A stretch of DNA of 63,310 nucleotides, filler included, from Porpidia crustulata (Eukaryota): the NCBI GenBank assembly GCA_964255105.1. It is 12 parts of 12 records of this genome, joined end to end, with 100 filler letters (N's around TTAATTAATTAA, not from the genome) between each part and the next. Parts side by side here need not be neighbours in the genome. Positions count along the whole stretch, not along the records: positions 58,143 to 63,310 come from CAXUWE010001893.1; 11 more parts are not named here. One strand, written 5' to 3'. Positions 1 through 63,310 of this stretch are shown in pieces (positions within the stretch are counted from its first letter, which is position 1; every line of letters starts with the position of its first letter). The translations under genes were made by a program, and so were the position numbers. A model generated the notes under the pieces. It was given only the letters and a program-made list of their open reading frames with translations. It searched no databases and had not been told where the DNA came from.

Positions 1-413
1 GTTGATAGGTGGATGGGGTTTGGGACGGTGAGATTTCGAGGAAAAAAGGTCGTTTTCGGTTTATAGTTCTCTTGATATCGTGTTTAGAATTTCTCGCGAA
101 TTTGATGAAGTCGGAAATGATGGAGTTTTATTGTCGTTGTTTTGAGATTTGATGCTTATACAGGTTAAGACGGTCTTATTTGGCTGTGAAGTGCTAGTGT
201 AGCGTTGTAGTAATTAAGGTCAGTACATCGGACTTAGATACTTACTCCATGAGCGCAAAGCTAGAGGTGGCTTAGTAGCGTAGCTGAAAGCTTGGAATTT
301 TGGGCAGAATAAGTTTAGTAGGTGTTGCAACGGGTAGTTAATTCGAGCAAAAAACACGTGAAGTTCGCTGATGCTTCGAATTTGACATTTCCTGGACGTG
401 TTCCTCACTTATG

Positions 414-700
414 ACAACAATTTAGCAATGAGTTTCCGTTTTATTGGGCTTTGGGCGTGTCGATAGCGAGCTTTCATTTTACTCAGTCTGTACAAACTCT
501 CGGGCTCAGGATGGATTCGTCTCATATGGTAGAAAAGCTGAGGTTGGCGTTTTTCCTTTACAACATTAAAGCAACGAGCTTTTGTTTTGTCGGGCTTGGG
601 ACTTGTGTCGATAGCGACCTTTTGATTTGCTGAGACTCTTCAAGTCCTCGCGCTCAGGATAGGTTTGTGCTGTATGGTGGACAGGTTGAGGGTTGCGTGT
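414..700. repeat. Diverged tandem duplication, two copies of about 146 bp (414-559, 560-~700)
   Basis: Shared collinear blocks ACAACA..AGCAA.GAG, GTGTCGATAGCGA, GCTCAGGAT, TATGGT and TGAGG at an offset of about 146. Confidence 0.75.
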
Positions 701-1102
701 TCCAGAGTTGAATGGTCTAATACTCGCTGCTGATATCATGATCATTATGTTCTGTTCGTGTTCGAAGTCGGTTGATATTTAGGCAGGCTAAGCCCCTTTC
801 AACTTATATCTCGCGGGTTAACCTCCAGGGATGTAGATAAGACGAAAGCATTTGTGAGGTTCATAAGCGCGCTGCCATGTCCACGCCCGCTGTTGCCGAA
901 GAGCTTTATCAGACTGCGCTCAGCCTCGTCGAAACCTATCTCATCATTAACCATTACTATTCGACTTCTCAATACGTTTTATCACAGACGCACCAGCAGA
1001 CCTATTGCAACTGCAAGACACAAGTAGGAGAGATTGGATTCCAGGCTCGAAACCATCTTCTTATCCGTTCGATTATACGGACGGATATAGTTGCATACCA
1101 CA

Positions 1103-4100
1103 ATGGAATCGATTGCGGCTTTTGGTCTTGCCGCGGCGATATTGCAAGTCGTCGATTTCAGCTTCAAGGCACTTTCAAAGTGCCGAGAGCTGTATAAAGA
1201 CGGCTCCCTAGCTGAGCATGCGAGTACAAGGGCAGTAACGACAGATCTGGGTACGCATTTCGAAATCCAAGCTTGTAGACTCGTCTAGGTAGCCCGCTTA
1301 TACAATCTGTAATCGATACAACTGACCGACTCAGATTATCGGCGAGCCAAATTCCCGCACCGCTCCCGCCCGAATATCAAGATATAGTGGACGTATCGGG
1401 CCAATGCTCGAAAACGGCTGCGGAGCTTCTGGTAGAGCTTAGAAAGCTGCAGCTCGACTCAACCGGAAGTCTACGTCAGGCCATCAGCAAAAGTATCCGA
1501 GCTATGAGGAGAAAGACTTTCGTCAAGGAAATGCAGGACAAGCTCAATAAGTATCAGGGAATTCTTGATACGCGTATTTTGGTTCGCCTCCACGCGGGCT
1601 CAATTCAGCACACGAAAGAGTTTCAAAGCCTTGATCAAAATGTGCAAGCTCTCATTGTTGCCGTGGGCCAGGGTCAAAATGCAGTAGCAGCCCTGCTTGC
1701 CGATCATAGTCATAGTTTGCGTAGTCACATTGATCGTCGATTCGATGATCACGCGCAGCGAGATCTTGATCGCAGATCTCAGCAGCAGTTTAAAGACAGT
1801 CTATTCTTCCCGGGAATATTTTCTCGACAGGAGCAAATCCGTGAAGCACATTTGGAAACATGTTGCTGGATATTTTGTCCCCCCCGCAGCGAACAGCTGA
1901 ACAAGAGCAAAATACGCGCTTCGGAGGGGCATAATGACAGGAACAGAGAAGATAATGATAGACATCCAAGCGTGCCAGCAAATGACCAATCGCAATCCCA
2001 TCGCCAGGCTGGTGAAAGTAACAGTGACTTTGAAAGAAGAAGTGACATCGATTTCGATGCCGCGATTAGTGATGAGTCTAATCCTGATTATAGCGATGAG
2101 CATGGAGAAAGTCTACCGTGGTCAAACTTTATCGAATGGCTTGAGCATGGCCAAGGCGCTTATTGGTTAAAAGGCAAACCTGGATCGGGAAAGTCAACAC
2201 TTACGAAGTACCTCGTTAGCGAAGTTGAGACGAATGCATGAGCAAGAACGGCCATTAATAATTGGGCCAATGGTTCCATGCCTTTAATAGTATCCTTCTT
2301 CTGGAATCCAGGTGGAACTTTGCAAAAGAGCATCCAAGGTTTGCTACGGTCGTTACTATTTCAAATCCTCGATCAACAACCGGAAACTATCTCCATTATG
2401 ATGAGCCGAAAATTAAACTCAGAAGAAACCCGTTCTGATTCCTTCAGTTCTATGCAGATACACGTATGGACGGAAGAGCGACTTCTTTCCGTCCTAAAGC
2501 ACTTTCTCAACCACAAGCCATCATCTATCAGTATTCTCTTCTTCATCGACGGACTCGATGAGTATGTTGGTGATGAAGACAATCTCATCGAAACCCTCCG
2601 TCTGCTGATCAGCACGCCGCACGTTAAAGTCTGTGTGTCCAGTCGTCCGGAGCAAATCTTTCGTCGAGAGTTCTCGATGTCGTCTCAATTGAGGCTACAA
2701 GACCTTAATCGTAAAGATATCGAGAGGACGGTGAAAGAAAAATTGCTTCCAGTCTTGGAGCAATGTTTTCCCCAAGAAAAGTTTAAAATTGATAGAATGA
2801 TGGAAGTCGTGATCTCAAAAGCTCAGGGTATTTTTCTGTGGCTTGAGCTTTCCATCAAAGATCTCAGGAAAGGAGTATACAATGCTGATACCATGAGTGA
2901 GCTTTATGCTAGACTACAGTCGATACCTGACCCGATTGAGGGCCTGTATGAGAACATGCTTAGTCACACAGATAAGCAGTATATGCAAGAGGCTATTGAG
3001 TACTTTCAACGATTGATGTTAGATTCACATCGGCCTATAAGCTTGTTGGAATTCGCATGCGCGGAAGATGTGAGTTGGGCGCACGTTGCGAAGAATGATG
3101 GTGAATACCTAAGATCCTCGGAATTCTACGACACATGCCAAAACTATGAGACCCGAATCGTCACGCGCTGCGCTGGTTTAATTGAGATCGAAGAGCATAC
3201 ATCCCTTGCATTTCATGACTTTCTTTGCCAATATGGATTTATCGTGAATAAGTCCCGGCGCATCGTGGACATAAATCACGAAAATCAAAGCTCGTTCCGT
3301 CATTATCGCAAAGTGAGATTTATACATCGAACTGCTGTGGATTTCCTGGAAATTCATCGCCAAGAATTCTTTCAGCAGCCGAACTGGCGAGCACGTGCCA
3401 TTCTTTCACTTGCACGCGGTAATCTTGGGCTTATGAGCATGTTGCCATTTGCCAAGGCTGAAGGTCTTTTTGGTGACTGTTTAGTACGTAATAATGAACC
3501 GTTTAGAGTATCTATGGGATTTTTTATCGAAGACTTCATGGACGAACTTCATCAGCTAGACGAGATTATTTCTACCGAAGGTGTTGATGATTCTTTGACG
3601 AGTTCTCTTATCGAGATGGGTGGACCATACATATCGGATCATCGGACATGTCGATACGAGTTTTAACGGTATCGATCATCCTTGGCCTGCACGCTATACT
3701 CTGTCTGACTTGGTTGCTGAACATAACTGTTTTGTTCCGTTCCGTGATTCTTATGGCTTTGCCGCTTTCTTTTCATGTCGTAGCTACATCTCGCGACATT
3801 TGTCCATACATAAATGCACCAGTCAGGAGTTAGATTATTTACTAAAGTGCACTCTGATGAGACTAGGACGCCCACATAAGACGTCTCTACCAGCGCTATT
3901 CATGAGAAATCTCACGATCACTCAAGAATTGCTGCGTCAAGGCGCAGATCCAAATGTTTCTCTACGCTTAGGTGCTGGCTTGTCCAATTTCATGTATGAC
4001 AACTCGGCATGGGGCTGTTTCTTTCAATATGCGACATCGCATGTGCTTACAAGTCTGTGTGAAGCTTCCATTAAGCTGCAATCAATCTTCCTACTCTGGG

Positions 4101-4664
4101 AAGAATTGATAGAAAGGTTCTTGTCGGATGGTGCAGAAACTCATATAAGTATCTTTATTAGTTTGCGGAGTAGGAGATTATCAAATTTCTTTAAACATAG
4201 ACAAGTCTGTCTCGTACTCGAAGAATCACCTTTATCGTACATCCAGAGAAGGATTACTTGTCAAGTTGAATTTCTGGATGAGGCAGAAAAGGATCTCACA
4301 AGATCAGTTGACGTTATCAAAGACTTTGCTACGATCGCGTGGTGTTCCTCAGCGAAGACGTTTCCGTCTTATCGAACCCCCGTCGCAGAGAAAAGACTCG
4401 AGTAAGCAAGCATGGTATACACTGTCAGAAACTCAGTTAAATCGTTTGTGCGAGACTATATTATCGGATTCTCTTGACCCTTATTCTATCCGACACTATG
4501 AATTCTTTAAAGGTACGAATGCTTGGAGCAACGTCTTCGAAGAAATTCGCGCCAGTCTCACCGAAGCCGACGTGATCGACACTTCAAACTTCGTACTCAG
4601 AAGCTCCTTTGATCCGCCCAACGACCAAGACATCGTCGAAGAAACAAATCGCCCACAGATCTAA
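1103..4664 (+). pseudogene. Fungal NLR-like gene (SesA/HeLo-like N-terminus + NACHT NTPase), disrupted
   Basis: N-terminus MESIAAFGLAAAILQVVDFS; Walker A GKPGSGKST; FFWNPG; Walker B FFIDGLDE; CVSSRP; AQGIFLW. In-frame TGA at 2239-2241 (ORFs 1387 and 2278 share a frame); frame switches near 3617 and near 4300. Confidence 0.8.
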
Positions 4665-5201
4665 ACTCCGCTTCGCTCCCAGTATCTCTGCATACTGTCT
4701 ATCAGCTTCTCGATAAGTTTCACGAACCTGATCTGATCGACTAAGATGCGGAAGTGACGGAGCATTTGAATACACCTAAAGGTAGTTGGGGCATGATTGG
4801 CTGGATTAATGTTCGGAGGTCGTACTTGGATATTACGAGGCTATGGATATGATCAGATCCTTCAGGTTGAAGGGACCGAATCTCTTAGAATATATTCAGC
4901 TTACTACACATACGATAAACTCGATGGTTGTTCGCTTGTTTACGGTTTTGAACAACATCAAGACGACTATCCAAACCCCCGAAAAACCCCCTCCTCCCAA
5001 TCGACTTCCCAAAAGCCCGAACTCACCCTCCCCATCTCTCCAACCTACCACCCGCATCCCCCGCGAAAACCGCCAGCAGACCCTTAAATATCCCTCCATC
5101 AGAGTCCCTAGCCAAAACCCCCCGTCGGGCTCGCTTATATCCGTGAATTAGCAATAAAAGAAGATTTACTGTAATTGCTGCAGCTGGGGCAGGCATGAAC
5201 G

Positions 5202-5301
5202 NNNNNNNNNNNNNNNNNNNNNNNNNNNNNNNNNNNNNNNNNNNNTTAATTAATTAANNNNNNNNNNNNNNNNNNNNNNNNNNNNNNNNNNNNNNNNNNN
5301 N
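5202..5301. other. Artificial contig-joining spacer
   Basis: N44-TTAATTAATTAA-N44; the core has stops in all six frames. Confidence 0.98.
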
Positions 5302-6110
5302 AGATGGACTACGATGGGGGAGGTTGGTGTACACAGTCAAATTTACGGCATCTACCATATGGTGGAGAACAGGCCTTGGATAATATTCTTGGACGGCTGC
5401 TAATGCGGCTAGTGCTCGAAACAGGACTTGCACAAAGTTGGAACAGGATGGGCTGCGAATTTGGTTCGGGTTCACATGTCAGCATCCGACTCCATGGAAA
5501 GGCGACGTCATCGCGTGGTCCCAAGACTTCGAACGTTCTGACACCTAGATGTTGGATCCAATCCATGTACCTGAGATTCTTTTTGATGTCTAGCTAACAT
5601 ACAGTCTTCAAACCCTCAACCATTCTGGTACTATTCGAAAAATGTCCAGTATTGAAGCGTATTATTCTGTACTGATGATAATTCTACAAGTACGACTAGA
5701 TGACTCCATAAGGGCTCGGCAGACTTGATCCGAAAGCGCAATCTCCTCATCGGGCAATCGTCCTTCCTAAGTTACTCAATTTATCCCAAGCGCAAAACCT
5801 GGCAGATCCCCTGCCGCCGTCAGCCACCCCGCCACCATCCCCATGCAAGCCGACGCTCTAGAGGGAACTATTCGCGGGGCTGCCACACGATACGTCCAGC
5901 ATGGAAACTCCGTCATTGCGTAATTTGAAGTTCCAAGTCTCACGCCCAGCCCATTTTGCCATTTCCATGTTTCGCTTTATTGCTTCTCATCTCATTGTGT
6001 AAGCCGTCCCAGTAGTGATCTCTAACATTTGTTTGCCATTCCTGCCTTTACTCCCACGTAATTGCATCTCTTACGCTGTCTCTCGAGTCTAAACTCCACA
6101 TCGCAAGACC

Positions 6111-7030
6111 ATGTCTGAAGAACAATCCAAAGTCGATGAAAGTCAGGCTTCGGCTGGTGCCAATGCGTCGGGGTCTGCAGCTGCTTCTGGTTCAGGAGGA
6201 ATTGGCGGGCAAGCGTCTCAGAAATCCGAGCAGAAAACCAAGCGCACTCCTCCGAAGCTGAACAAAAAACAGCAGCAGCAGAAGCAAGACGCAGAAGCCA
6301 AAGGCAATGAGGGCGGGGAGGAAAAGGATGAACCCAAAGGCGACGCCAATGGAAAAGCTGGTGGCGAGGCGAAAGAAGAAGAACAAGCCCCGGCCGGCGC
6401 AGAAACAAATGGAGAAGCAAAGGGAAGATCCAATGGCGACGTCCAGCAAAAGCAGCCTCAATCACGCAATCAGTCCAAGCGCCGCCAAAGTCGTGGCCGA
6501 GGACGTAGCAAAGTACCCGATAGCGACACCGAGTCCATCGCGCGCTCAGACGTAAGCTCCACGCCGGCAGGGGGCCGGAGGAACCGTAATCGAAAGCGAG
6601 GCGGGCCAAAAACAAAGGAGGCTAATGGTGGTGGCGGCGGACGAGGTGGACCACTGGACTCGCTTGATGAAGTTGGAGAAACGGTCGATGGTGCCGGGCA
6701 AATGGTGCAGCAAACGGCGGGCGAAGCTACCAACAAGGCGGGTGAAGCTGTCAACGGCGCGACTGATCAGGTTGGGAAGACGGTCGGGGGTCTGACCGGT
6801 GGTGGTGGTAAGGAAGAAGAAGATGGGGGCAAAGGAGAGCAGCTGAGATTGAGATTGGAGATTAATCTTGATGTGGAGATTCAATTGAAAGCAAAGATAC
6901 ATGGGGATTTGACGATTGGACTATTGTATGTGCTATTATTTGAAACTCATCTTCCTCCCCGTGACTTTCTAATATCCCTGGATGAGTTCCAAGTTTCGCG
7001 TTTGGCTAACACTACCTCAATAGGAACTGA
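6111..7030 (+). CDS. Hydrophilic (LEA-like) protein with conserved C-terminal LRLRLEINLDVEIQLKAKIHGDLTIGLL motif
   Basis: ORF from ATG 6111; intron 6926-7023 (GTATGT..GCTAAC..TAG) gives the ending ..IGLLN* with TGA at 7028-7030. Confidence 0.75.
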
Positions 7031-7651
7031 AGAAATTGAACGACCAACTCTTATATATCATCAACGAGCGTGGAGGACTTGGATCGTATTTCGTATTTTG
7101 GATCGTGCGACAACGACGGAGCGGGATTTTGTGGAATTGGGTAGATCACAATGAGAGAAGATGGATCATCTCGTTGATCGACCCCGGCGGATTATCGGCT
7201 GTTTTTCCTGGTTGTGGTTTCAAGCATCTGCTACTTAGCGAATAAGCATGAATCTAATGGGATCATTGTTAGTTGAATAAATGTGAATCAGTGAAGTGCC
7301 ATGGCCGAATCGGACAGGTCTGGATAGCATTGATACCCATCCATTCTACTAAATCTATTCAAGGGATTCCCGTGTAGACAGATCATGGTATTCCCTCAAT
7401 CCCTTTGCTGCCCTGCGTTCTTGGCGATATCGTACCCAATCGCCGAGTTGTCGGGACAGGGACCCACGAACCTTTTAGCGATACCTCGCTAGAACATCAA
7501 CCCTGCAGCAGATCTCGAATGATCCCGCCAGTTAACTCCCGCCTATGACGCACGCCCCGAACGAGACCGTTAGCACTTCCTTTAGTGCACCTGATGGACT
7601 CACCTGAATCTTTTCGGTACAGCTTCATATCGCGGGGTCGCCTCCGAGTGT

Positions 7652-10501
7652 ATGATAGAACTCCAGGATCTTGCCGGAAAACCACAAAAACCAGGTGGCC
7701 TTTTGCAGGACGACCGCCAGTATAGGAGACACCAGAAAAGGGAGCGTAAGCTCCAGCGAATTCTCGCAGACGAAGCGATGAAGTTCTCGCACAGTATACA
7801 GTTTAACGCTGTGCCGGATTGGAGCAGCCATTACATATCATATAGTAACCTCAAGAAGCTGTAAGTCTGATCGGAAATCTAATTGAGCGCGGAGGTTTAT
7901 AAGGGAATGATGCGCTTGGTAAACGCCCCAATCATATCAAGTAAAGGCTGACTGTCCTTGTCCTTCCCATAGTATATACGTCCTCGAGAAATCTATCAAT
8001 CAGGCATCTGCCGGCCCACATGATGCTGAAGGGTCTCCACTACTCAGCGGGAATGACGATCCTGACACCGTCTTCCGGAACGCTCTTGACTCCGAGCTGG
8101 AGAAAATATCATCATTCTACCAAGTGAAAGAGCTTGAAATATATGGGGAAATAGATGCTGTTATAAGGGATGTACAGTCCTACGAGGCTGATACCGAAGG
8201 GCATGATGCCGAACCACATGAGCCACCCCCCGGAAGCCGCAAAGGAGTAAGAGGTCGTCAAGGCAGCATATTTAGAAATCTTGGGATTGGTAGACAAAGG
8301 CGTATCAGTAATGTTAGCGCGTCGATAAATGAGGTGGACGAAGATGCTTCTAGCGACGAAGATGCAGACGAGGTCTCTGCCTTGACCAATGGCAAGACTA
8401 AGGATAGAAATAAACCTTGGGACGGAGAACAGAGTATAGACGACCTTCGAAGCTCACGAGAGTTGCCAAAGCGAAGATTGAGCCAAGCGTATGATGACTA
8501 CAGTGATCACGCATTTTCCACCTTACTCGCTTCGGGTATGACACTGAAGAAGAGGATAATCAGTTTATATGTATCTTTGTGCGAATTAAAATCCTTCATC
8601 CAACTCAACAAAACAGGCTTTACCAAAGCTTTAAAGAAATACGACAAGACTAATAATCGGAATTTGAAGAGCCAGTACATTAAGAATCAGGTCAACAAAG
8701 CAGCCCCTTTTCAAGACTCAACGATGCAACGTCTGGATGAGAACATCGCGACTGCTGAGAAACTGTACGCTGATATTGGTACAAAAGGCGACATACAGAT
8801 GGCGAAGCGCGAATTGAGATTACATCTTCGGGAGCATGTTGTTTGGGAACGAAACACAGTCTGGCGAGAAATGATTGGCATTGAACGAAAAGCGCAGGCT
8901 GCAAATATGGGTGTCAGGCGGACCTTGCTCGGGGCAGACCACGATCCTTCAAAAGCACGGTTACAGGGAGATGAACCGGATGAAATGGGTACGAAAGAGC
9001 TAGTTACTCCGGTTGGCAGATTCACTTGCCCACGATGGCTGTTCAGCTCAACTTTCTTCACCTTGATAGCTATCATAGTTGTGTTCGTTGTATTGTTGGT
9101 AGCACCGATCATGGAGGAAAAGGCGCAGCAGAACTGCCTGGCAATGCTGGTGTTTGTGAGCTTGCTGTGGGCAACCGAAGTATGATCTTTCATCTCAAGT
9201 CGATTCACTTGCTAATTGCCTTGCAGGTAATACCACTTTTTGTCACCGCGCTTCTAGTACCATTCCTGGTGGTCGTTCTTGGAGTAATGCGGTCAGATCA
9301 GAAGCCACATCGTCGACTTGACGCCAAAGATGCTGCGGGTCATGTCTTTGCCGCCATGTGGACGCCAGTCATCGTGCTGCTCCTGGGAGGATTTACAATT
9401 GCGGCAGCATTATCGAAGTTTCACATTGCAAAGCTCATGGCTACCTTTGTCCTAAGTAAAGCCGGAACAAGACCAAGAACAGTTCTCGTGACAAACATGT
9501 TTGTCGCAATGGTCGCAAGCATGTGGATTAGTAACGTTGCAGCGCCAGTCCTATGTTTCTCCATCATCCAGGTATGACCTTGACTCCATCCAGGCCGTAC
9601 TCAATCTAATCGCCCAGCCCCTCCTTCGCAATCTGCCGTCCGACTCCTCCTTCTCCAAAGCCCTCATTCTCGGCATTGCCCTGGCCTCCAACATCGGCGG
9701 CGCCGCCTCTCCCATCGCCTCCCCCCAAAACATTATCGCCCTCCAAAACATGCGCCCACAACCAGGCTGGGGCACTTGGTTCTTCGTCGCCCTTCCGATC
9801 TGCATCATCTCCATCCTCCTGATCTGGATCTTGCTCCTGGTGACCTTCCGGCCCGGCCGAGGCACCACCATCGTGCCCATCCGTCCGATGAAGGACAAAT
9901 TCACCGGCGTCCAATGGTTCATCAGCAGCGTCACCGTGGTCACCATCATCCTCTGGTGCATCACCCACCAGCTCGAATCCGTCTTCGGCGACATGGGCGT
10001 CGTCGCCATCATCCCCATCGTCCTCTTCTTCGGCACCGGCATCCTCACCAAAGAAGACTTTAATAATTTCCTCTGGACCATCATCATCCTCGCCGCCGGC
10101 GGGTTGAGTCTCGGCAAAGCCGTCTCCAGCTCCGGGCTGCTGCACACCATCGCCGGCACCATCACCGCCAAGGTCGAGGGCATGAGTCTTTATGCCGTGC
10201 TCGTGGTGTTTTCGAGCTTGATCCTCGTGGTCGCGACCTTCATCAGCCATACCGTGGCCGCCTTGATCATCCTTCCGCTCGTGGCGCAAGTGGGCCAAGG
10301 CATGAGCGAGCCGCATCCGAACCTGCTCGTGTTCGGGGCCGCCATCATGTGCTCCGCCGGTAAGCCTCCTTCCTCACCAAACTATACCCACTTTGAAGCG
10401 CCAGCCATCTAATAACAACATCCAGGAATGGGCCTTCCCGTCTCCGGTTTCCCAAACATGAGTGCGTCCTTCCTTTCCCTTTCTTTTCCCCTCTTCCTTT
10501 C
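7652..10501 (+). CDS. PHO91: SPX-domain low-affinity phosphate transporter (Pho87/Pho90/Pho91 family), 3' truncated
   Basis: MKFSHSIQFNAVPDWSSHYISYSNLKKL SPX start at ATG 7778, with an in-frame upstream ATG at 7652; LNKTGFTKALKKYDK; EHVVWERNTVWREM; SLC13-type TM domain SMWISNVAAP, ASNIGG, SPQN, GLPVSGFPNM; several GT-AG introns. Confidence 0.92.
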
Positions 10502-10601
10502 NNNNNNNNNNNNNNNNNNNNNNNNNNNNNNNNNNNNNNNNNNNNTTAATTAATTAANNNNNNNNNNNNNNNNNNNNNNNNNNNNNNNNNNNNNNNNNNN
10601 N
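10502..10601. other. Artificial contig-joining spacer
   Basis: N44-TTAATTAATTAA-N44. Confidence 0.98.
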
Positions 10602-11016
10602 CCCCTATATTGTTCCCGCCCTCATCTCCTCCAACCCAAACGTTATCACCTACCATGTCCCCGCCTCGCGCACAACCCTTTTCATCCAACTCGGCGACCC
10701 AATCCCCATGTCCGGCATGGCCAGCACCCTCCTCCTCGCCATCGGCTATGCCGAATCCTACATCGATCGCAACGGCGACGGGGTGCTCTCCCGCGACCAC
10801 GACCCTTTCCAATTCGACACGGGCCTGGGAGTCGCACTGGCGGTCAGCAGTCTACAGGGACAACACCTAACGTACGGTATCTTAGGATCGACGTTGAAGG
10901 GCATCAGGAACTACCTGTATGCGAATCATCGGTTTGTAGGGGCGATGTTCATTGTTGCCGAGGGGGATATTGGGATGGTTGGATCTGGAGTTATTGAGGC
11001 TACCCAACACAGATAA
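10602..11016 (+). CDS. Hypothetical small protein, 5' truncated (YHVP...GDG.L....DPF...LTYGIL type)
   Basis: Frame open from the contig start: PYIVPALISSNPNVITYHVPASRTTLFIQLGDPIPMSG...GDGVLSRDHDPFQF...HLTYGILGSTLKGIRNYL; C-biased third codon positions. Confidence 0.65.
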
Positions 11017-11581
11017 CCACTTCTCCAATTTCCAGGTCTAAATTAGGGTGGATGTTATGAACGTTGGCTCCTTTGGATTGTATATGGCGTTCTTAACGTA
11101 CAAAACATATTTTACTACACATGCAGTCATCTCAGCACCTGGTGTTCGTCGATTGGCATCTTTTCCTACGGCCTATGCGCTGCTGCATGTGAATGATCAT
11201 AGCCAAAAGACCTATCTCCGAACGTCGACCTTAAATAGCTGAAATCCTGTCATCATCCGAACATCTGCTCTAGCTACTCTTTCCGGCTGCAGAGCTGTTC
11301 AACTTCATGGCAACCAGATACCGCACGCCCTCAAAGCCAATGGTGGAACCACTTCTGATCACCTAAGCACCTGGTCTCGAAGACTTGACGTAGAATTTCC
11401 ACTCAAATCTCGCTGCGAGATTCCCTTCCCATCTTTAGTATTATACAGCGGTTCAATTGTTATACATCTCCCCTCTCACCCCGACGCCCCCATTGACACC
11501 AGTTAGAGGGCATGACGCTAGAGTCGTGTAATGACAGAAATCTAAGATATTCACGAATAAGAGTGAAAACGCGCACCCACA

Positions 11582-12660
11582 TCAACTGGCTTTCCCACCA
11601 GCCTTCCCAAGCGAAGTCCTCCATTGTTGGTAAATTAGATCCATCTCCCGTTCACAGTTGCGATTCTGATCGAGCTCGCATCCGACGAGCCTCTGGATGA
11701 AGTCGCCGTCCTTGTACATGACGTCCTTGCCGCCTCGGCTTTCGATGTCAATGTTGTAGGAATTCAAAAGTCGTTGGGGTACGAGGGCGAGCTTGGTCAG
11801 GATGGTAGGGTGCCATTGCACGATGTGTTCCTGTTGTCCTGTGAGCTCTACGTTCGCTGTAAGATATGAGGTTGTAAGAATGCTGGCATACCAGAGCATG
11901 ACCATCTGCTTTTTGGAAGTTGTAACTTCGGTATAATGGGTCAAACCACGTGTCGAGGAAAAATCTCGCCCACTCTCCGCTTCTCAACACAAAGCTGCCC
12001 TGGCACAATCCCTCATTATCTTGTGTGAGCACGAAATCTATCTTGTCGCCCCTGAGGTGTGAAAACGTTTTGATGACGCTGTCGGGTGGGACCACAGGCT
12101 TATCCTTGAGCATTATCGATTCCATGCGCTTTGGGGCCATTATGTGTGAGTTGAGGGATAGGGAAGGATTCATGATGAGCGCATGAGGCGAGAGAATGAA
12201 GAAATATGTCGAGAACGGGTGAAGAGTCATGGCGTGGCGGACACCGGGAACAATAGCCCAGCTGCGAGGGGAGCTGTCGATATCGTAGTCGGTAGCGTTG
12301 GGGAAGAAGGTGCCATAGCCTGTGGATATGTCTGTTACTCATCTGCCATGCCGGCAGGCATCTAAGATACTGACCTTGTTTGGCAGCATAGTATTTCCTA
12401 TTTTCTATAATCCTATTCATGTACTCTTTGCTCATGCCATCGGGATCCAGCAGCGTTACAAGTATCGTCTCAGGCGTGCCAGGAGGAGCCCGCTCGGCAG
12501 ACTCAGCAAAAAGCCTCCTGGCAAGATATATGAGTACCAGGATGGCGCATGCTATTATAGCACCGACTTGAAGTTGTTTTCGACGTATAGGAGTGGACCG
12601 GTAGGTTCTGGTGTAAGGTGGAGGATGGGAGGTTTTGCGGGGGGGCAATGCAAAGTGCAT
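11582..12660 (-). CDS. MNN11: GT34 (GMA12/MNN10 family) alpha-1,6-mannosyltransferase subunit
   Basis: MHFALPPRK start; single TM; IENRKYYAAKQGY; LRSGEWARFFLDTWFDPLYRSYNFQKA; EHIVQWHPTIL; two introns. Confidence 0.85.
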
Positions 12661-13188
12661 TTTTGATGCCAGCGAGGGCAAGCGCTCGACCGAGTTGACT
12701 CTCTGGTATCAATGAACACTCCCTAAGGTCAATGTTGGTGGGCCTCGACAAAGACTGCCGGCCTGTCCTTGAACGGGGCGGAAAGCCTCCGTCTAGATAC
12801 TTCTCACTGCCAGATTGCGCATCCAAGCAGAATTCTTTTCATGCGGGAATTGCGCAAATCAGACTTGTCGACAGGAGATTGCTGAGTTACTGGTTGACGT
12901 TGTCTTGAGCAAAAAGATAAGATTCAGTGAGTTACTACTTAGGTCTCCGAGTGGTTTCAATCTGAAGACGGGGGTTTGGTGGTCCCGGTCAACTCAAAGA
13001 GGAAAGGTGCCCAAGATCATGTCGGGAATTCCAGGGTTCCGCGATATTTTGTTTTAAGCGTTCAAATTACTATCTATCGAATTATCTCTTTCGCCTCTTA
13101 GAACTCAGATTAGCTTCAGCCTTCACCTTTCCCTTTTTCAATTGCTCTTTACATCATTAGCATTAATTCTCCTATCCTCTTCCACATT

Positions 13189-14841
13189 ATGTCGGTTTCC
13201 GTGCGAATAGCAATACGGCAAGCGCCCATCCGCTGTTTGGGCAGCACGACCATCGTCGCCAGATCCGCTTCGACTTGGGCTCACATAGCTCAAGGTCCCC
13301 CTGTAAGTCTTCAAGATCCATTGACCCGGCGCTCCTCAATTGACCTGAATATTAGGATGTAAGTCAAGCTTGAGTGCAAGAATTGAATCATTCAGCTGAT
13401 CTTTGACTGCCCCTAAGGCAATCCTGGGTAAGAAAGCCATAAGGAGGCTTTAGCACTAGCTAACAAGCGATTACAGGTATTACAGAAGCCTTCAAGGCGG
13501 ATAGTTTCCCAAAAAAGATCAATTTAGGAGTCGGGGCTTACCGTAAGTTGGTATCCGTAAGCCAAATCTTCCGATGGACGCTGATCAACTCTGTAGGTGA
13601 TGACAAGGGAAAACCATACGTCCTACCATCCGTTCGAAGCGCAGAGAAGAAGGTTGTAGACTCGGCCCTTGATAAAGAGTATGCCGGAATTACTGGTGTT
13701 CCATCCTTTACCAAAGCCGCTGCCGTTCTCGCGTATGGTAGTGGCTCAACAGCAATCAAGGAGGACAGAGTAGCAATTACACAATCCATCTCTGGTACTG
13801 GAGCCTTGAGGATAGGCGGAGAATTCCTGGCAAGACACTATCCCAATGCGAAGAAGATATACATACCTACACCTAGCTGGGCGAACCACAATGCTGTCTT
13901 CAGTGATTCAGGGCTCGAAGTAATAAAGTATAAATATTATAACAAAGATACCATCGGACTAGACTTCGAGGGTATGCTGGCCGATCTTAAGGCGGCTCCT
14001 GAGGCCAGCATTGTTCTTTTGCACGCCTGCGCGCACAACCCCACAGGCATCGACCCATCGGAAGCGCAGTGGAAGCAAATTAGTGACGTTGTCAAGGAGA
14101 AAAAGCATTATCCTTTCTTCGATATGGCTTACCAAGGCTTCGCCAGCGGTGATACCGATCAAGATGCTTTCCCCGTCAGGTACTTCCAAAGCCAAGGTCA
14201 CACATTCGCATTGGCTCAGAGTTTCGCCAAGAATATGGTACGACTTTCCCATCTACAATGATCTTTCGAAATTCTGCGCTGATACAATCCAGGGTTTGTA
14301 TGGCGAGCGTGTCGGAGCCTTCTCCATCGTATGCGAGTCGGCAGAGGAGAAGAAACGCGTTGATTCGCAGATTAAGATCCTAGTGCGCCCATTGTACTCC
14401 AACCCTCCAGTTCACGGTGCTCGGATCGCTTCCGAGATCTTGAACGACCCGGGCCTTAACAAGCAGTGGCTCGGAGAAGTCAAGGGAATGGCGGATCGCA
14501 TTATCAGCATGCGTGCCCTTTTGAAGATGAACCTCGAGGACCTGGGCAGCAAGCATGATTGGAGCCATATTACATCCCAGGTAGGCTTTGCCAATCTACA
14601 GCAATCAACCGCATTGTTGACTATTTAGATCGGCATGTTCGCCTATACTGGCTTGACCCCGACTCAAATGGATACTCTAGCGAAAGAGGTTAGTGATTTC
14701 TCGATATCGCTAGTTCTTCGCTAACGATGCGCACTTTAGCATTCGGTATACGCTACGAAGGACGGAAGAATTTCGGTGGCAGGCATTACTACGGGTAACG
14801 TTCAACGCCTTGCAGAAGCCATTCACAAGGTCACCAGTTAG
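13189..14841 (+). CDS. AAT1: Mitochondrial aspartate aminotransferase
   Basis: Presequence followed by QGPP-D-AILG-ITEAF rebuilt through microexons; [41 protein letters not shown] (PLP lysine); [13 protein letters not shown]. Confidence 0.96.
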
Positions 14842-15798
14842 GAATCGAGTCCGAACGTACCCATCCATTGCTATCGCCCAAAAGCTTATTTTCTATTACT
14901 CCCTTGCATAAATGAGCCCGGATTGAGCGTGGCTTTTGGTCGGCCGGATGTATTGGTAGACTGGATAAACGGGATCTGGCTTGTGTATTGTTGTACATTT
15001 ACTCGGTTATCTCACATGAATTCGATTTCAAAATGGTACCCCATCATTGCTCATGCTTTGGCAGCGTCATTGTTTCCGTTCATGTTCGGACCGTCTGCCG
15101 ATCGCAGACAGCAGTGCTACATGGTGTGCGGGGATTTGTCTTGGTTGCTGATCATGAGCAGGCGCCAAGCCAGCTTTTTCTCAAGTTGGGGCTCTTCGAT
15201 CTCCGCCTTCCTTTCGTAGCAGTCACCAACAGTCCAGCCTTCAGTCCTCTTCAATCCAGCCTTCACCAAAGGCTTCGGAGTCACTTGGATCTTCCATCAG
15301 TAGTCCACAAACAGTGGAGGCGTGGGGATAATAATGCAATACCAGAGGTATGAATACGAAGGTTTCCAAGCGATATGCGGCCCAGTGACCACGTCCTGAA
15401 CAGGTAAGACGACCTCCGAATGCTGTGAAATTGTTGATACACCACCCCAACATGATACATGAAGACCCGGCAACGGATGTGCCGGCACACGACGGCGATG
15501 GCTCCCGTTGGTTTACATGTAAGCCTCAATGCGGTGGGAACAGGTTAAGGTGGAAGGAAGACGAGATAGGTATGGTGGTATGGTAGGTTCAGAGAGGGCG
15601 GGAAATAAAGATGGATTTTATCATCAGGAATTAAGCGAACGAGGACCAGGATGAAAAGGTGAGAAGAAGGGCTGATCAAAGGCTCTGGACCGGGTCGGAA
15701 GTGACGAAGAAGCTACCGGGAGCGCGGCCCCACCTGCACATTGATATCATAGCCCGTACTAGGGCCTCCCAGCCTGCCCGCCTCCCACAATCCTCCCC

Positions 15799-15898
15799 NN
15801 NNNNNNNNNNNNNNNNNNNNNNNNNNNNNNNNNNNNNNNNNNTTAATTAATTAANNNNNNNNNNNNNNNNNNNNNNNNNNNNNNNNNNNNNNNNNNNN
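15799..15898. other. Artificial contig-joining spacer
   Basis: N44-TTAATTAATTAA-N44. Confidence 0.98.
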
Positions 15899-16340
15899 GG
15901 TTAGGAGGGCACGGGCGGCGGAGGCATCGGAGGGGGAGATGCGTTGTTTGAAGACATCTTTTTCGAGGAGTTTGTCTGGTTTTCAAGGATTGGTTAGGAA
16001 TTGTCTCAGCGGTCAGTAGAGCTTGGGGGGAAAGAACCTGCAAATTTCAAGCCCTTGTCTATTGATGCCTGAGAGTTGTCTACCAGGGTGACGGGGACCT
16101 TTGCTTTAAGGGCCGCTACGAGTGCGATGCCTAAACCCTGATCTCCTTGAATCAGCTTTTGGTATACCATAATCCTTAGTTTTTCTCCCTCAGTTGGATG
16201 CGTACCATTTGGCCAGCTCCGACAACCCCCAAACTCTTGACTTCGGCTACAGCAAGCATTGGGTTCGCGCTGAAGGTGCGTCGAAGAGCTACATTGGGAA
16301 TGCGGCCCAACTGCCTAAGTGGGCTCCTTATGAATAGCAT
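15899..16340 (-). CDS. Mitochondrial 3-hydroxybutyryl-CoA (3-hydroxyacyl-CoA) dehydrogenase, N-terminal part
   Basis: Presequence followed by Rossmann motif LGVVGAGQM/GLGIALVAA...VTLVDNSQASIDKGLKFA across an intron; cut by the contig end. Confidence 0.88.
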
Positions 16341-16597
16341 TCTAAGTGGTATTTGGCGCTGCTTGAACGGTAGCAAAGTACCAATACGTTCCCAGACGTT
16401 ATTTGAGGTTCTTCATTTGATACGGAGCAATTGAGGAATCAATCGTACCTCGGCAAAATCGCCCTCCTCTGCGGCATCGGGTAGCAGGGGTATACTTAGC
16501 CAATCGTAAGGTATGCGTCCATACGTCGTAGCGCCATGCGCGCTTACCCGCGATACCTCGGTAGAAACGCCTTATGAAACCGTCGCGTCGAATCCAA

Positions 16598-16603
16598 ACG
16601 CGT
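16598..16603. promoter_or_regulatory. MCB (MluI cell-cycle box) ACGCGT upstream of TOF1
   Basis: ACGCGT about 50 bp upstream of the TOF1 ATG, with TCGCGT at 16583-16588. Confidence 0.5.
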
Positions 16604-16654
16604 CAAGTACAGATAGCAATAGCAGTCCCCAAACTGGGGAAATCATCGAGTGCA

Positions 16655-19600
16655 ATGGATTGGGAGGAGTCTTCGCATAGTACCGTGGATCCGGAGGTCC
16701 GCGCTTATGTCTACAGTCTTGTGTCTGCGGTAGGTCAAATGAGCCCTTGATCGATGATGGAAGCTAATAATGTGATAGCTTGGTGGGACTGGTGCCGACG
16801 AGGATGGTCGATATTTACTAGGAGATGATGCATTGGCATGTCTTAAAGATCTTAACAAATGGTTGAAATTACATGATGAGAAGGCAAACAGGCTAGACGT
16901 TGCTCGCTGTCTTGCTGAATCCAATCTTGTCAATGGAGACCTTTTGGAGATTTTGGCTGCTTGGCCAGAGGAAGGGGCAGAGGACGGACTCAAGTTCAAA
17001 ATTGCATTAGCATGCTGTAAGTTTGTCTACAATGCCTGCGTTACCAAAGCTGATATATTGAATTCAAGTGGAGCTTCTTGTGCCCTTGACTTGGCCCATT
17101 GAGAAGAATGATATGCAAATGACTGTCAACCACCACCGCCATGTTCCGTATCTCCAGCTGGCTCAGGCCTCTTACAAAGAGGCAATTTTGGGGCATGATT
17201 CGCATTGTATCCTCCGAACCTCAGTACGAATTGGTCTTCCTTCAATCGCGCTGCCCATGGGGAATAGAAGGTCCAGAGACGAGGGAATAATCAGATTGCT
17301 TCTTTACTTCTTTCGAAACATTGCATTGATATCGCCGCCGCTGAATCTGCCAATCGATGGGAAGGAGAGTGACGTTTCGCGGGCAGCCACAATCAATGCG
17401 TTCCACCAACAAGATGTCCTCGCCCTACTACTCACGATATCCTCGAATATGGGTGAAGACTTCAACACTCAAGACGTGGTCATAATGGAGGTGCTTTTTT
17501 ATCTTCTCAAAGGCGTCGACGTGGAAAAGCTATTCATGGGTCAAGAACAGCTCAGTGCGCAGAATACAGATGAGCTCAAGGGTCTACTGGCAAAGGAAGC
17601 TGGTATGCACAGAGATTACGCCAGGAATGCACCCACTAGACACAACCGCTTCGGCACTATGATCTGGGTGAAACGCGACGATTCTCGAATGTCCACGGTT
17701 TCTGGTCAAGACAGCTTAACAAACAGCCAGAAGACCTTGTCAAAAATGGACTCTACAAAGAAGTGGAATAAACCAAAACAGCGCATGAAAGATGCCGAGC
17801 AGAATCCAGAGCGATTTGATCTTCCTGTGCCACTCACCGCTTCAGCGAGCGAGCATCTTCGTTTGTTTGTTGAAGAATTTCTCGATTCGAGCTTCAACCC
17901 TCTGTTCAACCATATACGCAAAGCTATAGAGCGAGAAGCAGATCGGGTTCTAGAAACCCATACACAGCAGTTCTTTTATTTGATTTCCTGGTTTCTTGAA
18001 GCTGAACGCGTGCGCCGACGCAAACAAAACGATGCACAGAAGAAGAACAAGAAGATTGCTGCTGACTTTGAGGCCGAGAGTTTTGCCTTAATCGCAAGCG
18101 TATTAAATCAAGAGACTTTCATCCTGCTGAATCGCTTCATGCAAGACAGACTAGACAACAAGATTTGGCGAGATGTTCATGCTGGAAACCTATGCTTTAC
18201 TCAGATCCTCTTGATTGTCCAGGAAATGGCGGAGTCGCCACTCGAGGAAGATCAGGAGATTGCAGAAAATATACAGAATCGGATTTTCTACGAAGAAACC
18301 ACACATGACCGGGTGATTGCTATACTTCGAGGCTACAAGGACCAAGGCTTCGGGTATCTCAACTCTTGCACGGAACTTTCGCACGTCTTCCTCCGTATGC
18401 TTGAGCGCTATTCGAAGGAAAATCTTGACTTGCAAGTGAGGTCTCGACGGCGGACTAGAAGGAAGAAGAAAGCTGCAGCCACTGAGATCAACGACTCAAA
18501 TCAATATGAAGGGGATGCATCAGAAGCAGAAGATGTAGTAGAGGCGGAGAGAACGTCAAAGGAACGCAAATTTGATTTTACCCGATTGGCTTCCAAATTC
18601 ATGGCACAGGCCTGCGTCGACACGTTCGTCATCTTCACAAAATACTACAATGACCTTAATTTGGATCAGCTAAAGCGAGCCCACCGTTTCTTTTACAGAA
18701 TTGCATTCAAGCAAGAGCTGAGTGTCATGCTTTTTCGGATAGACATCATTGCAATGTTCAACCAGATGATCAAAGGCCCCCAGGGACTCGACCCAAAAAG
18801 CTCGATTTTCAGGGAATGGGATGAATTGATCAGACAATTGATCAAACGTATGACCAAAAAGCTCGGACAAAGGCCGGAGCTTGCTATAGAGATGTTGTTC
18901 AGTAAGATTAATTCCTCAGTATTCTACCTAGAGTATGGTTACGAGAAGCAAACAAAATCATCCAGCTCCAGAGCACCGGCAGTGCTGGAGGTCAAGGGTG
19001 CCATGACAAAAGAGGAACAGATCGGGGTAGCAGTAGCTGTTCTACATGAGGATAAGCTTGATGCCATAGATTGGATCGCCAAGACCCTTTCTTCTGCAGC
19101 CACAGAGCGACAAAGCTGGGAAGCGGAGGTAGTGGCGAGACAGATCGAACAAGGAGCTACCGAAGAGCCAGCAGTACCCTCGGAGGCACCTTCAATCAGT
19201 AAGTCACGTACGACCGAGTTGTGCAAGTGATAATTAACACTTTTAGTCGTATCTCCAGACAACGACGAGCGAAGAATCGCGATTTTCAAGGATAATAAAC
19301 TCCGCCTCCTCATGACCTTGGTAGGCTTCGCACGCCTAGGAATCGACGACGAACCCGGCGCTACCTGGATCATTCCTTCTGCCCTTTTAGCAAGAGAGCT
19401 ACATGAAGTACATGAAATTGTCCAAAAGCACCGCAACAATCCAACATTGCAGTATGGTGACGAAGATCCTTTGAGCGCCGAAGAGATGCTTCGAAGAAAG
19501 CCGAAAAGTCGTGCTGAATACGACGACGATTCCGAAGGTGATGGCATTGTCTCTGATTGCGACGAGGACTTTCTCTTCCCCGGTGGAGGTGGCCCGACAA

Positions 19601-20400
19601 ACGCCAATCGTAAGTCAGCTGCACTTGAAGAGCTGAAGAGGATAAGACGCAAGCGGAGACTTTCCGGCGACGAAGACGGGTTAGATCCTGAGGTTTTAGA
19701 GGCGAGAATGAAGACCAGGATGGAGAATGATCTAGAGAAGCAGAGGAAGATTAAAAGCTCTGAGTTTGTAGTTGACAGTGATGAGGACGAAGACGCTGAT
19801 AGACTATTTTTTCAGAAGGAAGAAGAGAGGCGGAAGGTGCATGCAGCGAAGGTTCATGAGGTCTTGCGGGCCGGGAGGCAAGAAGGAAGCGATGCTAAGG
19901 AAAGCAAGAAGCGGAAGAGCGATATTGTCCCCGAGAGCCAAGCCAAGAAAAGCAGGATCTCCGCATTCTATTCCGACAGCGAGGATGACGAACCCTTGGA
20001 TGATCCCTTATCTCGACCTCCGAGTCGCGCTCTCTCTGGCACTAGCTCCAACGACGATTCTGATCAGTCTCGAGACACACCACTCTCATCCCTGCACCCC
20101 GCTTCCTCTCAAGAAAACCCCTTGAAGAACACTACAGGAAACATCCTTCCCTTGGACGAAAGCACCACGGTCATCAGGAACGCAAGGGCTCTCAATGTCG
20201 CTTGGGACGGATCCGATCACGAGAATGATTCACTGTCTTTCACAGCCGAGAAATCGAAATTCCCGAAAAGATACGATGCTCAACAGGATGCCGCGGCTCT
20301 CTACCTTCGGGAGCCACAGGTTCAAATGGACGACGAGGAGTTGTTCTTCGCAGACTCCAGGAGACGGCGGGTGGTGCTGGATGATAGCGATGACGAATGA
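16655..20400 (+). CDS. TOF1: Topoisomerase 1-associated factor 1 (Tof1/Swi1/Timeless), fork protection complex
   Basis: [63 protein letters not shown]; acidic C-terminus; three introns. Confidence 0.95.
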
Positions 20401-21084
20401 GGTCTGTCTACTTTAGTTACGAAAGTGGTGGGGCGTTCTGTGACGGTCAGATGGGGACCCAGGAGTCATAGCCATGAGAGCGTGGTTGCCTGGTGGATTC
20501 GGGATAGGGGCGTTGTGGGAAAATGGATCGAGCCTGGAAATGCAATGCTCCCGTGTTGGTTGTCATGTGTCTTACATTCGTTAAGTTCATCATCATCCCC
20601 CACCCCTACAGTCACTTGTGACAACTCACGGATTCTTTAACCGAACATACCAATAACCGCAACTTCCAACCCAGCTCTCTTCTTTTCTTCCCTACCTTCA
20701 ACTCTACATGAAATCGCTTCGCCCACATCAGTGCATCCCCCGGGGCCTCCCGATTGTCAACATCCCCCACAGGAAGTGTGAAAGACCATCACAGCTGCCT
20801 CACCACCGCACGCCTCTTGGGTGTCCACTGTCGACTCCGGCACTCGCCCCGTCAGCGCTTGGTGCCCGATACTCATCAAACCCTCTAACATTACCACGCC
20901 GTCCGCACTGTCCACTATCCCCCGCCTCTGCCGCCACGATGCACCCGAAGCCCATACTTAATGCAGTAAATACACCGCCCTCGTCATCCTCGGCTGCCAT
21001 TTCAACTGCGACGACCGGCTTCCATCCAAGTGCCTCGCCTGCTCGTATCCCCCGTCGTTTTCCACATTCTCCATGGTCCCAACC

Positions 21085-21184
21085 NNNNNNNNNNNNNNNN
21101 NNNNNNNNNNNNNNNNNNNNNNNNNNNNTTAATTAATTAANNNNNNNNNNNNNNNNNNNNNNNNNNNNNNNNNNNNNNNNNNNN
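21085..21184. other. Artificial contig-joining spacer
   Basis: N44-TTAATTAATTAA-N44. Confidence 0.98.
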
Positions 21185-21715
21185 CCCTTCAACTTGATAC
21201 CTGTACCGGCCACGGGGACCGGGGTGCACCGCGCTAAACAGGTCTTACGGGATCAATTCGGGCATGCAAACAAACCCCCCCGGCCCCCCCCCCCCTCCCA
21301 ATACTTTAACATTTTGACCGTATTATTCATAATCCTCCCCGTCAGATCATCAAATCATCCCACCACTACTATTCCCACAACAACACCTGCTTTACCACGT
21401 TGTCGACTATTCGACCATCTGCGTTGCTCTCTACTACTACAATTCATTTCTCATAACCATCTACACTATCAACCTATTAACCAGGTCTTCACTCTACCTG
21501 CGTGCTACCGTCTTTCCCTGCAACTTGAGATCGACAAATTCCCCCCACATACTATCCTGCACCGCCAGGCATCACCACCATGGTATTCACTCCTCGATAA
21601 CACCGATCATCAACCACATGACCATGCCTCTATGAAGGACTTTACGACTGTTTACAACTTCATGATTCCTTCTCAGCCGACTAAACCTGGATCTTCTCGT
21701 CAATTACCGAACACA

Positions 21716-22744
21716 ATGGACGCCCTCCAAAGCTTTACCTACCTAACCGATAACCTACCGCTGTGGCTGGTCAAACTCGACCAGCTATCGATCCAAGTCA
21801 TCGAACAAAATACCCGCTTCACAAGACTCACTCACATAACTGAGGTCAAGTTGGCCAGGAAGAAAACAGGATCGACCGAATCGTTACGGCCGAATGTCAA
21901 CGATAATCCCGAATCTACCGCAGTCATAGCCTCGAACGTCTCGATGCCGCTCACAACCCAACCCGTGTCGAGTAATGCAGTCATTCTCAAAGACACAACG
22001 CGAAATATCCTTCGAAAACGCAAACCTGGCTCGGCATTGTCCGGAACATCCGGCCCTCAAAGACATCGTACTCGATCGATGATCGTTGTGCACTACGACT
22101 CGAATATACAAGATGCCTTTGAGATGCTGGTTCGAAACATCGCTGGTGCTAGAAATAATTTGCGAAAAGGAAAAACAGCTGCAAGCTTCAAGAGCCGGAT
22201 GGCTGCCCTCGATACGGGAGGGCCTAACAGCGGACCTGGATCTGGATCTGATATATTCCCAATGCTTGATCCAAAGATGCGCCTCAAAATTGGTATCAAT
22301 CGAAAATTACAAGGCACAAGCGCGGACTCGGCATTCGAGTCGATGGACGGCGACCTCGAGAAAGCTCAGAGCTTATGTGAGATTGCCGCACATCAAATGC
22401 TCAGAGATGGGAACTGCAGAGAAGAGCTGAAGGGCGCCAAGGAGAGGTTCGAGAATTGTTTAAAGGTGGCGAGGACTCAGGCGGAAAAACTACGGGAGGA
22501 GAACGCAAAGGAAAAGAAAGCGGAAGAGGTAGAAGCCAAGCAAACAGTGGATGTGGCCCAGGAGATGGCACCCGAACCATCGAGACCCGAACTTGTGGAG
22601 TTTGCTCTTTCCGAAAAACCCGGGTTCCCCACCATCAAGCATAGCGCCTTTACGGGCGTGGGCAACATTGAAGTTGACAACGAATCCGACGTCAGCTCAA
22701 CTCACGTCGACCTCAGTGCCATTCGCAGGACCAGGAGGGTTTGA
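21716..22744 (+). CDS. Conserved fungal hypothetical protein
   Basis: Intronless ORF MDALQSFTYLTDNLPLW...SMIVVHYDSNIQDAFEMLVRNIAGARNNLRKGK...QSLCEIAAHQMLRDG; alternative in-frame ATGs at 21632 and 21662. Confidence 0.75.
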   Translation: MDALQSFTYLTDNLPLWLVKLDQLSIQVIEQNTRFTRLTHITEVKLARKKTGSTESLRPNVNDNPESTAVIASNVSMPLTTQPVSSNAVILKDTTRNILRKRKPGSALSGTSGPQRHRTRSMIVVHYDSNIQDAFEMLVRNIAGARNNLRKGKTAASFKSRMAALDTGGPNSGPGSGSDIFPMLDPKMRLKIGINRKLQGTSADSAFESMDGDLEKAQSLCEIAAHQMLRDGNCREELKGAKERFENCLKVARTQAEKLREENAKEKKAEEVEAKQTVDVAQEMAPEPSRPELVEFALSEKPGFPTIKHSAFTGVGNIEVDNESDVSSTHVDLSAIRRTRRV

Positions 22745-23801
22745 GTATCGAAGGAGAATTTGCGGTATCTATGTCTGTTCTATTAACGATGCATCTTCGG
22801 TTTGATGATGGGTAATCCGAGCGCTTTGACCTGCATGTACTGGCTCTACGTTATTGTGCACAGCGGTCGTTTCAACATGGTTTACGAGACGGAAAGCATT
22901 GCATTAGAGTTCTCTGGTCTGCAGTGGTCACCACCTTCGGGTCTACACGGTGGATGATCTTTTGTGCTGGATCTATCAAAACTAGAAGTACATTTGCTCT
23001 CACCGCGTCACTTTGATGCACGCTTTGATTGCAGCCTTGACATCAATACTGTTGTACTGACAGAATCTTAGGCATTATGATAGTGTATCTCATCAGCTGC
23101 CCACCATTTGCCAATGCAAGTAAGTCTACTCTCCTTGGCTCAGTACTTGGATTACCTTCTCGGGTCATTTGTGTTCTATCGGGGTGGCAAGCGAATCAAG
23201 TCCAAAATCTCGTTACTGTAGATTCTTGTTCCGTATGATGCTTCGTTTGCTGCAATTGCATTATACAAGTACTTGGTGATAAGTAGAAACATATCTATGG
23301 AAGAGGTAAGTTATATGCTCCTATGGGTGTTCTTGCACAGCTCCGATGACGGTGATACTTCTGAATCCGTAAGCGAAATCTTCAAGACGAAGTGAATTCT
23401 CCATGGGAAGATCCGAGGAAAATTCCAATTGTTGCTTTCATCCCGAGTCACTTTTTCCGAGTAATTCCATCAAGTCTTCACTACTCTAGACCACCTTCAA
23501 TCTTCAATTGCCTCTTCCATTGGTAGTCTTCTTGTAGTACATCTCTTGATTGAGAGTGCTTTTACATATTCAGCATTGTCTCCTTGCCTCGAATAGCAGC
23601 TAGAACCTACTCCCTAAAGTCATCCTACGGATCATTGGCAATATTGAGATTATCATAGCTTGGCCGTTGAGTACACGATGAGCTTACAGTGATCCAAGGT
23701 TCGTGTACATCCATTAGCTTTCACAAAGCTGACAATCACTAGGCAGTGCTGTCACAAACTAAATTCCACCATCTAGCGAGGATACAGGAATCCATAAAGA
23801 C

Positions 23802-25799
23802 ATGGACAACGACAACAACTCCTCACCTTTCCATGGCTCGATAACATCCAAGGTTTCTAATACCGCTGAGGAAGATTCTCCAAACCCAAAGCGTCAACGT
23901 ATGACTCGTGGAGACAGACTAGCTCGAAAATCCGTGGATTATGATATGAAATATCATCCTATGGATGACGTGGTCCGCCCAAAAGCTGCGGCTGCGGCAA
24001 AGCGGAGAGCCTTTGATCGACCTAATCAGAAGCTTCTGGACGATGAAGACGAAGGATCCCTGGATGAAGGAGCATCCGACGTACCAACATCAACACGGAA
24101 ACCTGCTGAACCACATACACCCGAGCGCATTCGTATCACTCGTGCTGGGACCTTAGGAGAGAAGGTTGTAGATTATGACATGAAACATCATCCAATGGAC
24201 GATGTCCTTCGTCCTAAGGCTACCGCAAAAAGATCAGTTTGGTTCAAATCAGTATCGCCACCTATCTTGTCGCAGAAGCTTGCCAACAGTACAAAGACGT
24301 CATCGACAGTCAAGGATGGTCCGAAAAATCCGTTCACAAAGCCTTCTCATGAGGATTGGAAAGATCTTCATGCCTTTGATCGTCGAGTGTATCTTCTACA
24401 GAAAGGATCACTTGGCAATACCTTGCCGCTGGCGTGGTCCAAAGTCGTCAAAGTCTTGATCGAGGATGGCTTCTTCACACGAGAGCAGTTCGATGCCTGG
24501 GGTGGTATTGAAGCACTAAAGTCACGTTACGAAAGTACACGTTTAGCGGTTGAGGGATTTTTTGGTGCGAAGCCGGAGCCTATAACTAAGATGGCATGGC
24601 AAGTTTTCCATGCCGAAGGATTTGAGGTTTACAAAATGGGTGTCGGTGAGAAATACTGGCCGCATTATGGCGACAGTATTGTACGTCCATTTTCTGTCAA
24701 GAAAGGGGGAGATTTGGAGCCAGCAGTTGACGTAAAGGATGTAGAAGATCCTCCCGAGGTTAGCAATTCATCTAAGATCCAGACTACAACCAGGATGGAC
24801 TCCAATGGCCTTGAGACCCGTGGCAGCGAGACAACGGTAGCGAATCTCGACTATGGGCGAGCCGCACTGGCAGCGTCACCGAATCTGTCCCACGATACAG
24901 AATATGCTCTACAAGCTGAAGATCAATTAATGGAAAGCCTCCGAAGTGCGCCTTCGTCTGAGGTTGGGACAGGGACAACTCTGATGAATGACGATGAGCT
25001 TGAAGCTATCTTGGGCGACATGGGTGCGGATAACTCGTCTGTCATGCATGTGGCAGTAGAAGAACCATCGGTTTTATCGAGAAATCTCAATCACTCGATG
25101 CTACTTTTGGAATCGTGCGACGATAGACTGCAGAAATCTACAACAGTCAACGAAGCTTCCTCCTCGAAATCTCTCTACAACTCAAGAAAACCTGCTCCAT
25201 CAGCTCCTCAAGCTGGTACTGCAGCTATAATCTTTGGAGATGTTCCTCTCAACGTACTAAAAGCTGTTCAGCGAATGGAACCGCAAATTCATAATCCTTC
25301 CAAGCGGCCATCAGGCGAAATATCCGGCATAGTTGGTCAAGGTACTTTAGGTACCGAAGAGCTCCTATCAAGATCGAAAACACCCAAAAAGGTTTATAAG
25401 AGGAGTTCCAAGACCAAGTCGTCAAATGTTGACTTTGAAGTACACGAAGATCAACCAGGAAATACACCACTCATCAAGAAGCAAATCGCTTTGCACCCAA
25501 AATCGCCTGGCACAGACGTGAAGAAAGAGAATTTTGATCATCGCAATCAGGCTGATTCGAACACCGCACATGATCGACTTCAGGATGCCCTAGTCAACTC
25601 CCCCTCAACAGTCAGACATTCCGAAGGCCGTCTTGCACGACCAAATAGCTCAAGGTTCAGATCAGCCACCTCAGCAACCCTACAACCTTCCCCGGAATAT
25701 GTCGTTGCGGATGGAAGAGTTGCTGGCAACATGAGGATGGGACCGAACGCTTTCGTCGCTCCGTTGACGCCAAGAAGTACAAGGATTCGACGTATCTGA
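23802..25799 (+). CDS. Hypothetical protein with duplicated VDYDMKxHPMDDVxRPKA motif
   Basis: 665-aa ORF, mostly low-complexity, with two copies of a ~19-aa motif and a central aromatic-rich segment. Confidence 0.75.
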   Translation: MDNDNNSSPFHGSITSKVSNTAEEDSPNPKRQRMTRGDRLARKSVDYDMKYHPMDDVVRPKAAAAAKRRAFDRPNQKLLDDEDEGSLDEGASDVPTSTRKPAEPHTPERIRITRAGTLGEKVVDYDMKHHPMDDVLRPKATAKRSVWFKSVSPPILSQKLANSTKTSSTVKDGPKNPFTKPSHEDWKDLHAFDRRVYLLQKGSLGNTLPLAWSKVVKVLIEDGFFTREQFDAWGGIEALKSRYESTRLAVEGFFGAKPEPITKMAWQVFHAEGFEVYKMGVGEKYWPHYGDSIVRPFSVKKGGDLEPAVDVKDVEDPPEVSNSSKIQTTTRMDSNGLETRGSETTVANLDYGRAALAASPNLSHDTEYALQAEDQLMESLRSAPSSEVGTGTTLMNDDELEAILGDMGADNSSVMHVAVEEPSVLSRNLNHSMLLLESCDDRLQKSTTVNEASSSKSLYNSRKPAPSAPQAGTAAIIFGDVPLNVLKAVQRMEPQIHNPSKRPSGEISGIVGQGTLGTEELLSRSKTPKKVYKRSSKTKSSNVDFEVHEDQPGNTPLIKKQIALHPKSPGTDVKKENFDHRNQADSNTAHDRLQDALVNSPSTVRHSEGRLARPNSSRFRSATSATLQPSPEYVVADGRVAGNMRMGPNAFVAPLTPRSTRIRRI

Positions 25800-26368
25800 G
25801 CGTCCAATCAGAGATGAATGAATTTACTTATCGGCAAGAACGGGGATATCCGTGTCTGCAGTCCATGACTTTGCTTCATGGCTACAAACATATCTGTCGA
25901 GCTCATACGCCATCTCGCTTTCGGCTACAATCTAGTGGATGGCTGCCGCTCAGGAATCTCAGCAAGACGAAACCATAGTGGATCAAAGGTACGGAGGTGA
26001 GGACTCTGCTGAAACTGATTCTGCTCGGTATTCTGGAATTTATCCTTGCACATTCTTGCTTCGGCTTTCTGCTTTTTCTTGCTGCAGAGGAAATTTACAT
26101 TGATATGCCACAAACGGCAACGCTATTACTATCATAAGCTATCTATCACAAATTACAAACGTATGCTTCCTTCACTGATGCTCCATGCTTATCTCCTCTT
26201 TCAATTCCCCTATAATCGCAAAGGACTTATCCCTGGTAAAACATCACAAACATCAGGATACCATCACGCCCTCGACTTGTCCTAAACCCCAAAATAGCAC
26301 ACACACAGCCGGTGCCTGCAAATATCCTATGCCATCCCTACTACCCTTACTACCCTTCACTCTTCTTC

Positions 26369-26468
26369 NNNNNNNNNNNNNNNNNNNNNNNNNNNNNNNN
26401 NNNNNNNNNNNNTTAATTAATTAANNNNNNNNNNNNNNNNNNNNNNNNNNNNNNNNNNNNNNNNNNNN
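26369..26468. other. Artificial contig-joining spacer
   Basis: N44-TTAATTAATTAA-N44. Confidence 0.98.
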
Positions 26469-27501
26469 GGGTTTGGGGGGAGCGGAGCGTTGTATTGGGG
26501 TTATAACATGGAAAAAGGAAATTTCCCTCTGATGTGGAAGAGGATAAGAGACAATTTTCTAGCCTCATCGAACGAGGAGGTAACTGGATTCTTCGCTTTC
26601 AGAAATAAGACATACCAAGGGGATCGCAACGGAACCGTTAGCAGCTCCGCATCAATATTTCCCCTACAAGAGTGTGGTTCGAGAAATCGAAAGTAGAGAA
26701 GTTATTTTCCATTTCTGAAAGAGACATTTTCATCGAGTTGGGTGCATCCCTTAGTTGGATCGATTAGGCTGCTGTACGTCGATACGTCAAAGTAGACAAC
26801 TGGATTATTTGCTTTCATTTCTACACAGAACCATTCGAAAACGACAGAGCAGAAGTGTCAAGAGAAATATTTGCAAAGGTATAGAAGACGAGCTGCACAA
26901 AAAGCGATACTGTCATATGGTTGTCGTTTGTTGTCATTTGTTGTCTAGAAGGTGGAAAAGTAAGACTCTGTGACTGGGCGGTTACAGGGCTGAATGATCT
27001 TATCGATAGCATGGCCGAAAGAAGTAATGTTTTCCCTCCCTCAACCCACGCACCACGATGTCTTCAAGCTTTTTCGTTCTCCGCAATCATTTGCAACAGA
27101 GGATCAGACGAATTCACAGGGTCAGGACCGTATTCAATTTACCGCTGTCCCACATGCAGCAAAATAGTCCCCGCCATCCCACCATGAGGGGCATTCACCC
27201 CACCCTCGACTATGGATATCTCAACTTCAGCAGTAACTCAATATCCTCTTCCTCTTATCATTGATCCATTCTATCTTTCTCTTTATCATCCACAAGCTCT
27301 CACCTGCATCTGTACATTGTGTAGTCACATACATTGAGCTGCATATAAGGTATGTACATATAGCTATCATGGACAGGTCGTTTTCCACGGAATTCCAAGT
27401 CCAACATCTCTTTTTGTGCCAGCGTACTAAGAATGGGTTCTTTCGTCAGCTCACTCAAGAATCGAAGCACTAAGCCAACCGAGAAATCATTCACCACTCC
27501 A

Positions 27502-27943
27502 ATGGCCGTCCCAGCTTTTTCCCACTTTCCCAACGCCCAAACAGAGTTCAAGCCCCCTCTTATCGCCAATAACAACGCCTTCCTCGGCGATGTAGTCTCA
27601 AGGTACTTCTCCCCTCTCATCAACTTTGTACCTGATTAAACCTACGAATCGCCTCTTGACTGATATTCCTCCCTCTCCCAGCGAGCACCTCTCCCCCGAT
27701 ACCCCGATATCCGCTGGCTTCTACCGCCTCGAACCCGGCCCAGAACTCGTATATAACTATACCTACGACGAGTGTAAGATCATTGTGGATGGGGACTTTG
27801 AGATTTCGGATGAGACTGGGAAGAAAGTGAAGGCAGGGAAGGGGGATGTGTTCTTTTTCCCAAAGGGAAGTAAGATTACATTTAAGACCGAGAAGGGAGG
27901 TTTGGGGTTTTATTGTGGACAGAGGAAGAGTGAGCCTTGTTGA
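27502..27943 (+). CDS. EutQ-like cupin (Cupin_3) protein
   Basis: NAFLGDVVSS/..PISAGFYRLEPGPELVYNYTYDECKIIVDG..GDVFFFPKGSKITF; intron 27603-27681; possible upstream in-frame ATG at 27433. Confidence 0.85.
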
Positions 27944-29505
27944 CTGAACGCTGGTAGACATGTAGCTTACTTGAAACAGAGGACACGGCCTAAAGTGGAT
28001 GTATGCGAGGAAACTTGGTAGGGGTGATGAGACGATAGTCGTTTGGTGCTGGAAAACACTTCATTCATTGCGTCTTGAAATCTGTCAACTTGGTTGCGTT
28101 ACATACGATTCAAGTAATTCTCGGACATCTATCATCCATAGACTTAATGGAAATCCATGTATGAAAATCCCCCTTGGTGGAGAGACATTCTTGCCTTTGG
28201 ATACGAGATGTGACTTAAAACATCCATCTACCAACAGTGCTTTACACTTGCGAAAGAGACGAGCTGAACTGGTTCTCAATTTCTCTTGTGTTTATCTCGC
28301 CAATCAGTCATCTCGCAGTCATTTGTCATTTATTTATGTTATTTTTGGTACTTGAGACTCGTTCTGCAAGCCCTCCACATTCTGGATGATTACTACCTAC
28401 GATTGCTGCATCCGGTGCATCCGCTACACCTTCCTACGCTTTTGACAATTCTACCACAAGGAGCTGAAGTATGTGACCATCACTACGATTCTTGTTCCCA
28501 TGATCAAAGTTGATGATGCATATTGTGGGTCGCCACATGTGGATCAATGATGCAGTACCTGAGACACTTGAAATAATTGTCATTAGGAATTTCAACAAGA
28601 AGCCTGAGCATGGCCTTGAATATTCAGCTATTCGACAGAATTGGGCAAGCCGTTTGTGTAATTGTAGCAGATGGTGTGTGAGAGCCTTGGTAGGGATTGG
28701 ATGAAGGCTTGATAGAAGTATATATTAAATAGCTCCGTAATGGATTTGTACGGGAACTTGAGAAGGGACCCTCTCGAATGTAGGTTGATAGCGAGAAGTT
28801 ATGACTATAAGAGTGAACGGTGGATAGCCAAAGGCCTGATCTGTTCACTTACATAGGTCATATACATGATTTGAACCCGAATATGAATACTGTGGTCTTG
28901 ATACATACATGTTATTCGATTTAGCTAGTGATGATACCTCGGCAATACGCTGATACGCAGTGATTGGCGGCTAAATCTGAATACGGCTTAGCTTGAAATT
29001 AGTGCTGTTCGGTGGAAAAGAAAATGGCAGATTGCGTTCCTTACTCCACTTTCTTACAAACTTACGTATTGTAAAGACTTCAAGTCCATCCAAAGCACCA
29101 GAAACACAACCCCCACTAGTGGAATAATAGTCGTATTGCTCCAAGTCAACTTACAAAAACAAACCAAACCACGAAAAACACGAAAACCGCAACGCTGAAT
29201 TTACCTGACTGGACTGCCTACGGTAGCCCCATACCAAATTGCGACACTTGGAACGACGAAGTGCCAATGATGGGGAGAATTGGTGACAATGACGTCCACG
29301 CTGCTTATGTCGAGTTCCGCGCAAAGGAGTCGGACAAGGTGATCCATCCCTTACTGCCATCAATTATCTACTTCATCTTCCTCTCCTTACTTATATATGT
29401 ACTCAGTGTCTTTCGGCGCAATGTATTTACTGTCAATCCGTCCGCGCGAAGAATACCTCGCGTCAACGTTCACACCTACTGGAATGTCCAAATTACCTCA
29501 GCGCC

Positions 29506-30248
29506 ATGAAGGAACACAATCCCGACAACCCAATCCTACATGAAGCTGTCAACGGTAGTACTCCAGTGCCAACACCTGTCAAAACCCCCAAGAAGAGAGA
29601 TCTCGATACCATGATCAATGGATTTCAAGGCGATTCTTCCGCGTCTCGGTCGTATCCTATTCCGAAGCCAAGCCTCGAGCGTGATTTCCAAATGAGCGTG
29701 CAATTGAATCCAAAAATTTCCGTCGGCCCTGGTATCTGGGGTCAACGTAATTGGATCAGCTTCATCAGTGGCCACTGGAATGGTCGTTGGGGAAAGGGTA
29801 CCGTCGTTGTGAGTCCATCAGTCTATTGTCGCTTCCAACTGCATTGTTCCTATTACTGACATAACACCCAGCCTGGCGGCCAAGACTCTCAACTTGTCGC
29901 TCCTGACCTCTCCACCCACCTCGACAGTAACTTCCTCCTTCAGACACATGACCACCCACCGGCCTTCATTTCTGTCAAGACTGATGGCTGGAGAGTTGGG
30001 CCGCGGGAAGTCCTTGAGAAGCTCGAGGATGCAGCTCAAGCGGACGAGGTCGACCCGAAATCGTATTCATTCAGACTATATGTGCACATGGAGACTGGGG
30101 ATACGAGGTACCTGCACCTGAATACAGGGATGTGGATTGGAAGTGGAGTGCGTAGGGGCACTGAGAGTACGTATTCATAACACTCTAGTAAGTTTCGGTA
30201 AAGCTAACATAAATCCAAGTCATCTACGACGCCTACCGTGTTGTCTGA
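29506..30248 (+). CDS. DUF3237 (UPF0311) beta-barrel protein
   Basis: GQRNWISFISGHW..GTVV/PGGQDSQL..YSFRLYVHMETGDTRYLHLN..WIGSG.R../IYDAYRV*; two introns. Confidence 0.85.
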
Positions 30249-31358
30249 GCTGATCAGCCATACTGTTGATCCAAATGATAATTTAGCTCGTATTTCGTCA
30301 TCTGGTTCAACACCCCGCGGGTATCTCATACACATATTTTTCAATCGAAATTTGGCAGGCAGGTGACTTGTAGGGAATGGGAGTTTGCTCAGCGGGTGGC
30401 TTCTAGGATTATGGCACAGGAAATTTTATGAGGGTAAAGGGGCCCTCATGGGGGTTTGCAACTGCTTTTCATTCACATCATTTCACTCCATATCTGTACT
30501 TTTATTCCAGTTGGTAAAAGGTAAGGTAGGTTTTACGAGAAAAGAATATACCCCCGAGTAGGGTATCCCATTCATTTCTTATTAAAAATGATCTCGTTGT
30601 CCATCATTCTATGCCAGTATTATTTCCACATCATTCCACCGTGCTATCCTCATCTATTCCGCACGCGCACATCTTTCAACCCTCATCGCACCGCTTGTCT
30701 CGTCTCCCCACAATTTTCATACCAAAGTTCCTTCCCTCCATCTCACCGTCATTACCAATGGCCTCACTCAGCAGGGTTAGGGAATGGGGTGTATATTGAG
30801 TGGTATCCTGCATTATACATCACTCGTATAATCTCCCATCGCATCGAATCAGCTTTTCGTCTTCAACATTTTATCCATTACCTCAGCTCCAATTTTCAAA
30901 ACAAACACTTTCATAATCACAAAATTCTCTTTTTCTATTTTCCAATTCCTCTCAAAAATATTATACGCCAAAAACTCCTCTCCATCTCAAACGGAAACGG
31001 AATACATCATATTTTTCTCACGCAAGTCCAGCTTGACTATTTACAACCCCATCATCAACCGCTACCAAGGAAAAAAATCCACTAACCTCGCTTACTCGTG
31101 CCTCACAACCTCACTCACACTGTCGTAAACCACCAGATCCGCGATCGAAGAGGCCGCGCTCACAGATGCGGAGATAGCAAGATTATTCTTGCTCGGCATC
31201 GAGGCTGGAGCTGTGTGAGAATAAGAGGATTTGCCATCTCCAGACGAAGCAGCGATCCGCGACGAACACGACCCGCGCGCTCGACCAACCGGATCCGCTC
31301 CCATCCTCGTCCGGCCCCCAACAAAAGACCTCATCTCCTCCCTTCTCCGCGCCAACCC

Positions 31359-31652
31359 TCACGCCTCCACATTCCGCACCGCCACGCTCCGATATCGTCT
31401 CGGATCCACACGCGTCACCTCCGCCCTGCGCGACACGTCGCCCACCTGAATCCGTGCCGTTCCCGCGCCTTCCCCCTTCCTCCCCGCCTCCTCCTTCTTC
31501 TCGTTCGCGGGGGCCCGGTCGCCGTCGTGCCGGCGGTCCCGTGTCACGGCCGCCCGGATGCGCGCGGCGCTGGGGTAGTCGACTTGGTTGGGGGAGGTGA
31601 GTTGTTGGTCGATGGTGCGGAGGTTGGCGTGCTTGGGGCGGGAGTGCGGGTT
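31359..31652 (-). CDS. 3' end of an unidentified protein (5' truncated)
   Basis: Frame open from the contig end, NPHSRPKHANLRTIDQQ...VRNVEA*, with strong G/C third-position bias. Confidence 0.35.
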   Translation of the reverse strand, partial: NPHSRPKHANLRTIDQQLTSPNQVDYPSAARIRAAVTRDRRHDGDRAPANEKKEEAGRKGEGAGTARIQVGDVSRRAEVTRVDPRRYRSVAVRNVEA

Positions 31653-31752
31653 NNNNNNNNNNNNNNNNNNNNNNNNNNNNNNNNNNNNNNNNNNNNTTAA
31701 TTAATTAANNNNNNNNNNNNNNNNNNNNNNNNNNNNNNNNNNNNNNNNNNNN
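31653..31752. other. Artificial contig-joining spacer
   Basis: N44-TTAATTAATTAA-N44. Confidence 0.98.
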
Positions 31753-32102
31753 TGGCTACAGGGCTAGATGAGTCTGGTGTATCTTAGTAATGGGAGAACG
31801 GGGAAAGCGAAATGCGACCAAAGTCAGGAGGACATTCATCAGAGCACAGAAACCTTTACGAGATGGAAACATGGCGTAGTAACAGGCAAACTGCAGAGTC
31901 GAGTAGGAGCCATCATTCCTACCACCTTCGATCTATTTTTCCTAACGGCGCCTAGACTGAAGTGTCGTGATAGTACAAACCCTCATCCCGTTGAAGATTT
32001 TCCAGATTGCAACTAATAAGAAATTTCCATAATTTCGTTAAGATCGTGATTTCGTGAATTGGTTTCCGCTTTTGAGATTTCCCAGCTTTGAAAATCCCTG
32101 GT

Positions 32103-33297
32103 TCATCGATGATCTAGCAGATTGCTTTGGATATCCTGAAGAATCCTCAATATGCTCGTGATACCCTGAAGCAGGTTTTCGTCCCGGCCTTTGCCGGGGG
32201 TCCACTCGGCGTGAGCAAAGTCGATGAGTTTGAGGGCTTGGATGCCGGGTTCTTCTTCATCGTCTTCGTCACTGCTGCCTTCGGTTTCTGCGGCGCTGCC
32301 AGTGGTTGGCGTGTCGGAACCGGTGGTGCCATTTTCACGCACCGTGGTGCTGTTTCCATCAGAAGAAGGTTGCGCGATCATCGAAGTCGTTTCCTTCTTC
32401 TTCTCCTTCTCCTTTTCAAAGGCCTCCTGGAGGGCTTCGTCGTCACCTTCGTAAACGAAGAGAAGGCTAGCAGAGTACATTCTGCTCTCCTCATTTTCCA
32501 AGACCGCACGCATAGCCCTGAGGTCAGCAATGAATCTCCTTATGACCCTCCTTACATTTTTACTATCGCGGCTAGTACTGTTCAAGCGCAAGTACTCCTT
32601 GAAACCTTGGCCTACGGTATCGGAGGTGAACTGCTTCCCGTAATTCTTGCCGTAGTGGGTGTACCCGTCAGGTTGGACATCATCCTGGCCGGTTGCATCA
32701 AAGCCCTGCCACAGTCTCATACCACAGATGCGAAAGCCGAGAGATGCGCTTGTTGTCTGTGATGCAGCCTCATCGAGCCTCTTACGCTTCTCTATTGGAG
32801 CGTCATCAGCCCACAGTCGTGCGCCGAGTTTGACGTCCAGAATATTAGGTTTCTTAAAACCAGCAGCAACATTCTCCATAACAATTGCCGAATCTGTTGT
32901 GATCTTACCGCCGTTTGAAGGCGCCCAAGCTTTCTCAATTGTCGCAGCATTTACCACTTGCGGTTGGCCAGACAATTGATTGTTGAGAACGTCAGGATGG
33001 ATAAGCGCAGCTGGGGCCAGAGCTTGGCTTGCTTCTGACGAGAGAGCTAGAGTACCAATAAAATTGGGTGCATGTTGAGCAAAGTCGGGATGTAGAGATA
33101 ACGACTCGTAGAATGCGATTTCGGCCTGCTTGCAGGGTTTGACGACGATTGAGCCGGATGGGTCCGACAAAACTCCGTCACTGTTCCATATTAGAGCTCA
33201 CACTGGGCCAGAGATGATAGTTAGGATTGACTCACTGGCCAGCTGCAACGTTGTTGAAAGCAATGAGCTGTGACTTTCGAAAGGATTTCTGGGCCAT
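32103..33297 (-). CDS. ARG82: Inositol polyphosphate multikinase (Ipk2/Arg82)
   Basis: AAGH/DGVLSD across an intron; EIAFYES; PNILDVKLG (PxxxDxKxG); TTSASLGFRICGM; YSASLLFVYEGD; LIDFAHA. Confidence 0.92.
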
Positions 33298-34145
33298 AGT
33301 TAGGCAGGCCTATGCTTGATCAATTACATATTCGGATCATTATAGGAAGAGGAGCATAATAGCCCGAGCCTTTGAAGGCTCTAAGCCTCGCTCAAGGATG
33401 GGTAGCCTCGTGTCGCTGCGTGGTTTCATGTAGGATTAGAAACCATGGAGCTAAGAGAGCTCTCCACGAATAAGAAGAAGAAAAAGGGTACGTACCCATA
33501 AGCGAGGTGATGATGCTGACTAATCCAAATTTATCCGATTTCCTCAATTCCCGTTTTAGTAACGATCAATAGATTCTTGAGGAGTTGAGATCATAGACCC
33601 GAGAATCAGAGTGAGAAATGAAGTAATTGAGTTCATCAGAATACGGGATGAAGCTGACGATTGAGAAATTGTAAAGCAAGAAGATGGGGCGATATAGTAG
33701 TGAGGTAATGAACAGTATGAGGTAGGTTTGGTTTGCTGGACAAACAATGAAGCCAAACTGGCATAATCCAGCTGATCATATGTGATGCAATGCGTGACAT
33801 CGATATTTCCTCATCTATTGTTCCCAGTCACATTACTTTACTCAAGTTATGTCGGATGTTGACGACTGACGTCAAAAATCCTTTTCACAACATTACAATT
33901 CACTTCCTCTATTCATTGGTCTATTCGCCAGGCTTTGTGTATGTCCCTCAAGGTAACAATGGGATACATGCAGCTTCACGAGCGAGCCTGGTCATGCTGA
34001 TCACTACACCCCACAAATCCGTTGATCCGCCTCAACTCTCCTTCTAAATAGACTTACATCATATCATGACCTCTCATAATTCCTGACTTCAATCTGTGGC
34101 TTACCCTATTGCTCAAGCATACACCAGTCTGATCCCTGGGCCAAT

Positions 34146-35876
34146 ATGGCCGACCAAGATGTTGAGCCTCCAGCATTGGAGAGCAAGATCTTTTCCGCAC
34201 TGGAAGATATGGGGTTTAACCCTAAGAATGAGGCGGCAGGATTCAGTGAAGATATATCTCAGGGTGGGAACCCCAACTTGGTAATCGATGGAATATCGGA
34301 CGATGAAGATGAAGCCATAGCCCAACCACAGAAGAATGGAAATGTCAAGACCAACGGCCATCCAGCCAAGCTACCCGAGGATAAAGGCGTGATAGTAGAA
34401 GACGAACCGGAACAAGCATCGTTCGGGAATGAGAGTGACAATCAAGTCAACGATGGGGAAGTGACTGGTGCCGTGCCTACAGGTGAAGGGATAGCCCCGA
34501 AAAAGAAGAAAAAGAAGTCAAAGGCTAAAAGCAAGAGGGGAAAGGTCCAACCTACCGGCTTCGAGGAATACTACGTCGATGCGCCTGTCACTCCAGCGAT
34601 CTTCCAAGAGGAGAAAGGTTTATACGATGCATCCCTTCCATTCAGCGAGCGTATCGAAATAGCCATCCAACGCTATGTAGCCAAACGCAACCTCGACTCG
34701 ACACGCAAAGACCTTTTCGATAAGTACCTGGCATATGGCGGCATCGAAGCTGGCACAAACCCATTTGGTGGTGTTGGCCAGAAAGACATGAAGAACATGG
34801 ACGCCGCAGAGGTTGCTCGCATGAAAGCCCGGCATTTCGTTGCTGCCGACAAGGACAACGTCAGCGACCCGCACTTTGTCGTTGATTTCGAAGCCTGTGC
34901 AGCAGCGTTCCTATCCTCCCGCCTTCCCGTCATCTACGATCTTACCTCCCTCCAGCAGATCAAATCCTACACAACTATCATCTTCAACTTTCTGAACTAC
35001 CTCCTTCACCATGACGTCTGCGTCGATCATACGTCTCAAATCTATGCCTCTCGGACCCTTTGTATCCTCGCCGAGAAAGAATTGTGGCAGATTGTCCAAG
35101 CACAAACCATGCTCCCCGGTGACTTCAACACCGCTTGTTCCGAGATCTTCGGCGGGATCCTCAGAGGATTATATACCACAGGCGACGAGGAATGGTCACA
35201 AGGTGTCGACATGCAGCGAGGAATCAGTCCCGAAACGGCACGGAAAGTGTTCAAGATTGGCTTGGCGGCAAGAGCCGGCAAAGACATTTTCGAAAGGTAC
35301 AAAGCCCAGAGCGAGTCGAAAAGCATCAAAATCAGCAGTGTCACCGACGTCGGCTTCGAAGTCACCGAGATCATCCCCGCGACCACTCAAGTCCTAAACA
35401 TCTACGCCCACAAACTTGCCAAAGGCCTCCAGCCCCTCGGTCTCCTCAGAGCAAAATCCTGGCGCAATCCCACCGGCGACGACGAAGACCTTACCGAGGA
35501 GGAAGAAGCCGCCGCCGCCAACGCCCATCAAGAGGCCAAGGATTATGAGTTCTGGGTGGAAGATCATATCCTGGACAAGTGCTTCGTGGGCATGAAACTC
35601 GAAACGACGGTCACGGAGCTCAGCTTCGGGGTCTCGTACTTTGACGCGGTGTTTGGGGTGTACTGCTCGTTTCACCGGGTGCTGCCGAATGCGATGATGT
35701 ACGGATGGAGGGAGGCTGGGCCGAGGTTGCCGATGAGGGAGAAGGCCAAGGCGGCTCGGTGGGATGAGGCTGGTGAGAAGGAGGATGATGGAGATGGAGA
35801 TGGAGGTAATGCTGGAGTGGAAGGTGATGCGCTTGATGAGGCGGGAAATGGCGCTTCAGACGTGAAAGGAGCTTGA
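34146..35876 (+). CDS. ARB1: Argonaute siRNA chaperone (ARC) complex subunit Arb1-like
   Basis: PTGFEEYYVDAPVTP...YD..LPFSERIEIAIQRY; FLNYLLHHDVC; PGDFNTACSEIFGG; CSFH..LPN. Confidence 0.85.
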   Translation: MADQDVEPPALESKIFSALEDMGFNPKNEAAGFSEDISQGGNPNLVIDGISDDEDEAIAQPQKNGNVKTNGHPAKLPEDKGVIVEDEPEQASFGNESDNQVNDGEVTGAVPTGEGIAPKKKKKKSKAKSKRGKVQPTGFEEYYVDAPVTPAIFQEEKGLYDASLPFSERIEIAIQRYVAKRNLDSTRKDLFDKYLAYGGIEAGTNPFGGVGQKDMKNMDAAEVARMKARHFVAADKDNVSDPHFVVDFEACAAAFLSSRLPVIYDLTSLQQIKSYTTIIFNFLNYLLHHDVCVDHTSQIYASRTLCILAEKELWQIVQAQTMLPGDFNTACSEIFGGILRGLYTTGDEEWSQGVDMQRGISPETARKVFKIGLAARAGKDIFERYKAQSESKSIKISSVTDVGFEVTEIIPATTQVLNIYAHKLAKGLQPLGLLRAKSWRNPTGDDEDLTEEEEAAAANAHQEAKDYEFWVEDHILDKCFVGMKLETTVTELSFGVSYFDAVFGVYCSFHRVLPNAMMYGWREAGPRLPMREKAKAARWDEAGEKEDDGDGDGGNAGVEGDALDEAGNGASDVKGA

Positions 35877-35941
35877 AGGGAAAGTATGGAATCGATGCGC
35901 CGAACAGGCGATAAACACTTCATTTGATACAAATTCTCAAT

Positions 35942-36934
35942 CTACGGCGTCATAAGCAGCTTGCCCATGGTCTTCCGACTCTCAATATCCTGCAACGATT
36001 ATTTCAGCGATCTTCCTCGTCAAAATCGATCAAGCATCAGCATCACTTACCTCGTGCGCCCGAACCACATCCTTCAACGGATAGATTTCGTGAATCCGGA
36101 CGGTGAATTTGCTCTCGAGCATCAGCTTCCACAGCTCGTTGGCGTAGTATTCTGTTTCTTCCCGCGTGTAGATGTAGTTGAACAGCGTCGGCCGGAGAAC
36201 CTTGCAGTTCTTTGCGCTCAGTCTCCTAGAATCGGGTTTTAGTATTCCGAAATCATCATCTCCAAAATATTTCCCACCCGACCATATAGTCCCCCTGCTC
36301 TCAGCGAATCACAAAGGGGAAAAAAAAGGACTCACGAAATGAGCAACGGCTCTACCGCCCCGCTCGCATTCCCATAGCTCACCACCGTCCCCTTCCGCGC
36401 CACACACTCCAAACTCCGCTTGAACGTCACCTTCCCCACGCTATCAAACACCGCCACCACCCCCTCTCCCCCCGTCCGCTCTCGCACTACCTTTAACACA
36501 TCGTCCTCTCCCTCCACCAGGACTACCTCCGTCCCCTGCTCCACCGCAACCGCCACCTTCTCCCGCCTGCTCACTGTGCCGATCGTGTGCACGCCCCTCG
36601 CCTTCAGCACCTGCGTCAGCCAGCCCCCAACCCCTCCCGTCGCTGCTGTTACGAGCACCCAATCACCCCGTCGCACGGCGTGTGCCTCCGTCACGAGCGT
36701 CAGTGCCGTCAGGCCCTGCAGAATGGCGGCGCAAGCGTCGGCAGATGAGATTTCAGCGGGGATCTTGAGGACCTTGTCAGCAGGCGCAGCGCTGAATTCT
36801 GCATAGCTCTCCGTGCCAATCCAAACTACGCGATCGCCAATAGCGAGGCTGTCAGCGCCGGTGGAAGGGGGCGTGGTAGGACCGAGGGCGACGATGGTGC
36901 CGGCGGCTGCGCGGCCGAGGATGAGGCGGAGGGG
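35942..36934 (-). CDS. ZTA1: NADPH:quinone oxidoreductase (zeta-crystallin/Zta1), 5' truncated
   Basis: AILQGLTALT; LVTAATGGVG; VFDSVGK; SYGNASG; RPTLFNYI; ESRKTMGKLL; two introns near the 3' end. Confidence 0.88.
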
Positions 36935-37034
36935 NNNNNNNNNNNNNNNNNNNNNNNNNNNNNNNNNNNNNNNNNNNNTTAATTAATTAANNNNNNNNNN
37001 NNNNNNNNNNNNNNNNNNNNNNNNNNNNNNNNNN
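36935..37034. other. Artificial contig-joining spacer
   Basis: N44-TTAATTAATTAA-N44. Confidence 0.98.
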
Positions 37035-37239
37035 GAGGTGGAGTGGGTTTGATGGGAAGGGGGTTGTGATCAGGGGAGTAGAGGGGAGGAGGATTGGAGA
37101 TGGAGACATTCCAGTACTCCATGCCTGCTTTAGCAAGTAGCTAAAGTGGTAAATCTGGCACTCTGGCATTCAGGCGTCTGTTAGCTTCGAACGCCCCGTG
37201 ATCAGCATCATCGACCAGTAATAATTGCTCAATGCTCTC

Positions 37240-38185
37240 TCATTCTTTCTTCCACTCCTCAAACTCCACCTCCAAATGCTCTTTCAGCGCTTTAAACTTA
37301 TTCCCAAAATCCTCTCCACACCTCCAGCACTTTAGCGTCCTGCTCAGATAACCTTCCCTGCCAGGATGCCTTCTCACATCGTCTTTGCGGAGCGGGAAAT
37401 CCTCGGTGTCGACCAAGAAAGGGGTGGCAAAACTATTGTAATGTTTCCGATGCCGCAGGAATTCGCTGCACCGATCCGGAGATAGCACGTGAACGTGCAG
37501 ATGATTCATACTTGGTCGGGCGTGGATTCCGGAAAGAATGTCTTTGGACCAGTCTCGTCCCGCGGGGACTTCGTCGCCTTCCTTTGCTGCCTCCAGGGCA
37601 GCTTCCCTAGCCTTCTCTAGCGCCGAGAATCTGCCGTATTTGCGCTTTAATTCTTTGGCGACTAAAAGGTGTAATTTCCGGACTTCATCCTGAACCGAGA
37701 CTAGAAAATTGGGATCTTCGAAAGCGGCGAAGGGGGTGAGAAGGGTTTTGGAACGCGAGCGAGGGAGAAGCAGGAGATGAATGGAAGATTTGGGGTAACG
37801 GTCATGGAGTGTGACGAAATCAGGGGAGTGAGTGAGTACACAGGACGTGGGGAAAGCAGCAGGCGATACGATGTAGGCACCTAGTCCATTTCGCCCGTTG
37901 AAGGAAAATGCCGAAGCGTTTTCAGAGGGCTCTGATAAGTTTGTACTAGGCAAGGAGGTCGACTTGTCAGTTGGCTGGCGTCTTTTGGATGGCGATGACA
38001 TGATCTCTGTAACTTTGAGTAAATAAGACCAGCGTTTTACAATTTTTGTAAGAGAAGATGAAATTACATGCGTTTCTCTTCGGACCTTCCACTGGCGATG
38101 TTGACCTGGAAGATGCTGGAATGGCTGTACCAGCAACTTGCTCCCCAGTGACCGCATCCTCTTGAATATCACCTTTCTTCTCCAT
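37240..38185 (-). CDS. HNT3: Aprataxin-like HIT/zinc-finger DNA 5'-adenylate hydrolase
   Basis: DRYPKSSIHLLLLPR; GIHARPSMNHLHVHV (HIT); KHYNSFATPF; CWRC..FGNKF..LKEHLE.EF (C2HE finger); exon 1 MEKKG..PKRNA splices to give RNAFTEIMSS. Confidence 0.92.
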
Positions 38186-39125
38186 TACTTGAGATCTCCT
38201 GGCTATCCTAATATTTTGTAGATTGGATCGTATGGAAACAAATGGTTTGCAATTCCAGCTCATCGATAAAATTAAGGTACTATCATATCTTTAAACCAGA
38301 CGGCACAAACGATGTTGTCCTGATTGTTCCTCCTGCATGTCCGTTGCGTAGAGATTGCTCACATACAAAGTGAGCGAATGTGCAGTCTTAGAGATCTTCC
38401 TCAGCTACAGTCAGCCACTCTGTGGCGTAGAGAAGAATAATGAGGCGTCGTCGTCGAAAACATGAAATTATAAAAATTGTTAAGCATCTGACTCGTACCT
38501 CGTAAGTCTCGCGTCAAATTAGTATTTCCAGCATTGTCTTGGTTCATTTGAATAATGTCCAAATACTTTTCCCCAGTTCGGCAGGCCTTGATTTAGAATA
38601 CAGGGGCTGCCAGAGTCAAAGCACCCCCTATGGAAGCCGATGAATTGTGGATGAAATGCTCATATCACGCCTCTCTCACAAAACTGATACTATTGCCAAA
38701 CACTGCTTATTTTCGAACTTCTTCTTGTACTTGAATTACACTAGGTACTAGCATCCAAGTCGATTCCCTAAACCTTGACCGTGTTCAGTCGCGGTGTCGG
38801 GCCTAGTAGACGAATGATTCAGATTGGTAGTGTTGTAGTAGTATTCCTTCAGTTGATCATGATAAATATTGAAGAGGATATGTAAGAGTGACGTATGAGA
38901 GCTTCATTGAGACGGCTAGATACTAAGATAATCATGTAGTTGCATAGAAACTTGAGATCCCATAGTAGCCTCGAGAGATAATAATGCGTTTAATTCAGAT
39001 CATAGCCAATCTCCACTGCACCGCATATCCAGATGGTTCCTGCTATTTTCCATTCAGATATTCATCCCATGTTCGGGAGATATCTGCGCTATTGCTTCAA
39101 TTTTCGATAGCATCACATTGTTTAC

Positions 39126-40810
39126 TTATTTACCCCCAACCTTCAAAGTTTTGACGACAGTCATGTTAATACCATGCAATTCAGGCCCAAATCTGCATTT
39201 GTCTCCAAACAAACAATCTTTGTAGCCCTCGGCTCCGGTGGGACATCTGGATCATACGAGTATTAGCGGCATCCAGCACGTCCAGGAAAGACTTACCTGT
39301 GACCGTAAATGCACTTAATGTCGTCGCAATCTGATCCGAATCTGCAAGGTGTCATGCGGGAGACATATTCAAGGGTCTGAAGCTCGTTCTTATTGGGTTG
39401 ATAACTATGGTCATGTGTGCAGCCGTCGCCATAGCCGCAGTCTTTGCGGAGGTAGTGAACGTTGCACATTTTAAGCTTTTTGACTCGTTGAACTTCGGCT
39501 TTATCGTAGGACATGATTGGGTCGACACGCTGGCCCCAACGATTTCGTGGGATTATGTTACTGCCTGGCGGTGATATCTGGGGTGTCAGAGGCGGAGAAG
39601 CCACATGATTTGTGGGTGCTACGGCAGCTGAGGCCCATGATGGAGCCATGGGGTTCATGAACATTGGGTTGGAAGTAGATGCTGATGGTGGACGGACCAC
39701 ACTTGGTTGATAGGGGGCCTGATAATGCGGAGACGGAAATGCCATTGAAGCCGGCTGTGGCTGAGGTTGTAGCATAGATATCGGTTGCGGCATGGGAGGA
39801 GGTGGATGCAAGGGAACAGTGACCTTTGCAGTACGGAATAAACCTGGAAAGCGTGTGGTATCGTACTTTGTCTTGAGCGAAGCAAGCTCTCGTTCAAACG
39901 GCACACCTTCCAAAAGTGTAACACGATTTAAATTTTGTCGATCTGCAACATCTTCAAGTAGACGAGCATAGCCGTTATCATGGGAGCATCCGATTAATAT
40001 GTGACGGCAATGACAGTTGTGCAAATCGAGTTTGAATACCTCTTCCGCCACATTAGCCTTAATGAAATACAACGGAAAAATCGCAGAGCCCGACGAACCA
40101 GATATTTTGTCGTCCGCACGATCTTTGCCCATGCCAACGTCTACAAAATCGAATAATTGTTTACTTCCAGTGAATCCACGAGCAAACTCTTCAATCAAGG
40201 AAGGCCTATCTAGGATCCCGGATCGGTGACAAGCTTCTCCAAGACCTTTGATATTGGCATAGACACGGGTAATAATCTTGTAATCTGACGAAAGATCGGG
40301 GATTTTCTGAGTAACATAATCTCGGACAAAACCCCATAGCAAGGTAGCAGCTTCTTTACCGCCACTCTCGCCTCTTTGAATATATTGGTCTTCAAATATC
40401 ATACCATCGCCATCGATGAGTACGAGAATAAAAGCATCACGCTCCTGAAGTACGGTCAGGATGGCCATATATAAATTTCGGATGACCATATAGCTAAACA
40501 TCACATAGTACTATATGCTCTTCGGAGTAGCTTACCATCATGGCTTTCATTGAACGAACCTCCTCCTTGAGTTGCAGCTCACGCACTTGAATATCTCGAT
40601 TAAACTGTTTCTCCCGGCTATGATCCAGGGTTTCTTGCTTATATTCGCCATTGAGTTCATCGAGACGCTTTAATAGTTCCTGATTTTCGTCAAAGGTGGA
40701 ACAATCAAAACTACCAAGAGTAGCACCTCAATTAGACTATTCTTTTGCTGCTCTGCGCCTCTTAAAGTTTGATAATACTGATGAAGCTGGCCTAAATTGT
40801 CTTGAGCCAT
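39126..40810 (-). CDS. Tandem CCCH zinc-finger protein with N-terminal coiled coil and NYN/PIN-like domain
   Basis: VLIDGDGMIF; FDFVDVGMGKDRADDKI; GCSHDNGYARLL; CNVHYLRKDCGYGDGCTHDH; CRFGSDCDDIKCIYGHRCP; four introns. Confidence 0.82.
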
Positions 40811-41084
40811 AGCCGCAAGTATTTCACGGTAAACAAACAGATATGCTAATCAAGGGAAAGTTGCGTAGACGTTGTTCTCAACTTTCGATAGTGACTGATG
40901 TGGAGAGATTTGTTGCCAACAGTTAAACTTACGCGTAATTAAGGTTTATGTACGTGTACAAATAATTCATAGACGTGCATGCATAAAATAAATCCCAATC
41001 GAAGGTCACACAAGTTGCTCTCCTACTTCCCAATTTCGACATCACAACAACTGATCTGCTGTCTACCCTTTCCAAATCATTACG

Positions 41085-42068
41085 ATGATCCTCATATCTC
41101 TTTCCACGATTGCGCTGTTCTCACTGCAGGCCTTGAGAGTCGTAGCCCAAGAGGTGAGATTCCCCCAAAAGGCCACCTATCACAACCCACACTGACAATT
41201 TCTCAGGCAGACGAAGCTGAAGCGGAACAGCCGTCCACCTCCGCCAATCTCGCCGTGAAAGTCTCCACCTCATTTCCCTCCTCCGAGATCTTCGGCATCA
41301 AGCTCATCAATGGCCACCCTACCCAAGCGCTCGTCTCCATCAGCAATGAAGAGCCTGACCCGGTCACCGTTGTCTTTATTGGGGGCAATCTCTGGAGTTC
41401 TGATTTTGGCGGTCGAGGGCCCACGATCATTCGGAATCTCACTACTACGAGATACAACATTGAGATTCCAGGCGGGGAGAAAGAAAGCATTAGCTACAGC
41501 TTTGCGACGGAGCTCCAGCCGCAGGATCTGATGCTGAATCTGGCGGCTGTGGTAACGGATGAGGCAGGCACAGCATATACGATTCAGGCTTTCAATGAGA
41601 CTGTCAGTGTTGTCGAGCAGGACACTAGTATATTTGATCCCCAAATGTAAGCCCATACTCTCCTCATTTGCACATCTCGAAAGCTCCCCTCGACGCTCCA
41701 AACCTCTCTTCTGGCCCCCCGAACCCCAGCTAACAACACCACCACCCCACAGAATATTCCTCTACCTCTTCCTCCTCGCCGCCTTCACCGGCACCTGCTA
41801 CTTCATCTACAGCACCTGGATCAGCACCCTCTTCCCGCAAAAGCGCCGTGGCGGCAAGGGCGGCGAACGTGCAAAGAAATCATCCGGCGGCTCCAAGAAA
41901 GTCGATCCAGCCGATCAGGTCAGCGTGGTTGGTGCCGACGGCCCGGCGGTGACGAGTGGAGCCAAGGCGTACGATGAGAGTTGGATTCCGGCGGGGCATT
42001 TGGACAAGCCGAAGGCGAAGAGGGTGCAGAGCGGGGCTAGGCCGAAGAGCAGGAGTAAGGCGGAGTAG
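41085..42068 (+). CDS. IRC22: Translocon-associated protein alpha (TRAP-alpha/Irc22)
   Basis: Signal peptide MILISLSTIALFSLQAL; EIFGIKLING; RNLTTTRY; SIFDPQ/IFLYLFL TM; YDESWIPAGHL; two introns. Confidence 0.88.
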
Positions 42069-42215
42069 GCGTTATTTGAGGGAGTTGTGGGAGAAGGACA
42101 GGGCTGGAGGTGACGGATGAGAGGGGGATACTTGAGATGTCGAAGATAGGTCAGATGTAAGTCGTAAAGAGGCCCGCTACTCAGTGCGATTCACGCATGG
42201 TAGTATGTCCTATCC

Positions 42216-42315
42216 NNNNNNNNNNNNNNNNNNNNNNNNNNNNNNNNNNNNNNNNNNNNTTAATTAATTAANNNNNNNNNNNNNNNNNNNNNNNNNNNNN
42301 NNNNNNNNNNNNNNN
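42216..42315. other. Artificial contig-joining spacer
   Basis: N44-TTAATTAATTAA-N44. Confidence 0.98.
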
Positions 42316-42399
42316 GGGTGGGTATTGGGGCTTTTAGAGGCAAAAAGGATGGCGTTTGGTTCGTGGAATAAATGGCTGACGCTGTGCGGGGCTTCAAAG

Positions 42400-42654
42400 G
42401 TTGAGGCTACAGGGCAGAAGAATACCGTCTTGACGCTGTATGAGATTATGAATGGAGAGGCAACTGCTGGTCAGGGTACGTGGTCCCATGTGGCTCATGC
42501 ATCGCTTGGGCAAGGGTTTCATTGCTGCTGATGATGCATAGAATTTCATGGCATGGATCCGGATGTACTCAGGAGATCTCTAAGCGTGCTGGTCAAGCGT
42601 GGTAAGGCACAGGTCTTTGGAGTAGACGATCAGCAGGGTGTCAAATTCTTCTGA
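42400..42654 (+). CDS. VPS25: ESCRT-II subunit Vps25, C-terminal exons only
   Basis: VEATGQKNTVLTLYEIMNGE../EFHGMD..L.RSL..LVKRGKAQVFG...GVKFF*. Confidence 0.9.
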
Positions 42655-42845
42655 AAGGTCTTGGAATTGGATTCGCAGAAGCCTCTGCAATAAAAGTAAG
42701 TGCTAGTCCAATTGATTCGCTCGACGACTCCTAATATCCTATCAAGTTCCCTGATACATTACTTCCACGTGAGCACCTTCCTGCCTGCTCGTGGATCCAT
42801 GAAGCCGTGCAATTCGTATGCTGCCACCCACTCACTGCATCGCAG

Positions 42846-45594
42846 CTAAGTCTCGACCTCGCCGTCCACGAGCTCATAACCATCTAGCCACCGTACCTCC
42901 TGCCTCAACGCCAAATCCAACATCCAATCACTCCTCACAACTTTAGGCACCTTCCCTGCTCCATGCACCATTGTCCGAAACTTCGGCCACACCTTCTTCT
43001 CCTCCGGCGAGGCCCCGCTAACTAAGTACACGTACTCCTCCTCCTCCTCCTCATCATCGGTCTCGTCGCTTCCACCGGCGCGAGATGTGATAGTTGACCC
43101 AACGCGTGCGCGAAACAACCGGCACGTGGATCCGTTAGCTTCGGCGATGGATTTGTAAGAGTCGAAACCGCCTCGAATATTCTCAGTGCAATAGATGGTG
43201 TATCCGTGCAGCAACCGTCCTTTGTTAGCTTTTGCTTTAGCAGTTGCATCGGTGATCTTGAAGCCTAAGCGTTGTTCGCCATTGGCATCCTTTAGGAGAT
43301 AGTCTTCTGGACGCAATCTCGTGCCCTGAAGTAGACATTGGTCTATGAAGTTGGTGGACAGGACCGTGGGACCGCGAGCCATAGCGCAGGCAAATTTCTG
43401 AGTACGAACGATATGGGGGGACACAAGATGCGTGGCACTGGCGGGATCTTGCGTTATTATAATACCAAGCTCTTTCAATTGAGCCTATCGAGTATCATTA
43501 GAAGCAATATAATCATACGAGAGTTTGACTTACCCGCTCCTCGCCCTCTCTCTTCAGGTTTCCGACCCATCTGTTGTCACCTGAGAGTAAGAGTCGCAGT
43601 GAGTGGTATTCTTTACTCTTCTTAGCTCTCTTCGCGCCTCTAGTTTCCTCGTCCGCCCCAGAATATATATCATCCTCTTTAGATTTGAACCTCTTCCGAC
43701 CACCACCATTGCTCTTCTCTTCGCTTGACTTACGACCCCCATGAATTACACCACCCACTCTCTTGGTCTCTTTTTCAAACAGCGCAATATCCGGCGCGAG
43801 GTCATGTAGCCTGGCTACCGCGCGGTCTTTTGCTCCTCGACTACCCGTGGTTGACGGAGTATCATTCTCCTTCCCATCGGCATACCGGATAGCAGCCGGA
43901 GTCCTAAATGCTGTGGCTTCATTGCGTTGGCCGTTGTCTTTGGACGCTTTGGGTGTAGACTTGTCAGCTTGTAAGGGACGGAGAGGGACCGCATCTGGAT
44001 TTGCAGAGCTAGAGGGATGGACAGCGCTGCTGCTCGGTAGTCTGGAGGTAGCATTTGGGGCTTTCGTGCTCATGGGGTTGACGACCTCCATCTCATGGTC
44101 CACGTCGGTCCCATTAGGAAAAAATGCTCGTTCCATAACCTGCTTGTCAATAGGGGTTTGCCCAACAACCTCACCAAGATTAGTACGAGCAGGAAAATGC
44201 GTGTAACGGGGGTTTGCAAGACTCTGGATCTGCCATTTCGCGTAGCTCTCTTCAAGCCAAAGATGGTTTACCATATTGATGTTCCATTCTTTCGCAGCAT
44301 CGCACTTTTCACTGACAGTATGCGCCGTGATCAAATGGGTGTTGTCTTCTTTCATGGTCTTGGTGAACTCTCCGCCAGCTGCTTTTGCAAGATTTTCCAA
44401 GTAGACACGAGCCTCTCCATTGTAATTCGATAGACTGATGCGGAAGTCCTTGAAACCTGGAAGACCATTCCGAGCAACAGGGTAGTGCAAAAGTCGCTTT
44501 AAAGGTGATGTCCAGGTATTATGGGTGATCAGATGATACAACCATGCCAAATTCCCCACATCACACCCAGCTCTTGATGCGACTCGAAATTCAGTGGACT
44601 CTCGGTATTGGCTAATGAACATATCGGCCTTGTGTATACTTCCGGTGACGCTGCCTCCCCCATTCTGGATTAGATCTTCAATAACACCTAGAAGATGGCT
44701 TCCAATTTCAAGGTCGCTTGAGAGCATGACCCTCTTTTTTGTAAACACCGTGAGCTCCCGACGACCTGCACTGGGAGAACTGGAAGGCGTAGGCAAGCGG
44801 CCTGGATCAGTAGAAGAAGCGCCCATAAGGTCATGTCTGGCAGCGTCAGGGATTTTGTCCTCGGGTTTCTTGCGCAAAAATTCGGGATCCGGCAAGCAGT
44901 ATGGGCCCTCATCGATGCGTTTTCCGAGCTTCAGGCAGTCATCAAACCTGATCCAAACATTAGTCTAATTCTAATCTGGGAGTTCAACATAAGTACATAC
45001 CAATGAGGTAGGACAATTGTGCATTTCAGGTTCTTGTTGAGCGCTGTCTGACATTTCTCTGGGTCAACCGTCAAGGCAACGATGTGCGTCACCATTTTTG
45101 TGACTGCGCTGGAATACAATCCGCCCATGGCAAGTACACCCCCGATGATAGCATCTTTGTCTCCACTTGGCAGGTCCGCGCAACAGACGACGAGACCAGA
45201 GAAGAAATACCTAGGGTCGGGGCTATATTGGCGAGGGTTTGCAAGGCGTCCCTTTGCAATAGACGCTTTCACCCAGTCGGGCTTTACGACAGCTTTCAGC
45301 GCAGCTGTAGCAGTATTGTAGTCCGGGAAATCAGATGTCGTTGAGATTATGTGTGTCACTCGGTCTAAGGGTACATTGCCATCTTTGCGCCCCGTTGAGA
45401 TATGCGGCGCTCCGTTTTGGACAAGAAGGTCAGCAAACTACAATTCATAATCAGCAATGCATCCGAGATATAGTCAATGGAAGCCTTGCCTTCTGTGTAT
45501 CATCCCCATTGAGGTCTTGAGATTGCACAATGTGGAAGTGTGCTTGAGCGAAGAGCGGTGTCGTTTCAGGCCCATCAGGAGGTAAGATTTCCAT
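42846..45594 (-). CDS. RTT107: Multi-BRCT DNA-repair scaffold Rtt107/Esc4/Brc1
   Basis: THIISTTSDFPDY; YSPDPRYFFSG; IIGGVLAMGG; LLHYP..RNGLPGF; THLITAH; NHLWLEESY; RTQKFACA; several BRCT repeats; three introns. Confidence 0.9.
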
Positions 45595-46263
45595 TTTTGT
45601 TATAGCTATGGTCAAAGGAGTGTATCAAGCAAGCAGTATTAAAAGTCTTTAACCCACGAAGTAACAATGTGTCGACATAAATTCTGTGTAGCTCAATGTT
45701 ATCGAATCGCGAGACGTGATCTTCAAACCGCGACCAAACACGCTACTGTTATACAGTCACATGATCTCTTTTTAGTTTCTTATCTCCGAGAGCCGCGGTA
45801 TCATCCACTGACCGCCGTTGTGGAATACACTCTTATGTGTATATCTCTAGTCAAGTCCTCAGCTTATGAAGTTCTGAAGTTACAACATATTCAGCTAGAT
45901 GCGATTACTCTATTGGCACAGAATCTCATTGTCTCCAACCCTTGATTAGGGGAAATAACAATGATGTAACTCATAGATCTGTCTAAGTTGCTTACAGCTG
46001 GAATTGTAATACTCCATGAGAAGCAAAAGGAAAACAACACGACGATAATCCGGTCTGCTCATCGATCTTTTCGTATAGAATATCATTGCTATAACTTCAT
46101 TCTGCCTTGGACAGCACCCACGAAATATTCTCGCATTGCATTGGCAAATATCCAAAAGCAGTGCTCTCTCTTGTTGGTTGGATTCTTCAATATACCGCAA
46201 AACTTCAGCAATTTCGGACAATTGTTTGTCTTCTCTGAAGCTGCTGTACGACCTATTCACATC

Positions 46264-47494
46264 ATGTCTCCCCGTTACTTCAAGGTTCAGACTCATGTCC
46301 TTCCCTGCCAATACATTCGCGAATACCCGCGGGCAACGGCACTTGATCAGGAAGATGACCTATATCTTCATATCAAACAATATACACCGCTGGACTATGT
46401 TGATCGCCAACAAAACGGGTTGACCATTATTGGGGCTCATGCAAATGGCTTTCCCAAGGTTTGAGGCGACAGACAGATCAGGCTTCTTATCTTTTCTAAC
46501 TACGCTAATAGGAGCTGTACGAACCGCTATGGGACGCTTTATATCAGCTATTGAAGCGATCTAGCGTCAGCATTCATGGTATCTGGATCGCTGATGTTGC
46601 ACAAGAAGGGCAGAGCTCGGTTTTGAATGAAGGAAAGCTAGGAAATGACCGTAAGCATCCCCTGGATTCGTACTAGAGGGCAGTGGATGGTGATTGGTTA
46701 TATGTCAGCCTCTTGGTACGATCATCCAAGAGATCTCTTGCACATGATCAATCACTTCCGTAAGGAAATGCCTCGACCACTTGTCGGGATCGGCCATAGT
46801 ATGGGTGGAAATAATGTGTGAGTTCACTTGTACGTTTCTTGGACTAAAGGCTGATACGATCAAATTTGAGTGTCAATCTCGCACTAATGCATCCACGCCT
46901 TCTTGCCTCCTTGATCCTCATAGACCCAGTAATCTACCTCGTCTCATGTCCGCCGCTTTCCCCGGAAGGGCCGTCCTATACCCAGCTCTCTACCTTTCGT
47001 CGTGATTACTGGCCATCACGAGCCGAAGCCGCCGCCGCTTTCAAAGCCAATAAATTTTATCAATCCTGGGATCCCCGTGTCCTAGACCTCTGGTAAATCC
47101 TTCATAATCAAAGATCCTAAGTTCTCAATCATTTTTCATCATGAGACATGTCCCATACTTGCAATCTCCGCATTTCACAAATGAAGACGCTGACTGCGAG
47201 ATCTGGACAGGATTCAATACGGCCTCCGCGATCTGCCCACGGTAATCTACCCAAACGTGCCCTCCAGCACAGCAGAAATTCCGGTCACTCTTACCACGCC
47301 TAAACATCAGTACGTAATTTCGAATCTCCGTCCAATGTGGTTAAATCCCTTTCTCGAATCTTCACCCTCCTACTGGGAGCGCATTGCATGTTTCTATCCC
47401 CATTGATCCACTCACAATGTCCTCAAACCCGCTACGAACACACCACAAATAACGCTAACCCTCAACCCGACCGACCAGAGAAGTCTTCACCTTC
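46264..47494 (+). CDS. Alpha/beta hydrolase (Abhydrolase_6, 'toxin biosynthesis protein'/MpaH-like), 3' truncated
   Basis: HVLPCQYIREYPRAT; IIGAHANGFPK/ELYEPLW; IWIADVAQEGQS; VGIGHSMGG nucleophile elbow; RRDYWPSR; WDPRVL; many introns. Confidence 0.85.
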
Positions 47495-47594
47495 NNNNNN
47501 NNNNNNNNNNNNNNNNNNNNNNNNNNNNNNNNNNNNNNTTAATTAATTAANNNNNNNNNNNNNNNNNNNNNNNNNNNNNNNNNNNNNNNNNNNN
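47495..47594. other. Artificial contig-joining spacer
   Basis: N44-TTAATTAATTAA-N44. Confidence 0.98.
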
Positions 47595-47697
47595 CCCCCC
47601 CCCCCCCCCCCAAAAACAAACTGCTACGCTGAGATCTGGGCTTCTATAACGAAAGGTGGTGTGGGGGGGTATATGACATGAGAAAGGCAAGAGATCT

Positions 47698-48827
47698 CTA
47701 AGTCTGTTTCGACCCAACCAGCGTTTCGAAACGCACGTATTCTTCGGGTGCGATTGGGTATGTATGCTCAGGAGCTGGGTAGGCGCGGCTTTTGACTTCA
47801 CCTGATGGCTTGTCAACTTGCAAACCCCTCTTTGGAACAATAAGAGGGTTCAAAGCATACTCTTATAAGCCTCAATGGCTTTCAAACTCTCCCCCCAAAC
47901 ATCGCCGTACTTCTTGACGAATTTTGGGAGGAAACGTCCAGGAGGGAAGTTGCCGGCCATGTCGATCTGAACCAAGATCTGGCCGGAGCAGCCGTTGCCG
48001 GCACCGATTCCGATCGTGGGGATTGCAAGCTTCTCGGTCACGAAAGCGGCTACTTCCGGAGGCACGGCTTCGAGGACGACTGCAAAACACCCGGCTTCTT
48101 GAACGGCGAGCGCGTCCTGGAGAACTTTGAGCGCTCCTGTTGCGGTTTTGCCCTGCACTCTGAACCCGCCGAGAGCGTTTTGCCTTTGGGGGGTCAGACC
48201 AACGTGGCCGAGCACTGGGATACCGGCTTTTGCGATTCGTTCGATCGTAGGGGCCATGTCGCTTCCGCCTTCTAATTTAACGCCCTGGACTCGTCCTTCT
48301 TTTATGACGCGGATGGCGGATTCGAGAGCTTGCTCGGGGGCGATTTCGTAGGAGCCCATGGGGAGGTCTCCGATCTGGATGGGAGGATTAGCACTTTTAC
48401 GTATGCAGCTAATGATGGGACATCTTGCCGTGAAAGCTCCCTTTGTAGCCCGTGATACACTCCTGCAATGTAGAATCATCTCGTCCAGGACCACCTCACT
48501 TGTATCTTCCATCCCGAGGGCTACCATGGCCAAGCTATCTCCCACCAAGATCATCTCCATACCGGCAGCATCGGCAACATGAGCACTTGGGAAATCATGC
48601 GCTGTTATCATGGTAATTGGTTCTTTTTTCTGATGAAGGGTGCGCAATGTACTGATGGTAATCTTTTTCTTTGGTGTTGCCGATGCCGAACCAATTGGCG
48701 AATGCGAGCTGTGTCTTGTTTGACATTGCGACACTGCAATCCTGCGAGCCGCAACAGCAGAAACCAGTGAAATTGGTGGACGAATAGCGGTCTGAAAGGT
48801 TTTTGATATCGCAGCACGTGAAGCCAT
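47698..48827 (-). CDS. ECM31: Ketopantoate hydroxymethyltransferase (PanB)
   Basis: ITMITAHD; ILVGDSLAMVALG; DLPMGSYE; VKLEGG; GHVGLTPQ; IGIGAG..GQILV; last exon EVKSRAYPAPEHTY. Confidence 0.96.
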
Positions 48828-49762
48828 CCTCTCAATCTGGTTCCTTCGCAAAAGTTTTGATAAAGGGAGACAAAGTCAGAGAGTGAGCGATGGATACTGA
48901 GGATGATGAATCCATTGTTTAAGCGGTGAGTCCAAGATTTAGTAATGTGTCTGGTTCGTGATGGTGAGTGCGGCGGATTTTAGATACTGAGGTTTTGAAA
49001 GGAACAGACGGACTGCGTTGCTGATGGTTTAGTCAGGGCCTGGGAGGCTGGTTTGGGCTTAGCGTTATCTCTCGACCGAGGTATCGGATATTTCTTAATC
49101 TTCTCGAACATTGAAAACCAGCCTGAGTATAGAGTCGGCGTACAAGATATCTAATAACATATGATAATCTCCCCTTCGTTCAATTCACCTATTAAGCTCA
49201 AGTACAATGATCTAGTTCCAATCTGATGTTGCCAATCTACCGGCCTATCTACCTATCGTAAGGTCTGGTGATATCAGACATCACGTGTCTGCGAATTTGT
49301 GCAAAGCCCCGCTGACGTAAATGCGTTGACAACGCCGAGCTTTCTGCATAAAATAATGTAAATCAATGCGAGTGTGACTACACATAGGCAATGTCCATAA
49401 TCAATCACCTCCCGCCCTTTGTAACGAACAGACTTGTCGACTACTCTGTATCCATACCGAGTTCACAATAAAGAAATCCACCTTTCCAAAACCTAGAAGA
49501 CCTCTCCAGAAGGTGCTCAAAGACATCCCGAAACTATCCGTCAACGTGTGCAAGGTGTTGGTGGTTATATCTTGCTTTGCTTTGTTATTGGGATTAGGAC
49601 AAAGTTTGACCCTGCTGCCTGATCTAAAATCTTCGAATTCCCCCCCAAAGACCTAGCAGCTCCGTCAAACAAGTGGCAGTCTTGTCAGGCCTTTGACACA
49701 AAAACTCATAGTCATTGTTGAAGAGTAGTGGGCACTCAAGATAAAGAGGAGAATACGCCGGA

Positions 49763-50797
49763 ATGAGCAGCCCAAAGAGAAGGATCGAGACGGATGTAAG
49801 TGGGCTGGAGCCATACACCCATGCGGAAGGCCAGATATAAGACAGTGCTGATGGATTTCTTCATCACGGGCATAGGTCATGAAGTATGCAGTATACCCTT
49901 GGCGGAGGCTTAAGTACCATGGCTAACTGCCCACAGGATGTATGTCTCTTCATCGATTGAGCTACACAGAGAGAGACACAGGCGTTAACTCTGGATCACG
50001 CAGGTTGATGAGCGATTATGAAGTGACTTTGGTCAACGATAACAGTGAGTTCTCGTAGATGGCACCCTCATTTTGCCAAGGTTATTCTAACAGATTCAAG
50101 TGTATGCTTCATACCTCAATGTTGACGTATTACGTTCGAAGGCTTATCGTGTTGCTCGATTCCAAGGCAAGAATTCTACGTTCGGTTCAAGGGGCCTGAA
50201 GAAAGTATGAAATTTAGTATGTTCTTTCATTACCACCTGCTCACATGTTTTCTCTGCAGCTCCCTTCACTGGTGGTCTATGGAAAGTCCATGTAGAACTT
50301 CCAGATCAATATCCGTATAAGAGCCCAAGCATTGGCTTCGTCAATCGCATTTTTCACCCAAATATCGATGAGCTGTACGCTTACTCCTACGTAGTCGTGG
50401 TGGAATGAGGCTGACTATTATAGCTCTGGGTCTGTATGCCTTGATGTAATCAACCAGACATGGTCGCCGATGTTTGATATGATCAACATCTTTGAGGTCT
50501 TTCTACCTCAGCTTCTGCGGTACCCAAATCCGACAGACCCGTTGAATGGAGAAGCAGCGGCGTTGCTGATGCGAGACCCGAAAACTTACGAATCCAAGGT
50601 CAAAGGTCAGCCCTCTCAGCCGCTGATTTAGGGGTGGGAAGGTAAGCTGATGCCATGAAATAGAATATGTCACGAAATATGCAACCAAAGACGCTGCGGA
50701 CGAAGCAGGTGATGATAGCGAGTCTGAGGAAGAGATGAGCTCGGTCGGCAGCTTCGGGTCTGGAGATGATGAGCCGGTGGGACAAATGGAAGTCTGA
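49763..50797 (+). CDS. UBC8: Ubiquitin-conjugating enzyme E2 Ubc8 (UBE2H), with microexons
   Basis: Spliced product [95 protein letters not shown]...PLNGEAA with an acidic tail; missed by the ORF track. Confidence 0.95.
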
Positions 50798-51181
50798 GAT
50801 GCCGGACGTTTAAATTTACATGCGGGACGATGGTTTAATGAGGTGTTTCAGGGGCGCAATCTCGGATTCAATTGGAGTATTACCTAGGGGACTGTATCCG
50901 TCGAGCGATAAATAGCATCTACTCGCAAGAGAAATAAGTGTCCCCTTTCGCGTGTTTTGAACGCGTACAGCACCATTTGCTTCTTTTTTTTTAGGATTTG
51001 CGCGGGAGCTTTTCGTCTTTCAAACACTCACACAAACCTGCGTTTAGGATATTCCTCCGGGCGCCGCCCCACGGCGTCCAGGATATCAGCTGATTCCCGC
51101 AAATTCGAAAGCCAAGCGCTTCTTGAATCACACCCGGATGATCGAGCATTGCAGCAAGTCAATAAGTATAAGAAACCCCAT

Positions 51182-51197
51182 TATATATATATATATA
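51182..51197. repeat. (TA)n microsatellite
   Basis: TATATATATATATATA. Confidence 0.8.
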
Positions 51198-52179
51198 CAT
51201 GCAGTTGTCAGGGGTTGGGCCTACAATAAGACTTTTTACGTTCATGTTTGCTTACAACTATCGAGTCGGAGCGGTGATAACGTTTTCATACGCCTGTGAC
51301 TGTCTACTCTAGCCTTTTGGACGTTCTTACACGGTCGCTGAAGTCCTTTGCGGGTGACTTGAGAATTATGGTTTGGGAATGTTAGGATGGGAATAGTACT
51401 CCTCGTACTCCCTTCTCTAGCATTTTTTGTCGCCCGGGCCATGCTTACTTGACTTGACCGCAATATTGGCCGCTCATTCTCCATCGATGCCACCTACTTA
51501 TATGTATCATTCAACGGTGAAGCATTAGTGAAAATAGTAGAAGGTTAAGAGATAGAGGAGCCAGAACTATTCCTTGCTTCGTGAACACGAAGTCAGTATG
51601 ACGACTTTTGGAGAAATGGGCAACAAAGACGCTTGATCACGAACTCCTTCCAAGGTCTCAGAACTAGGTAAGGTAATTGTAATGTGTGCTACCTAGCTAG
51701 TTGCCTATCCATCACGGAGGTCACCCTCAATAGGTAGGGTTTAGCAACGGCTGTTCACAGGCGAATGCTCATGGAAGCTTACGGAAATTCCTACTCTGTT
51801 GGATCTCTATGGATATGCTAGAGGCTTTTGCGCCTAGATTTCCTCTTCAAAGGCCACTTACTGTTGATACCAATTAGTCGATTCCACGAGTACACAATCA
51901 CCATGCAATACGAACAGATCCTCCAACGTTTTGTGTGATGTGTAGATGGGTTCCTGTAGATGCAGGAATCAAAAATTATACACGTGGTGACGTGGTACAC
52001 GAGTAGTTAGCGCCTGATAATCAAACGAAACCTTTATCAATGCTAAGCGGCGTTGCTCCGTGCAACGCTTGAACAAGTAATGGGACAACAATAGCCGACA
52101 TCATTGCCAGTTGAAATGGATCGAGAATGTGCAATTGAAACAGCAACTCTGCAGATTCCAGCTGACGGAAATTCAACTC

Positions 52180-52772
52180 ATGGCGGGTCCACCCCGCAAA
52201 GAGACAAATCCAGACCGTCCTCGCAAAGCCTACACTAGACCCAAGACCAGAGCAGATGAGAAAGCAAAAACCTCTCCAGATGTACGCGCCAAGCGAACGT
52301 CGAAGCATAGAGATCGAAGCCCTGAGCGATCGCCTCCTAAAGCGTCCAGAGCATCGAAGCACACAAGCTATTCATCATCTGGAACGGAAAAGTCCTCGAA
52401 TGTACTCAGTATTGATTCGCTGGCGAAGCTCGATGCGCTGAATGAAAAGGTTACTGTTGCGACAAAGGAGCGGGAGAGGAAGGTGGAGAAGAAAAGGGAA
52501 AAGGAGAAAATCGTAACAGGTCGGGTGGTGAAGGATAGAGGGCAACATAGGCGGAAATCATATAATAGAGAGAAACGGCGGGTGATTAGCGGCCCATTGG
52601 CGGAAGAAGGCCGTGTTATCAGAAGAAGAGGAGGATACATCGAGGAAGACTCTGGGAAGAAGAGATTTGGAAGGAAATTTTGGTGGAGTGTAGGACTGTT
52701 GGTACTATTGCTAGCGATTATCATCCCGGTTGCAATTGTTGTGTCAAAGAAGAATTCTGGCGGCGGCGGAGG
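52180..52772 (+). CDS. exgD: Type II membrane GH5 glucan 1,3-beta-glucosidase D-like protein, N-terminal part
   Basis: Basic cytoplasmic N-terminus with RRVISGPLAEEG, then TM WWSVGLLVLLLAIIIPVAIVV and a Gly linker; the catalytic domain lies beyond the contig. Confidence 0.65.
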
Positions 52773-52872
52773 NNNNNNNNNNNNNNNNNNNNNNNNNNNN
52801 NNNNNNNNNNNNNNNNTTAATTAATTAANNNNNNNNNNNNNNNNNNNNNNNNNNNNNNNNNNNNNNNNNNNN
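52773..52872. other. Artificial contig-joining spacer
   Basis: N44-TTAATTAATTAA-N44. Confidence 0.98.
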
Positions 52873-52929
52873 AGAAGGGGGGATTAGGGATACTGCTGAT
52901 TTGTGGTTGGGTGGTGAGGAGGTAGGTAG

Positions 52930-53120
52930 ATTTTCTATGATCTGAGAGGGCGTGGAAATGATGCTCTTGGGTATGTCACGTCCTTTTCACTTATTTCAAT
53001 ATTCCGAGCTCTCCGCCTGAATGGGCTGACGGTCAAATATTTTCTGCAATATTCCACATTAGGCTGCATCCTTTGCCTGGTTGGCGGCAAACCATAAGCT
53101 TTGAAGATAGAGAAGGATAA
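52930..53120 (+). CDS. Possible last two exons of an unidentified gene
   Basis: TAG acceptor, IFYDLRGRGNDAL, intron GTATGT..GCTGAC..TAG, then GLHPLPGWRQTISFEDREG*. Confidence 0.3.
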
Positions 53121-53721
53121 ATTACGGCGAAGACGAAAATCTCGGTGGGTGGCTTTTGGATGGAGGTTGGAACCGGGGGATGTCCTCGCATAGTGGCTCA
53201 GCAGGCCGGCCACTGTTAATCATCATAATTGCTCTGGGTTGTGTGGTCTGCCCAAGTATAACTTGCCAAAAACTACAGCCATAGGACCAGATATGCACTT
53301 TTCGTACTCGATTTGTCACTCAAATCTAATATTGACTTTCATTGTGCCTTAGTGAACAGTGACTGGACGATTAAAGAACCAATTATGTACAAGCTGTACA
53401 AGCTAAAAACCGGTAAAGATCTCTGACATTAGCTACAACAGCCACCCGGACGTATCCAAGACGTCCATCAGGACGTGGCACAGATTTTCTCGAACATGTA
53501 AGTCTTTCGTGCAAGATCCCCCAATATGCGGTTCAAACATGTGAACCAAGGCCACATCGAGGTGTGATCCAATCGTACACCGGTAAGGGTTTAAGCGGAT
53601 CGGGTACACAGTATTGAAATGGAAGAAAGGCGTAGAATCGGCATTACAGGAATTTGAACAGGCCGTAGTACTCCGAAGACGCCCGAATGTCGCAAGTGGT
53701 ATCATAGGGTGAGTGCGTGGC

Positions 53722-55034
53722 TTATAGGCGGTGACCGGGCACGAACACGAAGAGGACAATGGCGCATACGCCGACGAGGATGGTGACAAGCAGGACCATG
53801 ATTGCGCGCTTGTTCATGAGTTTTCGGATGTACGGTTCGCGGATCCGTGACCAGTTCATAAAGGTGTATTCGCTCAGGCCGGCGAGGGCGAGGACGGGGT
53901 CGATGGAGTATTGTTGCGATGCGAGGCAGTATACACCGATTGTGAATGGCAGGATCAGCTATGAACGACAAAGGGTCAGCGGGGAACTCTATGCGGCGGA
54001 AAGGAGGTCTGAGTTTACCCAGCAGCGAATGTGTTTTGGCTTATTCAGGAGGATGCATGCGAATCCACCCCAGAAAGCGCCAAACATTGCGAACAAACCC
54101 AGGCACAGTCGCAGGAACGAGGACGGAGGCACCAGGTTACCGAGGGCTTTTGAACGGAGGAAGCCTGGGAAAGCGTCGCGCTCCATGGCCTGGAACGTGT
54201 AGTCCTTTGCTGCATCGAAGACTTCGGGATCGTCTCGACCGTCTTCCTCAATAGAGGCGGTGATGTCGTTGAGGATACCTTGTGGTAGGATAATCTCTCG
54301 TTCTGAACCTGGCAGCAAAAATGTGTACAGAATCTTCTCCGCACTTGCTCTGATATCAGCCCTCGCAACCGTGTGCGCTGGCGAGTCTGAATTAGTGGGT
54401 GAGCCATTTGTCATGAAGCTAGCTCTGGGTGGCCGGTCTCGGTCTCTATATCGGTCTCCAGACCCTCGAAGACTAGAATAATGCGAAGCCAAGCTACTGT
54501 GGGGGGAATGGGTAGCATGGCCATTGCCATTACCATTACCGTTGGCAACACCATTCCCATTGCCATTGCCATTGCCGTTACCGTTTTCTTGGCGCAGATA
54601 TGCCGAGAGGTGCTGGTCTTTGACCTTCTCTTCGCTGGTAAGATTCACAGACGGTCCGGACGGCTCGTTCATATCACCCATATGGTCAAGTATGTAGGAT
54701 GAGCGCTTAGATCCTGTCTTCTCAAGCTCTGGAGTTTCGACCAGGACCGATCTTCGAAGTTCACGGACATAGTGACGGCAAAGTGACATATGCTGGGAGA
54801 CATCGAGCCTACGACGGTAGTATTAGTGGTCTGATCGCAAGACATGGCTAATAGTGGAATTTTTTCATACCAAAAATCGAGGTAGTCTACTGATCTTTGC
54901 TGGTCTCGCATAAAGATATAGAAAGAAAAGAGATCCACAGGTGCCAATGTTTGGCGGCTTAAGACTTCGTAGAGTGTCGGTAGGCGATTTCGATTCACAT
55001 CAGGATGTGGCGATGGCGTATCCATGTTAGACAT
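53722..55034 (-). CDS. RAX1: RGS-domain bud-site selection protein Rax1 (RgsB)
   Basis: RLPTLYEVLSRQTLAPVDLFSFYIFMRDQQRSVDYLDFW/LDV; LLPGSEREI; GRDDPEVFDAAKDY.FQAMERDAFPGFL; C-terminal TMs ending FVFVPGHRL. Confidence 0.93.
54521..54585 (-). repeat. Imperfect hexanucleotide repeat encoding (NG)n in RAX1
   Basis: CCATTG/CCATTA/CCGTTA units encoding NGNGNGNGNGVANGNGNGNG. Confidence 0.8.
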
Positions 55035-56998
55035 CTTGCGTTATGAAGTGCTCTGAGAACGACAATATGCCAAGAACGCCTGGAATTTTGTCGAGGCGCG
55101 TTGTTATCGTAGATCTTTCGATGAGGCGTGCAGGTTTGTCTCCTTTCTGTTAGGGAAGCTAGTCTTACGGACCAATCAAACACTTTGCGTTGTATGAATC
55201 TGCCTGCCTCCGAAGGCAACGGGGCCTTCAGTGACAGCGATAATGATCGCGCCTTCACGACAGACTGATTGTCGCTCGACGATGAATGACTTCAAAGTGA
55301 AGGTGAGGTAATAGGTTGCATGGTGATGGTGATCCAGATCCATAAGGCTTGGCGTTCGGTTATCGTATTAGTACCAGCAGGGGGTGGCTGGCAGTCTTTA
55401 TGTAGCTCCCTCTGGACCTCAGATAGATCAATTACATAGGTAGGCGATCATCTTTCTTAGTCAACCTAAGTCAATCCCCAAATGCCCAAAGAGTGCAGTA
55501 TAAAGATGTCAATTACAGGATATCGTGGGATATTCTGAGTCCAAGAAGTCGAGAAGGCCATTGGATGTTGTCAGTCTGTCAGTCATTCAACCGGAATATT
55601 GGTGCTGTCTCTGCTATCAACTTCAACCATTTATTCCAGTCCAAGAGCTCTTGCATCACACGTAGTGGCTTGACTCATGCTACCATCACTGCTCGAGAAG
55701 CTTGTACCTTAGAAACGCTACAAATACACAATCCTTCATGCTGCATAGAGCCTTGGGAGCTTTGTAACGGTACAAGAAAATGGGCGTCCCATTTCCATGA
55801 CTTGGTCGTTCATCACGCCAGCCATACTGATCATACTGGTGGTGGTGGGACAACTTTTGTTTGAATATGGATACGCTAGAGTACGGTTTATCCTCAGCTA
55901 ACAATAGGTTTTCTTTATGGAAAGAGCCCACATGATTGACTGAAGAAAAAGGAAAGAGACTCCAGATATCGTCAGACTTACCTTTTCATGGCCACCAGGC
56001 CCTCAAGATGAACCAAGACACAGGCTTCCATTCCTCATATGAATCTTAGTAAGTGAAATGTATCTTTATCACGTCAGACGACTTCTTGATTTATCATAAA
56101 CTTGCTTTGGACTTGAGATTCCCAAGGTTCACATCGAGAGCTTTCTAAGCCACTCTCCTGAACCCAATAAAGATTCAGTATAATCCAGACCTAGGATGCC
56201 ACGAGGGCCCTTCCTGAGGTGATGATATCACTGCTATTCTCAAGTACCGAACTAAAGGCCTTGAGGTCATGGCACGAAGCTTCTCAGTCCTTTCGCGCCA
56301 TGAGGTGCCCTAGAAAGTAGGAGAATGAACTTGGTCGTATAAAAGCCAGAACTTCGATAAACAACGATCGCTCTCCTACCAAGGAGATATACAAAGCCTT
56401 CGTACTCTATATGTGACATGACTGTTGACCTGGCTTCATTTGCAAGCTTTCTCGAAGAAAAAAATTCACATAGATGACTAGCCCATTGATTTGACCACTG
56501 AGCTAGCTATAGAGCTTTGTTTCCTAAGTATTTGTTCACTTTTGCAAATAACTAATCAGCAGTGTACATGGGAAAGTACTAGCAATCAAATTCCACAACA
56601 AAATTGCCATTTGATTCTGCCTGTCGACTAGGTCTGTGTAATCAATTACTTTTACTTTTTTATTCGATGACCTACTCTACCTTTACATCTTATAAAGCGT
56701 TGCATCTGGTCAATTTCAGCGACTTCATCTTGCGACCAAATTCACTATTCAGCTCGATAGGTAGCACGGAATCGACCTGCCACTCGATTTTCGTCAACTA
56801 CTTTCACCTGATTCAAGAAGCTCAAACATGACCAAAAATGTATCCTTTTTCGTAGTACAGTAAGCGTGCCAATGGAAGCCTCCTTGATATATCCTACTAA
56901 ATATTACATCAGCTCAAAGGGCTTTACCTAACAAGCAACCATAAACCACGGGCAAAACCCTGCGCATATCGGAACCCTCAGCAGTTCCAATCTTCAAA

Positions 56999-57523
56999 AT
57001 GCAGCTTCTGCCAGCTCACTTTACCCTCATCTCCTCGAGTCTCGTCATCCTGAATCTCTTTGCAGCTGCTTCTCCGCATAATCCGGTCTCTAAATCTCCC
57101 AGCGTTTCCACCGTCACCAAAACTGTCTATACCACTCTCACCTCGACCGCAATAAGCTATGTCATCGCCACAACTACCACGAAAACCTTTCACTCCATCT
57201 CAGCCTCCTCTATTCCAGCAAAGACAGTCTACGTCACTGATATCGACACAGCCATCAAGGAGGTAGCTGCTACCACGCAGACATTGTACACCGTTTCAGT
57301 CAGCCTAATTACCAAAACCTCCACTGTTATCATTAGCATTACGATTACGAAAGATATCGCCGCTACGACCGAGACCTTGGTGACTGTTGCAAGCTCCATC
57401 AGTCGCCCTCCAGCAACGACCGTCACGATTCGTATAACCACGACCACAACAGAGTATGTCGTTGCTACCACCACCACGGACACGATATCGCTGTTCACTG
57501 CTGCCGCTCCTACCAGCTCCTGA
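56999..57523 (+). CDS. Secreted Ser/Thr-rich (mucin-like) protein
   Basis: Hydrophobic signal-like N-terminus; Thr/Ser/Val-rich body with repeats KEVAATTQTLYTV and KDIAATTETLVTV. Confidence 0.6.
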   Translation: MQLLPAHFTLISSSLVILNLFAAASPHNPVSKSPSVSTVTKTVYTTLTSTAISYVIATTTTKTFHSISASSIPAKTVYVTDIDTAIKEVAATTQTLYTVSVSLITKTSTVIISITITKDIAATTETLVTVASSISRPPATTVTIRITTTTTEYVVATTTTDTISLFTAAAPTSS

Positions 57524-58042
57524 ACGCCATGCGATATGTTCACTTGCATTTGAAGTTTTCCACGGTCGTTAGTGATAGATCATGCAGTGGCTCTGTGTTC
57601 AATGGAGAGCAAGGTCCAGGTTCGCACAGCAGAACAGCTGAAAGCGAGATCTGATACATTTCCAGAAATTTGCCAATAGTCTTGAATAGAGAGAGGCGTA
57701 CTTCTTTAGACTAATGTAAACCTCAACCGCTGTACAATTTGCTGATGATTACTTTCAATCACTCTTAAACCAATCCACCCTCATTCCTCACTTTGATTTG
57801 TAGTCATCCAGCTATGTTATGCATGCACAACTCTTATGCAAGTGGCCGTGCAACAACCAAACGCCACACCACGCGTACTCCACTCAACCTTCAAAAAGAA
57901 AAAGCACCGTCACCCAAGCTCCATCAAACTCACATTCACCACCAAGCACCAGTCCTCATCCTCATCCCTACCCTCAACTACCTCCCCTCCAAACCGCAAC
58001 CATGGCCTTCTGCATCACCTTCGGCACGCACGGTAACCCCCC

Positions 58043-58142
58043 NNNNNNNNNNNNNNNNNNNNNNNNNNNNNNNNNNNNNNNNNNNNTTAATTAATTAANN
58101 NNNNNNNNNNNNNNNNNNNNNNNNNNNNNNNNNNNNNNNNNN
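58043..58142. other. Artificial contig-joining spacer
   Basis: N44-TTAATTAATTAA-N44. Confidence 0.98.
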
Positions 58143-58550
58143 TCAAGGCAAGATGAAAGAAGCCGAGGATATGTACCTGCGGGCATTGATAGGAAAGGAA
58201 AAAGCCTGGGGTCCTGAACACACATCGACGCTTGGTACGGTTAACAACCTAGGAAATCTGTACTCGAATCAAGGCAAGATGAAAGAAGCCGAGGATATGT
58301 ACCTGCGGGCATTGACGGGGTATGAAAAAGCCTGGGGTCCTGAGCACACATCGACGCTTGACACGGTTAACAATCTAGGAAGTCTGTACAAGAATCAAGG
58401 CAAGATGAAAGAAGCCGAGGATATGTACCTGCGGGCATTGATAGGAAAGGAAAAAGCCTGGGGTCCTGAGCACACATCGACGCTTAACACGGTTAACAAT
58501 CTAGGAAGTCTGTACAAGAATCTAGGCAAGATGGAAGAAGCCGAGGCCAT
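58143..58550 (+). repeat. Near-identical 126-bp tandem repeats (TPR units)
   Basis: TCAAGGCAAGATGAAAGAAGCCGAGG at 58143, 58269 and 58395, with a variant at 58521; period exactly 126. Confidence 0.95.
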
Positions 58551-61201
58551 GTATCGACGGGCGCTGGAAGGTAAAGAGAAGACGTGGGGGCTGGAGCATC
58601 CGGATACACTGATAATTATGCATAATCTAGCAGATGTGCTAGGGAATCAGGGCAAGTACAGAGAGGCCGAAGAAATGTTTTTAGGGACGGTAGAATTGAG
58701 TATAAAGGTCCTGGGCGATGGCCACCCATCCACCACAGTGATAATGGGCCATCGAGCCTCCCTGCTGGAGATTCAGGGGAAGCACACGGAAGCCGAGAAG
58801 ATGTATAAACAAACGGTAGAAAGCTTGAGGAGAAAGTTAGGGGGAGAGCATCCTCGTACTCTAACTAGTATGGCCAATTTGGCAGGAAATTATCAGAAGC
58901 AGGGACGCTGGGATGACGCGGAAGAGCTTCAGGTGCAAGTTTTAGAGATTAGTAAGAGGGTTTTTGGATCGGATCATCCTGTTGCAGTATCCAGGATCAA
59001 CGATCGAGCATTGAATCATGCGTGGACCTCAACAGCAAATGTAGTTAGTGCATGGAATGATGATGACGTACTATCACTTCCAAGCCTTACAGATGGTTCG
59101 ACACTGAAGTCCTCACAAGGTGATGATCGTGACGCCGCGGGGGAATTTGCCACATTGCTAATAAACGACGAGAGGCTCAAAGCATTATTTCAAGTGGCGC
59201 TTGAGAAAATTGGCACACAAAGATTTCGCAGAAATACAGTGAAATCCCTCAAAGATTTCGCCAGGAATCTTCGGCAAGAAGCAAATAGTGAACTACAACA
59301 AGCGTGTGTTGAGCTTGTGCGTTCGAGGGCGCAATATATTGTCAGCCGGATAAGCCAGAATCTTGATCCAAATCGAAATCAATCCACTGTGCACCGGGAG
59401 ATGGATGGCCTCTCGACTCAAACCCCTCAAAAGCAATTGCGAGTCGAAGATTTCATTTCGAAGCAGTCATTCATGGCGCAGGATTTTACAGTCGTAGAGG
59501 CCTCCTCGCAGCTCAGAGGCCAACTTGGCCCGACAAGAGAGAAGCTAGACAGTAATAATACAGACGGAGAGGAAAGTGACACGGACAATCAAGCGCTGCC
59601 ACGAATCGCTACTCTGGAACACCTGAAGGCTTTCATGGTCAATTCGAAAGCTTTCCTAAAGCTCAAAGACAACGTCCGGGAATTTGCATTTCCACATTCG
59701 CAAATGAATCTCGACCAGATTAAAGCTACGAGCCAATTGCCGGTCATCGCTTCAGATGCTTTGCAAGCGTTAACGACCTTGAAAAGCGTGCTGTTCATGC
59801 TTTATTCCTTATTCATAAATTCCGTACTCGCCGGTTCGTATGAGCATCCACTATGCATCGATTTCGACCGAGTACGATGGACATGCGTAAGCACTTTCCA
59901 TCCTACTACGTGTCAATAACCTGATCAAACCCAGACCTGTGGCCGAGGATTTTACCAAGACTTTGTTAATACATCTTCGGATGCACGAAGACTTTTTGGA
60001 TTACTCACTGCGTCAGGTTATCAGGCAAGCATAGTCAAACTACAAGCTCAAGATGACAACAGCATTCAATCCTCATCTGCCGCTCCGCCTGAAGATAGTG
60101 CGAGCAACAACCATGCTAGCTCCTCTCATCAGCGTTCATTAGCCTCTGCCATCCGACCGTCAGATCAGCCGCCCACTCAGGACACAGAAGAGGATGAGAC
60201 TAGAGTAACGCCGAATACTCCACGTGACGAATTCAAGCTTAGATGGCTGCTTCTTTGCTTCGATTTCTACAAGTACGCAGGAAAGACCATTCACGTGGAT
60301 GTACAAAAGCCCTGCGATGACGTTGAGATGTTTCATTTATTCCGGCAGGAATATCTCCGATCTCGAGGAATTCTAGGACGGCTATTTTCGTGGAAAAAGG
60401 TTAAGAAGATCTCGTTTGTGCAGGTACTCTTTCTTCATAATATTAAATCTGCCATAATATCAGAAGTATACTGACTTAATGCAGTTTCGACTAACGTTGG
60501 ATACCAGGACTAATGACAGCGTACCGCTGATTGCTGAGGAGTGGAAACCTCCACGTGAATGGGGACAATATCATCAATGGGATCCACGACCACCAGAAAT
60601 TTCACCAAATATAACGAGCGACTGGTTATTACATCACTGGGAACATCCTCATAATGCGCTAGCCTTTCGGCTTAATTGTAAAGCTAAGACTATATCTAGG
60701 CACATCTGTCGAAGCTCGCACCGCGCGATCAAAAGAGTGTTAAACGATGTTCGAGAAGCTGCAGCGAACGCTCTCGTAAGGTACAAAGCCTTTCGCGGGT
60801 CCGAATTAGATCAGCTGCCAACCAATAATACGAAATCTGAGACCCCCCCTATGAGCGAGATTACTACGGCTTCCTCCACTCCGATGAATGGCCACCTTCG
60901 AGAGAAACCAAACTTGATCTTCAAAGCTTGCCCGAAGAAAATTATCGAGCCACTATTAGCACATCCCAACAACCCACCATATGGATGGGGTCTGTATCTA
61001 AAGGAAGGCTTTGCAGTTCCCGATCCAATCAGAAATATCGCACTTTTCCTGGTGTTCGATCTTGTAGTCGGAGTTCTGGCTTACTGCATCAAACAGTTTG
61101 CTATCGCGAAATTTAGCGTTTTCGGCCTCTGGAGTGCCACACTTAGTCTCTGCTCTATAACCGCTATGTTCATATTCAAGTACGTGGAGGCGAAGAACTA
61201 A
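58143..61201 (+). CDS. NLR-type (kinesin-light-chain-like) TPR protein fused to an uncharacterised C-terminal module with 2 TM helices; 5' truncated
   Basis: 42-aa TPRs (GPEHTSTL.TVNNLG.LY..QG); introns 59887-59934 and 60424-60484 join the ORFs through RVRWTC/TCG, WLLLCFD, KKISFVQ/FRL, CPKK, GWGLYLKEG and two TMs. Confidence 0.82.
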
Positions 61202-61961
61202 CGATATTCTTTTCAATGTCGATGACATTGAGAAGTAAAGAGTTCAGGTCCTGTATTAGACGTAGTAGGTAGATATATTGGTGATGTACGTAGGCGCGTG
61301 GGCGAGACCTAAGCGGTATGTAAGCATGCTAGTCTATATACAGGAACCCTGCCCTCCTTAAACCTCTAGATTTAAGCTTCATATTGTTATAAAACAAGTG
61401 GGAGAGCCTAAAACAGGCTTAGACAAGAAGGCTATGGAAATCTATCAGTTGTAGTTTGCAATTTAAACAGACAATGATATAGCTAACACGCTCGTGAGCT
61501 CTTCCAAAGGGATCGCAATATAATCCCCCAAAGCCAATGTGGTTTATCTTGTCAAGGCAGGATAGGATCGGTAAGGCCGCTTGTAGTTGCTTGGTCACCG
61601 TCCATCCATCTGGCTGCTCAGGAGGGCATAATCAACGCTATTGTTTTCGCGTGATTTAACAGCGCGTAAATCAGCTAGACGCGCTGCATCTCTTGTAGGG
61701 ATATATTATTTCCTCTAGTAGACCTGTCGCGCCTGAGTCTGTGTTGTGCGCCGCCCCTTGCATTGGAACTAAAATCTTTCAAGGTTTCACTAAAACCATC
61801 CACTCATCGCTCATCGATTCTGTCCAGGATACGACCACCGTCGATACTGTTAAAATGAATACGGAAGTCCATACCCAGAAACTTCTCAACGATGCATAGT
61901 CTGTCTTTCATCTCGAATGTAATGGCTAGGTTCACCGTGGAGACTAACAGCGCATCGGATA

Positions 61962-62672
61962 CCATCTAATGAAGACGCATCCAATGATGACCTACTCCTC
62001 GACGATCCCACGGATCAGGAACTCATTCCACAATTTGTTTTTTAGGTACTCGCTGTCTTTTAGCCCAGGTAAACGGTCCCGAAGCTTTGGAGCAGCAAAC
62101 ATGTCTTAGCAAGCAATTGTACAAATCACGAAGAGTTGCCTCCTTCTACATGCTTGAAAAAAAGAATCTGGAGCGCCCTTAGCGACGAAGATGTTGTAGA
62201 GGTCTAACCTGTTCACACTCGTCCGATGTTTTCTAGATGCATTAGTGTCTTGGCTTCTAAGGCCTTGTTGAAATAGGTGTACTCTGTTGCAGACGTCCCA
62301 ATCTCTCCAAAGCTTAAAATCTCATCTAGGGAAATGTGAATGTATATTATAGGCTTGATACCCGTACGGGAGTTTTTCCCAGATGATTTAGGATCAGCTG
62401 CTCGGAAGACATGTTCAGATAGTGATCAACAGGAATGTGCTCGAGAGAGGTCTCTAATTAAGCCAGTATTAGATGTCTGCTGGAAATGGGAGTTGAGATT
62501 TATACAATCTTTGGGCCAGGTTTTTTTAGAGGAACCCAATCGAAATCTTTCTCCAAACAGATTGAGTTACTGTTCTGCTCCTTCGTCATCTCTCAGCAGC
62601 GTCAAAGCGGGGAGACGTGAGACATTGAACATAAGACCAGGGTATAGTTCACAGCAGTCAATATATCAGTAA
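61962..62672 (+). pseudogene. Possible C-to-T-decayed gene relic
   Basis: One frame reads protein-like for about 236 codons, interrupted by six stops (TAG/TAA/TGA), and continues into ORF 62340-62672. Confidence 0.35.
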
Positions 62673-62753
62673 TTGAGCCATCGCCACCTAGAAGATACAT
62701 GCAAAACCGGTGAGACTGGATAAAAAACAGACTATACGAAGAGCAAGTAGAGT

Positions 62754-63310
62754 CTAAGCACGCAACAATATCTTATGCACCTTCGCAGTATGATTCTTGA
62801 AAGTCGTGACATTTGACAAAACCAATTTGGCTGCCTCGCATCGCGGATGCGGACACGGGACCTGATCATCTGGTTCGAACTCCTTCAAGTGCTTCCCAAC
62901 CTCATCCATCATCTTGCTTGCTCGACAATATTCAAAAGTTCGTTCCTCGTAAGGCTTGCGTTCGTCGCCCAGGCAAAAGATGCATTGCTTCGGCTTGCAC
63001 TCCATGGGAAATTTATCCACGATGTCCTCTTTCAAATCATCTGAAGATAGTTCACTTTCTTCTTTTTCAACGCTCCATTTTGGCTGGCCGCGACGCTGGG
63101 TTTCCTGCCGAATACATAAGGCTGCCAGAGCTTCAATGCCCCTAATCCTTTGAGCAAATATTTCCTGATCTGTGAGGCCGGCTGCTGGGTGGCATATCCA
63201 TCGCACAACCCCGGATCGTTCAGGAATATTATATATACGACGCGCCGCAGATTCCTCACTCACTGTAAGTTTTTGACCCAAAGAGGCGGAGAACTGTGAG
63301 TCAAAGGCGA
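62754..63310 (-). CDS. C-terminus of a probable DUF3435 protein (Starship captain-like tyrosine recombinase), 5' truncated
   Basis: Frame open to the window end; R..IEALAALC..QE, QCIFCLGD......R.F, CPHPRC....L.....FKNH..KVH Zn-binding tail resembling DUF3435 proteins. Confidence 0.7.
   Translation of the reverse strand, partial: AFDSQFSASLGQKLTVSEESAARRIYNIPERSGVVRWICHPAAGLTDQEIFAQRIRGIEALAALCIRQETQRRGQPKWSVEKEESELSSDDLKEDIVDKFPMECKPKQCIFCLGDERKPYEERTFEYCRASKMMDEVGKHLKEFEPDDQVPCPHPRCEAAKLVLSNVTTFKNHTAKVHKILLRA

Follow-up and report, generated by a model that had tools for sequence, protein, structure and literature searches.

A probable single-nucleotide exon within a split methionine codon of UBC8 in Porpidia crustulata and in related loci

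In Arabidopsis, a single-nucleotide exon of the gene APC11 was proven with mutated minigenes (PMC4674806). According to the passages of that paper considered here, the exon is an A, located 333 nt into an interval formerly annotated as a single 422-nt intron, and the rice paralogues of APC11 lack the introns. The authors favour intron definition, with the two introns removed one after the other (PMC4674806). In Fusarium, the P450 gene CYP621A contains a one-nucleotide exon G (AGGGT), which is reported for 20 species of the one genus with SRA reads (PMC12940212). The gene is rarely expressed, and in the parts of the publication drawn on here the exon is called the first fungal case. The argument combines an intron-free relative with reads, and the authors find nearly all database models to be wrong at the site (PMC12940212). 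A long-read annotation of Coprinopsis cinerea lists 13 exons of 1 nt in 13 genes, in addition to 57 two-nucleotide and 27 three-nucleotide exons (PMC12230235).

Two further systems involve splice sites in close contact. The ratchet points of recursive splicing have the sequence AG-GT and amount to zero-length exons, and stepwise removal is expected for them (summarised in PMC4674806). Stwintrons, as far as the accounts considered here describe them, are found in filamentous ascomycetes and consist of two U2 introns in immediate contact, which are removed in consecutive splicing reactions. One of the two, the internal intron, breaks into a splice signal of the other, external intron, with no intervening exon.

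The window analysed here is a stretch of 63,310 nt, filler included, from the lichen-type fungus Porpidia crustulata (assembly GCA_964255105.1). It contains the gene UBC8, in which the T at position 50101 very probably represents a genuine and constitutively used single-nucleotide exon. The T shares several features with the exon of APC11, as a single base lies between AG and GT, is essential for the frame and is missed by annotation. The APC11 exon is constitutive, and the T is likewise taken as such. Unlike APC11, the T is located inside a methionine codon, both introns comprise about 60 nt, and the layout occurs in many lineages; moreover, APC11 was shown by minigenes, whereas the UBC8 exon of this fungus is predicted from DNA. 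The similarity to CYP621A comprises the occurrence in Pezizomycotina, an AG-N-GT within a conserved motif, and an interval about twice the size of a normal intron. In both cases, database models are mostly wrong at the site and an intron-free relative is informative. The T of UBC8 differs in belonging to a conserved E2 gene and, to judge by protein models, in extending over five classes rather than one genus. With Coprinopsis cinerea, the common feature is fungal splicing of 1-nt exons, but C. cinerea is a basidiomycete, and its 13 genes are not named in the passages of the paper considered here (PMC12230235). The preliminary description of the locus had called single-nucleotide exons very rare. 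Rare they are, but they have already been published, including the fungal cases of CYP621A and Coprinopsis.

As at ratchet points, a 3' site adjoins a 5' site in UBC8 and stepwise removal is expected. In contrast to ratchet points, the base is retained, and the halves are ordinary short introns instead of pieces of a very long one. A recursive splice site in the strict sense (AG-GT, with no base retained) was rejected on account of the retained base. The difference from stwintrons is that both introns are complete and a coding base lies between them. A stwintron was rejected as well, since the primary sequence contains all six signals in uninterrupted form, and excision of the whole interval loses the T and shifts the frame. 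A full-text search of the main text of articles outside subscription journals found no report of a single-nucleotide exon in UBC8. What is new here, to judge from the sequences, is the gene itself, the position of the T within an ATG, the companion exons of 8 and 3 nt and, above all, the breadth of conservation.

By its predicted product, the gene is a UBC8/UBE2H-type E2 ubiquitin-conjugating enzyme. In E2 enzymes, the active-site cysteine comes after an HPN motif, and both the motif and the active-site stretch are found in the translated model. Exons 7 and 8 score 46.8 and 54.3 bits, respectively, against the UQ_con profile (PF00179; cut-off 27), and the full-length homologue P0015 scores 133.7 bits. 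The best named matches are designated "Ubiquitin-conjugating enzyme E2 8" or "E2 H" and show 93-98% identity over exon 8, with the 98% reached by the E2 8/E2 H proteins of lichen-forming Lecanoromycetes. As stated in the preliminary description, A, T and G rebuild an ATG and give NDN-M-QEF; the joined CDS of 555 nt is open and encodes 184 amino acids. The resulting protein aligns end to end and without gaps with P0015 (89% identity) and P0061 (86%), over 184 amino acids in each case. The 243-aa database protein P0008 shares 100% identity with the window across exon 8 and lacks the N-terminal exons. Its model reads through introns 7 and 8, which shows poor modelling of the gene family. P0008 is not the gene of the window itself, because the tails differ.

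The features of the gene are compiled in Table 1. As the exons of 8 and 3 nt lie just 5' of exon 4, five introns fall inside the first 29 codons, and the first 87 coding bases include the 8-nt, the 3-nt and the one-base exon. A search for sequencing runs containing this sequence yielded a single DNA run and none of RNA. Two contigs of this DNA run are identical to the window at UBC8, with 0 differences and no joints, although this run (0.99 of words, introns included) may be the window's own source.

Table 1. Features of UBC8 in the window (positions along the whole stretch; lengths in nt; hyphens in the remarks mark codon or splice boundaries).
Feature	Start	End	Strand	Length	Remarks
UBC8 gene	49763	50797	+		nine exons, eight GT-AG introns of 49-80 nt
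Exon 1	49763	49795	+	33	ATG start
Intron 1	49796	49875	+	80	GTAAGT..TAG
Exon 2	49876	49883	+	8	micro-exon GTCATGAA, V M K-
Intron 2	49884	49936	+	53	GTATGC..CAG, branch-like GCTAAC
Exon 3	49937	49939	+	3	micro-exon GAT: final base of Lys codon and AT of Met
Intron 3	49940	50003	+	64	GTATGT..CAG
Exon 4	50004	50044	+	41	3' end GAT AAC A (A of Met codon)
Intron 4	50045	50100	+	56	GTGAGT..TTCTAAC..AAG
Exon 5 (putative)	50101	50101	+	1	single T, middle base of Met codon
Intron 5	50102	50166	+	65	GTATGC..AAG
Competing AG	50140	50141	+		alternative acceptor; SLSCCSIPR instead of Met
Exon 6	50167	50204	+	38	G of Met, then CAA GAA TTC
Intron 6	50205	50259	+	55	GTATGA..CAG
Exon 7	50260	50374	+	115	UQ_con profile positions 41-77
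Intron 7	50375	50423	+	49	GTACGC..TAG
Exon 8	50424	50605	+	182	SGSVCLDV stretch; UQ_con profile positions 78-137
Intron 8	50606	50663	+	58	GTCAGC..TAG
Exon 9, coding part	50664	50797	+	134	acidic tail, stop TGA at 50795-50797

On re-reading of the sequence, all exon and intron coordinates that had been given around 50044-50167 are correct. The sequence AAG-T-GTATGC at 50098-50107 comprises one base, preceded by the AG of a 3' site and followed by the GT of a 5' site. Introns 4 and 5 are each complete on their own, with a 5' site, a branch motif, a 3' site and a viable length, and both are typical in size for the gene, the other six introns ranging from 49 to 80 nt. The branch motif of intron 4, TTCTAAC, occupies 50085-50091, which puts the branch A (50090) 10 nt upstream of the 3' G. 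A further AG at 50092-50093 lies merely 2-3 nt past this A. Intron 5 contains two branch candidates, namely CTTAT at 50143-50147 (A at 50146, 20 nt upstream of the 3' G) and TTGAC at 50122-50126 (A at 50125, 41 nt from the acceptor), the latter being the choice of the scorer. CTTAT belongs to a short string common to the related loci L001, L017 and L019, in which it is the motif nearest to the acceptor, and it is the likely branch of intron 5. The competing AG is located upstream of CTTAT and 25 nt upstream of the AAG acceptor. If CTTAT is the branch, this AG would therefore be unable to serve as an acceptor. A minor isoform using TTGAC and the AG ending at 50141 is possible, because CTTAT is weak, the acceptor of intron 5 is AAG, and the competing AG is in frame.

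Metagenome contigs were scanned with the exon-8 peptide, yielding 80 loci and, together with the window, 81 sequences. Each was classified by the sequence that separates the Asn codon from the codons for (Q/S/R)-E-F. The layout A-GT...AG-T-GT...AG-G was found in 53 of the 81 sequences, the first intron alone followed by TG in one (L012), and an uninterrupted ATG in 23, with the site not covered in four. Any other layout was absent, so that the 77 sequences covering the site divide into 53, 1, 23 and 0. The preliminary description had proposed a comparison of orthologues for a conserved AG-T-GT, and this arrangement is kept in 52 of the 80 related loci in addition to the window. The 53 two-intron sequences correspond to 42 distinct ones, and no other layout was found among the 43 distinct interrupted regions. 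Searching the metagenome loci by tblastn with named C-terminal halves gave scores that were too close, and no taxonomic labels are used for these loci.

Among the 42 distinct sequences, the median length is 60 nt for the upstream intron (range 46-87 nt) and 58.5 nt for the downstream one (range 50-86 nt). An all-against-all blastn of the introns separates these sequences into 32 groups without a match to one another. When the window is aligned with seven of the loci, only the exons and AG-T-GT are conserved. Intron position +5 is occupied by a G in 42/42 upstream and 40/42 downstream introns, and the top branch-like motif is located 8-27 nt before its own AG in 42/42 and 41/42, respectively. 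The lone exception in branch distance is the downstream intron of the window itself (TTGAC, 41 nt). Both the +5 G and the position of the branch motif were outside the search pattern and, not being imposed by it, behave like real splice signals. The two downstream introns lacking the +5 G are those of L047 (GTAACA) and L056 (GTATCG). AGTGT is present in all 42 distinct two-intron regions, with each half forming an intron of 46-87 nt. As a control, AGTGT was counted in other introns of the same genes, where 6 of 108 contain it, and in shuffled regions, where on average 3.9 of 42 and at most 11 contain it (1000 shuffles). In L030, L035, L038, L039 and L056, the split methionine is followed by serine (M-SEF) instead of glutamine, with the same AG-T-GT. 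Thirty-six distinct related sequences share the pattern of an 8-nt and a 3-nt exon. The two are fused into a single exon of 11 nt in L034, L048, L051, L063 and L067.

The remaining layouts bear on the independence of the two introns. L012, which retains the first intron only, also lacks introns 1 and 2 of UBC8. The loci closest to it by protein, L025 and L041, have both introns around the T, and L012 thus has the appearance of having precisely lost the downstream intron. In seven genomic loci (L036, L049, L057, L061, L062, L066 and L068), other introns are kept and both introns flanking the T are absent. The downstream intron alone was seen in none of the 81 sequences classified. Introns 4 and 5 are therefore separable units, as L012 keeps the first alone and seven loci are without both.

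Thirteen loci are short contigs with a complete, uninterrupted CDS, all of which read NDN-M-QEF, and two further uninterrupted, cDNA-like loci, L078 and L079, read M-REF. One of the thirteen, L007, is colinear with the genomic locus L022 (and with L020) all the way from the 5' UTR through the 3' UTR. The eight introns of L022 are each precisely absent from L007, which retains both micro-exons (8 and 3 nt) as well as the T, and has ATG at the site. The two sequences are identical over exon 4 (41/41), and they differ by 1 mismatch in 43 in the exon-6 alignment and by 12 mismatches in 954 in the 3' part. The T of the ATG in L007 has no source at either exon edge of L022, and within the L022 interval canonical sites flank only one T, that of AG-T-GT. 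An mRNA reading AAC ATG CAA, suggested earlier as a check on the exon, is thus matched in a close relative by the cDNA-like L007 compared with L022. L007 and the other intron-free contigs are taken to derive from RNA; poly(A) tails were looked for in 16 intron-free contigs and none was found. As L007 is about 1-3% different from L022, it may represent a sister strain or species. Near-identical pairs of cDNA and genome are limited to L007 with L022 and L020. Other pairs are more distant, with L044/L047 at about 91-100% per exon and the rest at about 70-82%. No cDNA-like contig retaining just one of introns 4 and 5 was found.

Public protein models reflect the difficulty of the site. Among the best 120 homologues of the first search, 66 lack the exon-4 region, 28 read M-QEF and 26 are garbled right after NDN; thus 28 of the 54 with the exon-4 motif read M-QEF at the split codon. 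A second protein search, seeded with a Neurospora model, added 111 further proteins, although this query is itself garbled and may give longer models a slight advantage in the ranking. That gene predictors miss the one-base exon, as had been claimed, is borne out by the motif test, in which just 2 of 94 named genome models have methionine at the site. These are P0206 and P0214; P0220 also reads NMQEF but lacks the exon-4 motif that the test demands. By comparison, methionine is present in 17 of 17 unnamed proteins from short contigs. In 24 models, the reading is NDN-M-x-y, in which the first intron is removed and the sequence is then read through. The residue x fits a codon starting with T in 23 of 24 and y one starting with G in 22 of 24, as predicted by T-GTNNG. 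Such models are found in Fusarium kuroshium (Sordariomycetes), Alternaria panax (Dothideomycetes), Pseudogymnoascus verrucosus (Leotiomycetes), Penicillium flavigenum (Eurotiomycetes) and Lasallia pustulata (Lecanoromycetes). From the protein models of these named species, we infer the T-GTNNG layout in five ascomycete classes. In P0203, P0204, P0167 and P0219, one or two residues (R, or SM) replace the methionine, which suggests that the pipelines used non-canonical splice sites to keep the frame.

Under the proposed mechanism, two independent, normal-sized U2-type GT-AG introns split one methionine codon in phase 1 and phase 2. Removal of both joins A, T and G and restores the conserved NDN-M-QEF. 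Short fungal introns are presumably recognised across the intron (intron definition), and exon length would therefore not be limiting. Since the 3' site and the 5' site are 1 nt apart, introns 4 and 5 are probably removed one after the other, and their splicing would resemble recursive splicing apart from the retention of one base. Before removal of intron 4, the donor context of intron 5 is AGT-GT, and after it CAT-GT. Donors with a pyrimidine at +3 are more frequent among downstream introns (17/42) than among upstream ones (6/42; Fisher p = 0.013, with lineages that are not independent). The change in donor context and the less canonical downstream donors would fit upstream-first removal, without proving it.

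Alternative readings have to keep the frame open. As noted in the preliminary description, skipping the T causes a frameshift: removal of 50045-50166 as a whole leads to a stop at codon 53, and retention of intron 4, intron 5 or both likewise gives early stops. An acceptor at 50141 had been put forward as the only other in-frame option. It does yield SLSCCSIPR in place of methionine, but it is not the sole one, as an exhaustive scan turned up eight single introns (GT-AG, 40 nt or longer) with which the frame stays open. All eight change residues that are invariant in the transcript-like sequences of relatives, and only the model keeping the T yields a gapless 184-aa Ubc8 protein. It is highly improbable that the main splice removes a single intron of 97 nt, from donor 50045 to the AG at 50140-50141, even though this intron would be canonical, in frame and free of stops, and the branch-like TTGAC has its A 16 nt upstream of the AG. 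The insert is indeed non-conserved, as previously maintained: the equivalent path in L001 runs into a stop, and the in-frame paths in L017 and L019 all contain stops. Stop-free in-frame alternatives with a single intron exist in 18 of the 42 related sequences, where they vary in length (2-33 amino acids) and in sequence, and there is none in the other 24. A plain methionine in 13/13 complete cDNA-like CDSs and in 17/17 short-contig proteins also speaks against the 97-nt intron, which would moreover leave the signals TTCTAAC..AAG-T-GTATGC and their conservation unexplained and would place CTTAT, common to the nearest relatives, downstream of its acceptor. Other single introns can hardly be credited. 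They would run from 50045 to the acceptor 50171, giving NDN-K-FYV with loss of M-Q-E, or from donors 50049 or 50055 to the acceptor 50166. Their frames are formally open, and the K-FYV solution is adopted in eight named genome models, but these are predictions and not transcripts. Furthermore, donors 50049 and 50055 lack a G at +5, and all of these solutions remove or change residues that show no variation among the cDNA-like sequences.

A decaying or non-functional copy, or an assembly error at the T, with no correct mRNA in either case, is similarly implausible. Nine exons are intact, eight introns are canonical, and the protein is 89-90% identical to homologues over the full length. In addition, the contigs of the DNA run agree at every base, and 52 further loci show this layout. 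The 122-nt interval might also constitute a nested, stwintron-like unit, with splicing of one intron possible only once the other has been removed; the resulting mRNA would be the same. Simultaneous occupancy of splice sites 1 nt apart is unlikely, and the authors of the APC11 study argue likewise in the passages considered here (PMC4674806). The altered context of the 5' site after removal of intron 4 and the excess of pyrimidines at +3 of the downstream 5' sites point in the same direction. Nevertheless, a nested unit is improbable, as neither intron interrupts the splice signals of the other, which is at odds with the definition of a stwintron, and as L012 with intron 4 alone and the seven genomic loci without both introns indicate separable units. 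Two independent introns separated by a coding T remain the preferred reading.

On balance, the comparison slightly favours the view that AG-T-GT and its 8-nt and 3-nt neighbours are ancestral to the leotiomyceta crown group, here comprising Sordario-, Leotio-, Dothideo-, Eurotio- and Lecanoromycetes, and that splicing is obligatorily stepwise. If true, the layout would have been kept while the flanking introns diverged beyond recognition. It would then surpass all known single-nucleotide exons by a wide margin in both the breadth and the age of its conservation, and most public Pezizomycotina models of UBC8 would be wrong at the split methionine codon. The UBC8 models in most public genome sequences of filamentous ascomycetes appear to be faulty, because gene finders lack one rule, namely to allow AG-N-GT. 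The same is reported by the authors of the CYP621A study for their gene, in the passages considered here (PMC12940212). UBC8 offers a natural substrate, spread over multiple lineages, for the handling by the spliceosome of 3' and 5' sites 1 nt apart, and genetically tractable fungi appear to have the same layout. Informative evolutionary states are available at the locus, with both introns, the first only, or neither. UBC8 thus suggests that a 1-nt exon may be stable in the long term, rather than a short-lived accident.

Follow-up and report, generated by a model that had tools for sequence, protein, structure and literature searches.

Is the last contig of this window the front part of a Starship, and does the immune-type gene on it travel with the element? 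By the window we mean the whole stretch of DNA analysed, 63,310 nucleotides from Porpidia crustulata (GCA_964255105.1), which consists of 12 contigs of ~5.2 kb each with 11 identical linkers between them. The contig in question, of 5168 bp, occupies 58143-63310 and is preceded by one of these artificial linkers (58043-58142, N44-TTAATTAATTAA-N44), which separates unrelated contigs and is not biology. An earlier note had read the contig as a captain-like recombinase gene followed by a decayed relic and a TPR/NLR-type gene, and had remarked on the lack of a housekeeping gene. Because the contig is so short and the window is a series of joined contigs, that lack carries no weight; ordinary fungal genes lie elsewhere in the window (e.g. 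SPX, TIMELESS, IPK, Arb1, BRCT and GMA12/MNN10). The host falls, as do Starship hosts, within the Pezizomycotina: besides these fungal-type genes, the four named protein relatives of the recombinase come by their source names from Lecanoromycetes, namely the lichen fungi Xanthoria, Variospora, Lasallia and Circinaria.

The minus-strand feature at 62754-63310 is the 3′ end of a DUF3435 tyrosine-recombinase (captain-type) gene, comprising the last 184 codons and the stop and truncated on its 5′ side by the contig end. Indeed, as had been claimed, the minus-strand frame 62754-63308 (184 codons) is open to the window end, reads through QCIFCLG, CPHPRC, FKNH and VH, and closes with a stop codon at 62754-62756. 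A Pfam search with these 184 residues alone matched no family, while amino acid identity between the tail and the C-terminal ends of 17 DUF3435 proteins is 50-75%, and PF11917 is present in 17/17 of its longer relatives (17 matches out of 590 candidates). The DUF3435 profile check that had been proposed for an extended contig was run on relatives instead: a domain rescan matched 9/9 longer proteins, and the upstream exons of metagenome locus L001, the closest copy (95% amino acid and 94% DNA identity to the tail), match the model at positions 97-210 and 234-417. In one relative of 789 aa (P0012), DUF3435 covers residues 306-668 and the window tail aligns to the final 184 residues; full-length relatives run to ~790 aa, with ~300 aa preceding the domain. 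Together these alignments show 62754-63310 to encode the C-terminal 184 residues of a predicted DUF3435 tyrosine recombinase of ~790 aa. Of the captain claim, the kinship holds, whereas the catalytic core lies off the contig, as do the 5′ and 3′ ends of the element; if the gene resembles that of L001, the predicted 5′ end of this copy is ~2.6 kb past 63310.

The tail is rich in Cys and His, with conserved CxxC and C-x4-C-x15-H-x4-H spacing, and its Cys/His columns are invariant or nearly invariant across 11 sequences. It contains no stop codons and gives a Ka/Ks of 0.20 against L001 (range for tail comparisons, 0.20-0.7), and by these measures it is under evident constraint. Decay does occur in the family, as 6/15 tails carry 1-3 stops.

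This recombinase family is present in many copies, relatives being encoded in 131 of 369 pattern stretches from metagenome contigs. In nearly all pairs of family loci, homology ends at one fixed point ~500-535 bp upstream of the gene, and in an alignment of 17 loci this 5′ boundary is sharp to one base. The conserved terminus was found in 39 loci, ~500-525 bp upstream of the recombinase gene and with nothing between terminus and gene, so that in these relatives the captain is the first gene from the 5′ end and reads into the element. The 39 loci sort into 27 unrelated, AT-rich flank groups, and the flanks end in T[A/T]AC; over 28 flank groups from a separate grouping, the last bases are T in 25/28, A or T in 25/28, A in 28/28 and C in 27/28. 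Such recurrence of a single terminus, next to 27 or more unrelated flanks and with T[A/T]AC at the junction, is direct evidence at the sequence level for repeated insertion, and in the related loci the family shows apparent hallmarks of Starship behaviour.

The other end of the element is less regular. No 3′ end is definable from the related loci, and a breakpoint common to L018 and L047, without a matching repeat, occurs in just these two independent loci (L046 and L060 duplicate L047 with 100% identity). The earlier note had suggested looking for a terminal inverted repeat and for empty sites: the terminus recurs in inverted orientation within 10 kb in 0/80 related loci and nowhere in the window, and none of the family copies yielded an empty site. 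The minimal segment common to all copies ends 35-97 bp past the stop, and homology downstream falls into tiers of 35, 94, 288, 380, 748, 1033, ~1700 and >3900 bp. Some copies are truncated, with L008-L012 and L042 beginning 1.3 kb into the gene, and others are interrupted, with insertions of 3.6 kb in L006 and 8 kb in L046.

Beyond the recombinase, copies with different 5′ flanks have 2 to >10 kb of downstream genes in common. For example, copies of the L003 type (L005, L015, L023, L024, L033/35 and L042) are collinear up to the edge of the 10-kb flanks examined, a total collinearity of >13 kb in copies with different 5′ flanks, and contain a convergent gene with NB-ARC, DUF7779 and TPR domains plus an ankyrin ORF. 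A convergent TPR match lies 0.5-2.1 kb past the recombinase stop in 25/80 loci (22/58 of those with at least 2.5 kb downstream), where the NB-ARC/TPR nature of the gene is demonstrated in L003 and the other loci are counted by their TPR match. Captain and convergent NB-ARC/TPR gene travel together in many copies. DUF3723, patatin-like and ferric reductase domains were absent from the ORFs scanned in the window, L001 and L003.

The window also carries a TPR gene, on the plus strand and convergent with the recombinase gene, within the 4.6 kb that the contig shows downstream of the latter. Its exon 1 (58143-59886) is truncated on the 5′ side by the contig start, with the frame already open at the codon that follows the linker; it is followed by a 48-nt GT..AG intron (59887-59934), exon 2 (59935-60423, 163 codons), a second GT..AG intron of 61 nt (60424-60484) and exon 3 (60485-61201, 238 codons and stop). 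In the plus-strand ORF 58153-59919, residues 1-280 match TPR_10 (E 5e-69, six stretches) and TPR_12 (E 3e-59), which bears out the TPR part of the earlier description and supplies the C-terminal superstructure-forming repeats of an NLR. Exon 1 runs from near-identical 42-aa TPR units through three more divergent units to the start of a conserved module. Since the contig start (58143) truncates the gene within its TPR repeats, any NB-ARC/NACHT region would lie off the contig, and 'NLR' is therefore a label that we infer; the repeats half of it was found, whereas the nucleotide-binding half would sit beyond the contig start.

The conserved module, of ~700 aa, is C-terminal to the TPR repeats and spans exons 1-3. 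Residues 283-581 of exon 1 align to P0041, P0054, P0052 and P0022; for exon 3, in which the module ends with a long hydrophobic helix at the C-terminus, 44 homologues were obtained at E<=0.001 (lowest E value 9e-88), and 8 of these can be aligned to exon 2 as well, with the order kept. All three parts align collinearly with a 1573-aa protein, exactly at the splice points predicted from sequence: on P0041, the boundary of exons 1 and 2 falls between residues 1349 and 1350, and that of exons 2 and 3 between residues 1511 and 1512. The 'decayed relic' of the earlier note, presumably ORF 60479-61201, is probably this exon 3, and with its homologues and exact splice points the relic was rejected. 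Within longer proteins the exon 3 module sits C-terminal to Pkinase, DUF676 or NACHT plus Ank domains, and an AF2 model of the exon is mostly helical, including H180-237. The ~700-aa module, which has neither a Pfam family nor a fold match, thus stands behind TPR repeats here and is common to kinase-, DUF676- and NACHT-headed proteins.

Between the two genes, 61202-62753 contains short broken frames only. Its captain-proximal part (62006-62753) is non-coding or decayed sequence common to related elements: in blastn comparisons the match reaches 62472 in 22 loci and 62006-62014 in 7, with identities of 77-90%, and none of its 11 fragments gave a Pfam match at E<=0.001. The remaining spacer (61202-62005) is peculiar to the window's arrangement, save one 123-bp patch (61840-61962) that is 78% like L015. 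From the TPR side the picture is different again. Three other runs contain the TPR gene at 90-95% identity, and X10, from another organism, has its sole insertion in this region behind 60463, i.e. within intron 2. At 61951, inside the patch, the X10 contig (record 9) departs from the window and continues for ~1.8 kb into different sequence; therefore, the TPR gene also exists without this neighbour.

Could the two genes have been brought together merely by assembly? A chimera, with the multi-copy recombinase repeat fused to a TPR gene unrelated to it, would explain why the contig terminates in repeats on either side (near-identical TPR units at one end, the multi-copy gene at the other), and in run X1 summed contig depth rises to 86-95 over 58143-58488 and to ~93 over 62468-62640, whereas the bins next to these have ~10-11; moreover, 62421-62604 (184 bp) is covered by none of the X1 pieces listed. 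Against this, independent X1 unitigs cover 58493-62420 and 62605-63285 with 0-1 differences and an even depth of 8-13. The junction is real, because one X1 unitig (record 3) bridges the spacer over 61863-62420 without differences and an X2 contig (record 12) spans 59134-62095, bridging 61951-62095 with the window's junction kept at ~93% identity, and we regard a chimera as very improbable. It is scarcely less improbable that the family is something other than a Starship, either a small Crypton-like tyrosine-recombinase transposon or a duplicated gene family with a conserved promoter. That our searches yielded neither a 3′ end nor an empty site nor a terminal inverted repeat would suit such a reading, as would the short segment common to all copies, but a promoter would not produce a 5′ boundary that stays sharp to the base, next to a conserved T[A/T]AC, across 27 unrelated flanks. 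A Crypton, as a small element with the recombinase only, was rejected on the kilobases of downstream genes common to copies with different 5′ flanks and on the domain itself, DUF3435 being the family used to define Starship captains in the cited parts of PMC9156397 and PMC11162782.

A far stronger contender, and one that we consider quite possible, accepts the captain-family gene and denies that the TPR gene is its cargo: an orphan or truncated copy (the recombinase plus ~0.75 kb) would lie beside a resident host gene, or the contig would cross the edge of a rearrangement at ~61950-62006. Family homology from the recombinase side indeed stops at 62006-62014 save for the patch reaching 61840, homology to TPR contigs of other organisms comes from the opposite side and ends in X10 at 61951, and truncated or interrupted copies are common. 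Furthermore, 58680-62005, the whole 700-aa module included, matches 0/80 related loci in DNA or protein. With this absence and the other neighbour in X10, the earlier suggestion that the TPR gene is cargo went further than the data, and the neighbouring immune-type gene is a candidate cargo gene. What argues for cargo is that a convergent TPR gene lies at a similar distance in 25 loci, which by chance would be a coincidence, with repeat units up to 93% identical in DNA to those of the window. Taken by itself, this likeness would be weak evidence of common origin, because high-identity units can be homogenised between paralogues. In addition, the same junction in X2 indicates that the arrangement is not a one-off, and the tiered downstream homology fits cargo turnover rather than a fixed end.

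On balance, we think it somewhat probable that the contig captures a piece of the front of a Starship-type element and that the TPR gene is an NLR-type gene belonging to that element. Shared position in 25/80 loci and repeat DNA up to 93% identical to theirs make it most likely that the gene belongs to the element, its 3′ half replaced by the 700-aa predicted membrane-anchored module. The three-exon convergent gene would then be placed where those related loci have theirs, and a reinserted unit would carry along the genes downstream of the recombinase. Thus, of the earlier proposal of a Starship front with an unusual NLR, captain kinship and the hallmarks in related loci stand, whereas the cargo role is a candidate one and the relic reading falls. 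A bolder version, which we put forward only tentatively and think rather unlikely, is a recently mobile, many-copy Starship family with a core of captain and convergent NLR, in which the NLR's TPR array is here fused to the module, which otherwise stands behind kinase, lipase-like DUF676 or NACHT-ankyrin heads, as a new receptor architecture in cargo; if true, the family would provide the first evidence from multiple sites that Starships transpose in lichen fungi.

Fungal NB-ARC/NACHT-TPR NOD-like receptors carry near-identical TPR_10/TPR_12 units, and the gene described here resembles them in its highly similar 42-aa units and, in relatives, in NB-ARC and DUF7779 upstream of the TPRs; it differs in that the window's repeats are followed by a ~700-aa module ending in a hydrophobic helix. 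For the recombinase, the closest mechanistic parallel is Hephaestus (captain HhpA), which, according to the portion of PMC10104507 drawn on here, inserts at a short TTAC core without target duplication, at the site TTAC(N7)A with A at +10, its repeat being element sequence that matches the target. By analogy, the window's recombinase would cut out the entire unit and insert it again at short sites of the T[A/T]AC type; at the 5′ junctions, where the comparison applies, the family abuts T[A/T]AC in 25-28 of 28 flank groups, though with AT-rich flanks. The Enterprise captain, as described in part of PMC11162782, has a zinc finger (putatively DNA-binding) and a chromo domain besides DUF3435. The conserved C-terminal Cys/His tail is, compared by description, a putative extra finger of this kind, whereas a chromo domain was not seen here and the tail has no Pfam match.

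The occurrence of Starships in lichen fungi is already known, and the window adds one incomplete copy. [quoted passage not shown] In the sections of that account cited here (PMC13486527), Tangerine shares with our family a lichen-type fungal host, a DUF3435-type captain that precedes all other genes at the 5′ side, an NLR as auxiliary gene, an ankyrin gene in the cargo, putative short direct-repeat-type ends and Ty3 retroelements around and inside. Its captain, in contrast, has 283 aa and lies 1,390 bp from the end, and most members of its family lack the core-binding domain. Here the terminus lies ~0.5 kb from the gene, full-length relatives have ~790 aa, and the ~300 residues ahead of DUF3435 do not look like loss of a core-binding domain. 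Tangerine occupies a single locus of 85-102 kb, and its authors could not say if it is still moving (same sections), whereas the window's family has at least 27 insertion contexts. The joint travel of captain and NB-ARC/TPR gene and the ~700-aa module may interest specialists, as may, beside Tangerine's single locus, the recurrence of one 5′ terminus next to 27 or more unrelated flanks as evidence for repeated insertion.

The minus-strand open reading frame at 62754-63308 comprises 184 codons, remains open to the window end and closes with QCIFCLG...CPHPRC...FKNH...VH. The earlier note had read it as captain-like, that is, as part of a DUF3435 (PF11917) tyrosine recombinase of Starship elements, and had proposed a DUF3435 profile search. 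By itself the 184-residue tail matched no Pfam family at E<=1; 9 of 9 of its homologues gave a DUF3435 match on rescanning. When the tail was compared with longer proteins, 17 of 590 candidates scored at E<=0.001 (E 2e-86 to 2e-45; 51-75% identity), including four named ones from Xanthoria parietina, Variospora, Lasallia pustulata and Circinaria calcarea, and all 17 carry PF11917. For example, DUF3435 occupies residues 306-668 of P0012, a 789-residue homologue, corresponding to model positions 50-417 of 418; the window tail aligns as the last 184 residues and overlaps only about the last 60 positions of the model. Motifs such as LRRG and FDH...YYLD, which probably include catalytic residues of a tyrosine recombinase, are common to the relatives and lie upstream of the tail, beyond the window, and tblastn with three long relatives as queries revealed no DUF3435 pieces in the window besides the tail. 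Homology therefore bears out the captain-like reading, and ORF 62754-63308 is supported as the tail of a captain-like gene whose own catalytic core would lie beyond the contig. Within the tail, CxxC and C-x4-C-x15-H-x4-H are invariant or nearly so across 11 sequences, a pattern that looks like a zinc-binding DNA-recognition tail and that may be likened to the added zinc finger reported for the Enterprise captain (PMC11162782).

Relatives of the tail were collected from metagenome contigs, where a scan gave 369 pattern matches, 131 of them encoding relatives, and 80 loci were kept. In one of these, L001, the tail is 95% identical to that of the window in protein and 94% in DNA, and the upstream exons match DUF3435. 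Mapping of P0012 onto the loci indicated that a typical copy is a gene of ~2.6 kb. Most copies contain short introns; six of them (L008-L012 and L042) are cut short and start 1.3 kb into the gene. The window tail contains no stop codon and gave Ka/Ks values of 0.20 with L001 and of 0.44-0.71 with the 14 other relatives, and 6 of the 15 relatives compared have tails with 1-3 stops; because of these values and stops, the window copy looks to be under constraint and some relatives appear to be decaying. In three loci (L032, L036 and L048) the differences from the other copies over the opening ~60 nt of the 5′ terminus are mainly G-to-A and C-to-T; these changes could be repeat-induced point mutation, and several copies carry tail stops. 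Separately, captain genes are broken by insertions of 3.6 kb in L006 (5623-9261) and ~8 kb in L046 (1740-9824), and L008/L009/L010 and L041 each have, close to the first, a second and only distantly related DUF3435-like gene (25-39% to P0012; 5109-5924 in L008/L009, 13257-15057 in L041). Together, the interrupted captains and neighbouring second genes suggest nested or adjacent elements.

The family has a well-defined 5′ terminus. In an all-against-all blastn of the 80 loci, upstream homology ceased, for almost all pairs of the main group, at a single fixed point ~500-535 bp ahead of the gene, and an alignment of 17 loci showed the boundary to be sharp to the base, with unalignable AT-rich DNA to the left and a common terminus containing AGTATCTAC to the right. 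A 23-nt core of this terminus is present in 39 loci, whose 200-bp flanks fall into 27 groups by blastn, and ungapped clustering of the terminus flanks gave 28 groups. Across these 28 groups the four flank positions 5-8 nt ahead of the core read T in 25, A or T in 25, A in 28 and C in 27, and four less conserved bases stand between this T[A/T]AC and the core. Hephaestus is reported to insert at TTAC(N7)A with no duplication of the target (PMC10104507), and the T[A/T]AC junction found here is therefore of the same kind. The earlier note had suggested looking for a terminal inverted repeat: an inverted copy of the 5′ terminus, with up to 6 mismatches allowed, was found in 0 of the 80 loci and nowhere in the window. 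As a separate observation, the 287 bp immediately outside the 5′ boundary of L033/L035 (L033 7151-7440) carry a 13-nt perfect inverted repeat at both ends, the right arm of which reaches into the very start of the element.

Downstream of the gene, homology is tiered, with pairwise stops at 35, 52, 94-97, 288-291, 380, ~1033, 1443-1728, 2152 and >3900 bp after the stop codon. In the L003 subfamily (L005, L015, L023, L024, L033/35 and L042) the loci have differing 5′ flanks and are collinear through the whole 10-kb flank, from which it follows that the unit exceeds 13 kb. The next gene in L003 is convergent and encodes NB-ARC, DUF7779 and TPR_10/12 domains, and is followed by an ankyrin ORF; beyond the 5′ boundary of the same locus is a Ty3-type retroelement. 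Convergent TPR DNA 78-93% identical to that of the window occurs 0.5-2.1 kb after the stop codon in 25 of the 80 loci, and in 22 of the 58 loci having at least 2.5 kb of downstream sequence. Four loci (L018, L046, L047 and L060) represent a shorter L003-type variant lacking ~5.6 kb (L003 12512-18139), comprising most of the NLR gene and sequence beyond it, with the TPR units joined straight to the equivalent of L003 position 18139; this variant looks like an internal-deletion derivative. The L018/L047 breakpoint was considered as a 3′ end and rejected, as it involves only two independent loci, with neither T[A/T]AC nor a matching repeat; L046 and L060 duplicate L047 at 100% identity, and beyond the breakpoint L018 runs on as the interior of another subfamily. 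Among the loci examined, no 3′ end could be defined for the family and no empty site was found. Short of these two features, its Starship nature appears well supported by comparison of the 5′ ends and by the common downstream genes.

The convergent TPR gene of the window contig is a three-exon gene. Its first ORF (58153-59919, plus strand) gives very strong TPR_10/TPR_12 matches over the first 280 residues, and its frame, already open at the first codon past the linker, lies there within near-identical 42-residue units. Two GT..AG introns read from the sequence, 59887-59934 and 60424-60484 on the plus strand, link this ORF to two further exons ending at 61201. The last of these corresponds to ORF 60479-61201, which is probably what the earlier note called a decayed relic. 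HMMER, run in full with exon 3 as query, gave 44 homologues at E<=0.001 and 22 at 1e-10 (best 9e-88). Similarly, the three window parts align in order to longer homologues, with the exon ends falling at adjacent residues 1349/1350 and 1511/1512 of one of them, P0041, and a contig from run X2 covers 59134-62095 at ~93% identity, with none of the indels listed falling before 61307. Given the introns, the homologues, the alignment at the splice points and the placement of the indels, the supposed relic is instead a working exon, exon 3 of the TPR gene. A word-based search among the longer proteins scored none for exon 3 or for exon-1 residues 283-581, blanks that reflect limits of sensitivity since the full search recovered the 44 homologues.

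Behind the TPR repeats the exons together encode a conserved plus-strand module of ~700 residues (58990-61201; exons 58990-59886, 59935-60423 and 60485-61201) that matches no Pfam family. In longer homologues this region lies C-terminal to a protein kinase (P0041, P0054), DUF676 (P0022) or NACHT and ankyrin repeats (P0049), and the module is a candidate new domain family among immune-type proteins of fungi. The ESM Atlas returned no usable match for exon 2 or exon 3. An AlphaFold2 model of exon 3 from 27 sequences (mean pLDDT 72, pTM 0.44) consists mostly of long helices and is predicted to end in a long hydrophobic one, and Foldseek found 0 matches to it in the PDB at E<=10.

There is evidence both for and against the TPR gene being cargo of the element. 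In favour, the gene occupies the same slot as the NLR of the family, in the same orientation and at a roughly similar distance, and has repeat units in common with it. Past the tail stop, 22 loci remain homologous as far as 62472 and 7 as far as 62006-62014, L015 alone adds a patch (78%) to 61840, and homology returns only at the TPR units (58143-58680); between 58680 and 61840 none of the 80 loci gave a match in DNA or protein, the ~700-residue module is found in 0 of the 80, and 11 short frames at 61419-62672 had no Pfam match at E<=0.001. An assembly chimera would join two unrelated pieces, and 62421-62604 is covered by no X1 record among those listed. Sequencing run X1, however, contains 0.91 of the words of the stretch and may be its source (no RNA run was among those listed as containing the stretch), its unitigs are exact over 58493-62420 and 62605-63285 at a depth of 8-13, a single unitig bridges 61863-62420, and X2 bridges to 62095; the junction between recombinase and TPR gene is genuine, a further point for cargo, and a chimera is unlikely. 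The rival to the cargo reading has a captain copy, orphaned or rearranged, adjoining a resident gene. Counting against cargo, besides the lack of the module in the 80 loci, are the presence of the TPR gene at 90-95% identity in runs X2, X3 and X10 and a 5.6-kb X10 contig that departs from the window at 61951 and is then unlike it for ~1.8 kb. The first 20 bases of the 30-nt loose end behind 61951 agree 20/20 with the 5′ flank of L033/L035, at the start of the 287 bp that precede the element terminus, a suggestive likeness too short to interpret. The uncovered stretches of X3 (beyond ~61430) and X10 (beyond 61951) were left out of the evidence. Overall, we consider the chances that the TPR gene is cargo to be roughly even.

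The make-up of the window bears on how much its gene content can say. Its 63,310 bases are not a single molecule; they comprise 12 contigs of ~5.2 kb sorted by falling size and joined by 11 identical linkers (5202-5301, 10502-10601, ... 58043-58142; each 44 N, TTAATTAATTAA and 44 N), and any feature crossing a linker is an artefact. The contig at 58143-63310 is 5168 bp long, and since both ends fall in repeated sequence the assembly breaks at both. The remark that it holds no housekeeping gene carries little weight, because the contig contains parts of just two genes. Genes of an ordinary kind for fungi occupy the remaining contigs (SPX, class I/II aminotransferase, TIMELESS, inositol polyphosphate kinase, Arb1, BRCT proteins and ketopantoate hydroxymethyltransferase), and a domain scan of them detected no DUF3723, patatin-like or ferric reductase domains. 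One of them, the first, has a second NLR-type gene (1279-3663, plus strand) with NACHT-type NPHP3_N and DUF7791, whose frame changes at 2238/2242 through either an intron or a frameshift. Elsewhere, ORF 56999-57523 (plus strand) encodes 174 residues, among which Thr, Ser, Ile and Val are very abundant. It has loosely repeated internal units, an N-terminal hydrophobic stretch and no Pfam match, and its product resembles a serine/threonine-rich protein that is secreted or sits in the cell wall.

Lecanoromycetes have already been reported to carry Starship recombinases belonging to 8 families (PMC11162782), and PMC13486527 describes both 1,508 captain-type genes from 554 lichen-associated genomes, among which the present family may already be catalogued, and Tangerine, a lichen Starship reported in 2026 that carries an ankyrin gene as well as an NLR. 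The contig at 58143-63310 is an incomplete addition to an already known Starship type, with element boundaries and catalytic core beyond it, and brings with it a few leads of moderate interest. As described in PMC13486527, Tangerine was found at one locus only, its activity being left open by the authors, whereas the family here occupies many insertion contexts; the Tangerine terminus lies 1,390 bp from the gene, as compared to ~0.5 kb here, and the full-length proteins of ~790 residues in the present family are likewise unlike those of Tangerine.
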